Shown: positions 1 to 64,000 of the stretch, one piece after another
Numbering within the stretch: the stretch's first letter is position 1
Layout of the letters: every line of letters begins with the position of its first letter
Assembly: GCF_006345805.1 (NCBI RefSeq)
Contig: NC_043005.1
Span: 43,648,001 to 43,712,000 of the forward strand
Source of the DNA: Octopus sinensis
Lineage: Eukaryota
Length of the DNA: 64,000 bases
Reading direction: 5' to 3'
Notes under the pieces: model-generated
What the model was told of the DNA's origin: nothing
The model's database searches: none
Seen by the model: only the letters and a program-made list of their open reading frames with translations
Program-made: the position numbers and the translations under genes

Positions 1-29
1 ACAACCGAATGTTTTAGTTGTTGCACAAA

Positions 30-530
30 TCTTTATATATAAAAGTAAGGTTGTGTGTCTGTCTCCTACGATTTAGATTCCTAACTACTCCCACATTTTG
101 CGGTGCAGTGTAACCAAAACCGGGTATCTTATAGTCGTGATTCATATCGAGCCCTTCTGGGTATTAGCGCGCGTCTACGATGAGTCTACGATTAAAAAAA
201 AAATTACCATCATTTTTTATTCCATTTTAATGCATTTTTCGCTATTATATAAGGGAAGTAACTCTCTAAAAATGTCTACGATGAGTCAACGATTAAAAAA
301 AAAATTACCATCATTTTTTTATTCCATTTTAATGCATTTTTCGCTATTATATAAGGGAAGTAACTCTCTAAAAATGTCTACGATGAGTCAACGATTTAAA
401 AAAGAAATTACTATCATTTTTTATTCCATCTTTAATGCATTTTTTGCTATTTTTTTTGCTATAACTCACTAAAAATGCTTATATAGTTATTTCCCTTACA
501 AACCCGAGCAACGCCGGGCGATACTGCTAG
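30..530 (+). mobile_element. Non-autonomous Helitron, copy 1
   Basis: Starts A|TC at 29/30 and ends CTAG|T at 530/531. Subterminal GC hairpin CCCGAGCAACGCCGGG (503-518). No TSD. Internal ~90-bp unit repeated about 3 times. Second copy at 46085-46480. Confidence 0.9.
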
Positions 531-639
531 TAAAATTGAAAACTTTAAATTATTTAAATTGAAAATAAAAATTATGAAATTATATTTATAATTTGTTTAA
601 AAATATATATAACTGAAAAAGTATGAAAAAGTTTAATAT

Positions 640-925
640 ACATAAAATGTATATATTTATATATAGAACACCACACACACACATACATTATATATACATA
701 TTTATATATAGAACACACACACACACACACATACATTATATATACATATTTATATATAGAACACACACACACACACACACATTATATATACATATTTATA
801 TATAGAACACACACACACACACACACATACATTATATATACATATTTATATATAGAACACACACACACACGCACATACATTATATATACATATTTATATA
901 TAGAACACACACACACACACACACA
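640..925. repeat. Compound minisatellite (ATATATACATATTTATATATAGAAC(AC)nATACATT)
   Basis: About six ~45-bp units visible directly. Confidence 0.9.
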
Positions 926-1346
926 TATAAATGAACGCAAGAATATCTGATTCATAATATTTGTTCTCATGCTCGTGTGTTGTTTGTTTGTGACAGACAT
1001 ATACTTAAAAGAACGTCACCGAAGTGATAGGAAGGTAGGAAACAGAGTCAGTGAAAAAGAAAGGAAATAGCGATAGTGACAGATACTTTAAATAACCGTA
1101 GTGGACTTCTGAAAGTTATGAAGAGGAGTAAGAGAGGGAAAGGAGGAAATAGGGTGAGTGAGGAAGATGGCCCCTAGCAACCACACCTTTTAAGATAGGG
1201 ATTTCTAAAGTAGCCCACGCGCATCGTCACCTCATTCTACATGTCCCTGTAAATTTTGTAGCGAATCGGACGGGATGTAGTGGCATTGAAAGCGATCCAA
1301 GCGGTAAAAACGCAATTCAGTTTTATATATAGAGATATATATATAT

Positions 1347-1519
1347 ACCACTACACTCACGGAGTGGTTAGCGTTAGGAAGGGCTTCCAGCTGTAGAAAC
1401 ACTGCCAAATCAGACTGGAGCCTGGTGCAGCCTCCATGGCTTACCAGACCCCGGTCGAACCGTCCAACCCATGCTAGCATGGAAAACGGACGTTAAATGA
1501 TGATGATGATGATGATGAT
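1347..1519 (+). mobile_element. 3' part of a SINE with RTE-like tail ending in (GAT)n
   Basis: GGAGTGGTTAGCGTTAGGAAGGGC...CCAACCCATGCTAGCATGGAAAACGGACGTTAAA(TGA)n. Same sequence recurs at 25714-26200 (-), ~54000-54145 and 57510-57942. Confidence 0.75.
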
Positions 1520-1735
1520 TGTTACACATTCATATCTATGTGTTACGTATGCCAAACTACATCCCCACTCTTGGCACTATTTTGTTAGTGAACAGTACAA
1601 CTGTGTGTAAAGTATATTATGTATCACTACGCTGAACGTCGAGTTCGTGTAACATGTAAAGCAAATAAACACGTAACAATAACAATGGTTTTCATTTGGT
1701 TGTCTTTCCCATTAGAACACGAACCACGCATAACA

Positions 1736-1748
1736 TGGTGGCAGCGGT
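1736..1748 (+). other. Primer-binding site complementary to tRNA-Leu 3' end
   Basis: TGGTGGCAGCGGT directly after the 5' LTR is the reverse complement of ACCGCTGCCACCA, the 3' end of eukaryotic tRNA-Leu(AAG/TAG). Confidence 0.8.
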
Positions 1749-1859
1749 AAATAATTAAACGGAAACTGTGCCTTTACAACAAATCAGAAACGCAACGAAC
1801 CAGGAGAGTAACAAACAAAACATCGCTTCGTCTTAGGACAACAAACACGACGATCCAAG

Positions 1860-2494
1860 ATGGCGACCCCCGCCGCCGTACAGATGAATCTACATCCGAT
1901 TATGGATTGGGACTCCGATGATATTTTGGAAGCATTTAAAAAGTTTAAACAGAAAACTCAACTAGCTTTCAAAAGTTTCCTGAAAGGCACAACTGACGAT
2001 GAGAAGGTAAGCTATATCCTTTTGTGGTCAGGTAATAAAGGAATAGACCTATTCAATAGCTGGGATATGTCAGGATCGGACTGCAATAACCCAGACACAC
2101 TTCTTGAGAAATTTGAAAGGCACCTAGAGCCCAGGTCGAACCATAGAATTCACAGATACTTGGAGGACAACATGTGCATACTCAAGATCCCATAACTAAA
2201 ACATGGATCCCAGCACAGGTTGTCAGTAGAGCTGAAACTCCAAGATCATATACAATAGAAACGGAATCTGGTAGGCAGCTGAGACGCAACAGGGCCCACA
2301 TCCGCCCAACACCAGAGCTGTCGAGGACAACGTGTACAACGCCTGCTGCATTAGTGACAACACCCACAGAATCATCACCCCAACGTGCACCAACCACCTA
2401 TCAGCAGCCCAACAACACTCCTCAGACACCGGTGCGAAGCACAAGATCCACCAGATGGAGAAAGAACATTCTGCCACCGGCTCGATACCGTTAA
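1860..2494 (+). pseudogene. Gag N-terminus (1860-~2160) joined to integrase C-terminal module (~2160-2494)
   Basis: DWDSDDILEAFKKFKQK...KVSYILLWSG..GIDLFNSW...LLEKFERHLEPRSN...R resembles Mag-group Gag. WIPAQVVSRAETPRSYTIETESGRQLRRNRAHIRP is the typical Mag/K02A2.6-like integrase tail. Protease, RT, RNase H and integrase core are absent. Confidence 0.8.
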
Positions 2495-2666
2495 AGAAAA
2501 AAAAGGGAAAATGAAAAGAGAAGTAACTAATACAGCTAGACTACAAAGCAGAGGCAGAATAATCTCACGATTTCTGCTGTAGGATTGCCACCTCAGGCTG
2601 ACAATCCATAGAGTAAGGGAGACTACTTAAATTGTCTTCACTGCCAAAAGACCCCTTTATTTTTTC

Positions 2667-2678
2667 AAGAAGAAGGGA
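2667..2678 (+). other. Polypurine tract
   Basis: AAGAAGAAGGGA immediately before the 3' LTR. Confidence 0.85.
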
Positions 2679-4323
2679 TGTTACACATTCATATCTATGT
2701 GTTACGTATGCCAAACTACATCCCCACTCTTGGCACTATTTTGTTAATGAACAGTACAACTGTGTGTAAAGTATATTATGTATCACTACGCTGAACGTCG
2801 AGTCCGTGTAACATGTAAAGCAAATAAACACGTAACAATTACAATGGTTTTCATTTGGTTGTCTATCCCATTAGAACCCAAACTACACATAACAATGATG
2901 ATGATGATGACATACATACATATATACACGCACATATATATCTGTGTGTGTGTGTGTGTTTATTTGAAAACTATAAACTCATTGGGCTGGAGCTTATCTG
3001 AGTTTCTGATGTATAGAAGCGACTGAGAGTATAATACGCTCTTTTAAGCGGGACGTCATTTTGCAGTCCTTTTTAGCCACCAGTTATTGCTGCTGTTCAT
3101 TTCAGCCGGTAAGACTGGAGTAAAGTGAAATGAAATGCTTTGTTCAAGGACGCAACGCACCATCATGTACCACAGGTGTAGTCCAAAACCTTACCATTGT
3201 GAACCCAATACCCTAATTACGAGGTTGTGAATCGGGGGAGTCGTTTAAGTATCGGTCAGAGTGCTTCGTGTTATTTGTTTATGACCCTGCTCTTAGTTCA
3301 ACTCCTGCCAGTGTCAATTTTGCTTTTCGTAGTTTGGGATCGATAAATTATGTGCCAATATAAGGCGGTGAATTGAAAGAATTTTTAGAGTGTCGGACAA
3401 AAGGCTTTGTGAATACTCAATGCGTTCTGAGTTCACATCCTGCTTTTTCTCACCGTGAGACTTCTGTTGAGATCAACAGATTGTATCAGTAATAGGAGCT
3501 GGGGAAAACAATAAAAATATTATTGTTTCCATTACAAAATCATTATCTTATATATATTTAGGTTGAATATACTATCCTACCGTGGCTGTAGTCTAATGAT
3601 TAAAGCTATAAATATCTATGTCTTTCACAAGTAACAACAGCAATAATTTCAAACTGGGAGAGAGATACTGCTTGGAATTTACTGCAAGTTATTGATACGG
3701 CAACATGCGACTTACTCAACATAACTGGAAACAATTCTGCTATATTCATGGTGACAGAAGGTCCTGTCATCTATTTGCGCCATTCCTAGGTTGTCTGGCT
3801 TGTAAAAATGAACACCGAATAGTTTTTATACGGTACCAGTCGTCTAATTGTAAGATGTTCAAGAAAACCTGTCCACGCCATCGCATCACGCTGATTGGGC
3901 GATCACGTGATATGCCGATCATGTGAAATTATGGTGGCTTGCTAGTGATGTCTGACCGCGTATCCAGGGATTCCGTTTCGAATCACCGCTATTTGAACAC
4001 CAGCAAACTGGATCCTATTTTCCTTCATCTTTCACTCAGCCACCCTTCCATTGGAATGCTCACTCTTCTGCAACTTTCTATTTCCTTTTCACTAATTCTA
4101 TAAAGACTCGGATTTCTCCTATACAACTGCGCCTCTCCTGCCAAAAAAAAGGCAAGAACCTCTACCATGTAGGGTCGATTGTATTAGCTGTGTATGTCAC
4201 ATCTTTCTCAACATCACTATAACCACCGGACAACCAATTCCCTGTTCTAAATCATTCAAAACTTCAGTTGCACCTCTATCAGTATTATACATTCCAACAC
4301 ATGAAAACTTTGTGATGCCTTTA

Positions 4324-4364
<41 letters not shown>

Positions 4365-4368
<4 letters not shown>

Positions 4369-4745
4369 TTGGGGTACTTAGTTGTGCTCATGACTTAGTG
4401 TTTGCTTCTTCCATGGGTATGAGTAAGTATCTCATTTATTTCTTTTGCCACATGTATCACTGACGAAGAGAGGGCTCTTAGTAGCTAACTCTGAAATCGG
4501 TCCGATATGGTAATAATGGAATTTTTTAGAAATTTCTGTCGACCTTTTTTCGAGTAGCGTGCGTATTGTGAAAAATTATATGGTTAATGGACAATATGTC
4601 CAATTTTTCAGCATATTTGGCATTAGAAATTTTTTCCTTTACCCTCATTTATGAATTGTTTATAAATTTAACCGTTAAAGGTATTTTTTAATATGCTGAC
4701 CATTGATAAAATTTTTTTCGAAAAAGATTTTATCCTTACATTAGA
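4365..4745 (+). mobile_element. Short hammerhead-containing PLE-terminus or retrozyme-like insert between two (TA)n tracts
   Basis: About 380-bp non-coding segment bounded by (TA)n on both sides and carrying the ribozyme at 4455-4512. Confidence 0.6.
4455..4512 (+). ncRNA. Minimal type-I hammerhead ribozyme
   Basis: Stem I TATCA/TGGTA. Core CTGACGA (4460-4466). Stem II AGAG...CTCT. GAAA (4493-4496). Quasi-palindromic stem III ATCGGTCCGAT. Cleavage nucleotide A4507. Confidence 0.8.
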
Positions 4746-4980
4746 TATATATATATATATATGTTAAAGGCATCACAAAGTTTACATTCTACTAATACAA
4801 ATAATCAATACACATACATATCCAGCATAAATACCCTTACATTTGAACACAACCACCACCCAACCCATTCTACTGACACTGTACGGAACATCACCACAAT
4901 CTCTAATGCTCCGGCAAATAGCAGAAGTAACATTAACAATAGTAGTAGTGGCGGTGTTAGTAATGATAACGTTAGTAATG

Positions 4981-5016
<36 letters not shown>

Positions 5017-5220
5017 TAGAAATTTTCACCCCCTTCTATAACCTCTCTTCTGATGATACTACCTCCTCTGTTACCGAACACGGTCCTCAAAATTCACCTA
5101 ATTGTAATTGCCGTCCTGGAACCACCTGCCTGTTACAAACCCATTGCAGAAGATATAATGTAATCTACAAATGCACGGTCCTTCACCTATTACACAATTA
5201 TACAGCTATATGCATAGGAT

Positions 5221-6584
5221 TATAAAAATAGGATCACATGCGGTCGTATCGTGTAGGAGATACGGTCGCACGTGGTCATATTCTTAATGAAATATTACAG
5301 ACCATATAATACATACAGCGGCAATAGAACACAAGTGGAATGACAAGATTTCTTTTTGAGATATATACATTATTTATTTCACATATTTTACAATCATGCT
5401 GATGTTGGAAGTTTGTAAGTGTTAGCATGTTTTTGTGTCCGTGTGTTCGTGAGCGCGACAGAGCAAATCAGGTGAAAGTGATTGACGTAGAAAAGTTACC
5501 CGATGGTGGGGGCAGCGAATATAGTAGGCTTCTTGTGTTGTTTGTATCGACATAGCAACAGATAGTAGCAGATGGCTTAAGGTAGTTCTTAGAAGAACTA
5601 GAACCCAAGACAGATAATTGATTTACCGTTTATGAGGTACACGGAGTGTAAGAGTTCCATATCAAGATGTTGCGTCTCGTAGTTGAGATTAATTGAATCA
5701 CTTGTTGTGTTTTATCTTTCTCTTGATATGAATATACTTCCAGATATATTAACTGTAGCCGTTTTTCCCGTGGTGAGATTTTCACCTAACCGCTAGAGTT
5801 GAATCTGTAGTTGTCTTGTGTACAAATTAAACCTTCGTAGATAGAGACGATGTTTGGCGATGAGTTGTGTCTGTCGCTTGGTTTTTGTTGCGTCTTCATT
5901 ATATATTCTGCTTGGTTATTTTTCTCTAGTTATAGATATCCTGTAACCGTCCCTTTCGTGGTGATATTTTCACACTAACAGTATGAGATGAATCTGTAAC
6001 ATCTTGTGTACAAGCTAAATCTTCGTGGATAGTTATGCTTGGTGATCGCCTGCCTTTCGAACCGGAACATGGTTGGTATGCTCTGTGTGGTCAGAGGTCC
6101 GCCCTGAAAAGGACTGTAACCTAAGACGAGCTCTGTGGTCAGAGGTTTAGCTCTGAAAAGAACTAAAAACCTAAGACGAGCTCTGTGGTCAGAGGTTTAG
6201 CTCTGAAAAGAACTAAAAACCTAAGACGAGCTCTGTGGTCAGAGGTTTAGCTCTGAAAAGAACTAAAAACCTAAGACGAGCTCTGTGGTCAGAGGTTTAG
6301 CTCTGAAAAGAACTAAAAACCTAAGACGAAAAGTGTCTGAGAACACTTCTTTATATAAGGTTTATGTGGCTCAAACGAACTTCAGAAATGAAAAGCTGTG
6401 ATTGGCTGCTTGGAACAAATGGCGCGAAAATAAGCGGAGGTAAATCGCGTCACGTGACAACCAATCGGATTAGTGTTTACAACAACGTTAAACTAGCCGA
6501 AAATGTTCGTAATCTCGAACGAGATTATTCTTAATACTCTTCTCAAACAGTGAAGATAGCAATGAGGGAAACGATATTGCTACA
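5221..6584 (-). mobile_element. Solo LTR (1364 bp) with 4-bp TSD GGAT
   Basis: GGAT at 5217-5220 and 6585-6588. Ends TATA.../...TACA (one mismatch from TGTA). On the minus strand: CCAAT (6401-6405), TATA (6351-6358), AATAAA (5373-5378). Its removal restores the host ORF frame. Confidence 0.75.
6121..6329. repeat. 50-bp tandem repeat, 4 identical copies plus partial and degenerate flanks
   Basis: CTAAGACGAGCTCTGTGGTCAGAGGTTTAGCTCTGAAAAGAACTAAAAAC x4. Each unit contains the hairpin CTCTG-TGGT-CAGAG. Confidence 0.95.
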
Positions 6585-7326
6585 GGATCAACAAAAAATT
6601 TTAAGCAACGATATGCCACTCATCGCTACTCTTTTAGATACGATAAACATAGTAATTCTACAACACTCACCAACCACATACATCATCTCAAAAATGCAAA
6701 TATACCCTATACTCTATCGTGGTCCATACTGGACTCGGGACTTCCCTACCGAGGTCAACGCTCAATCTGCAAGCTTTGCCTAAAGGAGGCTCTCCAAATA
6801 TCAAAGCACAACTCTCCAACACTGCTTAATAAATATAACGAGGTACTAAGCACATGAAACCACCGCATTATCACACATTTAAATTCTACCACAAATCCAA
6901 ATGCCAGAATTACCATACAGCACATTTCCGCAATACTCCTTAGGTAATCCCAATAACCTATAAATTTACACTCTAACACATAATCCCTATCTAGTTTCTC
7001 ACATATACAACCATCTGATTATATTCGTATGTAAATGTACACATCCATGCGCGCGTATATATGTCGAGTGAGGGTATGCGTATATGCATGCATGTGAGTA
7101 TATGTAAACATACGTACACATGCAAGGTATATATACCTGCATATGCAGGCGCAATGATACATGCAAATGAACGTGTATGAGTGCATACGCATGCAAATGA
7201 GGATTGTATATGTAACTTATCTGATATATACATGTATATGCATCTTCACATATATATTTTCTCAGATTACTAAGCACTGAACTGCTATTTCCTTAATTCT
7301 TCATATCTTTGTTCCACAATTAGACT

Positions 7327-7369
<43 letters not shown>

Positions 7370-7999
7370 ACATTGGTCATTCCTTTACCTCTTAACCCCC
7401 CCATTCCTCTATCTTTTACACTAAAATACCTTTCTCTCTCTATCCCCATTCCTACTTTCAAATTATCTCCACTGACCACAGACTGATCTATATCTTATTT
7501 TTATTTTTCTTTATTCCCTTTATTCCTATCTTCAGGGTCTTTATTTATTTTTTTAATTTTTAGTAATCTTCTCTCTTCTTTCTCTTTCATTCTTTTTTCT
7601 CTTCCTTTTTTTTTTCTCCTTATTTCATTCCTCTCTTCCTGTTTTCAATTTAACCATACTAGTACACTCCTTCTCGGTCATTTTAAATAAAAACCTTTGA
7701 CTCTGCAAACACTGTATATAAATTCCTTACTGGGAATGACCAAATTTAAAAATCTGCTGGATCTCATAAGGGAATCTTATATTACTTATAAACTCTATAT
7801 TTGGAAGGACTCATATTAAACTCTGTTGGACTTTTGGATTTTACTCAAAGGATATTGGAATACTGCATATATACCATTATGCCTATAGAACGGATTTACA
7901 ACTTCAATACTCATACATATCTTACATCTATTTTCTTTCCTCCACCTCACTCTTTATTTTGTATCTAAACTAACTATGACTTAATTTTCCTCTCACGCC

Positions 8000-8051
8000 G
8001 TCTCCGATGAAGGGATATTATTAATTAATATCCTGGAAACAGCTGTAAGAC
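8000..8051 (+). ncRNA. Minimal type-I hammerhead ribozyme (CCGAUGA core variant)
   Basis: Stem I GTCT/AGAC. Core CCGATGA. Stem II GGATATTA/TAATATCC. GAAA at 8036-8039. Palindromic stem III ACAGCTGT. GUA triplet. Confidence 0.75.
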
Positions 8052-8248
8052 CTATCTATAAATGCTCTAATATCTATACAGCCTTGGTTACTTTTATCTT
8101 ATTACGCAAAAAAATTCTTATACACACACACATATATATATTGAGAAAAAGGTGAGTCATAATTTTGGATAATTCTTTATTATATGACATATTTCGGGGG
8201 CTTTTTGCTTCTTTTTTTCAATATACAATATCTGTACAACACTTCAAA

Positions 8249-8318
<70 letters not shown>

Positions 8319-8320
8319 TA

Positions 8321-8570
8321 CAAAGTATGGGAGTTTAGTTCAGAGGTGATCCAAACGATAAGGTACGCTAGGTAAGTTCTATAAAGGATTACTGGGGCTC
8401 CAAGGTTATAGCCGGCACGGTAGTTATGGAGTCATTGCAGCAGTTATATAACTGTTATACTGGATAGTAAACATTAAGGCAAGGCAAACATCTCAAGTCG
8501 TATATAATGATATCGTATACGACTTGAGATGTTTGCATTGCCTTAATGTTTACTGCCCTGTTTTACAATT
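8321..8570. repeat. Unclassified interspersed repeat ending in a ~39-bp-arm hairpin; second copy at ~54412-54670
   Basis: Shared TATGGG(A/G)GTTTAGTTCA...GGATTACT.GGGCTCCAA.GTTATAGC body. Inverted arms at 8466-8504 and 8516-8554. Confidence 0.7.
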
Positions 8571-8825
8571 AGATATTTATATATCACGTGATCACGTGAC
8601 CGACCAGTACATCAGATGTAGTTACACATCGCTGGTCACAATGTGTTCGCATTGTTTTAGCCTTCGAATGACGCCAAGAGTGGGAGAAAGAGTGGTGAAA
8701 GAGTACAGCAGGGATCACCCCACCCCCCTGCCGGAACCTCGTGGAGCTTTTAGGTGTTTTCGCTCAATAAACACTCACAACGCCCGGTCTGGGAATCGAA
8801 ACCGCGATCCTACGACTGCGAGTCC

Positions 8826-8899
<74 letters not shown>

Positions 8900-8902
<3 letters not shown>

Positions 8903-9988
8903 ATATATCTTATTTATTTATTTTATTTTATTTTATCTAGTTTCAGCTCACGAGCTGTGGCCATGCTGGGGCACCGCCATTTGGTGTTGCTACATGATTT
9001 TACTTCACGAATGCTTTTTAGCAATTGGCATTTGGTGCATGAGAGAGTTCGATGCAGCTGCCCTCATCTGCACCTCCTGCCGTGAAGTTGGTTCGTCTGG
9101 GACACCTGACAGGAAGAGATTCAGTTTTATTTTAAAGACATCTGCATTCACCCGATGCAGGTCTCTCAGGTCCTTCGGGAGGATATTGAAGAGCTGTGGG
9201 CCTCTGAAGCCCAGGCTATCACAGTATCTTGTCCTACATCTTGATGGCAAATTTGGAGTCCTTGGCACTATGCAGTGGCGCCCAGTTCTAGTATTTGTGT
9301 AACTCTCGATGCCAAAGTTTGGGACAAGTCCTTCCAGGATCTTCCAGATGTATATTATGGCATATCTTTCTCGCCTACGCTCTAAGGAATAGAGTCTTAA
9401 TCTCTTGAGTCTTTCCCAGTAGCTTATATGCTGCACAGAGGCTATCTTCTTCGTGTAGCTTCGTTGGATCGCCTCAAGTTCTGCGATTAACTTGACACTG
9501 GATGGTGACCATAGCTGAGAGCAATAGTCAAAGTGGCTTAAGACAAGTGTCCTCCAGAGGACCATCATGGTTTCCTGGTCTCTTGTTCTAAGGGTTCTAA
9601 GAATCCATCCGGTCAGCCGCCTACATTTCATTGCCAATTTAGCAACATGCACATGAAAGGTTGCATCATCACTCATGTAAATACCCAGGTCTCGCACTGA
9701 TTGTGCCTCTGGGATTGCAATCCCTCCAGGTCTAGTGTATTTATTGGGTATTGCATTTAGTTTTGCATGCTGATAGCATAAAGCTTGAAACTTTTCAGCA
9801 TTGAACTGCATGCTATTCTCTTCAGCCCATTTGTATATTTTATCCAGCTCACATTGCAGGTGCATAGTGTCTTCAGGGTTCTGTATTGTCTGTGAAACTT
9901 TTGTATCATCTGCATAACTTGTGATCGTGGCTCTCTGCGTGGCTGAGGGCATGTCTGAGAGGGCCATTATGAACAGTAGTGGTCCCAT
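8900..9988 (-). mobile_element. 5'-truncated CR1/L2-group LINE: RT C-terminus plus 3' UTR and (TAAAA)n tail
   Basis: 327-aa open frame 9005-9988: GPLLF...YADDTK...RDLG...DYCSQLWSP...LEAIQR...SYWERLKRLRLYSLERRRER. 3' UTR GGCGGTGCCCCAGCATGGCCACAGCTCGTGAGCTGAAAC. Confidence 0.9.
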
Positions 9989-10632
9989 TCTGTCCGAATT
10001 TTGAATAAAGAAAACAAGTGATCAAATGTTATTTAATTGAAATTTAATCATCAATGCACTTTCCCTGATTATCTATGACTTCCTTCCATCTATTTACAAG
10101 CTTTTTAATCCCATTGGTTTCAAAGCGAAGAACTCTGAAATGTCTGTTGCGACCTCCTCCTGGCTTGTGAAAGCATTGACCGTGAAACTCCACTGGCAAA
10201 AACTTGGGCGCGAAACTCTGCTGGGAAAACCTTGGTGGTAAAATTGGCAAACCGTGTTTCATATTTATATAATAGACTCTCCCGTCGAAGTCGACGTATG
10301 AGCGTTCAGCTTTTGGCCGAACGCCCTGCACAAATGATTTGATTACAGTGATCAAATGTTCGGACCGTACATTAGCTCACTCCCTCCATCGACGTTGTCT
10401 GGACAGGTTCACTATGTACCATGCATCAGGTGTGGAAGTAATCGCAGAGCAAAGTGAGATGAAGTGCTTCCCTCAAGAGCACAACGCATTACGTAGTACA
10501 GGAATTGAAATCACGATCGCTAGGTCAATTCTGCAACATCCTACCCACAATGCCATGCGCATATATAGGTGTGTGTATACAGTATATATGTATTCCTAGT
10601 CAACATATGATCTTTAACAAAAAATACTTGCT

Positions 10633-10801
10633 CGAGTGGCTGTGTGGTAAGTAGCTTGCTTACGAACCACATTGTTCCGGATTCAGTCCCACTGCGTGGC
10701 ACCTCGGGCAAGTGTCTTCTACTATAGCCTCGGGCCGACCTAAGCCTTGTGAGTGGATTTGGTAGACGGAAACTGAAAGAAGCCCGTCGTATATAGGTAT
10801 A

Positions 10802-10879
<78 letters not shown>

Positions 10880-11082
10880 TATGTCTGTTTGTTTTCCCCC
10901 AACATCGCTTGACAACCGATGCTGGTGTGTTTACGTCCCCGTAACTTAGCGGTTCGATAAAAGACACCGATAGAATAAGTACTAGGCTTACAAAGAATAA
11001 GTCCTGGGGTCGATTTGCTCGACCAAAGGCGGGGCTCCAGCATGGCAGCAGTCAAATGACTGAAACAAGTAAAACAAGTAAA
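10633..11082 (+). mobile_element. Major tRNA-derived SINE (near full length), with internal (TA)/(TG) tract and CR1-like tail
   Basis: GAGTGGCTGTGTGGTAAGTAGCTTGC...TTCAGTCCCACTGCGTGGCACC...CTCCAGCATGGC.GCAGTCAAATGACTGAAAC. More than 10 further copies or fragments in the window. Confidence 0.85.
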
Positions 11083-11789
11083 AGTGTCACATTGTGTGAT
11101 TGAACCCTTGAATCAAGTTTACAAAGGAAACATTTTAACCACCGAGCCATGCGTTTCTTATTTTACTAAACGAAACTTATGCTTTTTATTCAGACATTTA
11201 CACTCACTTTCCTTATACATGAATCAAATAGAATTATGTTAAAGTAATTGTTTTCACAGCTGGATGCCCTTCCTATCGTTAATCATTCAACTGAGAAGTA
11301 TTAGTGAAAACACGTTTTCTTTTCTTTCTTTGTCAGGCATCTTAAACCAAACAAAGGCATGTGCCTCGTTCGTATACGCAACACAATGGCAAAATTTGAA
11401 CTTCTAACCTCGATGTCAGTGCACGGACACTCCTAACTCCCATTTCTAAATTTTTTGCCTATTCGTATTATTTCTATATTATTATTTAATTTCATGTAAC
11501 TACACATATGCATTTCTACTTACTTCTCTCTCTCTCTCTCTTCCTTTCATACACGCACACACACATACGCTGTATATAGACTCATACGCATATACATATA
11601 ATTCTGTGAACGTGCTATAAGTAAAGACAGTGCAATAGGCGCTGACCTTTAGTTTGAACACGGTTATTAATCAGTTGTGTATGTTCTACACATACATATA
11701 TAAACACGCAAAAGTACATACATAAATGTGTGTGTACATGTAAACATACACACACACACATATATACATTGGGGTCTCTATATACTCTT

Positions 11790-12147
11790 TTCAGTTATTT
11801 GACTGCGGCCATACAGGAGCACCGCCTTTGGTCGAGTAAATCAACGCCAGGATTTATTCTTTGTAAGCCTAGTGCTTATTCTATCGGTCTCTTTTGCCGA
11901 ACCGCTAAGTTACGGGGACGTAAACACACCAGCATCGGTGGTCAAGCGATGTTGGTGGGGACAAACACAGACAGACACACACACACACATATACACGACG
12001 GGCTTCTTTCAATTTCCGTCTACCAAATCCACTTACAAGGCTTTGGCCGGGCCGAGTATAGCAGAAGACACTTGCCCAAGGTGCCACGCAGTGGGACTGA
12101 ACCTGGAACCATGTGGTTTGTGAGCAAGCTACTTACCACGCAGCCAA
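11790..12147 (-). mobile_element. Major tRNA-derived SINE copy
   Basis: Reverse complement of 10633-11082. Confidence 0.85.
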
Positions 12148-12328
12148 CATAATTCGTTTCGGAGCCCTATTTTAGAACCAAATTGTTCGTTACAGGAGTA
12201 ATTGAAATACATAGAAATAGGAGTAATCCATTCCAAGTCACAGCTAAACCTATTATAAACGTATGGAAACAAAAATGATGCTTTATTTGTTCATCTTTCG
12301 ATAGCAAATACGTAAATATATGCATAAA

Positions 12329-12366
12329 GGCGCAGGAGTGGCTGTGTTGTAAGTAGCTTGCTAACC
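12329..12366 (+). mobile_element. Head of major SINE, interrupted by the Tx1-like array
   Basis: GGCGCAGGAGTGGCTGTGTTGTAAGTAGCTTGCTAACC matches the SINE 5' end. The last 16 bp recur at 14395-14410, 16658-16673 and 17645-17660. Confidence 0.85.
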
Positions 12367-14394
12367 TTCGTCGAAGTCGGACGTGTTCTTTTTGGCGGAG
12401 AGTGCTTGATGTCACGTCTTTCGTCGTGAAATATTGAATTTTGAGGCTCGACTACAGGTAGGCGTTTGTTGTATTTTTTTGAGGGCTTAGTGGAGTTTGT
12501 TGCCCTGTATTTAATATTTTTTGGTGAGTAATAAACTCCACTCTGCTCCAGACATTTTCCTGCCTGTGGTCGAGCGTAAAGACTCACTTTGCAGTGAGAA
12601 TTGTGTTTTTGAGGAGGCGTAGTCCCTCCGCAAAAATTAATTTGTTTGCTTCTGAAATTGTCTTTGTGTTTCCCACTGGATTTACCACGGAGTACCAAGG
12701 TAGAAAGGACTAATTGTGCTGCGGTTGGATTTATTTTACCATTGGAGGCCAGGAGTACCTTTTCGGCCGAAAAAATTGATTCCTTTGTCTGAACACTCTT
12801 CTTCGAGCTATCATTCATTTAAAAAAAAGAACTTTTTTGAACTGTTGATTATTTTATTTCTTCCCTTCTGTTCTGTTTTTCCTTCTTTTTCAGTTTTATT
12901 TTATTTTGTATTTTGAACTTTTTTGAGCTAGTTTTTCAATGACAAAGGAATTGCTCGTGTGGGAGTTGACACCTCTCAAGAAATGGCTAAAGGACCTGGA
13001 AAGGAAGACCGTGGTGTTGAGGACTTATTCGAAGTCGCTCGACACCATAGCCGTCTTCCCGAAGGCCACAATTTTGAACGAGCTGGCGGACTACATGCCA
13101 GCCGTTAAATTTATCTCACGGGGAGTGAAATATGCAACGGTCTGGTTGATATTTGACTCCCCACAAGAAGCTTGCGATTTTGCAAGCCAGCCCCTTGATG
13201 GCAAAGAAATATTATTTTTGCCAAATTATATGTGAAAAAAGTTATCAAAAGCTTGGATCTGTGGCCTACCACCCGGAGTTGAGCCCGAGTGGATAGAGGA
13301 CTCTATCCGCCGGGGTCTGGGTAGTAGCAATACCAAGTTGCTGAGTGTTAAAATGTTGCCTGCGGCTGATTGGGAGGGATCGAAAGCTGTTTTGACCCTA
13401 TGGACCCAATCAGCCGAAAGTCTGGTTTTTCCAGATTTCTTGAGGTTGGCCGGGTCCAGGTATCCGGTGATGCTTGAGGGATGCCCGCCCCCCAAGTGTC
13501 ACCTGTGCCTGAAGACCGGCCACATTAAGAAGAACTGCCCCAGGGACCAAAGTAGGATCCTGGAGCAGTTAATGGTGGAATGTCTCCCTGCTCCCCCAAT
13601 GGAGGGAGAGAAACAGAAGAATAACGAGGAAATCGCTACATCCACAAAAAGAAAAACAAAGGTGGGCAACAATGGTGACCCACCGAAAAACCCGGGAGCT
13701 GCGGGAGAAAAAGAGGACCCGTTGTGTGAAACACAGGAACCTCACCCTCCCGCGGCCCAGGGAAAAAAAGGAAAAAAGAGAAACGGGACGCCGCCGGCGG
13801 ATAGTAACACGCGGACGGCGTCTCCCAAGCCTCCTCAGGCGGGTGTGCCGCCGGAGGATAAATATGTGGTCCTCTTCCACAAAGGAGGAACCATTGAGAA
13901 TGAAATAAGGAAAATGGAAAGGAGGGGCCAATGGGAGGGACTTCGGTCCTGCACGGAGGACGTTGGGTGGCCTTCGCAGGTGGCTGCGGAGGTCCGATGG
14001 GATAGCGATCTGTGCAGGATCGTGAATTCCTTCCCGGACGACTCCTATAGATTTGTACCTGTGTGGTCTTGCCTGGAACCGGCTGAGTGCTTCAATAAAG
14101 CAAGAGAGCTGGTCAGCCGGGTGACCTGAACTTTTTGTATATTTTGAAGGAACATTGTATTATATTGAAACCTGAACTTTCTGTATATTTTAAAAGAACA
14201 TTGTAAGAGGTTTATTGCCTCATTATGATTTGTTGAAAAAAGAACATTGTTTTAGAGAAGCGGAAGTCGGCGGGCGCTTTCGTCTTCTCCCATCATCATC
14301 TTCGTTCCATCACCATCATTCATACCATTAATGTCTATGTCCTGCCCGCAAAGCTACATCTGTGTAATGCCCATGTGGAAAATTAGATAAAATA
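12367..14394 (+). mobile_element. Tx1/L1-type ORF1-only non-LTR element, unit A (2028 bp)
   Basis: 5' UTR, single ORF1, structured 3' UTR and short A-rich end. Flanked by 16-bp direct repeats. Confidence 0.85.
12939..14129 (+). pseudogene. ORF1 (Tx1/ZCCHC3-like RNA-binding protein with CCHC knuckle), one nonsense codon at 13233
   Basis: ORFs 12939-13235 and 13338-14129 are in the same frame. PDFLRLAGSRYPVMLEGCPPPKCHLCLKTGHIKKNCP is a Tx1/L1 ORF1 zinc knuckle. The TGA corresponds to GGA (Gly) in unit B. Confidence 0.8.
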
Positions 14395-14410
14395 AAGTAG
14401 CTTGCTAACC

Positions 14411-16657
14411 TTCGTCGAAGTCGGACGTGTTTTTTTTTTTGGCGGAGAGTTCTTGCTGCTTGATGTCACGTCTTTCGTCGTGAAATATTGAACTTTGAGG
14501 CTCGACTACAGGTAGGCGTTTGTTGTATTTTTTTGAGGGCTTAGCGGAGTTTGTTGCCCTGTATTTAATATTTTTTGGTGAGTAATAGACTCCACTCTGC
14601 TCCAGACATTTTCCTGTCTGTGGTCGAGCGTAAAGACTCACTTTGCAGTGAGAATCGTATTTTTGAGGAGGCGTAGACCCTCCGAAAAAATTAATTCGTT
14701 TGCTTCTGAAATTGTCTTTGTGTTTTCCACTGGATTTGCCACGGAGTACCAAGGTAGAAAGGACTAATTGTGCTGCGGTTGGATTTATTTTACCATTGTG
14801 AGAATTGGGCGGGGGGGGGCGTATTCGTTTTCGATAAATTGAGTGAATATTTTTCTCACCTAATTATGAGAACTGTATTGTGCCTTGAAGAACTTTAAGA
14901 ATTGTGAGAACTGCTATATAGGGGAGTGCTTTGCCTCCGAAGTTCGAACAATTTTTACCAATTTTATACCAATTTTTGTGGAAGTTGTGTTCCAGTTGCG
15001 GCGTTCCGAGTTCAATTTAGGCCGGGAGTACCGAAAGGCCAGAAGATTTTTTGCTGTGTTATGGACTTTCTTTTGAACTTTATTTGATTTTCTCCTTTTT
15101 ATTTATTGTGACTTTCTGTTGATTTCTTCCCTTCTGTTGTGCTTTCTCCTTTTTTTTGTATCTTTCTCATTTTTTTAAAACCTATCGTGAACTTTATTTG
15201 GACTTTGAACTTTTTTCACATGGCAAAGAAAAATGAAGCCACTGCTTTGGAGTGGGAGGTTGTCCCACCCAAGCAGTGGATTAAAGATCTTGAGAAGAGG
15301 ACGGTGGTACTACGAACCTATTCTAGGTCGCATGGGGCCATCGCCCTCTTCGACAAGAGCATAATAGAAAAAGAGTTGGCAGACCACCTGCCAACTATAA
15401 AGTTTATTTCTCGGGGGACCAAATTTGCAACGGTGTGGTTGCTGTTTGGTACTTCCCGAGGAAGCTAGCAGATTTGCTAGCAAGCCCCTTGAGGGAGAGG
15501 AAGTTTTGTTCCACCCCTCGTATTGTGGAAGAAAAATAAAAAGAGCCTGGGTGTGCGGGCTGCCCCCGGGCATGGAGGCGGGATGGATCGAGGAGACCAT
15601 CCAACGAGGCCTGAGAGATAGTGGGCCCAAGCTTTTGAGTGTAAAAATTACTCCCGCGGTCGACTGGGGGGGGGGTCAAAGGCAACTTTGACCCTGTAGA
15701 CCCCGGTGGCCGTGGGAGAGATGATATTCCCAGACTTCCTGAGAATGGCCGGGCACAGGTGCCCGGTGATACTCGAGGGACGCCCCCCCCCAAGTGTCAC
15801 CTGTGCCTGGATCCTGGACATATCAAAAGGAACTGTACCGGGGGCCGTGGTGGTGCCCCGGAGCATGGAAGGGAAAAGGTGCCCGCCGCCCCCTCACTGG
15901 AGGGGGAGACGGTGGAAGTCGTGGAGGAGGTTGCCTCCACGAAAAGAAAGAGACAAGTGAGCAACAATGGTTGCTCACCAAAGAATACTCAGGCGGCGGA
16001 GGGGGATGATGACCCTCCATGTCTGCCGACGGAGCCCCCTGGGCTAGCAGCCTCTAAAAAAAGGAGGAAAAAGAGAAATAGAGGTCGGGCGGCTGATGTT
16101 CCTGGGTCGCCGACGGAGCCGCAGGTGGGATGTGTGCCACCTGCGGACAGGGCCCCGTCAGTGGGAAGCGTGCCACTGACGGAGCAGTATGAAGTCCCTT
16201 CCCGTGAAGAGGAGATGTTTGTCCTCCTTTATCACGAGGGAGGGACGATTAGTAAATTTCTGGACGGCTTGGGCGACCGAGGACGTGTGTGCTCGTTCTA
16301 CTCAAGCTGTCCGAATTGGCCTCAGCAGGTGGCTGCGGAGGCGGTTACGGAAAAAATTTTGTCAAAGGTCACAGCGACCTTTGACAAGAAAGAATTCGCT
16401 TTTCTCTTTTCAGGCCCCGACTTGTCGATGCAGAGTTGTCTGCAGGCGGCAGGTCACTTAATTCGGGGGACCTGATAAAGAGAATTGTAAGAAAATTTTG
16501 TTGTAAAGAAACTTTGTATTCGAGGGGTTATTGGTCGGCGGGTGCCAGTACCCCTCCCATTTTTGTTCATCATTATCATCCTCATCTCATTAATGTTTTT
16601 GTCCAGCCCGCAGCTAGTCATCTATGTACTACCCTCGTGGCAAATTTTAATGAAATA
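14411..16657 (+). mobile_element. Tx1/L1-type ORF1-only element, unit B (2247 bp; diverged family with A-type 5' end)
   Basis: 14411-14798 is nearly identical to the unit A 5' UTR, followed by a different UTR and a diverged ORF1. Flanked by the same 16-bp repeats. Confidence 0.85.
15220..16475 (+). pseudogene. ORF1 of unit B (frameshifts plus one TAG)
   Basis: MAKKNEATALEWEVVPPKQWIKDLEKRTVVLRTYS...CGLPPG...PDFLRMAGHRCPVILEGRPPKCHLCLDPGHIKRNC. Colinear with unit A ORF1. Confidence 0.8.
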
Positions 16658-16673
16658 AAGTAGCTTGCTAACC

Positions 16674-17644
16674 TTCGTCGAAGGTTTTTTTTGGCGGAGA
16701 GTTTTCCCAGATTTCCTGAGAATGGCCGGGTCCAGGTATCCGGTGATGCTTGAGGGACGCCGCCCCCCAAGTGTCACCTATGCCCGAAGACCGGCCACAT
16801 TAAGAAGAACTGCCCCAGGGACCAAAGTAGGATCCTGGAGCAGTTAATGGTGGAATCTCTCCCTGCTCCCCCAATGGAGGGAGAGAAACAGAAGAATAAC
16901 GAGGAAATTGCTACATCTTCAAAAAGAAAAAGAAAGGTGGGCAACAATGGTGACCCACCGAAAAACCCGGGAGCTGCGGGAGAGAAAGAGGACCCGTTGT
17001 GTGCACCACAGAAACCTCATCCTCCCGCGGCCCAGGGAAAAAAGAAAAAAGAGAAACGGGGCGCCACCGGCGGATTATGACACGAGGACGGCGTCTCCCA
17101 AGCCTCCTCAGGTGGGTGTGCCGCCGGAGGATAAATATGTGGTCCTCTTCCACAAAGGAGGAACCATTGAGAATGAAATAAGGAAAATGGAAAGGAGGGG
17201 CCAATGGGAGGGACTTCGGTCCTACACGGAGGACCCTGAGTGGCCTTCGCTGGTGGCTGCGGAGGTCCTATGGGAAAGTGACCTGTGCAGGATCGTGAAT
17301 TCCTTCCCGGAGGACTCCTATAGATTTGTACATGTGTGGTCTGGCCTGGAGCCGAGTGAGTGCTTCGATGAAGCAAGAGCGCTGGTCGGCCGGGTAACCT
17401 GAACTTTCTGCGTGCTTTAAAAGAAAAAAAATAGAACATCGTATTATATTGAGTCAGAGGTTTATTGCCTCATTGTGATTTTTTGAAAACAGAACATTGT
17501 TTTAGAGAAGCGGATATCGGCGGGCGCTTTCGTCTTCTCCCATCATCATCATCGTTCCATCACCATCATTCACACCATTAATGTCTACGTCCAGCCCGCA
17601 AAGCTACATCTGTGTAATGCCCCTGTGGCAAATTAGATAAAATA
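16674..17644 (+). mobile_element. Unit C: internally deleted A-family copy (971 bp)
   Basis: About 28 bp of the 5' terminus is joined directly to the PDFLRMAG region. The 3' half of ORF1 and the 3' UTR closely match unit A. Confidence 0.85.
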
Positions 17645-17660
17645 AAGTAGCTTGCTTACC

Positions 17661-18527
17661 TGTCTAGTGGTTAGACGTTTTTGTTGACGGTGAGTGGAAC
17701 ATTTTGTCGATCATTGAATTGTTTTTCTGTTCGAATTATTTATTGCTGAACATTGTAGAACTGTGGAACTGTTAAAACTGTTAAATTTTGTGCTTTTTCC
17801 CGGTGACGGGAAAAAGAAATAATTTGTGTAAAACTATTTTTCTGTTGTGAACTGTTGGAATTTTTTAAATTGTTAAAGCTGTTGTCGGCTGTATATTTTG
17901 TGCCCCCCGCCACTTCGGGGGTGGGATCTGAACTCTTGTACTCGTAGATAGGAAAAAAGTGAAAAACCATCATAGGTCTCCCGCTTCTGGGGATTACAAA
18001 ATAATTTTTGGGTGTGAAATTTCGACCGTTGAAGGCTTTGTTGTTGCGTCTCGCCCCCCTGCGGGGGTGAGATTCGAACTGTTACCCTCGCCGAGGGGAA
18101 ATATGTATATATAAAAGGAAAAAAAAAGCACATAGGGTTCCCGTTTCTGGGGATTACCAATTAATTTTTGTGTGTGAAATTTCGACCGTCGTAGACTTTG
18201 AGCGGGAGTGTGATTTGAACTGTTACCCTCGTCGAGGGGAATATAAAAACAAAAATAAAAAACATAGGTTTCCCGTCTTTTGAGATTCCATTTTGTGTAA
18301 AAATGTCTGTCGAAGTTATTTCGAAAAAACTTTCACTGGATGAGCCAGTTAAGAAATTCTCTGCAGTTGCCGCGGTGGCAACGGAAAATGTCGAATTACA
18401 GAAAGAAAAGCTCTCAGAGCTTTTTGGAAGAATGAAAAAGGAGGTGGGTAATATAAAAAATATCACCCTCACCTAGTGTAGAAAAATTTAAAAGAAGGAC
18501 AGTTGTTTTTAAAACATACTTTTATAT
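17661..18527 (+). mobile_element. Unit D: third related family, 3'-truncated, with ~150-bp tandem monomers in the 5' UTR
   Basis: Follows the fourth target copy. About three monomers at 17900-18290. ORF start at 18303 and a frameshifted KFKRRTVVFKTY matching DLERKTVVLRTY of units A and B. Confidence 0.65.
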
Positions 18528-20257
18528 TGTCGTCAGAAGCATCTGATAGCGTGTCTGTGATTAGGTCTCTGACGCTGAGCGAAAGAATCCCACTCAATAC
18601 GATGTGCAAACTCTGTCGAGCCGATTGAATGATAGTGGGGCAGAGTGATGTGACTCATCTTCGGCGAGAAAAACGTAGCACACGTCTAGAAGAAGGGGAA
18701 AAGAGCTGGACGTGACCAAAAACCAGACAATACACATCCAAGAAAATTCCACACGTGGTCGTGAGCAAACAGAATAACGTCCTCCAACGAGAAAAAATGT
18801 CAGGAGACAAGGACAAGTCCAAAAGAAAATGCTAAGTCGTACCTGACAAAGGAAAAAAAATTGTCATGTAGTGAAATATGGATTTCACAACAGAAAAGGG
18901 TCACGTGTGTCGAACACACAGACAGTTGTTTAGCAGCTATCGAACACACGAACACAGTTCAACGTTGGCATTAGGAGAAAATTACACGTGGAGAAAAATG
19001 GCCGTAACAGCCATCAAAGAAATATTCTACGGAGAAATTCCACACGTTGAGCAGTTTTAAGTTAGGGTCGACTCAAGTTATGCATTTCTTCTCGTAAAAC
19101 ATCGTCGCGCCATTTCTGGTTCAGGGAGAACCTTTCCCGCTCAGAGATGGCGTAGAAACTTTCTCATAACCCAGAGGTATGTCCTTTTTTCTGACCGGAT
19201 TCACTAGTGTAGGAGAATTTGACCGCTGAAAAAATTCATAGCTTTCCACACATTATAGAGCTGATAATGTAGAAGCAATTATGAGGTTGAACGTCGTGAA
19301 TCATATAGCAGGCAATGGCTGTTGAAGCAAAAGCTGTAAATCTTTTTACACAGAGTCACCACTTTAGCGAGGGACCGTGGATGCGTGTTATATGTCGGGG
19401 TCATCACTTTAGCAAGGGATGTCGATAATGAAAACGTCAATACTTTAATAACTGGACCGAGTCATTAATCCAACAGCTCTGAAATGCCCCTGGTGCAATA
19501 AGTGACAACATCACTCGTGTCCGTGCGTGAACAACTTCGTGTCCAAGATTTTATTCAGATGCATAATAAACGAACTCATACAGTGAGTACACAATATTCA
19601 ATAAAGTTATATGGGATGAAGAAAAAGGCTCTGAACATCTTGCCATGTTCGACGATGACAATGAAAAAATAAAGGGAATTCAACTACAAATTTACCATAT
19701 CGAATCCATGTGCTTGGCTCTTTCTCTGATCTTGTCCTAGGCGTGACGTAGAGAAAAAAAAAGTTCAATTTGAATACGCTCTTGAGTAGGCGATACGCTT
19801 CTAGCTCCCTCCCGTGTGTCGTTTATTAGTTACACGTTGTATCCTAGCAAAGGGGGAGCTAATCATGTTCACTTGGAATATTCTAAAACATTCGACAGGA
19901 GAGATGACTGTCGTTGACTCTCAAGGGATACTTTGCGGGCTTGCGAACCTGCCTCAAATAGCGTTGCCTACAAACTGTATACATTCCCCCAGCACTTATA
20001 TGCATGCTTGCTCTACTCGTGGTTTGCTGTTCAAATTTCAGTTCATTGGTGAAATATTTTCTTCAATATAACTATTCTTTATACAATTAGTTCCTTTAAT
20101 GTACCGTTTGTATATGCTCCCCGAGTCTATTCGTGACTTGTTCTTCGAATTTCAAATCGGTAAGCGAATAGGCTTCCATTCGCTTTTACGCATGCTCATG
20201 GTTTACTGGACAAATTTCAGATTGTTATGCGAGTTTAATTTCCTTCTGAAAAACCGT

Positions 20258-20348
20258 GGTTAAGGTAAAGAATACGCACACCAGCCATTTTCGGAGTAAC
20301 AAAAACCCTAACCTTAAACACTGGGTGTGCGTATTCCTTACCTTCACC
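20258..20348. mobile_element. Small MITE-like inverted repeat
   Basis: GGTTAAGGTAAAGAATACGCACACCAG ... CTGGGTGTGCGTATTCCTTACCTTCACC. Confidence 0.55.
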
Positions 20349-20517
20349 CAAACTCGTTGATTATTCAGTTTATTCGTTTAGAAAACCCTTCGTATATTGA
20401 TACACCCAATATATGTGTATGTGTACAATAGTATGTGATAAGCAGAATAACTCAGTGGCCAGTTGCATGATTATGAAAAACAAAGACAAAGTGAGTAGAG
20501 ATGTATCCAATGGTATG

Positions 20518-20935
20518 AAGGCGGCGAGCAGGCAGAAACGTTAGCACGCCGGGCGAAATGCTTAGTAGTATTTCGTCTGTCGTTACGTTCCGAGTTCAAA
20601 TTCCGTCGAGGTCGACTTTGCCTTTCATCCTTTCGGGGTCGATAAATAAAGTACCAGTTTCGCACTGGGGTTGATGTAATCGACTTAATACCTATGTCTG
20701 TCCTTGTTTGTTCCCTCTGTGTTTAGCCCCTTGTAGGTAATAAAGAAATAGGTATTTCGTCTGTCGTTACGTTCTGAGTTCAAATTCCGTCGAGGTCGAC
20801 TTTGCCTTTCATCCTTTCGGGGTCGATAAATAAAGTACCAGTTTCGCACTGGGGTTGATGTAATCGACTTAATCTCTTTGTCTGTCCTTGTTTGTCCCCT
20901 CTATATTTAACCCCTTGTGGGCAATAAAGAAATAC
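20518..20935 (+). mobile_element. tRNA-derived SINE with Nin/Deu-like central domain, body tandemly duplicated
   Basis: GGCGGCGAGC.GGCAGAAACGTTAGC head. GCCTTTCATCCTTTCGGGGTCGATAAATAAAGTACCAG domain occurs twice. Other copies at ~38707-38915 (+), 44832-45063 (-) and 61178-61576 (-). Confidence 0.75.
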
Positions 20936-21806
20936 ATATCCAATGGTATACCACGTGAATTCTTGATTTATCAAAATTCTCTCTCCTCGGAGATAGATAG
21001 ATGGATGGATGGATGGATAGATATAGGATTTCTATGTAACAATATATTTTTTTTTTCAGAAATATCTTGCGCATGAAGTTTGGCACATGTATATAAAGAA
21101 CACAAATGGGGCTTAAAATGTACGACAGCTGTTTCGGTAACCTCATTTGTGTTCGTTTTTATATTTACGCAGCTTCTAGAACCAGCCCTGAGTCAGATCT
21201 CCTGCTTAAATTAGGCTTAGTACTTACATATTTACAGTATCCTAGCAGTAGATGACACCTTCATAGTTACTTTACCCTATGTTATTGTACCTAACCATTG
21301 TTGGCATCCTACATGTTGATGTGCCTAGATTCTAATGAATCCTGTAGCTAATCTCTATCTCCCTCTTTTTCTCTGTGTGTGTGTGTGAGAGAGAGAGAGT
21401 ATATATATATATGTGTATATTTATATCCAGTTACACGATAATGGACCGGTGTCGAAAGATATAAATTTTTAATGGGCATTTTATGAGATTAAAGCAATTG
21501 CACAAATGAAAAGAATTGGATGTGGATAGGAGTCTTCAATTTTTACTGTTAATATTTGCTATTTCTGTAGCCAAAATCTGCGTATAACTGAAACTTAATT
21601 CGACATTATTTCAATTAAAGTCTTATAACGTCTGTAGTTTTCCGGAAAATATCTAATAAATAAAAGAAATGTTTAACGATATTTGTACGCACCTTAAAGC
21701 TAAACGGAGCATTAAGTCAAATAATTTTAAGTTTCTCTCTCTCCCATTCTCTTTCTTACATATACATATCTTCCTTTCTATTTATATCTGTGTGTGTGTG
21801 TGTAGT

Positions 21807-22128
21807 GAAGGCATGTGGCATAGTGCTTAGGGGTATTGAGCTCACGATTGAAAGGTCGTGAGTTCGATTCCCGGCCGCTCGTTGTGCCTTTGAGCAAGAC
21901 ACTTTATTTTACGTTGCTCCAGTCTGCCCAGCTGGTAGAAATGAGTAGCAGCTGTATTTCAAAGTGCCAGGCCTTGTCACACTCTGTGTCACGCTGAATT
22001 TCCCTCTGAACTACGTTAAGTGTACGCGTGTCCGTGGAGTGTTCAGCCACTTGCACTCTAATTTCACGAGCAGGCTGTTCCGTTGATCGGATCAAATGGA
22101 GCCCTTGTCGTTGTGATGGATGGAGTGC
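21807..22128 (+). mobile_element. tRNA-derived SINE (CORE/V-like central box)
   Basis: A/B-box-like TGGCATAGTG...GAGTTCGATTCC, then TTGAGCAAGACACTTTATTTTACGTTGCTCCAGTC. Second copy at ~34690-34980. Confidence 0.7.
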
Positions 22129-22146
22129 CCGACATATATATTTACG

Positions 22147-22916
22147 GAAAGACTTCCTTTTGTATCCCTCCCGCAATCCCATAAATTTTTTTTAAATGTA
22201 TTAGACATGGTAGGAAATTGATTTCATATCATGTCTTATAATAATAATGATGAGAAAGTCATAAAGATTAAGAGTTTCCATTAAAAAAACTTCATTTCTG
22301 TATTATGTATATTGATGTCCCAATTTGCCTAACGTTAAGGCCTAAATTGCCTAACTCTATGAAATTTGCCTAATTACTTTGGGGCATGAATTTTACCATT
22401 TCACGTTACTCCAGTCCACTCAGCTGGCAAAAATGAGTAATCCTGCGACGGACCGGCGTCCCGTCCGGGTGGGGAATTTCTACGCCACTGAAACCGAGGC
22501 ACATGGCCTAGTGGTTAGAGCAGCGGACTCGCGGTCGAAGGATCGAGGGTTCGAACCTCAGACCGGGTGATGTGTGTGTTTATGAGCGAAACACCTAAGC
22601 TCCACGCGGCTCCGGCAGAAAGTAATGGCGAACTTCTGCTGACTCTTTCACCACAACTTTCTCTCACTCTTTCCTCCTGCATCTTGCAGCTCACCTGCGA
22701 CGGACCGGCGTCCCGTCCAGGTGGGGAACCTATACGCCAAGGGAACCGGGAAACCGGCCCTATGATCCAAGTGTGGCTCGAGAAGCAACAAACAACAAAT
22801 TTTATGACTTTCTCATCATCATTATTATCATAAGACATGGTAGGAAATCAATTTTCCACCATGTGTAATATTCTAAAAATATTTCATAGGGGAAGGGATA
22901 CAAAAGAAGTCTTTCC
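22147..22916. mobile_element. Long-TIR MITE (~120-bp arms) with nested SINEs
   Basis: GGAAAGACTTCCTTTTGTATCCCT...GATGAGAAAGTCATAAA (22147-22265) is inverted at 22800-22916. Confidence 0.7.
22496..22790 (+). mobile_element. tRNA(Arg)-like-derived SINE with Meta-like domain
   Basis: TGGCCTAGTGGTTAGAGC...GGTTCGAACC head and CCTGCGACGGACCGGCGTCCCGTCCAGG domain. Copies at 47010-47285, ~38120-38420 (-) and related ~50445-50690. Confidence 0.75.
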
Positions 22917-22947
22917 ATATTTACATATGTGTGTGTGTGTGTGTGTG

Positions 22948-22998
<51 letters not shown>

Positions 22999-24267
22999 GA
23001 CGAAAAATAAAAAAAAAGATAAGGTAGGATGAAGTATTTGTACTTGATCTAGATTATAAGACAGTCGGGATGGCGACGATGGTGGAATTTTTGTGTGGAA
23101 TGTTATAGCTGATACGAATGGATATAGAAACATAACAATTCATTTGCTGGTGAATCTTTGCCAAGCATCTGGTTGACATTTTGTGAACAGGTATCTAGAA
23201 TACCCGTGTGTCGAAGCTGTTTCGTTCATCCCAGTTGTGTTGGCAGGACTGTAATGCTAGTCGCACAGGTGCTTTGTTTATGGACGGCAGCTGTTTAAAT
23301 TGAATGGTCTTTTTTTTCCTCCAAAAAATAGATATGGACTATTGTCAATATCTAAAACTTGTAGCTACCTTAAGAGAGATAGCAGCGTATCTATGAGAAC
23401 ATAGTCAGGTTCTAGAGTTAGCGGGAGCGAGAATATAAAAATAAAGGTGTCATGACACATACAAAGAATTTTTAACTCTTTTTGTCTTCTATTACGTAAG
23501 ATATTTTATTAGTTACAGTATACGTAATAATATTCTACATTCATTAATTTCATTAGTAACTAAAGAATTAAAAAAAGAACTAGCTGAAAAAGTGCCAATT
23601 TTTGAAAAATGTGCTTGGCGGGAACGGCCGCTCTCCTTGCCTTCTCTCTCTCCTATTAGCTACCCCACCGAGAAGAGGGTATTGATTTTCCTTGACTTTC
23701 TTAATGCTCTTGAAAGAGAATGGTTAATATGTCAGTATTGAAGGGTGTTTTAGGGGTGTACATTTATAAAGTTATTTGCAAGTCTAGTCCAATGTATCTA
23801 GATTGCACGTGTTGACATCTGTGAAAGAAGATACTTTATTAAATAAAAAGAGATGCCGTTATCGTAGAGGGCGAGCGTATATAACTTGATGTGACAGTTA
23901 AGTTCTTTACATACATAAGAGTATCAAAAAGAATCAAATTTTATTGCATACGAGGTTCGATAAATGCAAACAAGAAAGATCACTGCATACTATCATAAGA
24001 GAGCTTTTACATTAAACACTCGAATCGAGAGACGAAATACGAGTAGTACCCTTAAGTAGGTAATTTTGCCGGAGGTTTTCATGTCAAACAGTTTGGAATT
24101 TTACTAATGTCAGGAACAACAGTATTGCTTCTGTTAAAGTTCTCGAAAGCAAAAGACTACTTATGTATGACTCATAAAAGCTAGTTCTAACGCAACAAAA
24201 GTAGCATCGGTATTTGGTAAAAAAAAAAAAGGAAAAAGAACACAATTAAAAGAAGGTAATGAATGGT

Positions 24268-25050
24268 TAGGCGCGGCTATGTGGTAAGAAGCTTTGCTTC
24301 TCGACCACATGGTTCCGGGTTCAGTTCCATTGTGCAGGGCCTTAGGCAAGTATCTTTTACTATTGCCTTTGGCCGACCAAAGCCTTGTGAGTGGATTTGG
24401 TAGACGGAAACTGAAAGAAGCCCGTCATATGTGTGCGTGTGTACATATATAAATAACGTGTACATGTATAGGCGCTGGCGTGGCTGTGTGGTAAGAAGCT
24501 TGTTTCCCAACCACATGGTTCCGGGTTCAGTCCCACTGTGTAACATCTTGAGCAAGTGTCTTCTACTATAGCCTTGTGAGTGGATTTGGTAGACGGAAAC
24601 TGAAAGAAGCCCGTCATATGTGTGCGTGTGTACATATATAAATAACGTGTACATGTATAGGCGCTGGCGTGGTTGTGTGGTAAGAAGCTTGCTTCCCAAC
24701 CACATGGTTCCGGGTTCAGTCCCGCTGTGTAACATCTTGAGTAAGTGTCTTCTACTATAGCCTCGGGTTCACCAAAACCTTGTGAGTGGGTTAGGTAGAT
24801 GGAAACTGAAAGAAGCCAGTCGTATATATGTATGTATGTATGTGCATGTGTCTTTGTGTCTCTGTCCCCTTCACTACTTGACAACCGATGTTGGTGAGTT
24901 TACGTCCCCGTAAATTAGCAGTTCAGCGAAAGATATGATAGAATAAGTACTAGGCTTAAAAAAAGTCCTGAAGTTGATTTGTTTGACTAAAACCCTTTCA
25001 AGACGGTGCTCCAGCATGGCCACAGTCAAATGATTGAAACAAGTAGAATA
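24268..25050 (+). mobile_element. Major SINE with triplicated 5' half
   Basis: Three heads (24268, ~24470, ~24659) joined by an identical linker ATATGTGTGCGTGTGTACATATATAAATAACGTGTACATGTATAGG. Single tail. Confidence 0.8.
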
Positions 25051-25084
25051 ACGAAAGAATAATAGGGTCGATAATAGTTCTTTT

Positions 25085-25455
25085 ACTCTTTATCTTTTAC
25101 TAGTTTCAGTCATTTGACTGCGGCCATGCTGGAGCACCGCCTTTAGTCGAACGAATCAACCCCAGGACTTATTCTTTGTAAGCCTAGTACTTATTCTATC
25201 GGTCTCTTTTGCCAAACCATTAAGTCACGGAGATGTAAACACACCAACTCCAGTTGTCAAGCGGTGGTGGTGGTGGTGGGTCAAACACACGCGCACACAC
25301 ACACACACACAACAGGCTTCTTTTACAGTTTCCATCTACCAAATCCACTCACAAGGCTTTGGTCAGCCCAAGGCTATAGAAGAAACCAAATGTTCCTCGC
25401 AGTGTGACTGAATCCGAAATCGTGCGGTTGGGAAGCAAGTTTCTTACCACACATT
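25085..25455 (-). mobile_element. Major SINE copy
   Basis: Reverse-complement match to 10633-11082. Confidence 0.75.
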
Positions 25456-25657
25456 CATGTCAGGCCTTCAGTTGCATATGAAATATTTGGGTTTGGTAGT
25501 AGCAGGAATAGGTTAGCAGAAACATTATCTGTCGTTGTGAAGAAGTGGACTGGGTTCACTACTAAAAACTGAATCATGAATGTGATGAGCCCCAACAACT
25601 GAAAAAGACTGAGTTGAACACACTTAATTGGATGTGCAACATAAATTTAGTTGATAG

Positions 25658-26543
25658 CAGGGACGTGCACCCTGGGTAGGCAAGGTAGGTAATGCCTACC
25701 CTGAATAAAATAGATCATCATCATCGTTTAACGTCCGACTTCCATGCTAGAATGGGTTGGACGATTTGACTGAGATCTGGCAATCCAGATGGCTGCACCG
25801 ACTCCAATCTGATCTGGCAGAGTTTCTACAGCTGGATGCCCTTCCTAACGCCAACCACTCAAAGAGTGTAGTGGGTGCTTTTTACGTGCCTATGGCACGA
25901 GGGCTAGTCAGGCGGTACTGGCAACGGCCACGCTCAAATGGTGCTTTTTATGTGCCACCTGCACAGGAGCCAGTCCAGCGGCACTGGCAACGACTTCGCT
26001 CGAATATTTTTTCACAAACCACCAGCACAAGTGCCAGTAAGGTGACGCAGGTAACGATCACGCTCGAATGGTGCTTTTTACGTGCTACCGGCACGGAGGC
26101 CAGCTTGTTGCTCTGGCAACAATCACACTCGTATGGTACTCTTAGCGCTCCACGGGTACGGATGCCAGTCATCGAATTTGATTTCGATTTCACTTGCCTC
26201 GATTGTAACATTTTCCTTTTATGACAAAATATGCACCTAATTCAGTAAAATCATGAAGGTTACTCTGATTACTATGCATAAAATACAAATTTCTTTTTGT
26301 CATTAGTTAGGCACAATTTGCCCTTTCTTTTCAATGTCAGTATTAAAGCTATGCATAGAACTGCTGTAGCACACGTACAGTGTACATTCCTACAACAATG
26401 TTTTCTTTACGCGTTATAAAGGCAGAAGTAAATCTGCCTGCAACTAAGTCACGCGCCTGTGATTCGCTTATTTTGTTTCTGTGTTTTAGAACATAAACAT
26501 CACCAACTGCCTACCCTGAGTAATTACTGATAGCACATGCCTG
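25658..26543. mobile_element. Non-autonomous hAT transposon with nested RTE-tail SINE (25714-26200, minus)
   Basis: TIRs CAGGGACGTGC / GCACATGCCTG (9 of 11 match). 8-bp TSD GTTGATAG / GTAGATAG. Subterminal TGCCTACCCTGA repeats at both ends. Confidence 0.75.
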
Positions 26544-26599
26544 GTAGATAGGCTGAGTATAGGTGTGTTTAGAAAGCAGCTGGATATAGATGGGTGTAA

Positions 26600-26985
26600 T
26601 TATGCGAGAAGATGTTTGTTTCACAACTACGTGACTCTGGATTCAGTTCCACTGTGTGGTAACTTGGACAAGTGTCTTCTACAATAGGTTTGGGCCGACA
26701 AAAGCCTTGTGAGTAGATACGGAAAGAAACCCATCATAAATATATATATATATATATGCATGTGTGTGTGTGTGTGTTTGTCCCCACCACCGCTTGTCAA
26801 CTGGTGTTGGTGTGTATAAGTCCCCGTAACTTAGCGGTTAGGCAAAACAGACTAATAGAATAAGTGCCAGATTTAAATAAAAATAGTAAGTACTAGGGTT
26901 GATGTGTTCGACTCGAAATTTTCAGAGGTGCTCTAGCATGGCCACAGTCTAAATGACTGAAGCAAGTAAGAGATAAAAGATAAAG
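26600..26985 (+). mobile_element. Major SINE copy (diverged)
   Basis: Body and tail match 10633-11082. Confidence 0.7.
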
Positions 26986-28679
26986 CATAATAAATATAAC
27001 TGAGGTTGATGATAGGTGGTTAGACAAGAGCTGGAAATGGTCATAAATGCAAGGTAGAGTAGTGCTATGGGTTGATAATAAGGGGAGGTACTCAAAGTCG
27101 AATAGATAAAATATGATTCAGCTGAAAGTTGCAAAATCAGGTCTGAAGATTTTGGTCTCACTAGCGTAATGATATTCTTTGTACATTTGAAGCTCATCTA
27201 GCCCGTGACTGTTAAACGGTAAAATGGATGATAAAAACAAAGAGGAAAATGATGAAGATTATCAATAATCGACTGAGGAGATACTTTGTGCCAATTTTGT
27301 TTTTATAACATTTAATAACTATTCCTTTATAGTATGCTCTATTTGCCGTAATCATCTTCGTAAGATTGCCGCCTTTTCAGACACATATATTAAACAGCTC
27401 TCTGTACAACAACCCCAGTGATTCCCAGAAAAAAAATTCCTGTTATCTCATTATTGCGAAGCAGCATCAGAAATGATTAAATCTATGACAGGGTAAGAAA
27501 TTTGGGCCATTAAACAGTAGAAATGAAGATCTTTCTGCTTTTTATTTCTTCCCTCTTCCCATTTCTGTCCCTGTCTAATAAAAGCCATGTAACATCAGCA
27601 ATAGCACCAACAATAGTGCTAATGGAAATACAATAACAATGAGAAGAATATGAAACAACGTAGAATCCTAAATCAGATACGTTTTTCCCATTGGTTGTTA
27701 TTATCCACAAGCAGCTGGTGTTTGCTGCTTTAGAAACTTTGATAGCACGTTATTAATCAATAGATTCTTTCACCATTAAGACATCGGTTGTTTCTTTTAT
27801 CCGTGATGCCAGACCAACAACAAGACCTGACATCAGACAGTGGAATGGCTTTCAAAGCTCAGCTGTAAAGGCGTCGATAGACAACGACAAATGCTGTATC
27901 ATTACAGCAACCATGGCACAGACGACATACACAACAAACCTATAAGAGATCATGCAGGTTTTATACACCAATAATAATAATAATAATAATTAATAATAAT
28001 GATAATAATGAAAGTCTTCTTTCTTCCTATCATTTTCTTTTTTTCTTCCTTTCTTTCGTCATTTCTTTCATTCCTTTTCCCTTTTCTTTTGTTCGTGATA
28101 ATAGCGAGTTTGTTTCTTGTAAATCTACCGCCATCACTATTTGATCACCACCACCACTACTACTACTACTACTTTACTTTTACTTATTTGGTTGACACCG
28201 TTGTGTTATGGAAAGTATATTGTTAAGTGAAACAGCATCAAATACGTTGCTGGCACTTGTTTTATTGATCCCAGACTGTATGGAGCTGTATGGAGTTGAC
28301 TCCGACAAGATTTGAACTCAAAATTGTTAAATAATAGAATGCAGTTGAAGCCAAGCACTATCTCTTCTGGGACTTCACTCTCCTCCTCCAACCACAACTG
28401 CTACCTCATATAAAAAATAACTCTTTTTTTTTTTTTGTTATAGACACAAGGCCTGAAATATAGTGGCCCCCGGTTCCTTTCCTGACTGGTACTTATTTCT
28501 TAAAACCCCGCTTCCCAGAAAGATGAAAGACAAAGTCAACCTCGGGAGAATTTGAACTTAGAACGCAATAATGCACCATACAGAACTACTGCGACTGTGC
28601 ACAAGTTTATTGCCGAAATTTTGTATCTGGCATTCAGCTTTGAAGCTAATTTTTTTTCTCATTTGTCACATGTACTCTT

Positions 28680-29700
28680 TCTTTGACTTTTTCTTGATAT
28701 CTTTGAGTTTAATTCCATCTATCACAAGGATTCTCAGGTATTTATATCCGGATTCAGGTTAAACTGTCTTTATCATTCCATCACTTGGCAAACATATACC
28801 TTCTGTCCTGACAGGCTTTTCTCATCTCGTCACCATCATAGCACATTTGGAAAGTCCAAAATCCATCTTGATTTCATTCGAGAAATACACACAGACTGGA
28901 CTAGACTGTCCAGTTCTTCCTCACTTTTAGTTAACACCTTCAAGCCTTCAATGAATAGCACGGGTAATTAAGTTTTCCCTTATTACTTTCCAGATCATAC
29001 CCCAACTTTATCTTCTGCAGTATTTCACTCAAGGGGATCATTCTCAGCACAAAGATCAGTGGGGATATACTGTCCTCCAGGAAGATTACTCTCTTGATTT
29101 TCACTGCTTCTAATACCTGATTCCCTGCTGTCAATTCAGTTCTCCAATATTTCATACTGTTCCATATAAGGCATCCCATGTTTTCTGCTACTCCATACAT
29201 ACATTTTCATAGTTCTTCTTATTTAAGACTGTGATATCATATTGTATGCTTTACAATAATCAATCTATGCCATGCTTAGGTTTGTGTGTCTTCTCTTGCA
29301 TTTTCTGAGAATTAATTTCTCAATTAACAGCTGATCTTTCATTGCCCTGCTCCTATTTTGGCACCCTTTCTGTTCAATAGGTAGCAGCCCACTTCTTTCT
29401 AAGTATCCATACAATTCAACAGCCGAAGCACCTGACAATAGTTTCCACATTAGAGGAAGATACATTATAAGTTGAAAGTTGGATATATTACCCTTTTCAG
29501 GATCCTTGATACATAATAATGTCTTTCCCATTCGCATTTCTGAGTGTTGAGTACCATGTTCACGATTCTCACCAAGAGAAAAGTGATCTTGGTCGATTCT
29601 GTATCCTCATCCGTTCATTTCTCAGGAGCTAGCTCCCAATTCCTTGTTCAACCGCCTTCATCCACTTGCAATTTATCACCAATGTGGCTAAGGATTCTCA
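28680..29700 (-). pseudogene. R4/Dong-clade non-LTR reverse transcriptase fragment
   Basis: [28 protein letters not shown]...EQKGC....KDQLLI...[11 protein letters not shown] and VKIKR.IF.EDSISPLIFV are characteristic R4/Dong RT motifs. Abuts (TAA)n. Confidence 0.85.
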
Positions 29701-29770
29701 TCTACCCAATTATTATTATTATCATTATTATTATTATTATTATTGTTGTTATTATTATTATTATTATTAT

Positions 29771-30230
29771 TGAGTGAGAAAGCAGCGCATGCCATCAAAG
29801 TGACACTGGGGTACAAATACACGAAGCCCAGTATACCCATTATGACTACCCATCTGATAAGGGTACACCAGATACATACATCACAACCAGATAAACAGTG
29901 CATGACCTTTTCTTCTGGTTGAGTAGCCCATCCAGCTCAAAAGGTCCCTGAATAAGGGTTGTTTAAGGATGTTGAATGAAACACCCATGTTTCCAGTGCT
30001 GAATTATTCAAACCCCAAAGAATTCCTCTCAGCACATGACTATGATGCTTCCTCACTATTTCTTCTCAACTGGTTATGGTCAAACAACTGACAAGCAAAT
30101 CTGGGGTACTGAACAGAATACTTGCTGTAGCCCATCTTTTACACCATGGCAAAATATGTACATGATAACACTTTCAATCGGTTAAGATCAGAAGCCATGA
30201 GAGCCACTACCTGGTACTGCATCAGGGCAT
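29771..30230. repeat. Unclassified insert bounded by (TAT)n tracts
   Basis: About 460-bp complex sequence with TAT repeats on both sides. No coding signal recognised. Confidence 0.35.
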
Positions 30231-31789
30231 TATTATTATTGTTGTTGTTGTTGTTATGGTGGTGAGCTGGCAGAAACGTTAGCCTGCCGGGCGAAACGCT
30301 TAGTGGTATTTCGTCTGTCTTTACGTTCTGAGTTCAAATTCCGCTGGAGTTGACTTTTCCTTTCATCCTTTTTATATCTTTGCAACAGTTTTACAGTCTC
30401 TACAACTTCCATGTGATGTCCATCCTCGCAAGTGGATAGATGATATTCATAGAAGCGAAGCTTCAGGGTAGTCATCACCTGGGAACAAGGACCAGGCAAT
30501 CTTGTCCACCAGTTCATTGACTGCTTCTGGTGATTCTTTCATAACAGTAGCCTCCAATCCTTGATATTGTTGTTTGTTTCTCTACTGCTTTTCACTTTTA
30601 TCTCCTCCTCTGTAATTCCAGCTCCTCAGGACAGAAAAAAGTCAAATGGCTCTTACTGCCACATATATAGCAGCTGGGCCTTTGTCTTAAGCTGTAGTCA
30701 AAATGATTTTGAACAAGGTCATAAAGACTTGCAAATCCATGCTGAACCCTTCCGATTCACATATTGTTTCTCATTACTTTCACACCTACTCTACAAATGT
30801 AATAACGAAACCAGAGTAAATTCCCAAGCCAATCTCCTTCACTATCACTCATGAATTGCACTGACCCATGTACTGCAGTGCAAAACTATATTCAGGTGTG
30901 TAAGACACTGTACATGCCTATAGCCTCATCTCGGTGTCAGACTTGAAAACTAGGCAGATAGTCCTTTATATTCTACCACAATCGAAGAAAGCTACAACCC
31001 TCCGTAGATTGGTGGTTAAAACCTCCTTTAAAAGTTCTTTTGAGAGCAATTGAAGACCTATTTCCCGAATAAAGGGTCATAAGTAAAGAAACATTTGATT
31101 AGGTCACATATGTGAGCAGCATTATCTTCTTCGTCGTTTCAGTTGTATTCAAACATTTTTGTGTTGCTGATAATGGAAGCCAAGAAAGATTTTTTTTTTG
31201 CGTTTGTTATTTTCTGTTAGAATTTTAGTTCATATGGTTAGTGTGTGTCTTGATGTGAAGCGTATAATATGCTGGTGATAATTGATTTCTTTGTGTCTTA
31301 AAGTACAAATCTCCACGTTTTTCTATTTACATGACTTCTGTTCCTTTTTTTTTTGTGGGTGTGTATGTCTTAGTTACCAAGTTTTGAAATGTCTAACAGC
31401 AGAAAAAAATGTTAACAAACTAAACTTTTTTTCTTCCAAACAGAAACAAAAGAATTTAAAGAATAAAAGTCCACCTCAAAAATACAGTTCACGCAAAAAA
31501 CACTATTCTGCTTAGCATGTAATCCGATGGAATTTTCCGAAATCTCACGCATGGTACGTGGCACGTCCTGCCAAAGTAAAACAATGTACACTCTAGTGTG
31601 AAATGAACCAGGTAAAACAAGTAATGAAATTCTTGTATTTTGTCTGGACACAAAGGGCTCACACATACAAAGCAGTAAACTTTGAAAACAGCGAAGGCTA
31701 AAATATGTGTGGGTCTGGACCAAATCACATAAAGATGGGGGAGGGGGTAAAGCTCTTATATAAGAGACAAAAGATTTGATAAACCTTTA

Positions 31790-32175
31790 AAGCTTGCTTT
31801 CCAACCACATGGTTCTGGGTTCAGTCTCATTACATGGCACCTTGGGCAACTGTCTTCTAAAGCCTTGGGCCAACCAAAGTTTTGAGAGTAGATTTGGTAA
31901 GACAGAAACTGAAAGAAGCTCATCGTATATATGAGTGAGTGTGTGTGTGTATGTGCATATGTGTGCATGTGTGTGTGTGTGTGTCCTTGTGTCTGTGTTT
32001 GTCTCCCAACACCGCTTGACAACCGAAACTTAGTGGTTTCAGCAAAAGAGACTAGAGAATAAGTACCAGGATTATAAAAAAAAAAAAAATTCCAGGGTCA
32101 ATTCGCTTGACTAAAATTCTTCGAGGTGGTGCCCCAGCATGGCTGCAGTCTAAGGACTGAAACAAATAAAAGATA
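31790..32175 (+). mobile_element. Major SINE copy (5'-truncated)
   Basis: AGCTTGCTTTCCAACCACATGGTTCTGGGTTCAGTC...GGTGGTGCCCCAGCATGGCTGCAGTC. Confidence 0.75.
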
Positions 32176-32989
32176 ACAGATATAAAACCAAGTATATATG
32201 ATGATAAAATAAAAGAGCAAAAGAAATTAACGTCAACTGCTCACACAAGTATGAGTATCCTCTGGTTTGGTTGGATCAAAATGTTCCACGGCACTTCTCA
32301 CCAACTACTTATAATATTCTTCTTCGGGGTTTGCTAAAATCTCCAGTAAGAACATCTTGAGATGATTAATTTTCGAAAGGAACTGCATGTTCTGGATAGA
32401 AATATTTCATTCATTTATATATCTCTCTAGTGACTTGACCAATAACTCTGCTAAGACACTGGAGAAATTAAACTAATTAAACTGCATTATCTCTTGTTAC
32501 GTCCACATACTTGCAGACCAAATGGGCTTCTAGCTTAAAGACTAACTCAGACAGTCCCTTGTTACTTCTTTTGGTAACTGTGAAACCGGACAAGTCTCAG
32601 AGATCAGGCCTTTTCCCACTTTTTCTAGAATCTTTCTAAAAGATTTGGCTTTTTTGTTGTTGATTTTATTTATTTTAAATTTTGTTTCCCTTTTCTCTTT
32701 TTCTCTCCTACAAGGGTCTGCCAGTCCCCTTCATGCTACATATTGTTCCCGTACTCAGGAGTGGATAGGCAAATAATGTTAAGAGGAGGACTTCGGCGTC
32801 ATCGATCTCTCAGATCAGACACTAGGTAACATCCTGTAATCTCTTGACTGAGAGAGAATATTTCGGCATCATTCACTTTTGAAATCGAAATTCTTTCAGG
32901 GTCAATAAAATAAGTACCAGTTGAACGCTGAGGTCTATACAATCGACTTACCACTCCCCCAAATTTTCTGGCCTCATGTCAAAATTTGA

Positions 32990-32990
32990 G

Positions 32991-33030
<40 letters not shown>

Positions 33031-33715
33031 GTAGTAGTAGTAGTAGTATTTACACTTAATCTGCATATTTGTACAGTCACTTGCCAAGACACACCCAGTG
33101 TCCTGGGGCAAGTGAAGGATAAGAGATGTTACAGAGTAACCAAAAGCTTGGAGAAGGGAAGTAGTGAAATATCTTCATGTAATACAACACAGGCATTTAA
33201 ATGGATAAGGTTTTCTAAGGATATAGGCAGTACTTGTCAGTACAATCTTTTGGATTTCTCTGAGACATGGTTCTCCAAGGATCTTATCTAGATGTTTCTG
33301 ATATCCCTTTTTTTATCATACCTAGGGCACCTACAATAACAGGAACAGTTTTTGTTTTAAGATGCCACATTTTTTATATTTCAATTTCCAGGTCCTTATA
33401 TTTACTTAATTTGTCAAATTCCTTGACAGATATATTTTTATCAGTGGGAACACTTATATCTATCAGTCTACAAGTATTTTCTTCTCTGTCTTTTAATAAT
33501 TACATCTGGCTGATTAGCCTGGATTGTTCTGTCAGTGTTGACGGGACAATCCCAGAGGATAGTAACATTTTTACCATTAATGGCTGACTCAGGATGATGT
33601 TCATACCAGTAAGCAGGGGTGCTGATGTTGTAGTGTTTACATATTTTCCAGTGTAAATACTGTCCTACCCTATCGTGGCAATTTTGTACTCATTTGGTGT
33701 CAGCACAGGCCATCC
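32990..33715 (-). pseudogene. R4/Dong-clade 3' end: restriction-like endonuclease domain, 3' UTR and (TAA)n
   Basis: HDRVGQYLHWKICKHY...TDRTIQANQPDVII...CRLIDISVPTDKNISVKEFDKLSKYKDLEIEI...VPVIVGALG (PD-(D/E)xK type). Confidence 0.85.
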
Positions 33716-33782
33716 TGAGACAAAATGTTACTAAACGTTTTGCCCAGTGTACTAGCAATTCTGACAGCTCACTGCCCCATAG

Positions 33783-34100
33783 AACACAGATGTTGATGAG
33801 AAAATCCAACACTGAATAAAATCTGCCAATGCAAACTTTGGTCTCATGAAGAAAGACTATTATTTGAAAATCCCTTGATGAGATCGACAACCAAATTTAT
33901 GATCTATTAGACATTACTTATCCCCACCCTCCTAAATGCTTTCAAAATCTGGACGGTTGATAGGCAGTGTTATGAAAAGTTGGTCATATTCTACCAGATC
34001 GCCACCTTTGGCCTCAGAAAAATTAAATGTCATTACCAAATACTACAAGGTATTTTATCTGTCATTTTATCAAATCTACCCAACTACCAAAGAGATACGG
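33783..34100 (+). pseudogene. Degenerate RTE LINE RT C-terminal fragment
   Basis: DVDEKIQH*IKSANANFG...TKFMIY*TLLIPTLL...WT. Confidence 0.55.
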
Positions 34101-34375
34101 CCAAGTTGTGGAAATTTCAATTAAAAAATATGAGAAGATAAGGTTATGAATGTTAAAGAGTTTATATTTTTGCTACACTGGTTTCTTTCCAGGTTAGGTG
34201 TAAAATTAAAAAGATCGCTTTCAAATGTGGTTTCATGTTCAGTCCCACTGCATGGTACTTTGGACAAGTGTCTTCAAATATAGTCTCAGACTGACCAATA
34301 CCTTGTGAGTGAACTTTGTAGACAGAAACTATGTGAAAGCCCACAGTGTATATATATATATATATATATATATCA

Positions 34376-34512
34376 AAACTCCATTTAATTGAACAATGCA
34401 ACCATTACATCAATTTAAAAGCAGAGCAATCCTCAGCTGCATAAAGACATAGAATTTAATTAAATTAAAACAGATGGACACATTAGTATACAGTGTTCAA
34501 TTAAATGGAGTT
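34376..34512. mobile_element. Small MITE-like inverted repeat (pogo/Tigger-like)
   Basis: AACTCCATTTAATTGAACA / TGTTCAATTAAATGGAGTT, adjacent to (TA)n. Confidence 0.5.
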
Positions 34513-35917
34513 GCTTGAAACGATCGTACTGCATTACCTCTGGATATCCTTCTTGCTTATTTTGATTTTAATCACCTTATTTTGAAATTATATGGATAAT
34601 ACAGTACTAAATTCTGGTGCCTCAACTTAAGTACCATATTCATCTGAATCTATATCTATATCAATATATATATATATATATATATTTATCCATGAGGGCA
34701 CAAAGCTTAGTAGTTAGGTCGTGAGTTCAATTCCCGATGGTGTTTTGTGTCCTTGAGCCCTTTATTTCATGTTGCTCCAGTCCACTCAGCTGGCAAAAAT
34801 GAGTTGTACCTGTTTTTCAATGGGCTAGCCTTGTTACGTTCTGTATTACACTGAATCTCCCTGAGAACTATGTTAAGTGTTTGCATGTCTATTGAGTGGT
34901 CAACCACTTACAAGTTAATTTCACGAGTAGGCTGTTCCGTTGATCAGATCAACACTCATCATCATAACTGATGGAGTGTGGGTTAGTTTTGTATATATAT
35001 ATATATATATATTGTGTGTATGTATAACTGTATATATATTTATATGTGTATGTATATATATATACATATATATATATATATGGATGTGTGTGTGTGCGTA
35101 TATATATATTATATATATATATGTGTATGTATATACATATGGATGTATCCTCTCTCTCTCTTCTATCTTTTCTCTTGTCAAAGAAGAAAATATTTCTCCA
35201 TCGTTTGCTATTTTACCCACGTTCTGGTCTAATGACCCTTCATGTTTGTTTTCATTCGATTTCCTAGTATGTCTCCACTGTCCTGTTTTTGTTTCCTACT
35301 TTGACCCTCCATAAATCCCCAATTTTATTTTGGTACTTATGGGAGCAACTGTCTTCAAAAACTCATTTTGTCATTCAATGCTCGGAATGAAGAGTAGATT
35401 GACAGCTGACAACCGATGAAAGGGCATTCCTTGTGTCACTTGTTCTGTTTTCAATTTGTTTCTCTCGATGTTTGCGTATTGAACTCATTTGTTTTCGTAT
35501 TTCATGTTGTTAACAGTTGGTGACATCCTGTACCCATATATGCATGTGTATATTTATATATTATTCATTTTTATACTTTTTGTGATCTAGTTATATGTTT
35601 TATAAAAATATATATTATTTTTTATTTATGATTTGGTTTATGTCTATCATTGTTTGAATTGCATAATAGTGTTTTTTTCTCTAATTTATATTATATATAT
35701 ATATAATATATATATATATATACATATATATACATACATACACACACATGTGTATGCATATTTCTTTGTGCTTGGTTTGTTCCCCCACTACCACTTGTCA
35801 AATGGTGTTGGTTTGTGCATGTTCCTGTCACTTAGCAGTTCAGCAATAGAGATCCTTATGATATATAGCTGACTCAAAATAAATATGTAAGTAAATAAAC
35901 ACACACATATACACATA

Positions 35918-36129
35918 CAAGGTGGCCCAAAAGTAGGTTTACAGTTATCATGTAGGCACTTTAAATTTCTTTTAAAAAATTTTATTACATTTAAATTTCT
36001 ATCTTACGATTAACTAAATTAGCTTAGAATAAAGGTTTCATACATTTTTATAATTAAGATCTAAACTGTCAATATACGAATACGAAAGAGATAGTTGAAT
36101 AACTGTAAACCTACTTTTGGACCACCCCG
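35918..36129. mobile_element. Tc1/mariner-type MITE nested in a SINE tail
   Basis: 31-bp TIRs CAAGGTGGCCCAAAAGTAGGTTTACAGTTAT / ATAACTGTAAACCTACTTTTGGACCACCCCG (3 mismatches). TA on the left. Confidence 0.8.
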
Positions 36130-37166
36130 TGTATATGTACAAGAGTCAATATATTCGACTAAGCCCTCCAAGGCAATGCCTCAGCATGGTCGCAGCCCAA
36201 TGACCAAAACAATTAAAAAGAATAAAAATTAAAAGATAATGACTACTTAGAGTAGCTTGCAACACTTGTTAATATCTTGCTATGAATTTATAATTCACAT
36301 ATCCTGAAATAATAACCACCACCATCATCATCATCATCATCATCACCACCGTTTCTCACTGACCACAGGCTATGTCTTTAATGGGGTCTTAAAATATGAG
36401 AGGAGAATAAAGAACACAGTTCTAAACACTAGCCGTCTCAGTTCTAAACTGATCTGGTGCTGACTGTATAGTAAAAGACTCGGGAACACCTCATTATATG
36501 AACGTGCCCTAAAGAGCCAATTGGTTAATGACCATTCCAATTAATTAATGAGATTTCGTTAAGCATTTATTGCTGGTGCTATTGTTACTGGTGTTTCTGT
36601 TATTGTTGGTGATGATGATGATGATGATTGTGAGGGTGGGGGTGAGTAATGTTGGTGGTGGTGGTGACAGTGATAGTGGTGTTGGTGTTGCTGTTGGTGG
36701 TGGTGGTGCTGAAGACGATACTTATTGCTGCAGCTGCTGTTTAGATGCTGTTGCAAATTCCATCACCACCACCACTACCATTACCCCCCACCATCACCAC
36801 AAGCACCACCAACACCCCACCGCTGCCACCATTGGAATCACTAGCACCACCGCTTTTCCTGCTATTCCTGCTGCTGCTGCTGACGATGCTGATGATGCTG
36901 CCGATGCTGTTCTTGAAGTTATCACAACAGCCACAACCATTGTCACCACCACCACTATAACCGCCATATCCATTGCTGCTGTTCATGTTGTTGTTGCTGC
37001 TGCTGTTGCTACTGCTGCTGTTCTTGAAGTTATCGCCATCACTACAACGACAGCATGAACAATAACATGGGAATAATCAATGTTAATTAAGCTCGGTATT
37101 ATTCCATTGATTTCTGTTTTTCTCAATTTCCCTCTCCACAACATCAAACAATTTGTTTATTTTTAT

Positions 37167-37274
<108 letters not shown>

Positions 37275-37300
37275 ATCCATACATATATATATATATATAT

Positions 37301-37339
<39 letters not shown>

Positions 37340-37352
37340 ATCCATACATATA

Positions 37353-37398
<46 letters not shown>

Positions 37399-37722
37399 AT
37401 ATATATAAATACATGTATATATATGTGTATGTATGCATGTATATTATATATATATATAATATACATGCATACATACACATATATATACATGTATTTATAT
37501 ATATATATATATGTATGGATATATGATGTATAGGTTGTTGTTGTTTTATAATTTTTGTTTTGTTTTTGGCTTTTTTTTTATATCTGTTTCGTTTCATTTT
37601 CTTTGTCATTCCTCTTTTGCCTCCCACCTTCTCCTGGCGTTTCCTTCCTCACAGACAAGTTGCCTTCATCATGCCAAAGAAGCTTACCTTTGCAGCACGG
37701 ACACAGACATAAATGGATGTCG

Positions 37723-37760
<38 letters not shown>

Positions 37761-37764
37761 ACAA

Positions 37765-37800
<36 letters not shown>

Positions 37801-39844
37801 CACACACACACACACACACACACACATGCATGAATATGTATATTCACTATCTCAGAGTTGAAGAAAGGCAATTTTTGATGGCATTGCACTTTTTGAAAAC
37901 TAACCCATAGACATAGAATTGTCTAGGCTATTTCTGCAAGCATATACTGTAAAAGCAATGCTTACTAATGTGTCTTATGCCTTCCGTCTTTTACCTTTTA
38001 CTTATTTCAGTAATTAGACTGTGGCCATGCTGGGGCACCACTTTGAAGAATCTTTAGTCAAATGAATTAACCCCTGCATTTATTTTATTTTATTTTATTT
38101 TTTTATTTATTTATGTGCCCTTTTCAAGCCTAGCTAGGCTCATGGGCCCGGTTTCCTGGTTTCTGTGGCATATGTGTTCCCCCCAGCTGGACGGGACACC
38201 AGTCCATCGCAGCATTACTCAAGAAGCAGGCAGAAAGAGTGAGAGAAAGTTGGGGTGAAAGAGTACAACAGGGGTCGCCACTATCCCCTGCCAGAGCCTC
38301 GTGGGGCTTTAGGTGTTTACGCTCAATAAACACACACAACGCCCGGTCTGGGAATCAAAACCACGATCCTCCGACTGCAAGTCCGCTGCCCGAAACACTG
38401 CACTAACCACTGGGCCATTTTATTTTTTAAACCTGGTACTTACTCTATCACACTCTTTTGCTGAACCACTAAGTCATGGTTGTCAATCAGTGTTGGGAGA
38501 CAAACACACACACATACACACGTTTAAAAACATAATAAATGCACAAATGAATGAAAAACAAACTCAGAATGGCAAGTTGAAAAACAAATAGTAAATGCAC
38601 AGATTAACGCAGAACAGACACAGAAGGTCACCAACTCCACATCAGTTATTGACCAAGGAATCAAACATGATTTCACACCTTTAACGATAATATTGTTTCC
38701 CTTCTAAGGCGGCGAGCTGGCAGAAACGTTAGCACACCAGTCTTAGCAGTATTTCGTCTGACTTTACGTTCTGAGTTCAAATTCCACCGAAGTCTACTTT
38801 GCCTTTCATTCTTTCGGAGTTGATATATTGAGTAACAGTTGCGTACTGGGGTCGATCTAATTGATTGGCCCCCCTCCCTAAAAATTTTGGGCCTTGTGCC
38901 TAGAGCAGAAAAGATATTTTGTTTGCCTTCTGGTAACAACTGGCAAAATGCTGCCAGGAAGTGGGACCAAAACAAAATGAGAACAGACAAACAATAAATG
39001 GATAAACAAACAATACAGAAGTGGACACATGTAAATGAATAAATGTAATCCAAGACACGTATATATATTTATATATATACCACAATATAGAGAGCTAAAA
39101 TGCTGCGTTAGTCATCCACTTCAAAGGGAAGACTGGAATAAATCAAGGATTATATTTTCACCTACACTCTTTAACATCTTTCTTTCAGTTATACTGAGAT
39201 CAAATCTAGATCAGTAAATGAACTTGAATGAGCAAAAGAAGCAACTGTTAGGGTAATTCCAATGGAAGAACTACAGGCAATAACTGACATCTTCTGCATG
39301 TGAGAGCTGCGAAGCACAGCACAGAAGCATCTCTATGGTTGAGAAGCTTGCTTCCTACCCATATAGTTCAATCCCACAGCATGGTGCCTTGGGTTCGTGT
39401 CCAAGGTTCAATCCCACAGCGTGATACTTTGGACATGTGTCCAATGTACCATACTGTGGGGCCAACCAAAATCTTGAGCACCTCGGTCTGAGCTAAATCT
39501 TGAGAGTCGATTTAGTAGATGGAAACTAAATAAATACCAGTTGAGCACTGGTGTTGATGTTTTCAACTAGCTCCCTCTTGCAAAATTTCAGATCTTGTTC
39601 CAACAGCAGAAAAGATTATTATGCAGGAAGAATCATTGAGCACATCAGACAAAATGCTTAGCAATATTTTTTCCTGCTCTTCGCTTCAAGTTCAAATTCT
39701 ACTGAAGTAGACTTTGCTGTTCATCCTTTCTGGGTTGAAAACATAAGATACTAGTTGATTACAAGCTTGTAATCAACTTGCTCCCAGCCCCAAATTCCAG
39801 GCCTCATATCTAAATAATTATAATTATTACTATTATTACTATTA

Positions 39845-40105
39845 CCATCATCATCATCATTATTTTATTTATCTCACATTTGGTTAAAATGTCATCATTA
39901 TTATTTTATTTACCTCTCCTTTGATTAAAAATTGCAATTATCATCATCATCGTCATCATTATTTTATTTACCTCACCTTTGGTTAAAAATTGCTATTATC
40001 ATCATCATCATCATCATTATTTTATTTACCTCACCTTTGGTTAAAAATTGCTATTATCATCATCATTGTCATCATTATTTTATTTACCTTACCTTTGGTT
40101 AAAAT
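39845..40105. repeat. ~55-bp minisatellite x5
   Basis: (ATC)nATTATTTTATTTACCTCACCTTTGGTTAAAAATTGCTATT units. Confidence 0.85.
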
Positions 40106-41302
40106 GACTTCACATATCCAAGCACTTACATAATTTATCTCATAGCTTGCTTATTGTGTTAAAAGTTAATTTTAGGGATTTGTTGTATCATATTGTCTGC
40201 CCCACCATTTTTTAGTCTATTGAAACATCAAAAAAAAAAAAGTCTCGATGCAGTCACTCCCCACACGACACTAGAAACGGTAGCCAAATCTTGCTCAAAT
40301 CACATTATGTCATTTTAAATGTGGAAGACATTAAAAGGTGTATGCCTGAAAAATGTCAGGGTGGTCATGAATGGAATATCTTTGATCATGATTCTACTTA
40401 ATCAAGTCTGATCTCTGACTAAACAACAGCAAGCACTAATGATTGGATTCTCTGCATGGACACACTACATGTTGGAAATAACAGCGAAATCTCATTCAGG
40501 TCAAACCAAACTGCCTTTTAAAATATGGAAGGTCATATTGCATAATGCAATGTGACTTTCCATTTTTCTGTAAAACAGAACCAGTGAGACAGTCGGCCAC
40601 ATTATGAAAAAGCCTTTTGATCTTCATAAGTCAGAACTGATCTAAATCTAAACAACAGCAACAACAACAACAACAACGAGTCCTAAAGTGTCAGTTGAAT
40701 TGTATTCATGTCTAGCATGAAAGACATAAATGAACAGTGGTGTGTTGGTACTGAAGAACTCAGTTAGTTGGTCCTACTGTCTTGCAGATATACAATGGAT
40801 TACATGGAACCATTGTTCTGTTAGTTGTACTGTTAACATTTATTGATAACGTTATATATGGTTCATGACTTTTCTGCTTATGTAGGATTTCAAATATTGA
40901 TTATATCAATGTGCTTTATGAAACGCACAGAAATATTAAGAGAGAGAGAGAGAGAGATAGAACTGTGACGTGGAGACCCTGTGGGTAGGCTGGATCAATG
41001 TCGTGTTGTTTATAGACAGAAAGGGAAAGAGAGAAAGGAAGAAACATTGAGTAGAAGACAAAGAGTCTGTGAGAAAGAGAGAGAAAGAGAGAGTATAAGT
41101 AATGTGTGTGTATAAATGCTGGCCTGTTTCTGGATGTGTGTGTGTATGTGTATGTACGTGGACTTGTGTAAAAAAACATGAATTGTTAATGTTTCTAAAC
41201 ATTTTCATGCGTGTGGGTGTGTGTGTGTGTGTATGTGTGTATGAGCAAACATTTGATTACATAAGTAAGCAAACAGTGTGTATGAATGTATGTAATTGCA
41301 TA

Positions 41303-41344
<42 letters not shown>

Positions 41345-41372
41345 TATACATATATATACATATATATATATG

Positions 41373-41406
<34 letters not shown>

Positions 41407-42011
41407 AGTCTATATATATGCATATATAAGTTTATGCATATGTTTCTATATATGTATGTGTGTGTGTGTGTATGCGAGAGAGACAGCGATCATACAACTG
41501 AAGGGGGTTAAACTTTCCTGTATGAATGAATACTCGGTGTTTTTCTTTCGTGGACATGTATGCTCATACCAACATGTGCAATAGGCATCTGTCTTTGTAT
41601 AACAAACGTATACATGCAAGCATGCATGTAAGTGTGAGTGCGTGTGTTTGTGTGGGTGTGTGTACGTAAGTCAGGGTACATAAAACTTCAATGTCTCTAT
41701 CAATTTTAGACATTATTCATTGTTTGTGGTTCGATATTCCTGTATTTGATATTCCTGTATGAAGACATTATTACATGAAACTGCAGATATGAAAGACAAT
41801 TTTTTGATTAAGTGAGCCCAAATACTAGATTTGAGTATTCTTTCATTAATTTAACAATTTCAGTCATTGGATTGCGGCCATGCTGGGGTACCACTGTATA
41901 ATCCATGTCGACCCCAGCCCAAGCATTTATTATAACCTGGTGTTTATCTCATTATGTTATGAATATTGAGTGGCTAATAAAGAGACTTTTTGGACATAAT
42001 GCTGCTTTTAA

Positions 42012-42231
42012 CCCTTTCGATACTGTATTTATTTTGAGATGCTCTGTGTTTCTTTCAATTACTTCAAATATAACAAAGAATTTAGTAAAATAACTTAGTT
42101 ATCATTAAGCTAGTGTTAGGAACATAAAGTGTGACTAAGGTTAGGTGGAAGATTTTAATTCAAAACTCATGAAAACAAGATATTTGTACTCAGAGCCAGA
42201 GCTGGTTTCAGCCAGGTTCGTAACAAAAGGG
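42012..42231. mobile_element. piggyBac-type non-autonomous element
   Basis: TTAA|CCCTTTCGATAC...GTAACAAAAGGG|TTAA. Confidence 0.8.
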
Positions 42232-43413
42232 TTAAATGTTGTATCAAACACATAAACACACATACAAGTATATATTTACACAAGCATATACATATTTATA
42301 CATCACACTTAGGTGTGTGGTGTGTGGATGTGTGTGTGAGGGGATATGGTGTGTGTGTTGTAGTTTACTTGTAGCATTATCTAGAAAATAGATATGTTAC
42401 AAATGAATTCAATGCAGATAGAATGTTAGATATATAAAATAACAGTAATAACAAAGGTATTGAAACGTTACCTTTGATATATTTAATTAGTGCTGATGTT
42501 TCGAGTTAGAACTCCTTTTCAAGAGTTTTAAACAAGGAAGAGGAAAATTGTTGGATCCTTGTGTGTGATAATGGAATTACTATGCGTTTAAATGTGTCGA
42601 TTTTGTGTAGCTGCACATTTTTATGCCTTTAAACATGTGTAATTCCATTATCACACACAAGGATTCGACTTTCCAGTGACTTTTGCACATGATTTATATA
42701 TATATCTCATTCTTTAAAACCTTTGGAAAGCATTTCTAACTCAAAATATCAACACTAATTGAATATTTCAAAGGTAACATTTCAATATTTTTGTTTTTTT
42801 TGTTATTCTTTTTACTTGTTTCAGTCATTTGACTGCAGCCATGCTGGAGCACCATCTTTAGTTGAACAAATCGACCCCAGGACTTTTGCTCAACTGCTAG
42901 ATTACAGCGATGCAAATACATCCACATCGGTTGACAAGCAATGGTGGGAGGACAATCACAGACACACATGCACACACACACACACATACACACACAAATA
43001 TAAACATATATACAATCCAGTCGTCCTTTCACACGGAATTTCATCTTTTTCTAAGCCATGACACTGAAGCGACTTTATATATAACGGAACTGTGATTATA
43101 TATATCAGAAAAAATATACAAGTCAAAACAATTAAATGGTTTTTACAATTATTTATGTTATATAATACTGTGTTATATTATATTCATAGTATTTAAAGTA
43201 ATATTGTAATATAAATAAATTATTGGATTGTCAATAGTATATCTCTATATTTAATTTATCTTTATATGTGTGTATATATATATATACATACACAACGGGT
43301 TTCTTCCAGTTGCTATCTACCAAATCCACTCATAAGGTGCCATGAAGTGGGATTGAACCTGGAACCATGTGGATGGGGAACAAGCTTTTTACCATACAAT
43401 CACATCTATATAT

Positions 43414-43457
<44 letters not shown>

Positions 43458-46084
43458 TCATATATATATATATATATATATAATATTCTATTTACAGTGC
43501 TAAGTCTTTCTACAATGCATCCTCAATGTATCATGCAAACTACAACACTTGTAGGTGTGTATATGTTATTAGCACATTGATTTTTCTACACACACACACG
43601 TCTGCATAGATATATATTTGTGAGTACAGTATGCATCTATTTTACCTCCCTTGAGTTTTCAGGGCTTTATTTTTTTACAGTGCATGTGCAGAAGGTGACT
43701 GTCACTTTTGCCATGCACACTATCTTTTCTTAACCCATATTGTGATTAGAAGTACACATTTAAAGAATTCTTGTTTGAAGCATTTCATTTCCCATTTTAA
43801 AAATCAGTATAATTACAAATGTAGTTCGCCCCTTCTTCAATTCAAAATGTGTCTTTTTTAACATCCTTTTATTATTATAATTTTTCTTCCTCAGTCATCT
43901 CTTTTCAAATATCTGACAATTTCAATATTTTTTATCCTTTTCATCACCCAGTTTCCCCATCACCATTTCTGTTTTCATGCTTCAGTTATTGAAGTATTGT
44001 GAATAATTATCAAACAATATTATTTTATTCCATTTCAGTGTTTGTTGTCTTTTGCTATTAAATTATTACTAGATTATCTTTTTCGGTGCATATTTCATTA
44101 TACATAGAGGAATTAGGCTTCTCAAAGCCAGAAAGGAGAAAGCTGATTTGAAGCCTATAGTTCCAAGCCATCACTGGAACTGTAAAACTCTATAAAACTT
44201 TCCAGAAGTTTATCATTCAAGTATATATGAGCATGTCTAGACATGCAACTATATGCGTGAGAATATATATACAAAACAAGACATACAAATCTGCATGTAT
44301 ACATTCATCCATCCATACATACATACAAAAATAGCCTGTTGATGTTTCTAACAATTCAGTGAAGGATCCTTGGATCTAGGTTAGGAACTGGCTTCTCTGT
44401 TGGCAAGAATCTTGAAATAAAATAAAACTGAAAAATCACAGACACACACAAATACATGTGTGTGTTGTTCTAATGTTGCCTCATAGCTGTAAGGCCTTTA
44501 TTTTATATGTATATTTATATTTATACTAACTGCCTGTATCCAACTTATTTTTATCAGCATCTTTTACACTCTCTCGTTTATTCCTGTTGCTGTTTACGCC
44601 ACCAAAATAAACAATATTATCATTAAAGGCATGAAATTGTTATAATTAAAGAACATGTCCATGTTGGTGTGTGAATTTTCCATGTGTTCCTTTGTCATCC
44701 TTAAGTGCAATTTTTAAATCTTATTTTATGTATGCGTGCACGTGTGTGTTTGTGTGTGTGTGTGTGTTTGTGTATGTGTGTTATGCTGAACAATTAACAC
44801 TCTTGCTTTCTGCATTCTGTGTTCTTATTTCTTATTTCTTTACTACACACAAGGGGCTACACACAGAGGGGACATACAAGGACAAACAAACAGATTAAGC
44901 CAATAACATCGACCCCAGTGCATAACTGGTACTTATTTAATCGACCCCGAAAGGATGAAAGGCAAAGTCAACTTCGGAGGAATTTGAACTCAGAATGTAG
45001 TGGCAGACGAAATACCGCTAAGCATTTCGCCCGGCGTGCTAACGTTTCTGCCAGCTTGCCGCCTGTGTTCTGTATATTTGTTGGCCATTTCCAGTATACA
45101 CCTCCTATTCTACTTCACATTCTATACTTCAGTATATTTCATCACCAAAATATTGCATAAATTTTAATTATTGCAAATTCTCTTCCTGCATTGGTTACTC
45201 AATATGCTAGAAATAGTCATTACATTCCTATCAAATCAAAATACTATCCAACTCTGTGCATTGTAAATGCACAGGAAGATGACTCAGTTGTCATGCTACA
45301 AGCTAGAAACAGCAGTCACTTCATCTAAAAATCCACACGTAAAACCTAAAATAAGATTACCAATGGTTTTCTTAAACTGAAGTTATCTCAAGCATTCCGT
45401 TCCTCCCCTCCCCTCCACCCCTTGGTCAGTACTGAAAGAAGAAATACATTCTTCTGTGAATAATAAAAAAATAAAGCAAAAACTCCTGTGAAAATCAAAT
45501 AATCATAAAACATTTCGTTTCACTCGGCCGTTACTATAACAACAATAATTTATTTGTTAATGAAATATTTTTATTTAGAAAATGTACTTTTTGTCTTCAT
45601 TCTTCCCAACACAGATACGTCGTCACAGACATCTTCTTTTCATCATCCTCATCATCATCATCATCATCAACAAGAACAACAACAACAGCAACAGCAACAC
45701 ATGGCAGCAATATCACGTCTTCACACTGCACCATGGCATCAATTCATTATTTTGATAAGAGTACACACACACTTGTCCATAACTCATTTGTCGATAAATT
45801 ACATAGATTGCATCGGAATACTTATAACATTTTGAACCAATATTGAAATACTCTACATCAAATTTCATACTTAAAAGTGTCTCTGCATTCACTTGTGCTA
45901 CGAAGTACCAAACGCACATATATGGGTTCAGTTGTAATAACAGGAACCAAAACCAGGAGAAGGTTAAGACAGCTAATAAAAGCAATTGAAAATGGTAAAT
46001 GAAATTGATACAGGTGTAACTATTATCTTAACCATTTGCCAAACAAGTCCATGAATCCTTTCTATATATATATATGCATATATA

Positions 46085-46480
46085 TCTTTATATATAAAAT
46101 TGAAGTTGTGTGTCTGTCTCCTACGATTTAGATTCCTAACTACTCCCACATTTTGCGGTGCAGTGTAACAAAAAGCGGGTATCTTATAGTCGTGATTCAT
46201 ATCGAGCCCTTCTGGGTATTAGCACATGTCTACGATGAGTCTACGATTTAAAAAAAAAATTACCATCATTTTTCCCCATTTTTTAATGCATTTTTTTGCT
46301 ATTACATAAGGGAAGTAACTCTCTAAAAATGTATTATTAAATCTCAGAACGTAAAAAGCTACAGTAACACCCCACTCTGTGGTTAGCCTTATTGAGATGG
46401 CTATTATACTTTACATCTCTAAAAATGCTTATATAGTTATTTCCCTTACAAACTCGAGCAACACCGGGCAATACTGCTAG
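46085..46480 (+). mobile_element. Non-autonomous Helitron, copy 2
   Basis: A|TC...CTAG|T with the same termini and hairpin as 30-530. Interior differs. Confidence 0.9.
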
Positions 46481-46856
46481 TATATATATATATGACAACT
46501 TAGTTTTTCACCACATTTCTTAAAAATTGTGAGAGAGGCCTTGGTCTCGGGACCACTTATGTCTAGAAAACTGGGGTTGGGGGTAAGCAAGAGTATCCTC
46601 CCTGTAGAAAATCCAACTACAAAATAGCCTTGTGATAGCAAAGGCGAATGGGCACTAGCCAGCCCAAAGGTTGCGGTGGGCTGCATCTGCCTACCTTGGT
46701 TGCTATACCATTGAGGTAGACTTAAAAGGTCACAAAAGCACTGGCTTTTGAGTTATTTTAACTCCTATTTTTAGCAAAAGCAGTGCTAGCCAGTACCCTC
46801 TGTCACTTTTGTGACCTCTATTAATATATATTTATGTGTGTGTGTGTGTTTGTGTG

Positions 46857-46891
<35 letters not shown>

Positions 46892-46956
46892 GTATATATG
46901 AATGTATGTATGTATGTATATATGAATGTATGTATGTATATATAAATATATATATG

Positions 46957-47001
<45 letters not shown>

Positions 47002-47309
47002 ATGTATGTGGAGGCACATGGCCTAGTGGTTAGAGCAGTGGACTCACGGTCGAGGGACCAGGCGATGTGTGTGTTTATGAGTGAAACACCTAAGCCCCAC
47101 GTGGCTCTGGCAGAAGGTAATGACGAACTTCTGCTGACTCTTTCGCCACAACTTTCTCTCTCTCTTTCCTCCTGCATCTTGCAGCTCACCTGCAGCAAAT
47201 GGCGTCCTGTCCAGGTGGGGAACCTATAAACCAAGGAAACCAAGAAACTAGCCCTTATGAGCCAGGCATGGCTCGAGAAGGAACAAACAACAACAATGTA
47301 TATGCATAA

Positions 47310-47705
47310 ACTTAGAAACATCAGTAATGAAATTAGAGAAACTACTGGAATTCAACAATGGAATAACAGCTTCAGAACATTAAGAATAATAATAAGGCTA
47401 AATTTATCCAGTTTGATATTATAGACTTTTATCCCTCTATATCTAGATTACTGCTTAAAAAAGCTATTGAATTTGCTAAACCATACATTGATATTGATCT
47501 TATGGGCCTAGATATTATTAGGCATATGAGGAAAACACTACTATTCAGTAAAGGGTTAGCATGGGTAAAAAAAAGTCACATAATGACAAACTATTTGATG
47601 TATCTATGGGCTTATATGATAGTGCTGACGCCTGTGATCTTGTGGGTCTACTTATATTAAATACATTGAGATATAAGTACCCATCTCATGACTTTTGTCT
47701 ATACT
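47310..47705 (+). pseudogene. Naiad-type PLE reverse transcriptase fragment
   Basis: KFIQFDIIDFYPSIS..LL.KAIEFAK...RKTLLFSKG.AWVKK...FDVSMG.YDSADACDLVGLLIL. Confidence 0.85.
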
Positions 47706-48344
47706 CAATCTAGACAGATGCCGGAACACCGACAAAAGCCATAACAGTCACAATTGAGGCCAATGAAAGAAATTTGAGTAATTTTATAGAATTAAGGAAG
47801 CTATACTCATACACAGACTAGGGCCCCAAATTAACAACAGGCTGGAGGCAGGTAATCAATATATTATTTAGATACATCTGGATGCATGTAGGTTCATTTT
47901 TGATAACATGCTAATCTGTAGTTTTTAACAAAAAAAAAAAAAAGAAGAGAAGAGAAAAAAAGAAGGGAGAAAAGGAAGCTGCATGTATAATACATAACTT
48001 AGAAGCAGCACTATGGATGTGACAGCACACACGAGATTGAGACATGGCCAACCTCACACACTTATCATTAGGAATTCCAGAAGAAGCATCGTGAGACCAC
48101 TGCTGAAACGCTTCCAAAATATAAAAAAGAAAAGCCATTAGAAAACCAATTATAGCAGCGACTCCATCTAAGAATATCTGAAGAAGGAATATTATTCCGA
48201 AATATCATATCAGACTATGGATGACTAAATTACAACAGGTATATAGCCCATTGTCTGTACTGTAGTGCATTGTTGTACCATTCAAAACTTTTTATTCTTT
48301 ACGAAAAAATATTGTTTATAGTTTTTTTTATTTGCATGTAATAA

Positions 48345-48715
48345 TGTTCGTCCTTCGGGTTCGAAGATGACCATTGACATCATTTGGTGGAATTGCTGCT
48401 ATGAGACCGGAGGTGGCTGGTGAGGCCAATCCAGGCAAGGAAGCCCCTCTCACAGGTGGGGCAGAACTGGGTAGGGGCTGTGCTATTGGTGCAGGTGGCT
48501 CTGGCTTTCCGCATCTGGCGTTTCTGTTCTGCTGACTGAATCCGTCTCTCCTTGGCTGTCTTTGCTCCTGTGGTTTATCTGGCGCTCGTGCCTTCCGTAA
48601 GCAGTCCACGTCTCGCAGCCGTATAGTAGGGTGGTAAGCACGACTGCCCAGTAGACTTTCAGCTTGGTGTTGAGGCTGATTCCTCTCCGCTCCCAGACTT
48701 TCTTTCGCAGTCAGG
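48345..48715 (-). pseudogene. RTE (BovB-like) LINE 3' end with internal deletion
   Basis: LRKKVWERRGISLNTKLKVYWAVVLTTLLYGCETWT ... CPTCERGFLAWIGLTSHLRSH. Confidence 0.8.
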
Positions 48716-50846
48716 GTAAGTTTATAAGGCTGTAGTAGTCAGCAGTTTTGTAGTTCAAATAGAAAAACAGGGATGAATGCTCACACACTCTTATATGTAT
48801 GTCTGTTAAGAAAAGCCACTTGTTAGAAATTGAAGCCATACAGTGTATGTGGAAGCAGAGAGAAACTGACCACTGATTTCTCTTAGAGTTCCTATTTATA
48901 ACTTTGGGAAAAACTGAATGTGTGTTCGAGAACAAAGCAATATAATATGTCTTATCTATCATAATCTCCAAATGACCATAGAATTCTAACTCAAACAAAG
49001 GAACCAAGATAAGTTTGACAGATGACCTCATAAATTTCTGAGTACTAACATCGAGAAACAAAGAAAAAGATCTCATAAGAGAATCTAGGTTAAGGTTTCG
49101 ATTCTTGGCTATGATTCCATGAAACGATCTCTTACACATTGCTATGTTCAGCAACAGTGCATACAAATGTTGGCATATTTTCATTCATTACATTATACAT
49201 ATTACATTGGAATGCTTTCAAGAATCCCAGCACATATTTTCAAAACTTCTCTTTCACAGGATTTAGCATACACTTCCTTACTAATGTCTGAACAAGGCCT
49301 ACAGGTGTAGTAGGATGAGAGAACAACTCAGGCTGCTGTTCACAGAACACAAAGACTGCTCAAAGGCAGAAAAACAAGAGCTTTCATGATGCAAATATCA
49401 ATGGCTGCTTCAGACGAAATCCACTCAGGCTCTGTCCAAATATCGAGACGATCAATGATTTTAGAGAAGATAGAATTCAAATAAACTGTATGACAAAAAT
49501 AAATTAGAAATGCTCTAATTGCGATGCATTTACTTAGTTAAAGGAAAGAAAGAAAGAAAGAAAGAAAGAACGAAAGAGCTACCACAGACAGTGTCAGATT
49601 TGAGATGTAATAACGGATAAGTGCATCCAACATCTATTCTTCGTTTACTTCCCAAGCATAAGGAACCCTATATTTCAACCAACTGCTGTTGTGTTGAATT
49701 CAGATCTAATATTTTAACTTTCACAGCAACAGATTCCACAGGCACTAAAAGGCAGAATTGCAATAGATGTATATGCACATGAAATACAATGATATATATA
49801 CATATGTATATACAAAGGAAACAGAACCAAGTCTTTGTTTGATGGTCTTCACATTTAATTCATCCCTCAATCAACAACCACTATTTGCTAAATATACATT
49901 TATGACAGCATATTAACTATTCGATCAATGAATTAGTAATACAAAACAGACTACACGTGGATGTCATGGGATCTCTTTATTTATATGTACATGTGATGTT
50001 TGCATGCATGTGCAACTGGCTGGAAGTGAGGGACATCCAAGCTGCTGTTACAGCATCCTTCTGGGAGCAAGATACTCTGATGCAAACCCTACAATTTCAC
50101 ATGGTTACTGGTCATCTTGTTCGGCCTCTCACTAGGTATTATTCACAAACTCAGACTGGTACTCTTATAGTATGAGCATTTATCACTACAGGTATTTCTT
50201 TATGATGATCTTATTTATCGTTTGTCATTCTATCTACTGAAACTCCTACAGTAATGAAAGAGTTGCAACATATGCAGACCTGACCAGTTGGAGGCACACA
50301 ATTACAAAGCAGAAGGACTGAACAGTCATCTGGGAGGTCACGGATAGAAAGTCAAAAATACCATTGACAATGAGGAAGCACACAGAGACAGCAATCGACT
50401 TTGAAGATGGAGCAATCATTATGTATGTACGTACATATGTATGTGTGGAGGTGCGTGGCTTAGTTGTTAGGGTGTCAGCATCATGATCGTAAGATTGTGG
50501 TTTTGATTCCTGGACTGGGCGACGCATTGTGTTCTTGAGCAAAACACTTCATTTCATGTTGCTCCAGTCCACTCAGCTGGCAAAAATGAGTAACACTGTG
50601 ATGGACTGGGGTCCTGTCCAGCTGGGGATGCATACGCCATTGAAACTGGGAAACTGGGCCCATGAGCCTGGCTAGGCTTTAAAAAGGGCGCATTTATTTT
50701 TATTTTTACATATGTATGTATATATGTATGTATGCATGTATGTATGCATGTATGTATTACATACGCACATACGTATGTATTATATTGGACTGCTACATAT
50801 AAATAGTCAATAGACAACATATTCTTATTTTAAAATAGTGTACATT

Positions 50847-51103
50847 TAAACACAAGAGAAAACTACCTTTTAACAGGTAATTTCTACATGCTAGAAGAAG
50901 CATCCAAAACGGCCAAAACCACAATTTAATAGCAATTTTCAAAGGAGATGAAAAATAAAAACATTTACCTTGTTATTTTTACGCGGTTATACCATGGTTT
51001 CAAATTTCTTTAGCAAATACTATTATCGTGGTTTTGCCCGTTTTGGCTGCTTGTTCTAGCATGTAAAAATTACCTGTTAAAGGGTAGTTTTCTCTTGTGT
51101 TTA
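50847..51103. mobile_element. MITE with ~80-bp imperfect TIRs, TA-flanked
   Basis: TAAACACAAGAGAAAACTACC.TTTAACAGGTAATTT.TACATGCTAGAA... is inverted at ~51025-51103. Confidence 0.75.
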
Positions 51104-52649
51104 TATATATATATATATATAATCACGTGGAGAGGAGTGTTACACTCATGATCACGAGGTCGAGTTTTCTATTCCCAAGCTGGCAGCATATTGCGTTCTT
51201 GAGCAAACCACTTCATTTTACATTGCTCCATTTCACTCAGCTGTAAATGGATAACCCTGCAATGGACTAGCTCGCCTAACCAGCCGGGTGCCATCATTCA
51301 GAAGCTAAAACGATGCAAGGTGCATTATGATGAGCAAGATAAAATGACATCTGATAGTCTGGTCTATCACGTGATATATTTACACGCATGCACATATACA
51401 TACACACACATATATACATACATATATACACACATACATACATACATGAATACACACACACACACACATACACGCACAAACATACAAACATGCATACATA
51501 CATACATACATATATACATACATAAATACATACACACATACATATGTTGAACTGTTCATACCAACACATTTTCTTTCTTTTTTCCATATTTTACATCTCA
51601 GTCCTTTCAGTTGAAGAGCGTAAGCTTGAAACATCAAAGACTATTCCATTTTTCCCAAGCATCAAACTAATACACCTGCTTGCTGTTCTATCACCTGCCT
51701 TTGTCTTTTGTTTTCTGTAAATTTGAACCATACATACATGCATACATGCATACATACATACATACATACATACATACATACATACATACATACATACATA
51801 CATACATACATACATACATACACGCATGCATGCATGCCTGCATACACACAGTGAGAACCGTTCTAGTTAATGGAGATTCCGGTGGTCATTGAAAGTAGCA
51901 AGAAACTGACAACAAATTGTTTTTATGGAAAGAAATTTTAAAATAAACTATTGTGTATTTTAATGCATGCTTATTTGTGCAACTAACTGTCATCAAGCAA
52001 TGTCGGCATCACTACCACCACCACCACCACCACACCACCACCACCACCACTACAACCATCATCATCATCATCGTCATCACTATTATCACTTAACATTAGA
52101 AGCTCTTATTTTCTCTTATTTCTTTTTCTAGTTTTCTTTATTTCTCTCTCTCTCTCTCTTCCTCTCTTTTACATAAATGCTAATCTCCTCACTCGCTCTC
52201 TTTCCCTTCCTCTCTCTCTCATTCTGTATCCTTTTCCACTCACTATTATCAAAGCCAGCCTCATCATCATCGCCTCTGCCACCACCACATCCATAATTAG
52301 TAACTGTTTCAATTTTTTATCTTATTTGAATTGCTTCCCTTAGTATGACATAAAAGTAGGCAAGTAGGTAGGATCGTACTATTGTATAATGTGAAATAGA
52401 AATGAATTTCACTTACTTTCAGAGAATAGACTGCCTATTGCAAGAAACCTAAAGTAATATCAGCACTAAAAAAGAAAAAATCAACGAATAATTCAAGCCA
52501 TGAGTGATTAGAAATTTGTTTACTATTACTGTGTTACAGCTTAATGTGAAAGCCTCTATATGACTGCTCGACTAACTAGAAATAACAGCCAATACTTTTA
52601 TATGCCATCTACTGGAAAGAAATATTGAGTAATGTAAACTTAGATATGC

Positions 52650-53000
52650 TATGTCAAAAAAGAGAAAAAAAGGAAGAAAGAAAGAAAGAAAAGACGGAAG
52701 GAAGGAAGACAGAAAGAAAGAAAGAAAGAATGAAAGAAAGAAAGGAAGGAAGAAAGAAAGAAAGAAAGAAAAACAAAAGGAAGAAAGAAAGAAAGGAAGA
52801 ACAAAAAAGAATGAAGGAAAGAAAGAACTAATGAATGAATGAATGAATGAATGAAAGGAATGAAGGAGAAAGGAAAGAATGAATGAATGAATGAAGAAAG
52901 GAAGGAAGGAAGGAAGAAAGACAGAAAGAAAGACAGAAAGAGCAAAAGGAAGGAAGGAAGGAAGGAAGGAAGGAAGGAAGGAAGGAAGACAGAAAAGATG
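52650..53000. repeat. Purine-rich (GAAA/GGAA/GAAT)n tract
   Basis: Seen directly. Confidence 0.9.
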
Positions 53001-54776
53001 AATAGTTTTGGCTTGAAAATCTTTGATCCCAGGTGTACTCAATTAATGCTACTCATACCACTGCTGTTGTTTTCTTCACCTCTGCTATCACCTCCAATTA
53101 CAGTAATGACAGGTATACTAATCTTGTGCCTATTGTCTAATAGCAGAAGAAAGATCAGAATGAGTTTGAAGACATCAAGAACAGTGAAACTGGAGGATCA
53201 ATGTCCTGGCAAGGTTATCTAAGTTGATAAGAATGACATGAAACTATTGACACACAAAAAGGCTATCTTATTTATCATATTTAATAATTATTTTCAGTGG
53301 AGGTTAGTGTCCTTAGGAAGGGTTTAGTAAGCATGCTCTGGATATAGAATAAAGGACCTGCTCATAATTATAGATTGAATCAATGTCTTTTATTAGCTTG
53401 CAGGAGTGGAAGAAGTGCAAGCATTGGTTAGGTGCAGGTATGGCTGTGGCTGTGTGGTTAAGAAGCTTGCATACTAACTAACCATGTGGCCAGGTTCAAT
53501 TCCAATATGTGGCATGTGGGCTTTGTGAATGGATACACTAAGGAAACTAGAAGAAACTGAAAGAAACCAGTTCCAGGTTCCAGGTTCCAGGTTCAGTCCC
53601 ACAGCATGGCTCCTCAAATGAGTGTCTTCTACTATAGCTTCAGGCTGCCCAAAGCCTTATGAATGGATTTGGTAGATAGAAACTGAAAAAAACCCATCGT
53701 GTATATATATTTATATATATATATATATATATAAGTTGACCCCACTGGAATTTGAACTCAGGATGTAAAGATGGTCAAAATGCTGCTAAGTATTTTGCCC
53801 TGCATTCTAATGATTCTGTCAGTTCACTGTCTTATTAATATATATATATATATTACTGTTTGTTTTTATGCTTAGCTGTAACAAAAAACAAAGACCAATT
53901 TTACCTTAATCTGAAGGGTTACACCAATTTTATAAAGTACAAATTTATAATTCTTTGCCACATGAAAAGCACTCATGCCAGTGTTATGTTGTAGCACTTG
54001 TGCTGGTGTCACGCTAAAAGCACCCAGCACACACTGTGAAGTGGTTGGCATTAGGAAGGGCATCAGCTATAGAAACCATGACAAATCAGACTGGAACCCA
54101 GTGCAGCTCTCTGACTGCCAGCTTTAGCCAAACCATCCAACTCATTCTTTCATGTCTTTCAGTCATTTGACTGCAACCATGCTGGAGCACTGCATTAAAG
54201 GGTTTTTAGTCAAAGAAATCGACCCCAGGACTTATTCTTTGTAATCCTAGTACTTATTCTATCATTCTCTTTTGTCAAACTGCTAGATTATGAGGACATA
54301 AACTCACCAGCATCAGCTGTCAAATGATGGTGGGGGTACAAACACACACGCACAAATACATACATATATACATACATACATATAAACATATATATATATA
54401 TATACATACACAAAATATGGGGGTTTAGTTCACAAGTGATCTAAACGACTAGGTATGCTGGGTAAGTGCTGTAATGGATTACTAGGGCTCCAAAGTTATA
54501 GCTGAGACAGTAGATATGGAGCCATTGTAGATTTCCAATATAGTGGATATATTATTGTTAAAGTGGACAACAAACATCAAAGCAAGACAAACAACTCAAG
54601 TCAAATACGTTATTATTATATATGACTTCAGATGTTTGTCTTGCCTTAACATTTGTTGTCCTCTTTGACAATTATATACATACATATACACACACACACA
54701 CACACACACACGCATATATACATATATACATATATACATATATATATAAATATATATACATATATATATATATATG

Positions 54777-54826
<50 letters not shown>

Positions 54827-55079
54827 TGTGTGTGTGTATATATATATATATATCTAGCATGTTGACTGTCCACTTTTCGTGTTCAGTCCTTAATTGGTAT
54901 ATATATATATATTTTTTTTTTTTTCTAGTTTCAGCTCAGAGCTGCGGCCATGCTGATGCACCGCCATTATATATATATATATATAGTAATAATGAAGGGT
55001 GAAATTAATTAATTTGGAATAATTATCAATTACACCAAGTAGTCTTCGGCATGTAAAAGCCTCATTCGAGGAAAATTTA

Positions 55080-55390
55080 AGTAATACTAAGCAATAAAGG
55101 GTTTAGCAACGAATTGCCTTACCACATACCGAATTTAGAAATAGCAGTCAAAGGGTTATAGCTATTTCTTCTACTAAAAAGGGAGATCTCAGTAAAAACA
55201 GCAATTGGAAGGCAGACACAAACAGGCAATTCATTCTCTCTTACCTGTTTGTGTCTGCCTTCCAATTGCTGTTTTTACTGAGATCTCCCTTTTTAGTAGA
55301 AGAAATAGCTATAACCCTTTGACTGCTATTTCTAAATTCGGTATGTGGTAAGGCAATTCGTTGCTAAACCCTTTATTGCTTAGTATTACT
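55080..55390. repeat. Perfect 147-bp inverted repeat with 17-nt spacer
   Basis: 55080-55226 is the exact reverse complement of 55244-55390. Lies in a segment bounded by (TA)n. Confidence 0.95.
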
Positions 55391-55612
55391 ATATATATAT
55401 ATATCATTTGCCATGATAGAATCACTAGCCACTACACATTCTTTATTTTCTCTCTTTATTTGCTCTCCTTGTTTCTTTCTGTGTTCCTTTCTGTGGAAGA
55501 GCGTAGGCTGGAAACGTTAAAGACTTTTTCACTTCCCAAGAGTTAAACTTATACATCTGTTTGTTGTCTACACCACATGTCTTCGTCTTTTGTTTTTTTT
55601 TCATGAATTCTC

Positions 55613-55653
<41 letters not shown>

Positions 55654-56127
55654 GACGGTCTTCTTTCGGTTTCTGTCTACCCAATCCACTCTCAAAGCTT
55701 TGGTCGGCCCAACACTATAGCAGAAGATACCTACCCAAGGTGTCACGCAGTGGGACTGAATCCAGAACCATGTGGTTAGTAAGCAAGCTTCTTACTACAC
55801 AGCCATACTTGTGCCTGTAGCAAAATCGAAAACGGGTGCTAAAGGATGATGATGATGATGATGATGATGTTGAAGGATAGTATTGGCAGTAGCTTCAAGT
55901 TTCACCCAGCTAGGCCATCATCAAACTGTGATGCATTGAGTTAATCTTGGCTTTATATAGTTTCTGTTGAGATGAAATTTTTTTGGTGTTTGTGGGTTTC
56001 AGTTGAATGGTAATTAGATTTTAAGGTGAGTATTGATGGAGAAGTGTCGTGGAGAAATTTTTATTGATTAAATTTGGGGTTATGTTATTGCGCAGAATTT
56101 TTTCATGCTTGTAGAACTTTGTAAACA

Positions 56128-56160
<33 letters not shown>

Positions 56161-56481
56161 GAGGTGTAACAGTTCAGGATGTGGGACTGTCTTTTAGTGG
56201 TTAAGAAGAAGAAAACACACAGGTACGGGAGATTTTGGTCAGCTGATGTATCATTAGTTTTGGCTATTTTTGGTTTTATTGGATTTAATCCTTTGCCTTG
56301 GCAATGTAAAGTTCAAAGTTCATAGTTTAGTCTAGAATTTAAAAACTTGGTAATTGGGTGTTATGTGTGTGTGTGCATGTGTGTGTGTGTGTGTGCATGT
56401 GTGTGTGTGTGTGTGCATGTGTGTGTGTGTGTGTGTGTGTAGTAGTAGTAGTAGTAGTTGCTGCTGCTACTTTCTCATAAA

Positions 56482-56763
56482 TGACAGTCCCATAAAAGGG
56501 AAGAATGCTACTGCTATTTAGCTCTAGGAAACACTGTTTCCTGTTGGATTTGACACATTTCCTGTGTTTCAAAGTGGAGACAAACACATCCACCCAGCAA
56601 AACCAGCATCCAGAGACTAGTTTCAGATGCTGGTTCTGCTGGGTGGGGGTGCTTGTCTCCACTTTGAAGACATTAGGACACAGGAAATGTCTCAAGTCCA
56701 ACAGGAAACGGTGTTTCCCAGGGCTAAATAACAGTAGCCTTCTTCCCTTTTATGGGACTGTCA
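56482..56763. mobile_element. Whole-length palindromic MITE (~282 bp)
   Basis: TGACAGTCCCATAAAAGGGAAGAA... / ...TTCTTCCCTTTTATGGGACTGTCA. Arms pair to the centre. Confidence 0.8.
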
Positions 56764-56909
56764 CATTAAGTTGACAACACGCTATCACTTTATCCTGCTG
56801 CTACTGCATAAATCTCTCAGAGATTTTGAAACATATCATATATACACACACACACACAAACGCAAAGAAAAGGAATGTAGTCAGGATTTTGAGGAAAACT
56901 ATTTACTTG

Positions 56910-57253
56910 GTGCTTTCATCCCTGTCAGGGATTCATCGTGAATGATTTCTTATAGAAAATTCATACCTTTTATCTACATGTGAGTTAGTTGAAAAAAATC
57001 TTGAGTTGAATTTGCTTTCTTGGTTTTTGAGAAAAGGATGTTTTGGGAATGGTTATTTGAGATGTTCTTTGTGAAAATGATGAAAAACATCTCAAATAAC
57101 CATTCCCAAAACATTTTCCTTCCAAACACTGAGAAAATAAATTAAGCACCAGATTTTTTTTTTTCTTTAACTAGCTTACATATATATATAAAAGGAATAA
57201 ATTTTTTTTATAAGAAATCATTCATGAAGTGTCCTTGAAAGGGATGAATGCAC
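56910..57253. mobile_element. Whole-length palindromic MITE (~344 bp, diverged)
   Basis: GTGCTTTCATCCCT / AGGGATGAATGCAC ends. Central TGTTTTGGGAATGGTTATTTGAGATGTT / AACATCTCAAATAACCATTCCCAAAACA. Confidence 0.75.
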
Positions 57254-57509
57254 TAAATAAACAGTTTTATCCAAATTCTGTCTACATTCTTTTTTCTTGA
57301 TATATAAAATCTGCACACCACTTCAAACAACCTATACACAAACAGACACACACACACACATGCATGCATGCACGCACACACATATGCATATACATATGTA
57401 TATATATGCATATATATGCATATGTGTGTGTGTTTGTGTGTGTGCATTTATATATATATAATATCAACAATAATAATAATAAAGATTATTACAAAGTAGC
57501 ATAGCATTA

Positions 57510-57942
57510 CCTTTAATTCTTTCATTGGACACTAAACTCTGCTTGCAAAGACCTGTTGAAGCAAGTGAAATCGAAATCGAATAAAATTCGATGACTGGCA
57601 CCCGTGCTAGTGGTGTGTAACAATGCTGGTAGCATGTGAAAAAACATTCGAGTGAGATCGTTGCCAGTGCTGCTGGACTGGCTTCTATGCAGGTGGCACG
57701 TAAAAAGCACCATTTGAGAGTGGCCGCTGCCAGTACCGCTTGACTAGCTCTCGTGCCGGTGGCACGTAAAAGCACCCACTACACTCTCGGAGTGGTTGGC
57801 ATTAGGAAGAGCATCCAGCTGTAGAAACTCTGCCAGATCAGATTGGAGCCTGGCGCAGCAATCTGGTTCGCCAGTCCTCAGACAAATCGTCCAACCCATG
57901 CTAGCATGGAAAGTGGACGTTAAACAATGATGATCATGATGA
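57510..57942 (+). mobile_element. RTE-tail SINE copy
   Basis: Internal GGCACGTAAAAGCACC repeats and ...CCCATGCTAGCATGGAAAGTGGACGTTAAAC(ATG)n tail. Confidence 0.75.
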
Positions 57943-58127
57943 TATGTACAGCTTCAAATAGACCTACACATGTTTCAACTGCACCGATTAGTAACTGTTG
58001 CAATTGCAACCCTACAATAATACCAGTACAGTTTTGTCAGTGTCTCTACCGAATGTCTTTTGATTCAATCATTAAAACTTTTTCATTTATCTACTCTGAA
58101 TTGTGTGTGTATTTACAGATACACACA

Positions 58128-58177
<50 letters not shown>

Positions 58178-58189
58178 ACACACACACAC

Positions 58190-58620
58190 AGGTGAAGGCG
58201 TGGCTGTGTGGTAAAAAGCTTGCTTCCCAACCACGTGTTTTCAGGTCCAGTCCCATTGCATGACACATTAGGCAAGTGTCTTCTATTATAGCCCCAGGCC
58301 GACCAAAGCCTTGCGAGTGTATTTGGTAAACGGAAACTAAAAGAAGCCCATCATATATATACATATGTGTGTCTATGTGTATGTGTGTTTTGTGCCTGTG
58401 TTTGCCACCCCCACCGCGACCACGTCTATTTGACAAGTGATGCTGGTGTGTTTACATCTCTGTAATTTAGTGGTTAGCAAAAGAGACCAATAGAATAAGA
58501 ATCAGGCTTTGAAAAAAGTAAGTACTGGAATCAATACATTTGGCTAAAAATTCTTCAAAGCAGTGTCCCAGCATGGTCGCAGCCCAGTGTCTGAAACAAG
58601 TAAAAAGAAAACAAAAAGAT
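58190..58620 (+). mobile_element. Major SINE copy
   Basis: Full head, body and tail match. Confidence 0.8.
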
Positions 58621-58820
58621 ATGCATATGTGCGTGTGTGTATATGATATATATATATATAATACACATACACACACACACGCACACACATATATACATAC
58701 ATACATTATATATATATATATATATATATACATAATATACACACACATGCACACACATATATACATATATACATATATACATAATTCCAAAGGAAATCAG
58801 CCATTTTACCTTCGTCAGGC

Positions 58821-58863
<43 letters not shown>

Positions 58864-58993
58864 ATATATATTACATATATTAATAGTAATGGTAAGACAA
58901 CAAAAGAATGAATGAGACCTCAATATTATGTAAATAGAGGAATTTACCTTTTTCTATATATATAGATAATATAGGACATTCAGTAAATTGTCA

Positions 58994-59057
58994 TAATAAT
59001 ACTCAGAGTTTCAAATACCGGGGCAGAGAATTTCTAGGCATTTTTCATCAGTTATTA
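58994..59057 (-). ncRNA. Minimal type-I hammerhead ribozyme
   Basis: Minus strand: TAATAA-CTGATGA-A-AAATGCC...GGTATTT-GAAA-CTC-T-GAG-T-A-TTATTA. Canonical core, GUA triplet, 6-bp stem I. Lies in a (TA)n-bounded segment at ~58870-59160. Confidence 0.85.
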
Positions 59058-59184
59058 AGACAAGAACGCTATAAAAAGAATGCTGAATAAAAGGATGTTA
59101 CTCTAATAGCCATGGAAAAATAAAAGTAAACGATATAAAATATAAAACATATAAAAAATAATATATATATATATATAAACTTAA

Positions 59185-59861
59185 AACTTAGATAAAGTTA
59201 GATATGTTTCAACCAAAGATTGGTCCAGGCCATGTCTAACTTAATAGCACCACCTGATAGGATTATTTGAATCCTGTTTAAGTCAAGTTTTGCTTATGGT
59301 CCATTCAAGTAGTGAGTTTTTGTTGGGTTAGTTGTATCCAATTATGGGTGGCTTATCTGGTATTCCTTGAAGGAATCTATCCAGACTCCGTTTAAGGTTG
59401 ATGGGATCCTTTTCCTCTTTGATCTCTTTCGGGACAATGTTAAATAGGGCAGGGCCTGTTGAGGAAAAGGAATTATGTTGCAGTGTACATGTATGCTGTG
59501 ATCTTGAATTGGGAAGGGGATGTATGACCCTTGGTCCCAGTCTTGGATGAACCTTGAAGCTAATGTTCTGGTGGTTTGGGCAAAGTTGGCGGTATATTCT
59601 CCACATCGTACAAATGATGTACCGCTCACGGCGACGCTGGAGAGAGTAGAGTTTCAAGGCTTTAAGGCGATCCCAATAATCGAGAGCAATTCGTTTAGTG
59701 AGTGCCCTCTGGGGGGATTCAATCCTCGAGATGTTTTGTCTTGTATGGGGAGACAACAGTGGGCAGCAGTATTCGAGGTGTGGCCGTACAAAGGAGGAGA
59801 AAAGTGGTATGATGACACCTTGTTCTCTGGACCGGAAAGTTATATTCAATAATTTTGTCAA
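59185..59861 (-). mobile_element. 5'-truncated CR1/L2-group LINE 3' end
   Basis: LFSSFVRPHLEYCCPLLSP...IESPQRALTKRI..DYWDRLKALKLYSLQRRRERY. 3' UTR with GGTGGTGCT...CATGGCC...TGAAAC. Confidence 0.85.
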
Positions 59862-60406
59862 AAATGGAGAAGAGAAGTTGTTAGAATGTATAAGAGAATT
59901 TTAATTCATGCTGACAATCATTTCATACAGAGATATATATTTAATTGGAGCTAAAATTTCTAATCTCCTTACTCATCTACAGAAACCTTTTTTACTTATA
60001 TTTTCAAATAACTATTATAGCCTTTAGTTGTAGTTAATACCTAACTGGACTCACATCTCTTTTTCTCATAAGGATAAATATGAATCTCCTAGATTCTGTT
60101 CTGCTATTTCCTTTCTCAAGTTCTTTGTAAGAATTTTGTTTTTACTTCTTGCACTGAAGAGTACAGTGATACATAATTAATTAATTTAATTGATTTAATT
60201 TAATTCAATTCAATTATGAATTTGCATTATTTTAAATCTCTGTACAAAACAATCTGCATGAATTAAAATTCTCGTATATATTTTAACAACTTCTCTTTTT
60301 CATTTTTAACTAAATTCTTGACTTTTATGGGCTTTCTTTCCATAAATTCGCAACACATCATATACAAGTATTATTTTCATATTCGCAAATTTACACCTAC
60401 ACACAC

Positions 60407-60451
<45 letters not shown>

Positions 60452-60904
60452 TACATATATGGATGTATAAATATATATCTATATATGTGTGTGTGTGTAG
60501 ATAGATATATAGATAGATATATGCATGTGAGTTTATATATGCTTGTGTCTCCTTGTCTTGACTTTACCTCACAGTTGTAAAGCATTTGTTGTCCCTGTCA
60601 TACAAGCAATGCCATCCATTTCCAGTCTTCTGCAAAAACATGTCTGGCCATGGGGAAATACTGTGTTGCTTGAAATCACATGAGGATCAGTGACAAGAAG
60701 GACATCCAGCCATATAAAATCTTCTTTGATAAGTTCCATCCAATGCATGCAAGCATGGGAAAGAGATCATTAAAATGTTGATGATGAGGATCTGATAACT
60801 GATATCAGATTTGCTTTTGTTTAGATCAAGATCAAACATTAATCAAGCAAGCCTATGATTAAATGTATTCTTGCTGATAACAAGTGATTTGAAAGAGATC
60901 TAGG

Positions 60905-61780
60905 GAGGCATAGCTGTGTGGTGAGAAGTTTGCTTCCCAAACCACATGGATCCAGGTTCAGTCCCACTGCGTGGCATCTTGGTTAAAGTATCTTCTATTA
61001 TAGCCTTGGGCCAACCAAAGCCTTGCGAAAGGATTCGGAAGATGAAAACTGACTGTCATTTGAGTGTGTGTTTGTGCGTGCGTGTGTGGTGTGGTGTGTG
61101 TGTGCGTGTGTGGCGTGGTGTGTATGTGTGTGTGTGTGTGTGTATCTGTGTCTTTGTGTCTGTGGTTGTCCCCCAATACCTATTTCTTTACTACCCACAA
61201 GGGGCTAAGCACAGAGGGGACAAACAAGGACAGACACATGGATTAAGTCGATTACATTGACTCCAGTGCATAACTGGTACTTAGTTAATCGACCCCGAAA
61301 GGATGAAAGGCAAAGTCGACCTCGGTGGTATTTGAACTCAGAATGTAATGGCAGACAAAATACCTATTTCTTTACTACCCATAAGGGGCTAAACACAGAG
61401 GGGACAAACAAGGACAGACACATGGATTAAGTCGATTACATCGACTCCAGTGCGTAACTGGTACTTAGTTAATCGACCCCGAAAGGATGAAAGGCAAAGT
61501 CGACCTCAGTGGAATTTGAACTCAGAATGTAATGGCAGACAAAATACCACTAAGCATTTCGCCCGACGTGTTAACGATTCTGCCAGCTCACCACCTTACT
61601 TGACAACTGGTGTTGGTGTGTCTATGTCCCCATAACTTAACAGTTTGGCAAAAGAGACTGATAGAATAAATATCAGGCTTAAAATACATAAGTACTGGAA
61701 TCAATACATTCAACTAAAAAATTCTTCAAAGCAGTGCTCCAGCATGGCCGCAGTCTAACAAATGAAACAAGAAAATGACT
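60905..61780 (+). mobile_element. Major SINE with nested dimeric Nin-type SINE (61178-61576, minus)
   Basis: Head at 60905 and tail resumes at ~61577 (ACTTGACAACTGGTGTTGG). Confidence 0.75.
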
Positions 61781-62280
61781 AAAGATAAAAAGAGTATTTC
61801 AAGCATGTGTAATTGTGGTTGCTTCCATAAATATGTGACTGCTGGTATAATACTTACGAGAATTTACTTAAAACTGTTAATATATCTGAAGCATCACGAG
61901 CATTTGTAATGAATTGTAATATATTGCAAATAGGTTAATTAATGAGCAATAATTACATTTATGAAATAGTTATTAAATGATATTCATTTGTGGACAGAGC
62001 AAGTGTTAATGATGTGGGACACCCATTTCTGACATTTTGGTTAATAGTTTTAAATCTCCGAGAATGTATTGGCACTTTAATACAACCAAAGCACATTGTT
62101 TAATATATGCATGCTCGTTTATCTAAACAATAAATCATCTTATCATCATCATCATCATCATCATCGTTTTATGTTGACTTTTCCTTGTTTGTATGGAGCT
62201 GACGATATTTGTTGAAGCAGATATTCTTAGATATTCTTCAAGTGGACATTTTTCTTGTCACCAACCCTCACCTGCCAATT

Positions 62281-62503
62281 CCTAGTTAGTTCGCCACCAT
62301 CAATTCACCGAAGGGAAAAGTTCACTGCCATCAATTCACTATGAAGAAAGTTCACCATGAGGAAAGTTCACTGTGAGAAAAGTTTACGAAGAAAATATAT
62401 CCATTAATAGATAAAAACTATTGTTTATTGAAAAACAAAAAAGGCAATGAATTGATGATGGTTAACTTTCCTTGTAGTGAATTGATGATGGTGAATTCAC
62501 CAG
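62281..62503. mobile_element. Foldback-like element with ~15-bp subrepeats in inverted arms
   Basis: CCATCAATTCAC / AAAGTTCAC repeats on the left and GTGAATTGATGATG repeats on the right. Confidence 0.55.
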
Positions 62504-63679
62504 ATAGATCACCTGTCAGATACGTTTTTTGAAAGAATACTGGAAAAGCACAAAATTGCTTGTTTAACAATGATGCTCGTTTACAATGATCATGAGATGT
62601 CTAGACAAGGGTACACACTAGCATATACACTGAACAAAGCCCATTTTGTGAATATATATATATGTGTGTGTGTGTATGTATATATTTGTGTGTTTGTGTT
62701 TACGTCACCATAACTTAGCGGTTCAGCAAAACGAGTTCAATAGAATAAATACTAGGCTTACAAAGAATAAGTACTGGGGTTGATTTGTTCGACTAAAGGT
62801 GGTGCTCCAGCATGGCTGCAGTCAAATAATTGAAACAAATAAAAGAATAAAAGAATATATATATATTTATATATATATATATATGCTTGTGTATATTGCT
62901 CTACAACAATGCATCAAGTTGGGTTCCTTAACTCCAGAGGGTATCTTAATAATTCACTTATTAAGGGTGGATAGAATAAATATCATAACTGAAATATCTA
63001 CAACTCTATGCCTGATAAAATCCTTTAAGGGTGGTGCTACAGCATGACCTCAGTCCAATGACTGAAACCAATAAAGAACAGTGGAATCTCGATGCTTTCA
63101 TACATTTGTCAAACCAACTTTATGCGGCCAGTTTTTGAAGAACATTTATAAAAGTGCAGAATTTGCACAAATCTAAGCAACTTACACCAGCATGAAAAAT
63201 GTTAATATAAAAGAAGTGAAAATAAGATTTAGTTTATGAAACTATCTGAAATTATAAATTTATGAAGGTGGAAAAAAAAAAGAAAAAAAAAAGAAGAAAA
63301 AAAAAAGAAAAAGTCTTTTAAATGAGAGAAGTGAAAAGCCCTTTGAATAAGAACTAGGAAAACAACTGGATCGTTCAATTGAACTGGCAGATCTATATTA
63401 ATGTGTCTGCATGACATTTCAGTCAACTGGAATTTTCAGTAACTTTAGACTTATATTGCAAAATTGTAAAATATTTTCATAGTTTTGTATTTCATTTTAG
63501 TAATATGAGATTATCAAATCACATGCGTACATATGGACACGCTAACACACACAGACATGAACACACACACATAAGCACACATACACATGCACACGGACAT
63601 AGACTCACATATTACAGATATATAATATATATGTATGATTGATATGCATATATGTATATGTGTGTTTGTATATATATAT

Positions 63680-63722
<43 letters not shown>

Positions 63723-63785
63723 GTATATATATAAATATATGTATGTACATATGCATATATGTATGTGTGTATTTATTTATATATA

Positions 63786-63860
<75 letters not shown>

Positions 63861-64000
63861 ATATATATATATATACACACACACACGCACACATATACAT
63901 GTATACATAATCATGCATACATACATATACGAATATACACATCTACATCACATCCACATGTACACACATACACATCACACACTCATACACAGACATAACA

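Follow-up and report, generated by a model that had tools for sequence, protein, structure and literature searches.

Four head-to-tail units at one 16-bp site

A 64,000-nt stretch of octopus DNA, referred to here as the window, raised the question of how several retroelement units come to stand head-to-tail with the same 16-bp sequence between them. The initial annotation had described four copies of a 16-mer parting such units and had assigned this 16-mer to a SINE that lies intact elsewhere. Both statements were borne out by the search, since the 16-mer was found exact at positions 12351, 14395, 16658 and 17645, against a chance expectation of 0.03 per window, and with one mismatch inside an intact SINE at 10649. 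The features of the locus are as follows.

10630..11090, + strand: intact unoccupied target SINE, site at 10649-10664 (sequence, 16-mer search and alignment)
12329..12350, + strand: SINE head 5' of the insertion site, bearing a motif that we take to be A-box-like (from sequence; in agreement with the intact SINE at 10634-10663)
12351..12366, + strand: 16-mer target copy 1 (exact match), head side; likely site of new insertions according to the polarity data
12367..14394, + strand: unit A, full-length ORF1-only element (type I), 2,028 bp
12939..14129, + strand: ORF1 of unit A, with two predicted RRMs, a CCHC knuckle, a disordered linker and a predicted C-terminal alpha/beta domain (fold from an intact natural relative)
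14395..14410, + strand: 16-mer target copy 2 (exact match)
14411..16657, + strand: unit B, full-length ORF1-only element (type I) of a diverged subfamily, 2,247 bp
16658..16673, + strand: 16-mer target copy 3 (exact match)
16674..17644, + strand: unit C, A-like sibling with an internal deletion, in which about 27 nt of the 5' end is fused to the 3' 0.95 kb
17618..17630, + strand: 3' tail hairpin, 4-bp stem and 5-nt loop
17645..17660, + strand: 16-mer target copy 4, in the TTACC variant that typifies the D family
17661..18520, + strand: unit D, 5' stub with the 5' UTR and an ORF1 start at 18303, autonomous-type family

No match to an endonuclease (EN) or reverse transcriptase (RT) was found anywhere in the 64-kb window, in agreement with the earlier view that A and B encode a CCHC-knuckle ORF1 alone. 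The ORF1 of A is interrupted by a single stop (13233-13235), and that of B (15220-16475) is broken by frameshifts and a stop. The first 380 nt or so of A and B are 94% identical and their ORF1s only 67%, and a tandem duplication, which had already been argued against, was therefore rejected for the window. The tail hairpin recurs near the ends of both units with one mismatch each. Unit C had been regarded as a deletion derivative of A, but it is 88.6% identical to A and 91-93% identical to other genomic copies; because it is closer to the latter, it is an internally deleted sibling rather than a product of this A copy. The proposal that all four units are ORF1-only holds for A, B and C and fails for D. 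The ORF1 portion of D (about 73 codons) shows 53% and 62% identity to autonomous-type ORF1, and 12 of its 20 fetched relatives, including both nearest ones (84%), have EN and/or RT downstream. Beyond D the 3' half of the SINE is absent, and a different low-copy repeat begins at about 18519. This junction is bridged by contigs of four sequencing runs and the C/D junction by those of two; the contigs are short, and no contig record covers the whole array. The runs listed as containing these sequences included no RNA run, and the read depth over D in one of them (X1) was set aside.

Taken together, these results indicate that the four units are most probably separate insertions of one L1-group, likely Tx1-clade, lineage at a 16-bp site in the SINE head, A, B and C being ORF1-only elements likely copied in trans and D the stub of a full-length one.

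Insertion into the SINE head

Sequence-specific insertion into SINE heads had been postulated in the initial annotation, and the flanks of genomic copies agree with it. All 30 fetched 3' ends adjoin the 16-mer (the query itself contained it), and 29 of 30 5' ends come directly after it. When a 3'-end motif without the target was used, 88 of the first 100 of 301 matches, counted by eye, adjoined the SINE site, compared with 3 in the control. Target site duplications (TSDs), also predicted, were found at 5 of 12 off-target loci, with lengths of 12, 13, 14, 16 and 18 bp and T or C preceding; these duplications of 12-18 bp begin at AAG. TSD length is thus variable, and 5' truncation is frequent among the copies.

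The idea that the target is regenerated through the TSD stood in part. The duplications are genuine, but the 5' and 3' target copies differ at 9 of 248 positions in the left half and at 45 of 248 in the right half, and at one locus (L192) a 15-bp TSD precedes a second target copy that is borne by the element. These comparisons indicate that the right half of the 5' 16-mer (positions 9-16) is often carried by the element, and therefore the 16-mer is not purely a TSD.

As to the target itself, the SINE head shows A and B box-like motifs by eye together with acceptor/T-arm-like pairing. ARAGORN made no credible tRNA call on this head, and Rfam gave no tRNA match to it, the matches obtained being microsatellite noise.

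ORF1-only lineages and their autonomous partner

Two ORF1-only lineages were recognized, type I of about 2.0 kb and type II of about 1.45 kb. The genome contains at least 150 ORF1 matches. None of the 79 catalogued type I units has a matching ORF2, which upholds the claim that these are real families and not copies that mostly carry an ORF2. From ORF1 to tail, type I units are all built alike (median 2.04 kb, 69 units) and retain no remnant of ORF2, and their ORF1s form a separate clade in the ORF1 comparison. In a comparison of 24 open-frame copies, dN/dS within this ORF2-less clade was 0.19-0.25 at dS 0.15-1.0, the pairs being non-independent and the copies chosen for open frames; a ratio of about 0.2 points to conservation of ORF1 by purifying selection despite the loss of ORF2.

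Two RRM folds were predicted in ORF1 (best Z 9.7 and 8.2), and zf-CCHC was present in 24 of 24 aligned ORF1s, with scores below the Pfam cut-off in type I copies. An ORF1 of type I, that is, RRM plus CCHC, is consistent with Tx1 elements in non-mammalian animals (PMC5203782). HAL1 proper, a derivative of mammalian L1, was also considered and discarded, the predicted fold being a tandem RRM plus CCHC; no Pfam match to a Transposase_22-type ORF1 was obtained in the 24 ORF1s. In a protein atlas, type I ORF1 lies near CCHC and ZCCHC3-like clusters (score 0.89-0.92), an observation that we record as a lead only.

The anticipated autonomous APE-RT partner was found as an element of about 5.5 kb that shares both target and 3' tail. 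Two copies (L111 and L112, 5.46-5.48 kb) lie between SINE head and body and contain ORF1, EN, RT and zf-RVT, and the Pfam domains Exo_endo_phos, RVT_1 and zf-RVT were found in these and in L106. Each of the three near-complete autonomous copies that were inspected is broken, although the endonuclease domain of L112 (5416-6939) is naturally open. The ORF1 of L111/L112 is 27% identical to that of A (E 2e-15). With ORF1 and ORF2, an N-terminal APE endonuclease, an RT and no LTRs, the partner has the features of an L1-group non-LTR element, and its best solved relative is LINE-1 ORF2p (E 5.5e-49; R2, E 1.7e-20). The tail hairpin is common to ORF1-only and autonomous families (93.8% of cells paired, 6 double changes), and 0 of 500 shuffles gave as high a pairing score; RNAalifold alone finds 2 of its 4 pairs. 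The common tail, target and type of TSD suggest that the ORF1-only forms are likely copied in trans by their full-length relatives.

The lineage likely belongs to the Tx1 clade, judging from its sequence features. The preference seen among the unbiased 3' ends is of a type common, not universal, in that clade. The RT tree contains unnamed relatives and one Argonauta protein, the 120 listed ORF2 relatives (unnamed or 'hypothetical') supplied no clade name, 10 clusters gave one name, and a protein atlas search for the RT clade returned generic names only.

Stacking and polarity

Stacks of 3 to 13 units recur, well beyond random expectation. Three or more units at one site were seen at 8 loci, one of them 13 deep, against a Poisson expectation of 0.004, these loci having been fetched because of their stacked appearance. 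The stacking rate varied with the sample, from 7 of 12 in the D family and 5 of 21 among A-type 5' ends to 2 of 18 among ORF1 protein matches (both in one stack) and, among 3' junctions, 7 of 88 in one sample against as few as 3 of 100 in another (p 0.047). Exact target sites were filled in 409 cases and empty in 52,602, so that about 0.8% of well-preserved sites are filled, a ratio that sets two slightly different patterns against each other and in which any SINE copies that arose after the elements would raise the empty-site count. Because some 99% of sites are empty, target regeneration alone fails to account for stacking. A requirement for homology to the resident's 5' UTR was rejected, closely similar 5' ends being found in just 3 of 25 adjacent pairs.

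A mechanism can be proposed in which the partner ORF2 protein would bind the 3' hairpin, nick at (T/C)|AAG and prime reverse transcription there. The 5' end of the RNA, bearing part of the 16-mer, would pair with the duplicated target and restore a complete head-side site. Each ORF1-only element would likely require its own ORF1 protein in cis. New copies would enter the restored head-side site, and stacks therefore appear to extend on their head side, D being the oldest unit. In keeping with this polarity, one 16-mer variant spans 7 consecutive junctions of different families at C7, and the 12 loci picked for an open ORF1 all stand immediately after a SINE head; nearest-relative identities place D as oldest (84%) and leave A, B and C unordered. 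The least certain point is why occupied sites are preferred. Our preferred guess, which we favor with somewhat less than even confidence, is that a promoter in the 5' UTR of the resident opens up the chromatin at that resident's junction. The larger picture is a tentative one: a full-length element would rebuild the target from its RNA 5' end, and its promoter would raise the attraction of the junction over that of an empty SINE by a factor of ten to tens. On this self-reinforcing landing pad, autonomous and ORF1-only families may build polar arrays, interstitial and HeT-A/TART-like, from which the order of retrotransposon activity could be read.

It is also possible, short of probable, that targeting operates as described and that stacks arise because some SINE copies are located in germline chromatin that is open of itself, the residents having no attraction for newcomers. 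The stack at C7 is surrounded by further tandem L1-group elements whose tail is different, and this points to a regional hot spot; one pooled sample stacks at 3% only. However, all 10 stacked neighbors from two unbiased samples start with an intact 5' end, though 5'-truncated copies are common, and intact empty SINEs lie near stacks, such as those at 10649 and 12119 in the window.

We consider it unlikely that stacks form in one event, in which the RT, having copied one RNA and ended in a 16-mer complement that mimics a fresh primer, switches to the 3' end of a different RNA; transcripts reading through whole stacks would leave an identical pattern. Target sequence is indeed present on element 5' ends, the 5' ends of adjacent units are slightly more alike than random (permutation p 0.011), and R2 is known, in the literature consulted, for end-to-end template jumping. 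Nevertheless, at C7, C3 and C19 a local 16-mer variant crosses neighboring junctions of unrelated families, in line with a local DNA template; stacks combine old (D-type) with young families, and unit order differs between all stacks examined. That the ORF1-only units are local deletions of full-length elements or passengers in an amplifying SINE is very improbable and largely refuted. In its favor, many autonomous copies have lost internal sequence and kept both ends, and segmental duplicates occur at C30, C24, C18 and C13; against it, type I units have the uniform layout and separate clade described above, are 5'-truncated at many points, occur in both SINE subfamilies and carry private TSDs when off target.

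Relation to known systems

The closest precedent is that of Tx1-Mar and SINEU-3 in crocodilians (Kojima 2015, PMC4494074), which prefer a site in an abundant Mariner and have a 16-bp TSD; tandem copies sandwich the TSD and were ascribed to sequential insertion. As in the octopus, Tx1 LINEs and a non-autonomous partner choose a site inside another abundant transposon, but there the target is a DNA transposon and the partner a non-coding SINE, and neither polarity nor an excess of stacking over chance was found reported in the available part of that source. Tx1L of Xenopus (in Tx1D), Keno (U2), Dewa (tRNA-Leu spacer) and Mutsu (5S) are likewise sequence-specific APE-type elements with multicopy targets that include Pol III genes; in the portions available of these sources, none is assigned a SINE head as its target and ORF1-only derivatives are absent (PMC1950540, PMC4494074, PMC3706591). 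Dada DNA transposons also insert close to the A box of tRNA genes and are found as tandem copies, but they are cut-and-paste elements with 6-bp TSDs and real RNA genes as targets (PMC3706591).

The ORF1-only LINEs named in a 2018 list, of which the part available holds none from Tx1, are HAL1 (L1), Ag-Sponge (CR1) and HeT-A (Jockey) (PMC5786205). Like the octopus units they keep ORF1 and the 3' tail without ORF2, whereas the octopus elements have an RRM-RRM-CCHC ORF1, comprise two lineages and insert sequence-specifically. HeT-A, TART and TAHRE make up one-orientation arrays at Drosophila telomeres that grow at the 5' side, with ORF1 under purifying selection (PMC5537684). The octopus arrays similarly mix ORF1-only and autonomous elements head-to-tail; in contrast to the telomeric elements, which extend chromosome ends and serve the host, they are interstitial, have TSDs and give no sign of a host function. 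Each ingredient therefore has a precedent, in Tx1-Mar/SINEU, HAL1 or HeT-A, and literature searches returned no report of SINE-head targeting, ORF1-only forms and stacking in combination, as the initial annotation had presumed.

With these results, sequence-specific LINEs gain the SINE head as a further target, and the few known ORF1-only LINEs gain a Tx1-derived case, provided that the clade assignment holds. The dozens of subfamilies that are under selection yet lack ORF2 offer a natural test of ORF1 retention in non-autonomous elements. That stacks are in excess suggests a site choice governed by more than the sequence preference of the endonuclease, and studies of LINE targeting can make use of an APE endonuclease whose site is defined and whose off-targets are measurable. 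Finally, polar stacks allow the relative dating of families.

Target copies and units in the window

The exact 16-mer AAGTAGCTTGCT(A/T)ACC, the target site in the SINE head, was found at window positions 12351, 14395, 16658 and 17645 (0.03 matches expected by chance from shuffles), and the intact SINE at 10649 contains a copy with one mismatch. As the initial annotation had proposed, these copies part four head-to-tail units.

Units parted by the 16-mer (window positions)
12367-14394, unit A
14411-16657, unit B
16674-17644, unit C
17661-18520, unit D

Units A and B are indeed diverged rather than tandem duplicates, with 94% identity over the first ~380 nt (5' end) and only 67% over ORF1, and no APE endonuclease (EN) or reverse transcriptase (RT) match was obtained in the whole window, in agreement with the reported lack of both in A and B. 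The sole database relative of the ORF1 of type I, the ORF1-only lineage including A, B and C, is an Octopus sinensis gene model. Unit C consists of about 27 nt of the 5' end shared by A and B and an A-like 3' part, which bears out its internal deletion but not its proposed descent from A, since other genomic copies are closer to it (91-93%) than A is (88.6%).

Unit D, also taken for a diverged ORF1 unit, does encode an ORF1 start but is not ORF1-only. Its 3' part codes for the first portion of an ORF1 of autonomous type (53% and 62% identity), EN and/or RT lie downstream in 12 of 20 fetched D relatives, both of the nearest ones (84%) among them, and its homology ends at window position 18520, where a different low-copy repeat starts; contigs from four runs bridge this point. 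Therefore, D is the stub of an autonomous-type element, the SINE body having been lost along with its 3' part. The repeat adjoining the broken end (18519-18900) is unclassified and has about five further copies (74-86%). Six D-family copies (L146, L147, L152, L157, L158, L162) keep both ends and show differing internal ORF1/ORF2 deletions.

Elsewhere, the window holds a 338-aa C-terminal RT fragment of another LINE type, presumably CR1/L2-like (9005-10021, minus strand), and a second SINE (20518-20934, 61175-61597) whose tail resembles that of the autonomous family and occurs in at least 25,613 exact copies genome-wide. Downstream of about 30 of the 100 tails listed first stands one or the other of two sites internal to this SINE, which thereby targets itself and forms head-to-tail arrays; the one at G000:C1:15259067-15259736 has four in tandem.

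Target specificity and duplication

When the 2.72-Gb genome was searched with the 3' end of A, a query that contained the 16-mer, all 30 loci retrieved (two of them the window's own) adjoined the 16-mer, followed by the SINE body in 21 and by another element in 9. The 30 loci retrieved with the 5' end of A were preceded by SINE head and 16-mer in 22 cases and by another element's 3' end and the 16-mer in 7, one being unassigned. With a tail motif that lacked the target, 301 matches were obtained (control, 3), and among the first 100 listed, counted by eye, 88 adjoin the target site, in either SINE subfamily. Most copies thus lie at the 16-mer of SINE heads, as predicted, rather than between random flanks. 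Nine of the 12 off-site matches still begin AAG; five of the 12 show private duplications of 12, 13, 14, 16 and 18 bp with an AAG start and T or C before it, and among the other seven, two correspond to no element, one falls within a SINE head and four were not classed. Therefore, the target duplication, expected at ~16 bp, is real, and the element inserts independently of SINE movement.

Comparison of the 5' and 3' target copies covered 37 full-length insertions standing alone. In six, the 5' copy has gained or lost bases around position 9, a change that recurs within families; in the remaining 31, the copies differ at 9/248 left-half versus 45/248 right-half positions (p = 1.7e-7, the positions not being independent). 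At locus L192, a 15-bp target-site duplication at a divergent site precedes another target copy that is almost complete, and one unit on contig C7 shows the full 16-mer and then 11 further target letters. The element RNA probably begins inside the target, and its target stretch would anneal to the duplicated site.

Autonomous partner and ORF1-only lineages

The search for an autonomous APE-RT partner with the same target and 3' tail was successful. Loci L111 and L112, about 98% alike, hold 5.46-5.48 kb between SINE head and body, with a CCHC ORF1, APE endonuclease, RT and zf-RVT; a third copy (L106) is internally damaged, and coding is broken in all three. The partner ORF1 matches that of A (27% identity, 190 residues, E 2e-15), the nearest solved relative is LINE-1 ORF2p, and Tx1 membership is likely from ORF1 type and target preference, the tree holding no named Tx1 references. 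Of the 409 exact junctions of element end, target and SINE body in the genome, the first 30 comprise 19 with an A/B-type tail and 11 with a different one, and four of these 11 end a long ORF2-type frame. The 3' end has a 4-bp stem, a 5-nt loop and an A-rich end in all families; in 33 tails, 28 of them distinct, pairing holds for 93.8% of cells, with six double changes and 0/500 shuffles as high, a test inflated by relatedness, and RNAalifold alone recovered two of the hairpin pairs.

From a catalogue of 116 segments, 16 mis-called or composite ones were dropped. None of the 79 catalogued type I units, rather than most copies, has a matching ORF2 (the one RT match, 29%, is unrelated), as expected of the non-autonomous ORF1-only families proposed; their median length is 2.04 kb (69 near-complete units). 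Among the best 30 of 150 scored ORF1 matches, no EN or RT lies downstream, and a tail-type junction follows within 1.21 kb in 22 (one an internal look-alike), eight being not classed. A second ORF1-only lineage, type II (four units, 1.42-1.51 kb), has an ORF1 nearer to the autonomous one than type I has. In 24 ORF1-only copies picked with open frames (N-terminal ~200 codons), dN/dS was 0.25 (dS 0.15-0.3, 36 pairs), 0.20 (0.3-0.6, 53 pairs) and 0.19 (0.6-1.0, 55 pairs). Because type I is a single ORF2-less clade, selection on its ORF1 would most simply postdate the loss of ORF2. The families are mosaics with swapped 5' UTRs, ORF1 halves and tails; L005, L007, L009 and L012 join a B-type 5' half to an A-type 3' half by recombination between ORF1-only subfamilies. 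In the predicted model of an intact ORF1 copy (mean pLDDT 65), two RRM folds and a knuckle are accompanied by a disordered linker and, at the C terminus, an alpha/beta domain. In the model of L227:1739-2923, the first RRM best matches that of La autoantigen (Z 9.7, 22% identity), and other RRMs score about 1 Z unit lower; the common fold does not show a function.

Stacking at one target

Exact empty sites number 52,602 versus 409 filled (about 0.8%; 1,312 filled junctions under a looser pattern), and uniform choice predicts 0.004 sites with at least three units, against eight seen, which were chosen for fetching by their stacked appearance.

Stacks of at least three units (contigs of G000)
Window, 4 units
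C7, 13 junctions
C2
C19
C20
C3, two
C13, one

In less biased samples, an element lies directly upstream of 7/12 D-family copies, 5/21 A-type 5' ends (counted without the window and without apparent segmental duplicates) and 2/18 ORF1 matches, and 7/88 and 3/100 3' junctions adjoin another element. Therefore, stacking exceeds expectation about 4-fold to over 30-fold, depending on the sample. Tandem sister L1-group elements (EN 50-54%, RT about 62% to L112; second-SINE-type tail) flank the 13-junction stack on both sides (G000:C7:10.418-10.478 Mb; L236-L239, L218, L219), possibly as a regional cluster. A single insertion is present at least five times, each time between identical flanks, at G000:C30:8.83-9.35 Mb, where segmental amplification carried the occupied SINE along.

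On C7, a C at position 9 persists through seven consecutive junctions of different families, and the three head-proximal junctions all have a variant without the G, which is typical of one family; on C19 and at L226, the common variant is at the body-side copy and C in the inner ones. The 12 loci chosen for an open ORF1 are all positioned immediately after the SINE head. These variant runs and open-ORF1 loci, together with the T or C before AAG off target, fit sequential insertion at the head-side target copy. One of three short motifs, which we take to resemble bZIP/bHLH, NRF1 and ETS sites, opens 74 of 88 5'-intact units, and such motifs of a resident element might open chromatin at the junction; we regard this promoter explanation of stacking as possible rather than probable.

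Relation to described elements

The literature searched, which excluded Repbase Reports and subscription journals, contained no account of a Tx1 element that targets a SINE, nor of an ORF1-only family derived from Tx1; the initial annotation likewise knew of none, and a prior annotation may exist. Passages of earlier papers describe 16-bp duplications and tandem insertions for Tx1-Mar and SINEU-3, both lying within a Mariner element (PMC4494074), name the ORF1-only LINEs HeT-A, HAL1 and Ag-Sponge (PMC5786205) and report that 13 L1-Tx1 families have recently been active in O. vulgaris (PMC13282606), in whose main text a term search found no 'target', 'nested' or 'site-specific'; parts of PMC5753468, PMC5203782, PMC1950540, PMC3706591 and PMC5537684 were also consulted. 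The SINE-head-targeting system is real and genome-wide, and it most probably reflects one L1-group lineage inserting at the SINE-head 16-mer as ORF1-only units and an autonomous partner.
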